A stretch of DNA of 32,000 nucleotides from Wallemia ichthyophaga EXF-994 (taxonomy: Eukaryota > Fungi > Basidiomycota), in the NCBI RefSeq assembly GCF_000400465.1, contig NW_008806282.1:270001-302000 (forward strand), read 5' to 3'. The notes under the pieces were generated by a model, which made no database searches, was not told where the DNA came from, and saw only the letters and a program-made list of their open reading frames with translations. Position numbers and translations under genes: made by a program. This document shows, piece after piece, positions 1-32,000 of this stretch (the stretch's first letter is position 1; each line of letters opens with the position of its first letter).

Positions 1-186
1 CATACTGTGTAAATATCATTAGCGTCGAAGCCACTATCATAGCTATAGCTACTTTACTCACGCTTCCTTCCTTATAAGCTGATCAAGAATTATAAAATAT
101 TTGCTTTCATAGAAAGATCTTCCGACGTGTTGTACCAGGCTCTTCAATCTCCTTTCATCCGTTTCGTTAGCAATCGCCGCGTGCAT
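1..186 (-). CDS. TFA1: Transcription factor TFIIE alpha subunit, 5' end (gene runs off the left edge of the window)
   Basis: Not in the ORF track. ATG at 186 reads MHAAIANETDERRLKSLVQHVGRSFYESKYFIILDQLIRKEA, then a GTGAGT...CTAAT...CAG intron (61-5). L-V-x-H-V-x-R-x-F-Y...I-L-D-Q-L matches the fungal TFIIE-alpha N-terminal winged helix as I recall it. Confidence 0.85.
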
Positions 187-326
187 AGACGATGATGGTT
201 TAAGATGATGAATTATTATCAATGACTTTGTATAATTACAAGATAGTTAAATAACATGTTTGATGAAATGACTGTCTGTTTTTAATAATATTATTAAGTG
301 AAAATAGAAACATAATGCCCAATAGC

Positions 327-3300
327 TTAGATTACTTGATTATTTTCGTTCCATCTGTCAAATATATCCATAGAGGCGCCAGCAAAGTTCTCGCCATTTT
401 GTGATTGTGGTCTTAAACTCTCGCTTGACCTCTTGCTGAGCGCGCTCAGTTGCCTTTTAACAGCTTTTTCCTTGATCAAGTTGGAAGGCTCGAGGTTCGC
501 GCTTGATCTGTTAGATGAACCTCCGTTCTGTTCAAATTGAGCAACGCGTCCTTTAACTGAGATTTGTTGACTCTTGTCAGACTCTGCCGATGGTGATGGT
601 AATGAGTTTGCAGCTGCATATCTCTTAAACGTATCAAAAGAGTATTCGTTTTGAGATGTATTCAATATCTTCGTTGGAGTTTCCAGTTCGACTTCCTCTT
701 CAATGTGTTGTTTACTCATCTCATCTGTTCTCATCGGATGGAGCTGTGGCATTGCAGCAGCTGCCTTGGATGCGGGTGACCAGAAAGATGGTGAGTTAGC
801 AACTTTGTTCGATGGAGACAATGGAAGTTCTTTCTCTTCGTGTTGCTCCATGAAAGTTGGTGAGAAAGGATCCTCAGATTTACGCTTAGCTTGACCATCC
901 TGGATCCTACCAACAGGCGATGGCTGAGCGCTGCGTCCTGATGGACTGCCGTTTACTTGTTCATGAGCACTGAGCTTGCCTTTATTTGAGCCGGGTGATA
1001 CTGGCAAGGGACGTCTACCATTTTGCTGTACTGTTGACTCGCGCTCTGAGTCCACATCATTTACAGGTGAGTTTAGATATGCTAGTGATGCTAAAACATC
1101 GCCACCAGACAAGTGTGATGCTCGTGATTGTGTTTGTGAGCGATCAAGAGGATCTTGAGCCATTTGTGGTATGCCGACAGAGTGGAGGTTGTGGAGGTGA
1201 TCTTCATCTTCCTCCTGCTCCTCAACTAGGTAAGGGTCTTCCTCCTCAGGAACAGGGACAGGCAAATCCTCCGCGGCATCGTTGTTCTCGGCCTCAGATG
1301 AATGACTGTAGTCGCGATTCAACTCTGATTCGTGATCAGCCTCAGCTTCGCGCTCAGCTAGATGCGCGACTTGCTCAGTCTCTTCAAGCTGAGGCCCCTC
1401 CTCCCGCAATGGCTCTTGACGATTAGTGTTTGGAAGAATCTCCACAGCTTCAGCGTCAACTTTGTCATTGTAATCCTCTTCACCCATCTCAAAGTCCCGA
1501 GCATCATGGAAGTCACCACCGGGACTGTGTATATCAAGTCTTGGGGTTTCTTCTACTACCTCATCGTGGCCATCGTTTGAGTCAGCCGGATTTTGATCAA
1601 TAGATGCTATATCGCTTTCCTCATGATCATCCTTGATGGCATTGAGAAGAGTTTCTCTTCTACTCTCAGCAAGTGAGGGACGTGAGGAAGGACGTGAAGT
1701 AGGGCGTGACATTTCCTCCTTATCCTCAGCATCGTGGGCTTTGACGGCAGGCTCACTGATGTCATTCTGATCGTCAAAGCTGATCTCGGAGCCGCTATCA
1801 TCAACTTCAGCCAAAGCGTCAGCGTCAGTATGAGAATCTTCAGTCATTTCTTGAGTGGTTTCCACGACTGTGCTGTCTTCAATGGCAGAAGTGTCTTCGT
1901 GAACGTTTGAAGATTCGATAGTGTCCTCGTGAATGTTTGAAGATTCAGTGGTGTCCTCATGAGTGTTTGAAGATTGATCTTGCTCAGCAGTGGTGTCGAT
2001 CTCATCTAAGGGTAGTGGTGATGGTGGCTTACCAGTCTTCCCTCGGCGAGACACTGAGGCATTGAACAAGGCTTCATCGATTACATCCATTTGTGAGATT
2101 CTTGGACCTGCTTCGCTGAAGATCGTGTTGCCGGTTTGTGCTTTCACGGAAGGTTGGGCGTGTAAAGCAGGTGGAGATATCTTAGCTGTGTTTCTCAGAG
2201 CATCTACCGTCTTGACATCGTCAGATGGGGACTTTACCCTCTCAATGTCTTGCTTGTGACGCTCGAGTGCTGCTGATTTGATAAGCTCTGCATCAGTAGG
2301 TGTCATGTTTGATGTGGTGGTCATTGGCATTGGTGTAGGTGGGTGTGCAGATGGAGGCGGATCAATAGACAAAAAGTTGATGAACCTGACTGGAAGCTCA
2401 ACTGATACGTCTCCTTTAGACAATGAACCTGCTACTCCGACTCTGAGGGTGTAGTGTACCTCAAGTAAGCGAGTACGAGGAATGGTAAGTGCATCAGACT
2501 AAATTGTTAGTTAGTCATGCAAAGGCTTCAAAAATAGCACTAACAGGAACCTGCAATGATGAAGAGAACTCTAATTGTTCACCAGAATCGACACCTCTAA
2601 ACCATCCCTTAGCAGTAACGTGACCAGACGTTCCCTTTGAACCGATTTCAAGCTTTTCCTCAGCAATTCTTTTCGTATTTGTTGTCGTTTGACATGCATC
2701 CAAATCATCTCCCACCATGAGAGATGCGTATGGTCGAGGTTTGTACGCAACAATTGTCCTATTGAGGGACAAACTGACTGATTTGATCTGCATTACTTGT
2801 CAGGTGTGTGAGTTAAAAGGGAACTTGAGAACATACCCTCTTGCTGCTGTTGTTATCAATCGTAATCATGACGTAGCAACGCTGACCAGCAACCCAGTGT
2901 GGACGATGGACACTAGCTGTGAGATTTATTGGACCTTTACCTCCAAGGAACAATGGCTTGGACGCTGTTTGCATTATTGGAACTGGTGCGGGCGCCAAGA
3001 CGCTTGATGGAGAAAGGAGAGGGTAGATGGTTACATATCTGTAGAAATGAGCGATAGAACGGTCGCTAGATGTGCTGTTTTTGAGATGAATAGAGCTGTG
3101 ATTGGGTTAGAGAGATTTATGACTTAGTAGTCAACTTACCCAATCACAATATATCTGATGAAACCAGGTTTTGATTTCAAGGGGCCCTTTGCACCACCTC
3201 CGATCGGCAATTTGATTTTGAATGGAAGAGATAATCTGTTTTCTTTGCTTCTACCTCTCTTTGTACTAACTCCGCGGTAGTAACCTTCATCGTCTGGCAG

Positions 3301-5292
3301 GCCGTATCCAGGTGGAGGATAAAAATCGACAGGAGCGTCATGGTGGAAGAAGACATGGCGTGTTTCGTCGGCGTGAAGATCTAGAACTAGGGTCAGCACT
3401 TTACTTTGCTATTAGGTATACTAACCTTCGAATCCAACAACTCGAACCTTGCCATTACCCCACCAAACTTTGTCATTTGCCAATTTAACATCCATGCGAC
3501 CTCCAAGGACACCACCTTCGACTACGGCTTCACTATCAAGAACAAGATCGACCACAGCTCTAGATCTAGTGCGCGACTGTTCCAGATTGATTTGGTGTGA
3601 ACTACTGCTAAATTTGCTTCCTGAGAGAACAGCTCTCAATTCCCTGGCGGTCCTAGCAGGTGAAGTAGAGGTATTTAGTAGGGTGGTTTGTCTAAGCAAA
3701 TCACCTTGTGATCGTGCCTTTTGAATTTTCTTGCTATGTTGAGCAACAACTTTGTTCGAGACCGGTGCAGCGTCCAATCTCGCGGAAGCCGGTGGATCGA
3801 CGGCACCAGTAGTTGTGGAGCAAGACGAGTTTGACGGTGTGACAAAACCACCCTTCTGCAAGTCAAATTTAACGGCGCCACCGCCTCTCTCTGCATGTGC
3901 AAGGCCTTTCATACCTCTTGACGACCTAATGTCTACGCCATTTGATCCTATTGAGCTAGCGTTCAAAGAAAAATTCGAGCCTGATCTGACGTTAACCTTC
4001 GGTGCATATGGGAATTCAGTGGACGACGGTGGCTTCGACAAGAAGTCTAAGTGGGCGTACTTCAACATTGATGCATTTTCTGGCGATATTGTCGATGATG
4101 TGTTTTTTCTAGATGGTGACATAACTGCCTGTTGCGCTGATACAGATCTTTTAAATTTTTCAGGTTGCTTGTCTTTAATCTCAGGTTGGATTGTCTGCGA
4201 GATACTCATCACGGAAGCTTGTGGTTGATTGTGAGGGTTGTGTGGCATGGTCTGTGAACGCTTTCTGACTGGAATCTGATCTCTGTCTGTTGGTCCTTTG
4301 CCCACTCGCTCAGGAGCTTGTTCACTTTCATCGACAGCGACTTTCGAAGATGTTCTCGGCGGAAGTCCGCTCTGGTCAGTGGTGTGTGACTTTTGTGAGT
4401 GCTCTGTCTTGTGCGTGTGATCGGACTTGTTTGAAAATTCAGATTTACGCGACTTGTGAGAGTACTCGGACTTGTTATCAGATTTGACATGCTCTTGTTG
4501 ATGCACAAGTGGAACATGTGCATTTTTATTCTCTTCTTTACCTTCACTGTTTTCATCCGCCTTATCAATCAATTCCTCGTCCTTCTTTTCCTGCTTTAGA
4601 TTTTTCTGGACGGTCGTGTCAAGGGATGTTGTTGAAGCAGATGGATTGGTTACGCGCAAAGCATTCTTTGGTGAATGCTCTAAATGAGGTGTACCAGATG
4701 AAGAGTTGGAGTGTTTGTATATCCCCATTCGTTGTAGCTTGCGATTGACAAGATCGAGGTCATTACTTGCTTCACTGTTGTGTGACTCTCCCCTTTCCAT
4801 GACAATAGCTTCCGCTTTTTCAAACTCATTCCGCTTTTGAACATGTTCTTGGTGCTTGTTTGGGTTTTGTTCATGGAAAGACAGTAACGCCTCTGATTGT
4901 GGAGAAATGATTCTCACTGTCTTAGAAGGGGAATTAGAGCGAGAATTGTTAACGCTTTGTCCTAAAATAACGCGTCAGATATTTTTCCATAGGCGACAAC
5001 AAGACATACCATCGAGATCCTTGGAATCGCGCAGGCCAGCTGCAGATGAGGCCGAAGGAGGTGGGCGTGGACCTTTAATGGGGCTGCCTGAACGTTTCTG
5101 TGGATTTGATTGGGCGACCTCGGTAGGAATGTCATCATCATCGACTTGAGGACTAAAGTGAATACCAAGGACATTGCTACGTCTGTCGCTGCTGTTGGCA
5201 GAGCCCAAGCTTGAGCCCAAGCTTAAAGCACGCGTGTAGCGTCTACGCGTAGGCTGGGGGTCTTGAGTTGGATTCAAGTGCTCGTTATTCAT
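327..5292 (-). CDS. Large arrestin-fold (alpha-arrestin-like) protein, about 1577 aa, 6 exons
   Basis: Exons 5292-5010, 4961-3426, 3380-3140, 3095-2837, 2787-2545, 2498-327 splice in frame (4734 nt) with canonical 44-49 nt introns. The central region (VVEGGVLGGRMDV...LPFKIKLP...IRYIVIGSI...SIAHFYR...INLTASVHRPHWVAGQRCYVMITIDNNSSKRIKSVSLSL...YTLRVGV...VSVELPVRFINFLSIDPPP) has arrestin N/C beta-sandwich character and is flanked by long low-complexity tails. Confidence 0.8.
1891..1980 (-). repeat. Coding minisatellite, 3 x 30 bp (10-aa unit, approx. SSN[TIV]HEDT[TIS]E)
   Basis: Plus-strand units gtgtcttcgtgaacgtttgaagattcgata / gtgtcctcgtgaatgtttgaagattcagtg / gtgtcctcatgagtgtttgaagattgatct, encoding QSSNTHEDTTESSNIHEDTIESSNVHEDT in the arrestin C-tail. 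Confidence 0.9.
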
Positions 5293-5431
5293 TGGATCTT
5301 TAATTGGCGATGGTGGTGAACGGGATCTAAGTCTGGAATTATTTGAGCTAGAATACTTTCTGATAGCTTTAATCTTGAATTGTTTTTAGAAAGGAAAGAG
5401 ATGAAACCGCGTACGCTAAGCTAAATGGGTG

Positions 5432-6011
5432 ATGGCACGTACGCTTCCGAAAAGAGTAAGTGGATTTCTTAATCAAGTAAGTGTGAAAATAAACGCGTCG
5501 TATCTCAATTTATCCCATTTATCCAATTTATATAAATCATGTAATCATCGATGTTGCGTGCCAGCCTTCAAAATTCAGCTCACACTCACAGAAGCAAAGA
5601 ACATTTTGAAGCTGAGTGGTACGCCCAGTGCAGCAGATATCACTTCTCAGTACAAGAAGCTGGCCTTGAAGTTGGTTGGCGTGTTTTCGCAACTCATTTC
5701 TGACTCTATGGCACAGGTATCACCCTGATAAGAATCCAGGAAAGCAACAAGAAGCTTGCGAGGACTTTAGAAAGCTAGTGCAAGCAGTACAAGTTTTATC
5801 AACGTCGATATCAACCTCATCCGACTCATCTGATAAGCCATCTTTCGACTTTACCACCGTTTTTAAGGATACGCCGTTTTTTAACTCGTACATGCAAGAT
5901 TTCAGCTTTATACCACCCCTGCAGCCATCGCAGGAGGGCCCTACAAAGCACGCGTCTGCCTTTCGGTGGTACGACCCTAAGCCAAAACTGCACAAGGACA
6001 GACGCGGATAG
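5432..6011 (+). CDS. Small type-III J-domain (DnaJ/Hsp40) protein; start codon uncertain
   Basis: LTLTEAKNILKLSGTPSAADITSQYKKLALK, intron 5671-5716 (GTTGGT...CTGAC...CAG), then YHPDKNPGKQQEACEDFRKLVQAVQVLST with the HPD motif intact; stop at 6009-6011. The only in-frame ATG is 5432, so the 5' end is unresolved. Confidence 0.75.
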
Positions 6012-6104
6012 TGATATGGATATGTATTTGGTTAGAAATTGTATTCAATTATTGAGTTATTTCAAGTTTCAGAAAATATTCAGGTAAAAGTGAAAAGATT
6101 ACAG

Positions 6105-8452
6105 TTACATATTGCAGCAATTCTTGTCATCGACTTGAGCAGCCTCCTCAGCCAGTCTTGACTTGGCATCTTTTGTAGATGGGACATCCAGAGCTGGATT
6201 CCTGGCAAAGTAGTTGGATGGCTTGAGGTGTACCTTAACTGTTTCGACAGGCATAATTGGCCAATCCTCTGGTCTGACTACGTGATTGGCACCAAATGTC
6301 ACCCAGGTTACAATGTCTTCATTCTTGACACTCTCATCTTTAGCCATCCAGTCTGTCAGTGCAAACTGTTCACCGCCCTCGCATTGATTCACATACATCC
6401 CAGATGGATATAGAGTCGAATCTTGGTACTTTGTCACGTGTAGATGATGTCTGGCAAAAGGTGCTCGGTTGTACAACATCGATCCTTCCTTTGCAAACAT
6501 CGTAGCAAAGTTGCCGGACATGATCTTATATCCGACGTTATTACCCGATGAATAGTGCTGCTTGTTTGGATTCTCTATGGTCCACGTACGAGACTTGTTG
6601 GCATCATAATCTGATATCGCGTTTTTACTTGTGGTGAAAATCTTCTTCTCAGTGTGGAAACCATTGCCATAGTAGTTGGTAGGGCCACCAACATCATCCT
6701 CATCTGGTACTATGTCAGTTTGAACTACCTGATTACTCTGTCCGTCAATCATCGAATCGATTCTGAGTGAAAAGAGATGCTGATGGAATGGTGCTGCGAT
6801 TCTAGGCGCTACCTCCGTCTCAATTGATTTGTTCCGTGGCTCATTTGGGGCCATTGCTGTTACGTTGACTATACCAGTGAGCTTAATCTCTAATTCAATC
6901 GTGCCGTCTAATCCCAGTGACCAATAGAATCCATACTCATAATTGGCAACAGTGCAGACATTTGAGATAATCAATTTACGGTTGCGTGCAACATGGACCT
7001 TCAAGTCACGGAAATCGGTGTGTTTGTGAAGTATACCAGCATCTTCTTCGTGGATGCAGATAGCAGATTTGGTTGTCTTAGATTCACCTGAACGCTTGAC
7101 GAAATCGGCATCCATATAACTGATAGACCCGAGACAGTCACAGCCAAGTGAGAGGCTGTTTGAGAGTGCACCAATACCATATTCGCCTAGAAGATGTTAG
7201 ATGGTTGGTAGTGAGAATAGCTAACGCACCTGTGTCAAATGCGTGCTTGCGATGACCAGGAAATTTGCTTATGCCATATGGAACAACCATCTCAGCAATG
7301 CTAAGACGGTAGAAGAGGGGTCTGATAGTGCCATTGTCGTCATAAGTGACGTTATTCAGGACAAGCCCATCGCTGTGGGGGTAAATGAGTGGATGAAACG
7401 AAAATGCTCTGCGTATACTCACCGGTAATTGAATCCCAAGTGCAAGCTCCAGTTTTGCCACCTAATAATGCGACCATCGATGCTGTAGCTGACACCATCG
7501 GGCTGCCGAAAATTAAAACACCCCTCTATCATCACAAATGGGGCTCACCTGCGTGACATGAATGGGCTTCAGACCCTCCCTCGGTTTAAAGGTTGGATCG
7601 TCTTGCTTGATTTGCTCAGGAAGGTAGTTCTGATTGGTAGATGGAGGTGGAAACCGTAACTTGCGGGGTCTTTCGCTGTTATCTTTGGCGGATGATGGTG
7701 GAGGGGCTTCGCCTTCGTCTGAGTTGAGTGGTGGATAGTCAATTGTAAGAAGTTGGCCTGTGTGGCTGTCGAACACAGGGACGAAATCGATCGGATGCGC
7801 GTACAACGAGTCGCCAGGTCTTGATCTAGCGAACATAAGGCACTGTATAAAAATGTGAGCGCTATCTTGTTTCCAAATATATACTCTTCCTACCTGCTGC
7901 AAACGGCGACCTGGGAAACGCTCGTCGATTGAGATACACCAACCGTCACAGAAAAGCATTTCAGGATCCACGCCAACTTGCTTCACAGCCTCAATAATCT
8001 TTGCGTTGGATTTTGCCCATTGTTCCGCCTGATTGAGTTCTTCGACTAGGAGAGATGGCTGCTGATCCTTGTCCAAGCATTTCCACTTGACAACCTGCGC
8101 TTTAGAGATAGCTTTGCCGCCTTCAATGTTGGTAGGCAGGTTAACGACGCCTTCCCAAGCAGTCTGTGTCTTGCCATCGAGGAAAATGACCTTTACGCTG
8201 TTAGCAAGATAGGGGTAAAATCATCACAAAAATCACCTCAGCTTGGCGTGCGATAGGGAACGCAGTCTGCTCATAGCCTAGCCATGATAGTACTAGGTGC
8301 TTTGGTGGCTCAATCAAGGTGACAGTGTTGAATTGGATCGACTGCGGCTTTATGCCCTCATTGAGCTCATCTACAAATTGTCTTGTAGCTTGCGTGGCAC
8401 TTTCGATTTCAACCGTGCTAAGCGGATCGAGTGGGTGGTTTGAGTTGGTCAT
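6105..8452 (-). CDS. Copper amine oxidase (TPQ-dependent), about 703 aa, 6 exons
   Basis: Introns 8236-8191, 7893-7843, 7548-7503, 7422-7373, 7229-7187 give a 2112-nt in-frame CDS. Motifs: HPLDPLS N-terminus, HAFDTGEYG (catalytic Asp), VANYEY (TPQ precursor Asn-Tyr-Glu), HQH copper ligands and NHVVRPEDWPIMP (third His). Confidence 0.97.
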
Positions 8453-8497
8453 TGTCGTTAGGAACGGAGTGTATCAGTTGAGCCGAATGACTTAATC

Positions 8498-8568
8498 TGA
8501 TAACACGTGATTTATAAATAGCGCAATTATAAATTAAAACAAAATGAGATAGTCCATTGATAAGATAA
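8498..8568 (-). promoter_or_regulatory. Candidate amine oxidase promoter: four HGATAR sites, a CACGTG E-box and a TATA box
   Basis: TGATAA 8498-8503, AGATAG 8547-8552, TGATAA 8558-8563, AGATAA 8563-8568; CACGTG 8504-8509; TATAAA on the minus strand at 8516-8511, about 60 bp upstream of the ATG at 8452. Confidence 0.45.
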
Positions 8569-8636
8569 GACACAAGCAAGCAAGAGTACAAGAAGATTAT
8601 TAAAGAATAAACTAAGCTATTCATATATGCTCCTTT

Positions 8637-10025
8637 TTAATTGAAGCTATTTGATGAGTTTGAGTGTGATAGTGATGGCTGTGAATCGTTAGGATGGCAG
8701 AATGTAAGGTTCCTCAAGTCGACTAAATCTTCCGAGAATGGATCGAATGATGGTTTTCTCTGTGTTGACATAACCTTGGATGCGCTATTTTGTACATTGA
8801 ACACGTCCTCAAATAAAGGATTGTAGTGGAAGCCACCATTTGTGCGACCTAATGATTCGTAGCTCTGTGAGTGCTTCAATTGTGGTGTTTGTAACTGTGG
8901 CAGTGGTGCCTTGTTGAAAGCGGTTTCGACGATATCATTCCTGATTGTTGAGTTCATATAATTCATGCTTGTGCTATTTTTAAGACCATGCTTTGACCCC
9001 GTGGCGTATTTTTTGAAATCTTTCTGTGATTGACTGTCTGCAAATCTAACCTGCAATGGGAGATCAGACCCAGGAAGCGACATACCGTGGAGTTTATCGA
9101 TGAAGAAGCTGGCCGTATGTCTATCCTTGACTCTAACGAATCCTACACCTCTCGATTCGCCTGTTCCACTTTTCAAAACCCTCATTGACTGAATATTCGC
9201 TGGATAAAAGAGCAAAGACAACTTGCCGTCATTCATATCTAGAGGCAAGTTGGATAAGTAAAGATTTGTAGACTCCTCGTCTTCTAATCTTCTCAATCTA
9301 GCGGTGAAGCTCTCTTGTTTTGCAAAGGCAGCGTTGACGCCTTTGCTATTTAATGCAATGATAGCTGCATGAGCATCTAATGTGCTGACGAATTGCACGA
9401 AACCGTAACCTTTACATGCCTTCTTGTTTGGCTGCATGATCACCCGGGCGCTGCTGACGCGTCCATATAAGTCGACAGCTTTTTGCAGCTCTTCTGGAGT
9501 TGTAAGGGGAGATAGTCCTTGTATGAATACATTGGAGGTACTGAATTATAGCGTGATTATGAGTGAAGTCATTCCAAGTAAATCTACTGTGTAACTCACT
9601 TGAGTGGGTTATCCAAAGAAGGGTTATTGAGGATAGCTGATTAGCTTTAGTTAATTACGGCGGCCTTTGCTTATCGCCGCAACTTACCTTTTTTGTCAAC
9701 CGGTTTTGGCTTAGTGGTGTTGACGAATGGGTAACTGACGCAACTTTGTGTGTTTGCAAGGCTATTCTGGGTCTCTGTGTATGAATATGGGAATACGGCT
9801 TTGTAGAAGGACTAAAGAGAGTTAGTTTTTGCATGTTTGCTGAAACGATTCTCATACGTTTGTGGTATCTGGTAGACTAAGGCTGCGTTTGTCGCTAATG
9901 CGTGGCTCAAGGATATCGTTAATGTTGCTGCTGCTTTTGCTGTTGCTGTTGCCGTTGCTGCTGCTATCAAGAGCACTGAAGCCCATTGAGTTGAATGCAG
10001 CTACAAGTTCTTCATTGTAACTCAT
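8637..10025 (-). CDS. Tandem-RRM RNA-binding protein, RBMS/MSSP-like, about 410 aa, 4 exons
   Basis: ATG 10025 (MSYNEELVAAF); introns 9857-9812, 9687-9637, 9599-9541 keep the frame (1233 nt). RRM1: TSNVFIQGLS...CKGYGFVQF. RRM2: STNLYLSNLP...SRGVGFVR...LQVRFAD, typical of the RBMS/MSSP family. Confidence 0.85.
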
Positions 10026-10603
10026 TGCTAATTGGATGTTCGTAATGAAGATGTCAGTTTCAGCCGACTTGGTATGGCTTCAATTTGTGGATGTGGTTTG
10101 GCTGAAGGAACAGGCAATTACCCGACTGGGGTTTTAATATACCGATTTGTAAAATCACAAAACAGCCAAATATCTGCTTATAAGGCCAAGAAACTTCACA
10201 ATGCGACCCACGTCTTCCGTTGAGCTGCAATATCAAACACGCTTATCGAAGTGATGTAACAAACATTAGGTTTACTTGTCAATATAGAGCCAGATTGCAG
10301 CCTATAAGGTTATTAAGACTGTAAAATTGCAGATCTGCTCTGTAAGTTGTGGTTGGTTGGCTCGATAGATGGTATCAAGTAAGTACACAACACCCCCATA
10401 TAAGACAACATGCATGCAAAATATACCTCAACACACTTTAAGCTCACACATAATTCATATACTCTCTATTAATATACTTCAGCATCTCGGGCGATCAGTC
10501 ATATGCATGTCGTGAAATTTTTAGCTCGATTTAACTCAATTATGTTGGGCATTAATATAATGGTTCAGCAATGATACAGTTCTCGTCTCTATTATCCCTC
10601 CTA

Positions 10604-12431
10604 CTAATCCCACTCGTCGTCTGATTCATCATCATCACTATCGCCCATATTCCCCTTTCTAGTAGCGAGAGCGTTAGCTAATGAACTTGCAAGATCGTTG
10701 GAAGACTCGTCAGGTTGGTCATCTGATGTCAAGGCTGCTGCTCCTACGCCTGCACCTGCACCTGCAGCCACACCTGTGCCTGCGCCCTCAGTCTTCTTCA
10801 AATTGTGCACACCTTGGCCTTGAATACTTGCCAATAAGTTTCCACGGCCATCCTGAGGATTTGGTACTGTGATTGAATTAGTTTTGCACACTTTGTGGTT
10901 GTTATCTCGCTTACGAGGTGCTGAGGAGGCTGATGGTGCTGACGGCGCTGGAGGTGAAGGTGAAGGACCTGTATAAGCACATTAGCGGGAATAGACTGTC
11001 AAAACAAATCACACGTACCTCCTGCTGCTGGTACTGGAGGTGGAGGTGGTGGTGGTGGTAAGCCTGCTGTTGGTTGTTGAGTATAGTCGCCCACTTTACT
11101 CTCATAGGCTCACCTGAAGGAGGTGCTGGAGGGCGTGGAGGTGGAGCTGCAGCAGATGCTAGAATTCTTTGTTAGTTTGAAAAACATTGAGTGAGACAAA
11201 CACTCACGAGGAACAGGAGCAGGAGGTGCGGGTGGGGGTGGAGGTGGACCTGTAGCGGGACGAGATGGGGGCGCAACTTTTGGATTTGGTATTGGCGGCG
11301 CAGGTGGTGCAGGCGGTGCTGGGGATCTAACTGGTGCAGGTGGTGGTATATTTCTTGGCGGTGGTGGTGATGGTGATGGTGATGGTGATGGTGAAGGTGG
11401 TGCTGGTGGTGGTGGTGGTGGTGCGACTGTGGGAGGAGGAGGAGGAGCATGGGATGGCTTTGGTGCAGTTGAAGCACCTGCGTCCATCGTAGGAGCCTGC
11501 TTTCGTCGAGTTGTCGGCGGTGGAGGAGGTTTCTTCTTGGGTTGAGGTTGTTCAGGGCCACCCTGATTATCAACAAAGTCCTTGATAAAGTCACCGTGTT
11601 GTTCAATATCTTTCTGACTGAAACCTTTCTGGTTGAGTTGGTCGAGCAAGGCTTGCCAAGATGGGTCGATACCGCGCATGGAGAAACCCTCACTAGAGAA
11701 ACCAAGATGACCAACATGCTGGAATGACTCAGATTTAGGCGCACTGATAAGGCTCTTGCTAATTTTGCTGTCTTTGTCTTTGTCTTTACTTGATGAAGAA
11801 GAGCCGAGGGAGAGGCGCGTAGAGAAGCGTTTAGACTTCTTTAAAGACGGAGCAGGGGATGACGTAGCTTGTGCGGCAGCGGCTGGATCGTCATCTTCGG
11901 GAGCTTCTGGTGTAGCAGAATCAGCTTCGGCGACTTTATCCTCCTCCTCCTTCTTGAGTCTCTCCTTCTCCTCTTTCTTGGAAGGCTTTTTCTGTTTCCT
12001 GACTTTGTTTACCTTTCTGTAAAAGTCAGCAGCTTCGCCGTCTGCGGAGAATTGGAAACCGATGAGGCAGTCGTCACCGTTAAAGCTGTGGAAATTTGAT
12101 TGGTCCATAATGTACACGAGCTCATTGGGCAACTCATGCTGCCAAGAGACAGCGCCCTTGCGTCCCTGTTGGGGAGATGAGAAGACGTCAGGCGTCGGAC
12201 ACGGACACGCACCTCCAAGTCGATCAATTGGAAAGTGACGGATCTGTCGCCTTTAACGATAGAGAGCGCACCAGCCAAGCCAGTGTAGTTCCAAGTAGTG
12301 GGATCAGGGTATGCGTAGAAAACACGGGCGATGGTTGCGGTGAGGATCTTGTAATTCTGGCCGTGTGAGTTAAGCTTAAGCTGATTCTTGATTTTAGACT
12401 TGTCGTCACTGTTGATAATAGTGCCACCCAT
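10604..12431 (-). CDS. WSP1: WASP-family actin nucleation-promoting factor (WH1-CRIB-polyPro-WH2-C-A), about 528 aa, 6 exons
   Basis: Introns 12212-12166, 11207-11159, 11113-11067, 11018-10969, 10914-10867 give 1587 nt in frame. WH1 (ARVFYAYPDPTTWNYTGLAGA...WQHEL...FHSFNGDDCLIGFQF), CRIB (ISAPKSESFQHVGHLG), polyproline, WH2 (GRGNLLASIQGQGVHNLKKT), C helix (LASSLANALATRK) and acidic end DDDESDDEWD. Confidence 0.95.
11363..11395 (-). repeat. Coding hexanucleotide microsatellite (CCATCA)n encoding PSPSPSPSP
   Basis: Plus strand reads tggtga repeated (tggtgatggtgatggtgatggtgatggtga) inside the WASP proline-rich region. Confidence 0.8.
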
Positions 12432-12535
12432 TTAAATATAAAAACACAGATGAACGGCTGACCTGTTGACGGTGGGAGATGAACCAGCAAGATACACGGG
12501 TTTGACACGAACAATCAACAGCAACAGGAAATAAT

Positions 12536-13126
12536 ATGTCTTTACCAAAGCGTATACTCAAGGTGGATATTGCGCATATATTAAATACCCATTCTCATCT
12601 CCTGGCTTTAGGAAGCTGAGCGTCTTCAAGTGGATGCCCCAGAGGGTTCGTACAGGATTCTTGAGGAATACGCGACTGAAATGATGTTCAAGGGATTAAA
12701 GCCAGCCCAAGTGAACAGGATATCAGGTACTTTGACGTATCCATACAGGGACCAGATGGATCTCCATTTGAAAAGGGAATATTTAGCTTGGAGCTGTGGC
12801 TACCTAGCTCTTATCCAATGGAACCACCTAGGGTCAGATTCCTGACAAAGATCTATCATCCAAATATAGACAAGCTCGGTCGCATTTGCTTAGATATATT
12901 GAAGGGTGAGTTACGACGTGAATTACCACTCAAGCTTATCCCCGCAGATAAATGGTCTCCCGCTTTACAGATCAGAACGGTTTTGCTCTCGATTCAAGCA
13001 TTACTGTCTGCACCTAACCCAGATGATCCACTCGCGAACGACGTCGCAGAGCACTACAAATCTGACGAAAAGGCTGCTATTCAAGTCAGCAAAGAATGGA
13101 CACACAAGTTTGCGCAGCCAGCTTGA
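12536..13126 (+). CDS. UBC13: Ubiquitin-conjugating enzyme E2 N (K63-chain E2), 150 aa, 4 exons
   Basis: MSLPKRILK / [11 protein letters not shown] / GIKASP...[31 protein letters not shown] / [34 protein letters not shown]; introns 12563-12611, 12646-12692, 12906-12947; HPN motif and catalytic Cys present. Confidence 0.95.
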
Positions 13127-13214
13127 TTTGTCGTTATGATTATCATTGTCTTACAACATCATTATTAAGAATAATACAAACATTGTTTAGATTCACAATC
13201 GATTACAGCTTAGT

Positions 13215-13519
13215 TCACTTGTTCAATTCGTCGATACGCTTGTTGAGCTCCTCGCGTGACAATGGCTTGCCCATTTCCTCGACTTTTTCCTTGGATGGAA
13301 TGTGAGGCTCTCTAGACGGATGAGAGAGGGTTGTTGGATGTTCCTAAGACTAATTAGCTGACAATGAAACACTTTAATCATGGATAGACTTACCTCGTAA
13401 ATAGACTTCTTTGGCCCATTTGGATCATTAGTCTTACGTAACGCTCAGATGGGCAGGTATTATCGGATATGAAGCAGACTTACGGTGGCTTCGTGTGGCT
13501 GTGTATTAAAATCGCTCAT
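13215..13519 (-). CDS. Uncharacterised 67-aa hydrophilic microprotein, 3 exons
   Basis: Not in the ORF track. Exons 13519-13484, 13432-13394, 13343-13215 are joined by GTAAGT-led introns of 51 and 50 nt, both phase 0. Product: MSDFNTQPHEATTNDPNGPKKSIYEEHPTTLSHPSREPHIPSKEKVEEMGKPLSREELNKRIDELNK. Confidence 0.75.
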
Positions 13520-14025
13520 GACAGTCAGACGTAAGGAGTAACACAGGGGTAATCACCCAAATCATTCGAATCATATGCATGATGAGCACATCATCGTGGA
13601 TAAAACAAAATTGACGCGGTAATATATGCATTAGGACATCAATTTAACATGTGATACAGCCACTCGACAGCTCTCTTTGGCCGATGCATTCGATGACGTC
13701 GTGCGATGCGATTCATCATAGGAGTAGGAGGAATATAAGTTGGCGCATATTCTTAACTTTTAATCTCACTCGCCGAATTGGTTATTTGATCTCCTACCCC
13801 TTTGAGCTATTAAGTTTTTCAAAATCACCTTACTCGGTAACAAATTCTTCTTCATTAAAACCCAAGGAGCGATATTTTACAGACAAACGATAGAAATCCA
13901 GACGACTTTAAAGACAAGTAGAAGTAGAGAATATGTTCGAGGATAATTAAACCCGCTTGTCGACTACGTTTAGTGGTTTCTTAGACACCCAGACTACTCA
14001 GATTCAGATTATTTGAAAGATACAA

Positions 14026-14379
14026 ATGTCCTTGCACACTTATTCCTACTCATCTTATTACACTACTTGCCTCTCTCCTTCTCCTTCCCCCTCACGCCCA
14101 CAGTCTCCTCCAAAGAAAGTCAAATTTAGCCAGAATCCACCTACAATTGCTCCCACTTGGGACAAAAACCAATACGACAGATCTCCAGAGTCAATTCCTA
14201 CAACTATCCAACTTGGCTTATCCCTCCCACAAACTACAACCGTCTCCTCAAAACGCACGCGATCAAAGAAACCAAACAGAAGCACCACCTGCTCTTCTCA
14301 GCACACCGATAGCTCTTTCGTCAGTCAATCCACTTGGGGTATCTCATTCGATGACACAGATTGTTTGGGAGGTTTTTAG
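14026..14379 (+). CDS. 117-aa Ser/Pro-rich protein with a neurabin/spinophilin-type PP1-binding motif (putative Glc7/PP1 regulatory subunit)
   Basis: Single-exon ORF preceded by ACAAATG and lying between two other genes. Contains KKVKFSQNPPTIAPTWDKNQYDR and ends in FDDTDCLGGF. Confidence 0.7.
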   Translation: MSLHTYSYSSYYTTCLSPSPSPSRPQSPPKKVKFSQNPPTIAPTWDKNQYDRSPESIPTTIQLGLSLPQTTTVSSKRTRSKKPNRSTTCSSQHTDSSFVSQSTWGISFDDTDCLGGF

Positions 14380-14435
14380 ATTTCAGCACTTATAGCATCT
14401 TATATTTAATAAATCAGCATTCATCTACTTTTATT

Positions 14436-16172
14436 TTATCGCAGCCGTACTCCTCCAACTACCGGACTGTCATCGTCTTCAGGCATCATGCTTGGTTCCT
14501 TTTCTAAGGCGTCCACTGAATCTCGTATACTAGCCACCGTTGCTCCAGGCTCCTGCTCTTCTACACCAAAGTATTTTCCTGGATGCCTGTCGTTCTCTTC
14601 CATTAGTGCCCGACCAACATTCTCTATTAGCAACGTCCTACACTCTATTGCTTTCTTGACGCTTTCACCCAAATCTGACATCAAATCGGCAGACATATTG
14701 TTTTGTGAGGTTTGCGATGGTGTGCTTGTCCCAGATAATGCCGGTAGCTTACCCGACTGCTTGCTTGCCTGCTGTTGAGCTATCTGAGTAGCTTTTTCCG
14801 TCTTCTTTTTCTTTATTCTAGCTATTTGCTTTTGACGCTTAGTCCAGCCTGTCTCTATTGTTTTCTCTATGTCTGATAGCAGCGTCAAGTACTCCTGCCC
14901 TGCTATTCTTTCCTTCGCCCTTTCCAATAGATGGAGACGTCTATATGAATTCATTTGAGACTGCGCTTTAAGTATGTGCTGTAATTGAGCCAGTTGTGTG
15001 CTTATCTCATCATCTATTGGTTGTGTTGGACCCTTGAACGATGTTAGACTTGAATTTTTACCAAAGACAAACTCACCGAATCACTCTCCCCGAGAATACC
15101 TAAGCCAATTAACTCCCGCCTGAGAGCATCGTCTAGTACACCCACGGAAACTTTATCCGAAGTCACGCTGTCCGCTTGCTCCGTGTATTCTTGTGATGGT
15201 GTACTTGTTGGTAGCAAAGCAGACACTAGCCGTTCACTGAGTGCACCCAAACTAACATCTTCATTAACGAGTCCGTCATCTGTAACGTCTTGAGCTGTCA
15301 ACAATGGTCTCGAAAGTGGGGGTATAGTTGGTGGGTCGATTGATGTGAAGGGTAGGCCGGCATCTTCAGCCTCCCAGACGCTCAAGTAGGGTCTGCCGAG
15401 AGGAGGGATAGTATATGGAGTAACATCATCGCCCTGTTGATTGTATTGTGAGCGTCTACCCATAAGAAACAAGAAAAACACACCTTTGCTGACAAGAACA
15501 TCAAGTCGTCCTCACCAAGAGGCCTCAAATAAGGTTCTATCGAAGCATAGAAAGAGCTTATTTGCGTTTGAGACGCTGGCTTCTTATCGACGAAATCATC
15601 ATTGACGACATCCTGAGTCTTAGGTGTTGATGGCAGAGGTTTCGTGCGTGGCGGACGGGGTATCTGCGAAGTAGAAGGTAGTTCGAATGATAGAGACTTT
15701 TTAGGCTGTGCGTTGAGTTAGAAGTGAGTTGATTGTGGGGAAGGTGCACGACTTGCCTTATTCGTCTGGATTTTAAGTCTGAAAGGATTGAGAGTAGTCT
15801 GAGTGAGATCTGACGGTGGTTAGAACAGCTTTTTTAAATACTTCCCCACTTACTTTGCCCGGTTGGAGTAGAAGTGGTTGTGGTGGGCGTCGGCGTGCCC
15901 GCTGGGGACGCTGCACTCGGCGGAGGAGGGGCTACAGCGGAGTCGTCATCGTCTCTCTTTCTCTTCTTTTGGGCATCGAGTTTTATTGCATTGTAATGAT
16001 CATCAACCGCTTTGCTGTCAGTTTCAAGCTTAGTGAGGACAGCGCCAGCTTCGCGGGTGTATTCTCTTAATTGCGCAGTAATTCCATCAATATCTTGATA
16101 CGTGCTGGTAGATGATAGACGCTGCTTTATAATATCTAGCGGTTGATTAAATTCTTTGAGACCGCGGACCAT
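14436..16172 (-). CDS. NGG1: SAGA/ADA histone acetyltransferase subunit Ada3, about 515 aa, 5 exons
   Basis: Introns 15853-15810, 15756-15706 (GC-AG), 15483-15434, 15076-15033 give 1548 nt in frame, joining three ORF-track fragments. Motifs: SFYASIEPYLRPLGEDDLMFL, YTIPPLGRPY...W, GALSERLVSALL, LRRELIGLGIL, DDEISTQLAQLQ, QEYLTLLSDIEK. Confidence 0.9.
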
Positions 16173-16196
16173 GTCTCTTGTCGCCAAACTCTCGAG

Positions 16197-16607
16197 ATGG
16201 ACGTATCTACAATCTACGTGAACAGCTCAAATTTAAATAATTTTATTGGTTCTACAGTGAGAGTAGTGGGGAAACTGCTCCAAGTAAATGATAATCTTGC
16301 AATGATTGAATCCACAGACGGCGGTCAAATTACCGTCACCATGAATAGAGTGTGTTAGCCAGAATCATTTACGCGCTTTCTTATATCTATCAAAGGACAG
16401 CGATTACAGCAATTGTAAATTTATTGAAATTGTCGGCAAAGTGCAATCTGAGATCGCCCTACTAGAATTCACCAATATACCCCTAGGTGATGATTTAGGT
16501 GCGATTAGCGATAAATGCTTATTAGTGGCTTTACTAACAATATAATAGACCTTGGTTCCATCGATAGAGTCATACAAGCGATGCTCAAACACAGAGATAT
16601 CTTCTAA
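16197..16607 (+). CDS. RFA3: Replication protein A 14-kDa subunit (OB fold), 104 aa, 3 exons
   Basis: MDVSTIYVNSSNLNNFIGSTVRVVGKL...IESTDGGQITV / ...KFIEIVGKVQ...LEFTNIPLGDDL / DLGSIDRVIQAMLKHRDIF; introns 16350-16395 and 16499-16548. Confidence 0.9.
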
Positions 16608-16898
16608 ACTTGTATATGTAAAATTAATTTATTATGACATGAAAATAGGATATAATTCTCATTCCTTTGTATACATTCACTCAGTTGGACTCCCACTCCA
16701 CCCATACTCAAGCAAACAATTACCTGATAAATGTTATGTATTACTGTATAAACCATTATAATGTAAAAAGAGATGTCCTGTTTTCCTATGTTTCAATTTT
16801 TATGTTTTCAAAGTATGTATTTCTGTAAAAAGGCTGTAAGCCAGCTCATTGATACGACCTAGGTATTTGATATCCATATCTGGTACTGAAGTGTGTCC

Positions 16899-18259
16899 TT
16901 AAGGGTTCACAGCATCTTGATCAATCTCACCAGCACCTGAGAAAGCGTCTGTACGTGCTTCCCAGAACTTTGGAATGACCTTGTCAAGATCGGTATAGGT
17001 GTAACACCAAGAGTCCTCAGGAGAAAGTAAGTGCTTAACCGCAATGTTCTTTGATCCTGGTGCTGAGCCATAGTATAAAACTTGATCTTCATCCGCGTTG
17101 ATGCCTGCTCTGATACCGGTTGTGAAATCGTACTGAGTGTTTCCTTCGTAGGCGTAGAGTCTGTTTTCTTTGTCTCTCATTTGCCATGCCATCCAGTGTC
17201 TGTCAACGTTTGCGTGGTGCACTAGAAAAAGGTCAATAAATCTTGTAACTGAGACATAACCAACTCACAGAAGAACAATGGGTCGGCTGGAGAGGTGTTG
17301 TTGGTGTCACCTGTTGCCATGTCACCACCAGTCAACAAGTGAATAGAACCGTGTGAGCTTGGTCCCAAAAATGCACGTGGGTCAAGAGGATCGTAACCTT
17401 CAAGCAAGGTGGAGAAGTTTAAGTAATTATCGAATGATTGGTAGTATTGAATCCACTCTGGTGATCTACCGTACTCAAAGTACTTTCCTGCAATGTTTGG
17501 TCCACCTGGGTAGAAGTTGCTGCGAAGACGTCTACCAATCTTGTGGTCATAGGTGTATGTGATGTCGTAGTTGGCAAAAACACCATCGACGACGGCTGAG
17601 GCATTGAGTGGTCTGTCCATGTCTGTGTGACCAAGTGATCCTAAACCCGCATCCATGTCACCATCCCAAACAGGGGCCTTAGTAACATCTGCGAAATCAT
17701 TCTCCCAAGCCCAGTATGGCAACAAGCCATCATATCCACATTCTTGAAGTTGTTGTTCGTAAATCAGAGTAAGACCACGGTGCCATCTGATTAATGTTAG
17801 ACATCGTTAAGGTCAACAGCATATGATAACTCACGGTAGGAAAGAGGCGACCCAGTGAACATCAGCGCCTGGCCATTGGTGCAATCTGATAAAGTCTGCA
17901 ATGCGATCAGTCATCTTGTAACCGTCCAAGTTGAGTGATTCTTTCTGCTGCATACACTTGAGGGCATCACCGAAGTTTTTGCGCTCCTCATATGATAATG
18001 AGGCATAGTTTCTTCTCTCCTTAATACCGTCCTTGCAAACTGGCAAAGGGTAATCGTCCTTCTTGACGTGTGCCGGTACGTTTTCGACATCTTTGAAGGT
18101 CCTGTACTCGGTAGTTGGCTCAGTGTGTCCCAAAAGCTTAACCTCATGTTGTTCATGATTGTCGCTCTTGTCCTTGCCACCGAACAGGCCGCGAATGCTT
18201 AGTGGTGTTGCGTTGGTTGAAGCGGCGATAGCAGCTAAGGAAAGGGCTGTTAACTTCAT
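16899..18259 (-). CDS. Secreted type-3 di-copper oxidase (short tyrosinase/polyphenol oxidase), about 421 aa, 3 exons
   Basis: Signal peptide MKLTALSLAAIAASTNA. CuA: RLHQ...DVH...FLPWHR. CuB: SHGSIH...SPADPLFFLHHANVDRHW. Also LPYWAW and a terminal YTY motif. Introns 17834-17787 and 17268-17222 give 1266 nt in frame. Confidence 0.93.
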
Positions 18260-19387
18260 TTGAGGAGAGGTGGAGTTGCTTGTTGATGAGAAAGAAAGAG
18301 AGGTCCCTTGAGCCTTTTAGGTCTGAGAATCGGGTATTGTCTGACTTTCCAAATGCAGCTATGTTCGACAGGGAATGTCTCTGCGTGCAAGACTGAAATA
18401 GCAACGCAAATGGAAAAGGGTAAAAATAACAAATCATTGATTCACAGATATTCCGCTTTTATACATTGCCTAGTCCTTTGCATTAAAAGCGTAAGCGGAG
18501 GTGATCTAACTGTGCCCAAAGGGAATTTGGCGTGCTGTCAAACACATTACTCGTGTATAGGTATTCGAAAATAGCTCAACTTATGCGGACAACCTTCCAT
18601 CTCTCGTAATTGCTGTCCGCTTACGACATCATTTAGTCCTCAGATGAACGTCGTCCTCATAACTTCACAATGTTCTCGTAGTGGCAGTTTATTAAAGATT
18701 TCATTTAGAATAGAATATCAAGTATCTCAATGCTAATGCTGATTGGTGCAATATGAGCGTGCTACTTTTTCGAAGTAGGCCATACTTAATGACGAATTTG
18801 AAGGTACTAAGGGTGGAAGTAGTTCGCTAGCGTTATTTTATCGCAAAAATATCATTTTTATATATATCTGTATATCATGCATTTTTCATACAAGCGAAAC
18901 CCGAAGCAGATTTATGGAGATGCAAACAAAGACGTATAACGTTAATTTGGCACACGGTTATAGTAACTTCCCAAAAAGGAAGGTCTGAGAGATTTGGAGG
19001 GGAGGTACCACCCCATTGTTATCATCTGTGCAAAGATGAGATGATCTGAGCTCACAGGTACACATCGGCCAGGGTACAAGCTCCTCGGAGTACCTCGTAA
19101 TTCCTATACAAATTGCAAAATATCTATCGGAATGTGCACGGGTGCACTCGCGGAAGAGTGAGGAGTATTTAAAGGTGATTTTTATCATCAGCGCGGAACG
19201 CACGGCACATGAACGTCTGTGTATCTACATCCAGATCCCCATTAATTAAAAGGAGGGTCAAGCGAGGGCTAACGAATGATTTTTTATCTTAAAATTTCTC
19301 ATAATTTAGTCTGACTTCCCAATTAGGTAAGTGTAATACTCAAAATTAAGCTATTTTCCTTAAGCAGAAGTCTTACCAAAATCGTCG

Positions 19388-19439
19388 TATAAATAACTGA
19401 GATTCTACTAAAGCACTCCTTCAACAACAACAACAACAA
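19388..19439 (+). promoter_or_regulatory. TATA box and (CAA)6 leader immediately before the MFS transporter ATG
   Basis: TATAAA at 19388-19393; caacaacaacaacaacaa at 19422-19439, whose last A is the A of the ATG. Confidence 0.55.
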
Positions 19440-21145
19440 TGTCTGGGTTAAAAAAGTCAAACATTCCTACAACTGTCTTCCCTGGAGATAAGACATCAAA
19501 GCACGTCGAGCATCCCGTCGATTCTACGCGTCGTTCATCGGAGCCTCAAGTTGTCGATGAAGATGAAGGCGATTTCGCTGAGAAGAAAGTCGTAGTCGTT
19601 ACATTCGAAGAGAACGACCCAGAGAACCCGGAGAATTGGTCTAAGGGCCGCAAATGGCTTACTACCATCCTCCTTTGCCTCATGACTCTGTTCATTGGTC
19701 TCGCTACCTCCGCTTACTCTGTCGGTATCAACGATATGACTGAAGAGTTTGGCGTTAGCAGCGAAGTCGGCCAAGTCGGTATGTTCGTCTTTAACGCTTC
19801 GTTTGCAATCGTTCCACTATTTCTCGCTCCTTTATCCGAATACGTTGGTAGAAGTAAGTCGTGATTCACTTATTTATCATCACACCCACTGACGTACCTT
19901 TTCAGACCCAATTTACCTGATCAACTACGCCTGCTTCGTGGCCTTCTTCTTTCAACTGGGATTTGCAAAAAACATTTGGACTGCCATCATTGGCAGATTC
20001 TTCTCTGGATGCTTCGGTGCTGCAGGTACCACAATGGTCGGAGGAACACTTTCAGATATCTGGAAGACACACGAGCGTGCAGGTCCAATGTCCTGCTTCA
20101 CTTGGGCAGCTGTGAGTTTATTTCTTATTACTTTCCGTTCTAACACAGTCAGGTCTTCGGTACTATTGCTGCTCCAATTTACTCGGGCTGGATCGACTTG
20201 AACCTCGGATGGAGATGGATCGAATGGGTACAACTCATCGCAAACTTTATCTTGCTCGTAGCTGAGTGCTTCCTCCTCAAAGAAACCCGTGGTTCTGTCA
20301 TCTTGGCTAGACGCGCCAAGAAGATGAGAGAAGTCACAGGCGACGACTCATACAGAGCACCATCCGAGCTCGAAGCGGACTCCTTCAAGTCACTCGTTCA
20401 CGCATCATCTACTCGTGCATTTATGTTGCTCATCAAGGAACCGGTCGTCCTCTTCTTCTCCATCTGGATCTCGTTCGCATGGGGCATCATCTTCCTATTC
20501 TTTTCAGTTATTCCACTCTCTTTTGAGAACCATCATGGCTGGAATGTCGGCCAGCAAGGCTATCCATACATTAGTTTGGCCGTCGGTACATTCTTAGGAT
20601 TCGCATTCAACTTCATCCAGGACAGACTGTATCAAAGAGCTACAGCCAAGAACGGAGGTGTTCCAGTTCCAGAAGCCAGACTTTACGGCTCACTTATCGG
20701 TTCAGTTTTGCTTCCAGTCGGTATGTTCTGGTACGGCTGGACACAGTTCTCATATATACACTACATCGTGCCAATCATTGCTTTAACGCCAATCATTTTG
20801 GGCATTTACCATATCTTCTTGGCAGTCTACAATTATCTCGCGGACTCATACGGTGAATTTGCATCATCGGCCGTCGCTGCACAAGGATTTATGCGCAATA
20901 TGTTTGCTGCATCTTTCCCTCTGTTCGCGAGCTACATGTTTAACGGCATGGGTTATCAATGGGCATGTACACTGCTTGCACTCATAGCTACTGTGTGCAT
21001 CCCATTGCCTTACGTTCTTTTCTTCTACGGCAAGAGCATTAGAGCTAGGTCCGCCTACGCATCTAGCCAAACTGGTATCCAACAACAAGTTGATGTCGAA
21101 CAGGTTGAACAGTCCGAGCAGGTCTCAAAGGCTTCAACCAATTAA
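19439..21145 (+). CDS. MFS drug/polyamine:H+ antiporter, DHA1 (Tpo1/Flr1-like) family, about 537 aa, 3 exons
   Basis: Introns 19854-19905 and 20112-20152. DHA1 hallmarks: FEENDPENPENWSKGRKW, PLFLAPLSEYVGRNPIY, GRFFSGCFG, GGTLSDIW, GWRWIEW, ET...ILARRAK, EPVVLF, PEARL, YLADSY, RNMFAASFPLF. Confidence 0.95.
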
Positions 21146-21430
21146 CTTTATCACCACCCTACAAAACACACCCACCACAACCCAACACAACCTTACGCAA
21201 TTCAACATCTGACTATTAGATCGCTCGCGCATTTTTCACAACATTTACATTCACTTCAGTCATTGCTCACAATCGTTCATCATGGGCAACTATCTCCTTA
21301 CTCCAACTATCACGTACGTATCTATAGATTTCATTAATAACTCCGCTTCTATTTGTTCTGGCTCTATGCCCTCGACTGGTTTTTATCAATCTGTATCTAT
21401 TTCCTAAATTCTATTTATTGTGTCTAAGAA

Positions 21431-22497
21431 TTACAGTATGACTTTGAGAATACACCGTGAAACACCGACACCTTTACTTGTCCATACGTTGTCTATTGTG
21501 AGACCTTTTGCTAGAACATAGTCGCTAAATTCTTTGACACCTCCACCCACACCAAAGTAAATACCCTTTGAAGCTAAGAGGATGACTGAATGACTGTGGG
21601 TTGATGATTTCATGAGATCTACTAAAGGTGGAATGGATTCTGTTCTGTAAACTGTCTCACTGGTGAGAACGTAATCATAATCCTTATCAATGGACGTCCA
21701 AGCACCGTATGAAAAGCGCAGCTCTACAGCTTCATCTACGAGGTGCTTCTTGAACATACCGATAACTTCGTCATTGACCTCTACTTCGCCCTCACTGCCT
21801 TTATCATAGTGACAAACGTACCATGTCAGAAAGATATTTGGGAAAGTGACCAGTTGAAGGGTTTGCAGGTTGTAATCTTGGAGGTGTAATAAACAACTCT
21901 TGCTTCCTGGTTGTTGAAGTACTTGTCTGTATGCATAGAGGGATGGAAGGCTAGTCCCGCAACCGATCTGCCCGTAAAGTAAGCATCAAGATCACGATCC
22001 CGCGATACACTTACTTCAAAAATTCTTTTGTTTTTAAAGTCAGCGTTGGACTCGTGAAGATACTGAACCAGATCAATTGAGCACTCCCAGGTCTTGAGAC
22101 CACCTTCATATCTTCCCGGAACTAGATCACTGTCACCGCTGACTATACTTTGCTCTTGATCAGCCTCTATCAACTGAAATCGTGCGTCGAAAAGATCTCT
22201 GCGTGGAATGGGTTGCAGAGCCTGGGAGGAAGTGTGCGGAATGTCTATGGAGGAGTAAGAGAGAGCAGGTGGGAGGTGCTTAATCTGCAATTGAATTAGT
22301 GGAATACAATTTGTGACATTTCACTCACTAAATCGTCCAAGGCGACTTCAGTCCATGGATGCAGATCAAGTTGAGCATTGCTGCCGATGTTGGCGCTGTT
22401 TGAAGTCTAGCATGGATCAGAAGAATAATTAAACTCTTAAAACACTTACAACACTTTGACCATCCTCCTCCAACTGGAATCCAAATGAAAATGACAT
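21431..22497 (-). CDS. HPM1: Histidine protein methyltransferase (Hpm1/METTL18 family), about 310 aa, 4 exons
   Basis: MSFSFGF start; RRDLFDARFQL, GRYEGGLKTWECSIDL, FEIGCGTSLPSL, LQDYN, DYVLTSETVY, ASKGIYFGVGGGV; introns 22449-22407, 22328-22285, 22014-21968 give 933 nt in frame. Confidence 0.88.
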
Positions 22498-22540
22498 TTC
22501 GTTTATAACAAGTCAATATAACCATTATTCGCATTTAAAT

Positions 22541-23425
22541 TCAACTTTTAGTCTTTCTATTCGACTTGCTAAGTTTATACAATTCACACCCAGACCAAAT
22601 TTCATCATCTTGCCATCCATACTCATCTCTCACAGCCTTTGACAAGGATTGCTGAGGAATTTGCTGCAATTTCAAACCCATGCCAGTAATCATTGACAGG
22701 GCTTCATCTATCAGTGCTGAATCTCGCCTTTCCAATCCAATTAGTGCCTTGCTGTGGCCGGATTGATTGAGATGGTAGCTGATATGCTTGAGCAGTTGAG
22801 GCGTTAGTGTACGCTCGTACAAGGTATCCGTTGTTACTATCTATATGCACAGAATTAGACGTGTTTCTTACACATTCTGCGCTCACCAAATCAAATGGTG
22901 GTCTCAGTACATGTTCACCTCTGTCTATCTGTCTGCGCTCTGTAAGCCATTGCATATCTGAAATTCTTATGAAGCACCTTATTGCCTTCCAATCTATGGC
23001 TTCTGGTTCTGTGGACCAATCCAAAACACCGACTTGAGTGTTTGAATAATCGTTTGACTTTACATTTGGCAAAAGTACGCGATCAACAACCTTGCTAACA
23101 TCTGTTAAAAGCACCTCATTGGATTTGTTATTTGCAAGTGCTAGCCTACGCAGGCTTAATGATATCAATCGTGATTTATTACCTACCCGACCAATCCTAC
23201 GCCGCTGCCAAGTTCCAAGCACCTTCTTTTACCATTTTTTAATCTGTCTTTTATACCTGATTGCTCAATATACGCTGATAGCAACTGTGCGCTCAACCAA
23301 AGTGTGCTACCTGTGGTATCATCACCCTTCAAGTCCTGTGAGATATGCAGCGTTCTGTCCCCTAAACTATGATTTATCAATTTCTCCTCTTTTATTTCGT
23401 ATGCCGGTTTATTGTTAATTTCCAT
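22541..23425 (-). CDS. Seven-beta-strand protein (lysine) methyltransferase, METTL21/Efm-like (Methyltransf_16), about 250 aa
   Basis: TTGSTLWLSAQLLSAY, CLELGSGVGLVG (motif I), VLLTD, LDW, IVTTDTLY, ERRD; introns 23186-23146, 22977-22933 (stopless, multiple of 3, may be retained) and 22886-22841. Confidence 0.85.
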
Positions 23426-23474
23426 CTGCACCTCTGCTCGTCTACTCGTACGGTCAAGTTAAAGCCAAATCGAA

Positions 23475-26400
23475 ATGGCTGCAAACTGGCAACCGAGAAC
23501 GGTATTACCAGGATACACGACAATACCTTCCCCGATTACCAGTCTATCTTTTGATCCCTACACTGAATTGATTTGGAGTGGAAACTCACACGGTCAAGTT
23601 TGCTCGTTGTATGGTTTGGATGGCGAGAGATATACTTCTTTCAGTGCGCATAGAAATAGTCCCGTAAAAGAGCTATGCTTGGACGACAGGGGTATCGTTA
23701 CACTAGGCGCAAATGGCGTCAAAGGTACAAAGAGATCTGCCATTGGCAAATGGATGGTTCAAGAGCCGAGATCTAGCTTGGAAGCCATGTCAATGTCTCC
23801 TGGTTCTTCAGAAGTTGTTGCTGGTGGCAATCAACTCGACTTGCTTGTTTTAAATACAAATTCTGGTAGTTTAGTTAGGAAGGTGAGTCGAATGCCTTTC
23901 AGTAAATCACCTTTTCTAACACAACAGACAGATTGAAGTACCTGAACCTATTCGATTCCTCAAACCTGGTCCACGTTCTTCAGTTGTCTGTGGTGATGTC
24001 AGTGGTAATGTTCAAATCAGAGACACAAGAGTTTCCAAAGCTGCGATGCAACACATAACTCCTCACAAAGATGGCTTGCTTGGAATTGAATCAACTGGAA
24101 ACATACTTCTCAGTTGGGGGTGTACAACTAGGTGAGTATCGCTCAAGTAGGTGTATTTTCTAAATTTTTGGTCCTAGATTTGGCAGAGTAGTACCAGAAC
24201 CTCTAGTGAAAGTCTACGATGCCCGAATGATGCGTCCTTTACCGCCAGTTTCATTCCCTAGTGGTCCTTCATTTGTTAAAATTCACCCACGCTTATCAAC
24301 GTCCGTCTTCATTTCTGACATTCAGGGTCAGTTCCATGTCACAGACCTTAGTACATCCACTGGATCTTATCATATGATCGATATTCCGTCATACGTGACA
24401 TCAATGGCAGTTTCAACTTCAGGAAACCATTTAGCATTTGGTGATGCAGAAGGGTCTATTCACGTCTGGACAGACCTTGAATCAGGACAACCTGAAAATT
24501 TCAATGCTTTCGAGGGTATTCATCTTGACTGGCCATCAGAGACACAACCACCACCACGTATCGATTGGAATGACCGAACACCTTTGAATACCATAGGACT
24601 ACCATACTACGACACACCACTTTTATCTTCAATGCCTTTACATATGCCTTTACCAGATTCATCGCCCATGTTTAACCCGCCAATCCAAATCCCAGCATCT
24701 GTATCAAAATCACTGCGCACAGACATATTCCCTGCCCATGCTCACAATCCACAGGAAAATAAAGGTAAACGCAATCTTACGCCTTCACGCAAAGCTGGTA
24801 GAAGTGGCAGAAATAGAATAGGCGGACGCAAATCTGATGAACCAAAGTTTATATCTGAGCAAATTAGGGAAAAACTTAAGAACGGCAGCTTAGAGGGTAA
24901 TCATCGTCTTGATTCGCAAGTTGAAAAGCTGGAAGTAGATGAGGATGGCGTCGCTAACATTCCAAAGCATTATCGTAAGGTTGAGATAAAGTACTCAAAA
25001 TTTGGTATAGAGGACTTTGATTTCGGTTTTTATAATAGAACGCCTTATTCTGGTTTAGAAACTCATATAACTAATTCGTATACGAACGCATTGCTGCAAA
25101 TATTACACCATGTTAAACCAATTAGAGCTGTAGCAACGTCTCAAACTACATTACCAGACCTCAAGGATAATTGTTTACTGACAGAATCAGGTTTCTTATT
25201 CAGAATGCTAGAAAATGGAAATGGTGTGAATTGCCAATCAACAAATTTTGCAAGAGCTTTGACTAGTTTCCCACAAGCTAAAGCTTTAGGAATTTTAGAT
25301 ACTGATTCAAAATCTAAGAATACCGCTGCTTATGGTAGTATGATACAGAGTTTCAATAGGTTCTTACTGGAACAGATGTCTGTTGAAAGTTGGACGTTTC
25401 AACCTTGTCCTCAAGTATGCAATAATGGTAACATGAGTCCGATTTCTCAGTTGTTAGGTATTGAGTCGCTTTCTGTCTCTATGTGTACGGATGGTTGTGG
25501 ATCTCGATCTGTCAGAAAGGGAGTTACTCATGTTATAGAGCTTATGTATCCTAGAAAGGTTAGTATACTTGCTCTAATATTGCTTGTTTAATTGTTTTCC
25601 AGACACTTTCAAACGAAGCACCTTTACCAGTAGACTTCAGCTCAATTCTTCGTGGATCAATTATACGTGATTCCTTAGCAAAGCATGTTTGTCCAGTAAC
25701 AAAGCAATTTGTGCCGTTACACTCTCGCCGTATTATATCGACATTCGAATCTCAATTCCCAGCCGTATTGTCGATAAATGCTGGTGTACACTCGAAGGAA
25801 AATTTGGATGTATGGCTCAAACCAGCAAGGCAACCTGGGGAGTCACCTTATGGACCCAGACCTCAACACTTCCTTCCGCTTAGGTTTGGAATCAGGAGGT
25901 ATGGTGATCAACTCCATGTAGTGACAAACGAGAAAGATTTCACTAGTGATTTAGGTATATATAGTTTGAAGGTGAGCCAAATTTGAGTAATCGCGTAGCT
26001 GCTAAGGTTAAAACTAAGGCGGTTGTTGCGCAAATTCACCCAGATCCTGAATCCAATCATCTTGTGTCAATAGTCAGAAGTGAGTTCTAGTCAATTCCTG
26101 AAACAAACTAATAGTCCTTTCAGTATCAAATGATGAACTGGTTGATAAAACCAAAAGTCCATGGTATATATTTAATGATTTCTTGGTTCGGAATGTCAGT
26201 CAAGCAGAAGCTTTATCGTTCTCTGATTGGAAGGTAAGTCTTGCATACGATAATCGATATTTTTGACTCACAAAGAAAGATCCCATGCGTTATTTATTAT
26301 GAAAGGGAAAATGTGGATAATTTTGTCAACTATCCAGCATTGAATCAGAGGATCGATCCAGGTATATTATGCAATGATCTTTCTATATCTTGGTAAGTCG

Positions 26401-27456
26401 ATCCAAAGCACTATAAATTTCAATTTACGTTTCTTCAGGAATCGCGACCCAGAACTTCTCAAACATGAGGTTTTGAGAAAAAGCGAGCTACCAAAACCTG
26501 GATCTTTAGTTGCTATTGATGCCGAGTTTGTTTCAATGAATAGAGTAAGGTCTGTTTATGTCAATCATAAACAAAGTCTTACACACTATCGAAGGAAGAA
26601 ATTGAATTTAGGTCTGATGGATCAAGATCTGTGATCAAGCCTTCAAAATTATCACTTGCTAGAGTGTCTGTTCTAAGAGGAGAAGGAATCAAGGAACAGA
26701 AACCATTCATTGACGATTATATTCATACCAGCGAACCGGTAATTGATTATCTAACAGAATTCTCTGGTATAATGCATGGAGACCTGGAACCAAGCACATC
26801 AAAGCATACACTCGTGCCACTAAAGGCAGCTTATCGTAAGCTTCGATTGCTTGTCGATATGGGATGTGTATTTATTGGCCACGGGTTGTCTCAGGATTTT
26901 AGAATAATTAGTGGGTTACTCTGATCTGACAAATCATGAATTGGAAAGCTAATGTTAAGCAGACTTATTCGTACCTAAAGATCAAATAATTGATACAGTG
27001 GCTTTATATCAAAAGAAAGACAGTCATAGGAAGCTCTCACTTAGATTCTTAAGTTGGTTTCTTCTTAAGCAGGATATACAGTTAGATACACATGATTCAA
27101 TTGAGGATGCAAGAGCTGCATTTTTACTATACAAAATGTATAAGGCTTTTGAAAAGGATGGCAGACTTGAGGATGTTTTAGATGATATTTACAGTGAAGG
27201 GAGAAGGTTGAATTGGAGACCACCTGTAAATACCAGTAGTACTAGTAGCAATCTAGCAATGCAATCACCTCCAAATACAAATGCTACGTTTCAAGTAAAA
27301 ATCCCACCACAACAGCAATCACAACCTGCAGCAGCATCAGCCTTTGCACCGTCAACATACATTGCATCACCTACGACAATACCATCGTTTTCACCACCAA
27401 TTGCAGCACCTTTGTTTAATAATCACCAGGGTACATCACGTAATCCATGGGATTAA
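23475..27456 (+). CDS. PAN2: Poly(A)-specific ribonuclease subunit Pan2 (WD40, pseudo-UCH, DEDDh exonuclease), 10 exons
   Basis: ITSLSFDPYTELIWSG (WD40), YSKFGIEDFDFGFYNRTPYSGLETHITNSYTNALLQ (UCH lacking the catalytic Cys), LVAIDAEFV, FIDDYI, HGLSQDFR, HDSIEDAR. Nine canonical introns between 23882 and about 26960 keep the frame. Confidence 0.97.
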
Positions 27457-27552
27457 TGTTATGTTGTATGAATCAGTAAAAAAATCTTACAAACAAATGC
27501 AGAAAATATTCTATTTTAGCGATGTGGGTTAGTTGTGAATGCGTTGTGACTA

Positions 27553-28258
27553 TTAGTTTTTATTCTTCTTGGCTTCTTCTCTAGCTTTAGCGTCTTGGTC
27601 TAACCAGAGTCTCATACCTGGTGGGAGTGTTTAGGATGGCAGCCAGACAATAAAGATAATACTAACCTAAAGCATCTTCTTTATCCGCATAGTAGCCTCT
27701 TTCAACTTCCCACACTTCGAAACCAAGAGTGTCTCTGTAAAGGCCGATAGCAGCTCTATTGGTTTTACGGACGTGGAGGCTAACGTATGCAGCGTTAAAG
27801 GCGTCTTTCATAGCAGTTTGAGATTGTTTCATCAACTTTTGAGCTAAACCTAGCCTTCTATACGATCTCAAGACGGAGATCGAGGTTACGTGACCGTTTG
27901 GCAGCTGTCCAGGTTTGTTGTCCATATCATCGTTCCTTTTGGGGTATAAGCTGATGAATACGATGAAAGAGACAAGCTGACATTTTTCCTAAGATGTAGC
28001 CGACGACTCGGCCTTTGTGATCTTCTGCTACGTATGATAATTGAGGCCAAGTGAGGGCGTGATAAAGGTCTTTTAGGATGATCGTTTAGGGTTAGGCTAG
28101 AATAGAGTAATTACTTACAGTATTTTATGTTGTAGTTCTCTGGCTGTGTGAAATGAATGAGCAATTGAATGGAATTGGATTGAGAGACTAACGAGGTTCA
28201 TGAGGTTTGTGTTCTGCATCCCAGTAAGGTCGTACGGTGTTGCTGGGCGTATGTTCAT
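27553..28258 (-). CDS. ARD1: NatA N-terminal acetyltransferase catalytic subunit, 5 exons
   Basis: [22 protein letters not shown] / PENYNIKY / [30 protein letters not shown] / ...[22 protein letters not shown]...[21 protein letters not shown]...YYADKEDA / MRLWL; stop TAA at 27555-27553. Confidence 0.95.
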
Positions 28259-28360
28259 TTTAATTTATTTTAATTTGAAAGTTATGTTATAGATGGTATG
28301 GGTTAAAGGCCAACGTTCATCAACTGGAGAAGAAGTTGTAGACAAAAGAACAAAGAAGAA

Positions 28361-28842
28361 ATGTCTACGCAGCCGCTTTTACAACGTACTCAAAATAAGA
28401 GGATAGCTTTACCTGTACGCGTCGAGCCAAAGGTGAGTGTCTAATGGTATTAGCAGCTACGTACTAACGGTGCTACTCTAGGTTTTCTTCGCAAATGAAA
28501 GAACGTTGGTTATATAATTATATTTCAAGAACACCATCTAACTCTCATTCTAGATTCTTAAGTTGGCTACACTTTGCCGTCATTCTCGGTGGATTAGCTA
28601 TTGGGCTGTTGAACTTTGGTGATCAGGTCGGTAAAATATCCGCAGGGATGTTTAGTTTCGTAGCTATGCTCATTATGGTTTATGCTCTCGTCACTTATCA
28701 TTGGAGAGCATCTGCTATAAGGAAGAGAGGCACCGGACCATACGATGATAGATTAGGACCAACAATACTATGCTTCTGCTTGTTGTCAGCAGTTATGGTC
28801 AATTTCTATTTAAGGTTTGCGAGCGGTGAAGATGACATTTGA
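28361..28842 (+). CDS. VTC1: Vacuolar transporter chaperone (polyphosphate polymerase complex) subunit 1, 3 exons
   Basis: [24 protein letters not shown] / VFFANERT / [23 protein letters not shown]...YHWRA...[10 protein letters not shown]. Confidence 0.95.
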
Positions 28843-28953
28843 TGGACAGACATGTGGAGGTGACGCTTACATATGGACAATTGTTGGATATTCTCTTTTT
28901 AAACACGAACACGAATATTTAGTTTGTAAAATAGAATCAATTACAATAATAAA

Positions 28954-29787
28954 CTAGTAGGGTTTATATCTACGATTTTGTTTAGAATCTTCAACCTTTC
29001 TCTTGTCATTCTCGAATTTGAGTCTGAGATGAGCGAGGTCGTGTCTCTTTTTATCTCTCCTCTGCCATCTATAGAAGTCATCTAGAGGCTGATTGAACTT
29101 TCTCTTCTTTCTTCTGTATTCTGAGCTGTCTTCATCTACTTTACCACCGTTGAATAGCTTCGATGCGACTTGTACACCAGCTTCATTTGCAGCCCTACCA
29201 TGTTTACCACCTCTTTCAACAAGAGTGAAACCGTCATCTTCCATCTTGGATTCAATCTCATTTGAGATTTGTCTATTCTTTTCTATAATTTGATCTTGTT
29301 CGAATTGCTTTATGTAGTTAGTTGAAAATGATCTTATATCATTGTGATTAGGTCTAAGTGATTTGTATAGCTGTATTAATGAAGTTGTTGTATTGAGTGA
29401 ATGATTTTCTAACTTGATTTTGTTTGAGTTTAGTATTTTAGTCAAGTCTTTTTCAGTCTTTAATATTAGATGCACGTTTCTATTAAAGTTGCTTAAGTGA
29501 TTTAGCTTATCTTGTTGATCATTACCAGATGGATAGTCGATCGTACTAAGAGCCAAGCTACTCCTTCTCATTGAATCGATTTCAGCGACATTATTGAAAG
29601 TGTTGTAAATATCCTCATCATTCATATCTATCGGTAATTGGGTAACGAAAATTGTTCTATCACTTGGGAAATGATCGCTTATTGATCTATTTGCAATATG
29701 CTGCTTTATATAGATTGTATGAATGCTTTTATCCCCTCTAAGTAATTTTATCCTGTTGAATCCATTCACTTTATCTGACTTTGCCAT
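28954..29787 (-). CDS. RRP7: Ribosomal RNA-processing protein 7, intronless
   Basis: RTIFVTQLP (RRM-like), DDGFTLVERGGKHGR, and DFYRWQRRDKKR...LRLKFENDKRKVE...RRYKPY C-terminus typical of Rrp7. Confidence 0.9.
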   Translation of the reverse strand: MAKSDKVNGFNRIKLLRGDKSIHTIYIKQHIANRSISDHFPSDRTIFVTQLPIDMNDEDIYNTFNNVAEIDSMRRSSLALSTIDYPSGNDQQDKLNHLSNFNRNVHLILKTEKDLTKILNSNKIKLENHSLNTTTSLIQLYKSLRPNHNDIRSFSTNYIKQFEQDQIIEKNRQISNEIESKMEDDGFTLVERGGKHGRAANEAGVQVASKLFNGGKVDEDSSEYRRKKRKFNQPLDDFYRWQRRDKKRHDLAHLRLKFENDKRKVEDSKQNRRYKPY

Positions 29788-29826
29788 GCTTGTATAAAAA
29801 GAAGAACAAATTGCTAGAATTACAAA

Positions 29827-31095
29827 TTATTTCATTTCCTCTAAACCTAATTGAATATCTTGTAATATTTTATAAAAGCAAATCTCTACTGCATCTGCTC
29901 CCCAAAAGAAGTCACAATGTTCACCACCTTCAAAGTAATCAACTCTTCTTAACCTAACACTCTCATGCGTCTTTAATCTTTCTAGTAATGGTTCAACCAG
30001 TACTAATTTATCATCAGTACCAACGTATAAGCTTAATGGTGGAAATTTTGGTATGGACTGGTTCTTCTCGTCAACTTGATCACCAGTACTAAACCAACGA
30101 TCTTTGCGTGTATCTAACGTACAACCTTTGGTTGAGAAGCCATCTTTACCTGCCCACCAATGAACAGATTTTGATGAAACGGGTGAAGGTGTGAATCTAA
30201 ACATTTTTGCTTTACGTCTATTTAACCAGTTCTTATCTGTCCAACTGAATAAGAAGGCAAACATTTGATATCCTAATAAAGCAAAAGCTCTTTTTGGTGT
30301 ATAATTGAAAGCTAACGTCATTAAGGGAATGAAATCCAAGTCACCAAAGATGAATTTCCAACTATTCCAATCAAGGTTTTTGATAGCAGTGAAAGGGAAC
30401 CCAGTTGTTAAAGGACCAGCATAAACAGCTGGAGCTAAAGCAATGAAACTGCTAATTGAATTTGATAAATGAGGGCAATGATCTAAACTCAACGACATAA
30501 AAGCTAGACCGTTACCTTGTGAATGACCAATGAAAGATAAATGATTGAAACCGCTATCAGATTTGATGTGATTGATAAGACAAGGTAGATCCTGTGTAGC
30601 TAAATCTTGCATAGTGTAATTCCAAAACTTAGGATCATTCTTTTTCAAGTGCTGGTGACCCATATTGAAAACGCCTCGAGTATTACCCAAATAAACCTGA
30701 TAATCACCTTGAGTAGATAACCAAAAAGCTAAACTACGTTCTTCGGAGGTGATGAAAGAACCAGAAGATTGGAATAGACCATGTAAGATTAGAATTGGGT
30801 ATAATTTCTTATTTCTATCATGTGAAGGGTTTATAACTTTATTAACTAACAATTGATAACCATCATTTGTGTATATTATTTGATTTTGAATATCAAAACC
30901 AGCTTGATTAGCGTAGTAGACTGGATCAGGGGTTATTAATTCATTCTTGTATTTCTTGTAATCATCCCAATCTCTTCTCTTTGGTGGTGTTGAAGGTGAA
31001 GTGAGAAATAAATAAAATCTGATAACTAAAGCGTAAATGACTACTAAAATTAAAGCGAATGATGAAATTGTATTTGAAATTATTCTATTTGTCAT
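29827..31095 (-). CDS. Alpha/beta-hydrolase lipase/sterol esterase (Tgl1/Yeh-like) with an N-terminal membrane anchor, 422 aa, intronless
   Basis: First ATG is at 31095 (the track's 31158 start is TTG). Hydrophobic FALILVVIYALVIRFYLFL; TNDGYQL, LILHGLFQSS, VYLGNTRG, GHSQG nucleophile elbow, ALAPA, D in GTDDKLV, H in EHCDFFWG. Confidence 0.92.
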   Translation of the reverse strand: MTNRIISNTISSFALILVVIYALVIRFYLFLTSPSTPPKRRDWDDYKKYKNELITPDPVYYANQAGFDIQNQIIYTNDGYQLLVNKVINPSHDRNKKLYPILILHGLFQSSGSFITSEERSLAFWLSTQGDYQVYLGNTRGVFNMGHQHLKKNDPKFWNYTMQDLATQDLPCLINHIKSDSGFNHLSFIGHSQGNGLAFMSLSLDHCPHLSNSISSFIALAPAVYAGPLTTGFPFTAIKNLDWNSWKFIFGDLDFIPLMTLAFNYTPKRAFALLGYQMFAFLFSWTDKNWLNRRKAKMFRFTPSPVSSKSVHWWAGKDGFSTKGCTLDTRKDRWFSTGDQVDEKNQSIPKFPPLSLYVGTDDKLVLVEPLLERLKTHESVRLRRVDYFEGGEHCDFFWGADAVEICFYKILQDIQLGLEEMK

Positions 31096-31173
31096 TTTAT
31101 AGTTGAAACAATCAACTTTAAACCTTTTAATCTCTTGGAATCTCTTGGATTCTAACAAGCAAGGTTTCTGAAA

Positions 31174-31760
31174 ATGGTCAACCCTTTGAAAATCAGGTTG
31201 GTATCTAATAATTGTTAGTATTCGCTCAATTTAATTTCGAATTATCAGTCTCGCACCTTACATTAAAGGTGGCCTTAGAAAATCACTTGAACCAATTGCT
31301 AAGGGCTATTTAAAGTGGGTTTAAAGTTAGTTAACGTTTTGCAATTCCAATTTAATTCAATTTAATAGCCTTGCTGGCTTCAAGCAAGTCGGCTTGAGAT
31401 GTTAGTCAAAACTCTATCCTGATTTGCCACTAATAAATAGCAGATGACGATCTCATTCAAGAGGAAAACGATCAAATGCAAAAAGTTTGTTCTTTTTTAC
31501 CGCTATAACTCACTTTAACGCCAGACTAAAAGGTACTCGGTCGTCTCTCACCAAGAGAGGAATATGACAGAGTTTGGAGATTAAGAAGAGCCATTAACCA
31601 ATCCATCCAACACAAAGATTTACCTGCTGAGCAATGGTCTGAGGAAGACTCATCACAACAGCGTTACCTCACTGATAGAATTGTCCAAGTCACGAACGAG
31701 TACACTGAAAGAGAGTTGTTAGATAACCCAGAGTTTAAAATTGAACCAAAGCACCATTAA
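31174..31760 (+). CDS. QCR7: Cytochrome b-c1 complex subunit 7, 129 aa, 5 exons
   Basis: Not in the ORF track. Introns 31197-31248, 31315-31368, 31401-31443, 31485-31532 give MVNPLKISLAPYIKGGLRKSLEPIAKGYLNLAGFKQVGLRYDDLIQEENDQMQKVLGRLSPREEYDRVWRLRRAINQSIQHKDLPAEQW...YL..., matching the Qcr7 NLAGY..GL.YDDL..EE...AL.RL signature. Confidence 0.92.
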
Positions 31761-31882
31761 TTTGTTGTTATCATATATATGTTTTTTCATCTTTATTTTC
31801 AATCACTACGTCAATCCTCGTCTACTAACCGAGGTTATTTGTAAAAGCATCCTTCAATTAATAATCTTCAAGTACAAGCATC

Positions 31883-32000
31883 ATGGCTTTTTACTTGAAT
31901 CATTTAAGGAAGAAGGATTGGCTCGCTTTGAGCTGCGATAGACTGCCGAACTTTATCAACGGGAAATTCATTCAATCGAATACACACAATTTCCATCCAG
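31883..32000 (+). CDS. Probable aldehyde dehydrogenase family gene (possibly methylmalonate-semialdehyde dehydrogenase), 5' fragment truncated by the window edge
   Basis: Open frame from ATG 31883: MAFYLNHLRKKDWLALSCDRLPNFINGKFIQSNTHNFHP. NFINGKF..S resembles the conserved ALDH N-terminal strand. Only 39 codons are visible. Confidence 0.5.
   Translation, partial: MAFYLNHLRKKDWLALSCDRLPNFINGKFIQSNTHNFHP

Follow-up and report, generated by a model that had tools for sequence, protein, structure and literature searches.

A Wallemia-restricted disordered microprotein with a spinophilin-like docking string as a probable minimal PP1/Glc7 partner

The likeliest partner of a 117-aa protein encoded in the genome of Wallemia ichthyophaga EXF-994 is the catalytic subunit of PP1 (Glc7), bound through an RVxF-PhiPhi-Arg string, a reading to which, judging from sequence comparison, we give a probability of roughly 0.6. 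The gene is conserved and its best-kept part resembles the peptide by which animal neurabin and spinophilin hold PP1, and thus its disordered, Wallemia-restricted product would probably be a new PP1 partner of minimal form. The candidate docking string, KKVKFSQNPPTIAPTWDKNQYDR, comprises aa 30-52 (nucleotides 14113-14181 of the window, the whole 32,000-nucleotide stretch of DNA that was analysed). A 117-aa open reading frame carrying such a string had been claimed by the first-pass annotation at 14026-14379, and it is present there, on the plus strand, exactly as claimed. The features of the gene are as follows.

14026..14379, plus strand: complete single-exon coding sequence of 117 aa, ATG to TAG (stop 14377-14379), from the open reading frame listing and the sequence
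14026..14094, plus strand: variable Ser/Tyr/Pro-rich N-terminal lead-in, aa 1-23, including SPSPSPS; 0 of 23 positions identical across three lineages, and the segment missing from the third
14095..14229, plus strand: conserved candidate docking block, aa 24-68; 31 of 45 positions invariant in three lineages
14104..14115, plus strand: S27-P28-P29-K30, invariant proline-directed site, putatively phosphorylated
14113..14127, plus strand: RVxF-type motif K30-K31-V32-K33-F34, aligned with spinophilin R447-K-I-H-F451; KAVRF in the third lineage
14143..14151, plus strand: candidate PhiPhi segment T40-I41-A42, with I41 invariant and aligned with spinophilin V458; LIH in the third lineage
14155..14181, plus strand: T44-W45-x-K-x-Q-Y50-D51-R52, a stretch with the Arg motif at its end that may lie in the C-terminal groove; T, W, K, Q, Y, D and R invariant
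14185..14229, plus strand: P54-E55-x-I57-P58-T-T-I-x-L-G-L-x-L-P68, hydrophobic extension past the Arg motif, with invariant columns and a putative PP1 contact
14230..14322, plus strand: variable Ser/Thr/Lys-rich linker, aa 69-99; 5 of 31 positions invariant
14323..14376, plus strand: aromatic/acidic C-terminal tail, aa 100-117, ending D112-C113-L114-[GA]-G116-F117-COOH; 8 of 18 positions invariant
14394..14413, plus strand: putative 3′-end processing signals, a TATAT-type element and AATAAA at 14408-14413

W. ichthyophaga shares the gene with W. mellicola and with a third lineage that is Wallemia-like but more distant, the orthologues measuring 114-117 aa. Across these three lineages the invariant share is 69% in aa 24-68, 0% at the N-terminus, 16% in the linker and 44% in the tail, and conservation is strongest in the RVxF-PhiPhi-Arg-like string. 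The block reads R-x-x-SPPK-x-V-x-F-SQ-x-PP-x-I-x-x-TW-x-K-x-QYDR-x-PE-x-IPTTI-x-LGL-x-LP. Within it, the K, V and F of KKVKF/KAVRF are invariant, and the segment matches the stringent definition of the RVxF motif, [HKR][ACHKMNQRSTV]V[CHKNQRST][FW], in a context modelled as disordered. I41 lies at F+7, inside the interval of 5-8 residues past the RVxF Phe at which a PhiPhi motif is expected, and is followed by Ala or His; as a PhiPhi motif, the candidate I41-A42 pair is weak but acceptable, because Phactr1 uses EVAA, in which a Val-Ala pair forms the motif. R52 stands at F+18, the spacing from F451 to R469 in spinophilin, and is invariant within the same Y-D-R. No Trp follows the Arg motif; the invariant I57-P58 at R+5/+6 lies opposite spinophilin V474, near the 'W' position.

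Two proline-rich sites had been proposed as phosphorylation switches, and only one of them is conserved: SPPK is invariant in the three lineages, whereas neither W. mellicola nor the third lineage has SPSPSPS, the third-lineage protein having only 10 residues ahead of SPPK and 13 ahead of the RVxF V. S-P-x-K is the full CDK consensus, and K30 both ends SPPK and opens the RVxF motif as its first basic residue. The basic cluster KRTRSKK in the linker is confined to W. ichthyophaga and W. mellicola. At the C-terminus, the FDDTDCLGGF end that had been put forward as a second interaction motif is conserved as DCL[GA]GF, the D, C, L, G and F being invariant and always at the extreme end of the protein in the three lineages, whereas FDDT is kept just loosely. 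With a Cys so near the C-terminus, the protein was considered as a pheromone precursor or CaaX protein and this identity was rejected: the Cys is five from the end in all lineages (C-L-G-G-F or C-L-A-G-F), CaaX needs four, and the protein exceeds the typical length of a basidiomycete lipopeptide pheromone precursor. A calcineurin PxIxIT site in PESIPT/PTTIQL was likewise rejected, position 3 being non-hydrophobic as judged from the sequence.

The protein is an orphan, as first described, in the sense of being restricted to a genus or order. When 1.84 billion representative proteins were scanned exhaustively with HMMER and matches were reported at E<=0.001, Wallemia-like orthologues alone came back; since the listing stops at that value, motif-level relatives in larger fungal proteins could escape it. 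A word-index protein search gave two Wallemia clusters and nothing else with the full-length query, and zero candidates with the alignment of the conserved block as query. The motifs on which a homologue search had been expected to turn are kept in all three lineages in the forms KxVxF, TWxKxQYDR and CL[GA]GF, but homologues beyond Wallemia-like fungi were not found.

The protein is predicted to be intrinsically disordered, as is typical of PP1 regulators. AlphaFold modelling of the protein alone gave a pTM of 0.13, with no strand and no helix of at least 4 residues, and pLDDT peaked at 73-77 over aa 21-40 and lay below 50 over aa 72-100; Ser and Thr make up 34% of the residues (28-34% across orthologues). 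The absence of scaffold domains claimed earlier is borne out by Pfam and AlphaFold, neither of which shows a folded or scaffold domain. A PDZ domain gave no Pfam match at E<=10, the protein ending 65 residues past R52, and the Pfam families IPP-2, PPI_Ypi1 and DARPP-32 were unmatched at E<=10 in 8 members.

The likeness to the spinophilin docking peptide rests on one ungapped register, F34 to spinophilin F451 and R52 to R469, which is common to Pfam, a PDB profile search and hhalign (reference sequences were PDB 3EGG/3EGH chain C for spinophilin and 3HVQ for neurabin). The spacing from F34 given in the first-pass annotation, S+1, P+4, I+7, T+10, W+11, Y+16, D+17 and R+18, is correct and the same as in spinophilin F451...R469, and beyond that list there is agreement at E+21 and at +23, where both have an aliphatic residue. 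PF17817, the neurabin/spinophilin segment, is the sole Pfam match of the W. ichthyophaga protein, and the W. mellicola protein has a second, weaker match to DUF4245 (E 0.19). PF17817 is matched by 7 of 8 family members at E 0.0031-0.16, all sub-threshold. The three lineages score 15.6, 18.1 and 12.5 bits, below the curated gathering cut-off of 23.6, the spinophilin fragment itself scoring 99.7 bits. Residues 4-50 of that fragment map to profile positions 25-71, and aa 26-56 of the query to positions 25-55. When the Wallemia block profile was run against 177,635 PDB sequences, spinophilin/neurabin chains, all from PP1 complexes, ranked 1-4 (E 0.077-0.48), and no Phactr chains were among the matches. 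hhalign gave a probability of 76% and a pairwise E of 2.3e-5 over 32 ungapped columns. Ungapped BLOSUM62 scores against spinophilin were 56-65 for the three orthologues, which are non-independent tests of the resemblance, against 23 +/- 4 for 3000 shuffles, of which 0-1 reached the observed score.

Other comparisons were empty. BLASTP did not align the protein with the spinophilin fragment at E<=100, and single-sequence phmmer against the PDB, with the whole protein and with aa 24-69, gave only weak, irrelevant matches to DNA polymerase lambda and an aminotransferase. A stringent RVxF motif alone is common, occurring about once in 5,400 six-frame residues and about once in 8,100 when the gene's own 20 copies are set aside, but a loose RVxF-PhiPhi-[YF]DR pattern was found nowhere else in 317,416 six-frame residues from the window and other loci. 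The resemblance is thus reproducible and non-random at the motif level and marginal database-wide, because shuffles and registers agree while E-values are weak and BLASTP and phmmer are empty. Since all similarity statistics fall below curated thresholds, it is a motif-level resemblance, and on this evidence the protein is not a member of the neurabin family. The earlier notion of a complete neurabin-type motif therefore survives as a likeness found in the same register by three methods, but not as family membership.

Marginal database-wide statistics throughout, together with the blank pairwise BLASTP and phmmer, would also suit a different explanation, namely that the conserved block serves a non-PP1 partner, a degron or a localisation signal and that its likeness to spinophilin is a coincidence of a short segment with low-complexity flanks. 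Several positions invariant in neurabin/spinophilin are changed (I to Pro at F+5, F to Ala/His at F+8, and R-N after YDR to S/K-P), and conservation runs 16 residues past the spinophilin-like part, through IPTTIxLGLxLP, with no obvious need from PP1 docking. However, a coincidence sits poorly with Pfam and the PDB both putting the same family first in an identical ungapped register, with matched residues that are at once defined contact motifs (RVxF, Arg469) and invariant in Wallemia, and with the near absence of shuffles attaining the spinophilin score, and we regard this explanation as rather unlikely.

It is clearly improbable that the protein docks on PP1 chiefly as a substrate, or acts on the fungus-specific PP1-like PPZ, and is no regulator of Glc7. 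Many RVxF proteins are PP1 substrates themselves, and both the Ser/Thr content of 28-34% and the invariant SP site would suit a substrate, while PPZ retains the RVxF pocket. Substrate status is, however, compatible with a regulator role, and Candida albicans Ppz1 has an altered PhiPhi pocket and a Z1 helix that obstructs the Arg site, which lowers its binding of regulators such as spinophilin and PNUTS by about 85% relative to PP1. As Ppz1 disfavours RVxF-PhiPhi-Arg regulators in this way, the extended string points to Glc7.

That there is no protein-coding gene, and the open reading frame is a chance one or a mis-annotated part of a neighbouring transcript, is close to refuted: the frame is short, lacks a Pfam domain and a named homologue, and sits in a 1.3-kb gap between the end of an E2 (UQ_con) open reading frame at 13126 and the convergent Ada3 stop at 14436, but between W. 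ichthyophaga and W. mellicola pN is 0.195 against a pS of 0.736, giving an omega (dN/dS) of about 0.08 with saturated synonymous sites, and +1 is the sole frame open in all three lineages, with its stop at the same place, even though the neighbouring Ada3 and RRM proteins are just 40-57% identical among them. The DNA flanking the gene aligns poorly, whereas the aa 24-68 block is 69% invariant, and in that block 26 of the 36 nucleotide differences between W. ichthyophaga and W. mellicola fall at third codon positions. The open reading frame is a real gene under selection. It is included as a gene in the annotation of GCA_000400465.1, a TGA lies in frame four codons 5′ of the ATG, and the order UQ_con, gene, Ada3, RPA3 is common to W. 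ichthyophaga, W. mellicola and the third lineage. W. ichthyophaga strains differ in the protein only at T5A and T88S. The ATAGCATCTTATAT block at the putative 3′-end signals is also kept in W. mellicola. A 119-aa gene model ending CLGASYI was rejected, since it requires a 24-nt intron and loses the conserved GF end, as was an overlapping open reading frame in frame +2, which is free of stops only in W. ichthyophaga. As regards expression, every contig bearing the W. mellicola gene looks genomic because each continues into Ada3, and no papers naming the accession numbers of that gene were found.

RVxF-PhiPhi-R(-W) is a recognised PP1-binding code in the unrelated Phactr, neurabin/spinophilin, PNUTS and PPP1R15 proteins. 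The closest likeness of the Wallemia protein is to neurabin-1/spinophilin (PPP1R9A/B; PDB 3EGG, 3EGH, 3HVQ, 9GSU; PF17817), with which it shares, ungapped over about 31-32 residues, basic-V/I-x-F-S, P+4, an aliphatic residue at +7, T+10, an aromatic residue at +11, YDR at +16 to +18, E+21 and, at +23, again an aliphatic residue. In spinophilin, R469 is the experimentally defined Arg motif, and R469D/E mutants lose PP1 binding; the contacts with PP1 were reportedly described by Ragusa and co-workers in 2010. The PP1-binding segment of spinophilin is disordered when free, and the AlphaFold model suggests the same for the Wallemia segment. In other respects the proteins differ. The actin-binding region, PDZ domain, coiled coil and SAM domain of neurabin/spinophilin are all absent from the Wallemia protein, nothing in it corresponds to the five-turn helix found after the string in spinophilin, and its 117 aa compare with about 800-1100 aa. 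The neurabins are an animal family whereas the Wallemia protein is fungal, and the likeness may be a convergence.

Phactr1-4 and yeast Bni4 belong to the same docking-code class, and the EVAA of Phactr1 resembles I41-A42. The docking domain of Bni4 can be replaced by a mammalian Phactr docking domain, which indicates that the RVxF-PhiPhi-R-W code works on Glc7, and W542 is the W of the Phactr1 string. From the RVxF Phe to the Arg there are 14 residues in Phactr1 (F522 to R536, which we take to be the Arg-motif residue), in contrast to 18 in the Wallemia protein and spinophilin, and the RPEL/actin switch and C-terminal amphipathic helix of Phactr are absent from the Wallemia protein. PNUTS (PPP1R10) and PPP1R15A/B (GADD34/CReP) are of the same docking class but are large multidomain or partner-recruiting proteins, in which no sequence similarity to the Wallemia protein was detected. 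Inhibitor-2/Glc8, Inhibitor-3/Ypi1 and Inhibitor-1/DARPP-32 are likewise small disordered proteins without domains that combine an RVxF-type anchor with a distal second contact, but they lack the PhiPhi-Arg continuation and occur eukaryote-wide, in contrast to a protein restricted to Wallemia-like fungi. Inhibitor-3 contacts the metals of the active site through a motif that contains a Cys (PMC10066265), comparable to the conserved Cys in the C-terminal DCLGGF.

If the Wallemia protein is a PP1 partner, its mode of action can be modelled on the structures of PP1 with spinophilin and with neurabin. K30-K-V-K-F34 would enter the RVxF pocket of PP1, and T40-I41-A42 would contribute a beta-strand at the PhiPhi site. 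T44-W45...Y50-D51-R52 would follow and fill the C-terminal substrate groove of PP1, with R52 as the Arg motif, and the invariant P-E-x-I-P-T-T-I-x-L-G-L would head on towards the hydrophobic groove. The filled C-terminal groove would then limit the substrate choice of Glc7. The DCL[GA]GF-COOH tail may act in an adaptor role by tethering the complex to a partner or substrate, or in an inhibitor role by folding back onto the PP1 surface or active site. Because K30 belongs to S27-P-P-K30 and is also the RVxF motif's first basic residue, a phosphate added at this proline-directed site could loosen the docking. All of this, from PP1 binding and a blocked groove to control by phosphorylation and the use made of the tail, we infer.

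PP1 owes its specificity to several hundred unrelated partners, among which a few docking motifs recur. To our knowledge, the extended RVxF-PhiPhi-R(-W) string has so far been described in four animal families and, through functional substitution, in yeast Bni4. Were PP1 binding false, the protein would be a cautionary case in which a conserved disordered segment closely mimics a known docking peptide. Were it true, a domain-free fungal protein of 117 aa would bear the string with the exact spacing of spinophilin, providing a minimal natural model for groove-blocking PP1 regulation and a clean case on whether long motif strings arise by convergence, and an orphan gene in an extremophilic basidiomycete would gain a function. 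A bolder version, which we offer tentatively, is that the microprotein independently evolved, or kept from a very old ancestor, a near-whole spinophilin-type string with its residue spacing and is, among natural blockers of the PP1 C-terminal groove, the smallest, with a CDK-type off-switch embedded in its RVxF motif and DCLGGF as a novel module for targeting or active-site inhibition. In yeast, ion homeostasis is affected by Glc7. As the protein is found only in the xerophilic/halophilic Wallemia lineage, a lineage-specific rewiring of Glc7 control in these fungi is conceivable, if the proposed binding is true.

A 117-aa protein containing KKVKFSQNPPTIAPTWDKNQYDR (aa 30–52; nt 14113–14181) is encoded, just as the first-pass annotation described, by an ORF running from ATG to TAG at window 14026–14379 on the plus strand; within the basidiomycetes, the genus Wallemia belongs to the class Wallemiomycetes. 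Any extension of the ORF would need an intron, as an in-frame TGA lies four codons 5′ of the ATG and Met1 is the sole Met of the protein. The window corresponds to record KE007232.1 of GCA_000400465.1 (W. ichthyophaga EXF-994), in which this 117-aa gene has also been called. Models of 119 aa in other W. ichthyophaga strains end in ...CLGASYI and imply a 24-nt intron at window 14372–14395; this intron is implausibly short and its splicing removes the G-F-COOH end kept in W. mellicola and in a third, Wallemia-like lineage, so that the unspliced 117-aa model is better. An overlapping 82-aa ORF in frame +2 (window 14147–14395, plus strand) is stop-free in W. ichthyophaga and is rejected as a chance ORF, with two interruptions apiece in W. 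mellicola and the third lineage. The neighbours, named through Pfam matches on exons and called genes in the fetched loci, include no phosphatase gene among those listed.

Gene order around the gene under study
minus strand, copper amine oxidase
minus strand, RRM protein
minus strand, WH1+PBD (WASP-like) protein
plus strand, E2 ubiquitin-conjugating enzyme
14026–14379, plus strand, gene under study
minus strand, Ada3, convergent with the gene under study
plus strand, RPA3
minus strand, tyrosinase
plus strand, MFS transporter
plus strand, PAN2
minus strand, lipase-like hydrolase

An exon at window 11110–12132 (minus strand) encodes the WH1 and P21-Rho-binding (PBD) domains of what is likely a WASP/Las17-type actin regulator, and both GC (0.52) and GC skew (+0.29) reach their maxima for the window at 11–12 kb, perhaps the trace of a proline-rich stretch. 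Between E2 and the gene under study, the reference annotation has a 67-aa gene (window 13215–13519, minus strand; 2190–2494 of the W. ichthyophaga locus L009), with no Pfam match recorded and no counterpart among the genes called at the W. mellicola and third-lineage loci. Two non-coding blocks 45–85 nt 5′ of the ATG, GATAATTAAAC (window 13942–13952) and CGACTACGTTTAGTGGTTTCTTA (13961–13983), are near-identical in W. mellicola despite saturated synonymous sites, leave only faint traces in the third lineage, and are candidate promoter or 5′-UTR elements. Just 56 nt (window 14380–14436) lie between the stop of the gene and that of Ada3 (14436, minus strand), and, with a conserved ATAGCATCTTATAT block and AATAAA (14408–14413) inside this interval, a 3′-end overlap of the two transcripts is probable.

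The W. ichthyophaga and W. mellicola orthologues show pS 0.74 (saturated), pN 0.195 and omega of about 0.08, third codon positions hold 26 of the 36 nucleotide differences between them in the conserved block, and only frame +1 lacks internal stops across all three lineages. Alignment of the flanking DNA is poor except for a few short blocks, and variation between W. ichthyophaga strains is limited to T5A and T88S. The reading that it is not a gene is effectively excluded. All contigs found carrying the gene look genomic, and a literature search found no paper citing its accession numbers.

Besides W. ichthyophaga strain variants, a word-index search returned only WALSEDRAFT_63278, a 117-aa W. 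mellicola protein with the annotation 'hypothetical protein', and a word-index protein search with the conserved-block alignment gave no candidates. An exhaustive HMMER scan of 1.84 billion representative proteins, listing matches at E≤0.001 only, below which the same string inside larger fungal proteins could score, found only W. mellicola and P0003, a 114-aa orthologue (E 5e-17) carried by many metagenome and SRA contigs. The 'orphan' label of the first-pass annotation is, on these searches, right at the genus or order level. P0003 lies in matching gene order (amine oxidase, RRM, E2, gene under study, Ada3, RPA3), and identity to W. ichthyophaga is 40% for its Ada3 C-terminus and 57% for its RRM protein, against 72% and 67% for W. 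mellicola; by these comparisons, its source is a more distant, AT-rich Wallemia-like lineage. Gene GC in this markedly AT-richer lineage is 0.34 versus 0.46 and 0.41 in the other two. On the 3′ side of RPA3 there is a local synteny break, with Sec23 in the third lineage (locus L005, 10646–12676) and tyrosinase in W. mellicola and W. ichthyophaga (L001 8823–10171 and L009 5874–6354).

Positions identical across the three lineages
aa 1–23: 0/23
aa 24–68: 31/45
aa 69–99: 5/31
aa 100–117: 8/18

The conserved core reads R-x-x-S-P-P-K-x-V-x-F-S-Q-x-P-P-x-I-x-x-T-W-x-K-x-Q-Y-D-R-x-P-E-x-I-P-T-T-I-x-L-G-L-x-L-P, and every lineage ends in D-C-L-[GA]-G-F-COOH; KVxF, TW..xYDR and CLGGF, singled out by the first-pass annotation, are thus kept as K-x-V-x-F, T-W...Y-D-R and C-L-[GA]-G-F. 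For the motif, the three orthologues amount to a single evolutionary observation. Ser and Thr make up 28–34% of the family, and just 10 residues precede SPPK in the third lineage. AlphaFold2 with the family alignment gave pTM 0.13, no helices or strands of any length, and pLDDT reaching a maximum of 73–77 at aa 21–40 and below 50 in the linker; the protein is predicted to be intrinsically disordered, with two conserved linear modules.

The claimed spinophilin spacing was recovered in a single ungapped register (F34=F451, the Phe of RKIHF, and R52=R469, the Arg of YDR, in PDB numbering) by Pfam, a PDB profile search, hhalign and a shuffle test, using neurabin from 3HVQ and a spinophilin fragment that matches 3EGG/3EGH chain C exactly. 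PF17817 is the sole Pfam match in W. ichthyophaga (E 0.018; 0.0031 in W. mellicola, which has a further, weaker DUF4245 match at E 0.19, and 0.16 in the third lineage), with aa 26–56 aligned to profile positions 25–55 and spinophilin fragment 4–50 to 25–71. An HMM of the Wallemia block ranked spinophilin and neurabin chains of PP1 complexes 1–4 among 177,635 PDB sequences (E 0.077–0.48). Against four neurabin/spinophilin sequences, two of them divergent (NRKIKFS and NRLRFS), hhalign gave a probability of 76% (pairwise E 2.3e-5, 32 columns), and ungapped BLOSUM62 scores against spinophilin were 56–65 (shuffles 23 ± 4; reached by 0–1 of 3000). Plain BLASTP and single-sequence phmmer did not detect the likeness.

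Neurabin/spinophilin versus Wallemia, counted from the motif Phe
basic-[VI]-x-F: present in both, match
F+1: S, S, match
F+4: P, P, match
F+5: I, P, mismatch
F+7: aliphatic in both, match
F+8: F, A/H, mismatch
F+10: T, T, match
F+11: aromatic in both, match
F+16 to +18: Y-D-R in both, match
F+19, +20: R-N, S/K-P, mismatch
F+21: acidic (E/D), E, match
F+23: aliphatic in both, match

In sequence terms the likeness recurs across methods, exceeds chance and centres on functional residues; it is as strong as a short linear motif allows and falls short of provable homology. A CaaX/pheromone precursor is rejected because the Cys sits five residues from the C-terminal end, and Inhibitor-2, Inhibitor-3 and DARPP-32 gave no profile matches. 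Membership of neurabin/spinophilin is likewise rejected: seven of eight family sequences match PF17817, each under the 23.6-bit cut-off, and, in line with the claimed lack of scaffold domains, the protein has no PDZ domain, actin-binding region or coiled coil, nor the amphipathic helix found after the string in neurabin/spinophilin. Neurabins are an animal family, which makes common descent no likelier than convergence.

RVxF-PhiPhi-R(-W) strings form a well-established code for PP1 binding, shared by the otherwise unrelated Phactr1-4, neurabin/spinophilin, PNUTS and PPP1R15A/B, which take one shared path across PP1 and block its C-terminal groove, and most PP1 binding is lost in spinophilin R469D/E and PhiPhi-to-AA mutants. 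Ile-Ala is acceptable at the PhiPhi place of the Wallemia protein, since the PhiPhi motif of Phactr1 is EVAA. The docking domain of yeast Bni4 can be replaced by that of Phactr, indicating that fungal Glc7 reads this code, and the fungal PP1-like phosphatase Ppz1 binds RVxF-PhiPhi-Arg regulators poorly, which points to Glc7 rather than PPZ as the partner. PP1 regulators are typically disordered, as the Wallemia protein is predicted to be. With a probability of about 0.6, judged from the motif, the protein binds PP1/Glc7 through its docking block (aa 24–68): aa 30–34 would enter the RVxF pocket, I41 would pair at the PhiPhi site, T44–R52 would fill the C-terminal groove, R52 serving as the Arg motif, and the invariant PE-x-IPTTI-x-LGL would lead onward to the hydrophobic groove. 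PP1 release by phosphorylation in or beside RVxF motifs is a known mechanism, and a proline-directed phospho-acceptor, S27, lies three residues N-terminal to the first RVxF Lys; by analogy, phosphorylation there may release PP1. Of the two switch sites proposed earlier, this SPPK (S27-P-P-K30) is invariant across the three lineages, whereas SPSPSPS is unconserved, with QQPS at that place in W. mellicola. The DCL[GA]GF-COOH tail would either recruit a partner or substrate or fold back onto PP1, for which a Cys-containing motif of Inhibitor-3 at the PP1 active-site metals, described in PMC10066265, offers a speculative precedent.

The first-pass observation is therefore confirmed and its interpretation partly supported, the PP1 partner being well supported as a hypothesis and unproven as a function, and the SPSPSPS detail being mistaken. 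In PP1 control the protein may serve as inhibitor or adaptor, neither being favoured. The claim is a clean, cheaply testable prediction, not a new principle: the motif suggests that this is probably a new, uncharacterised, minimal RVxF-PhiPhi-Arg PP1 partner confined to Wallemia-like fungi.
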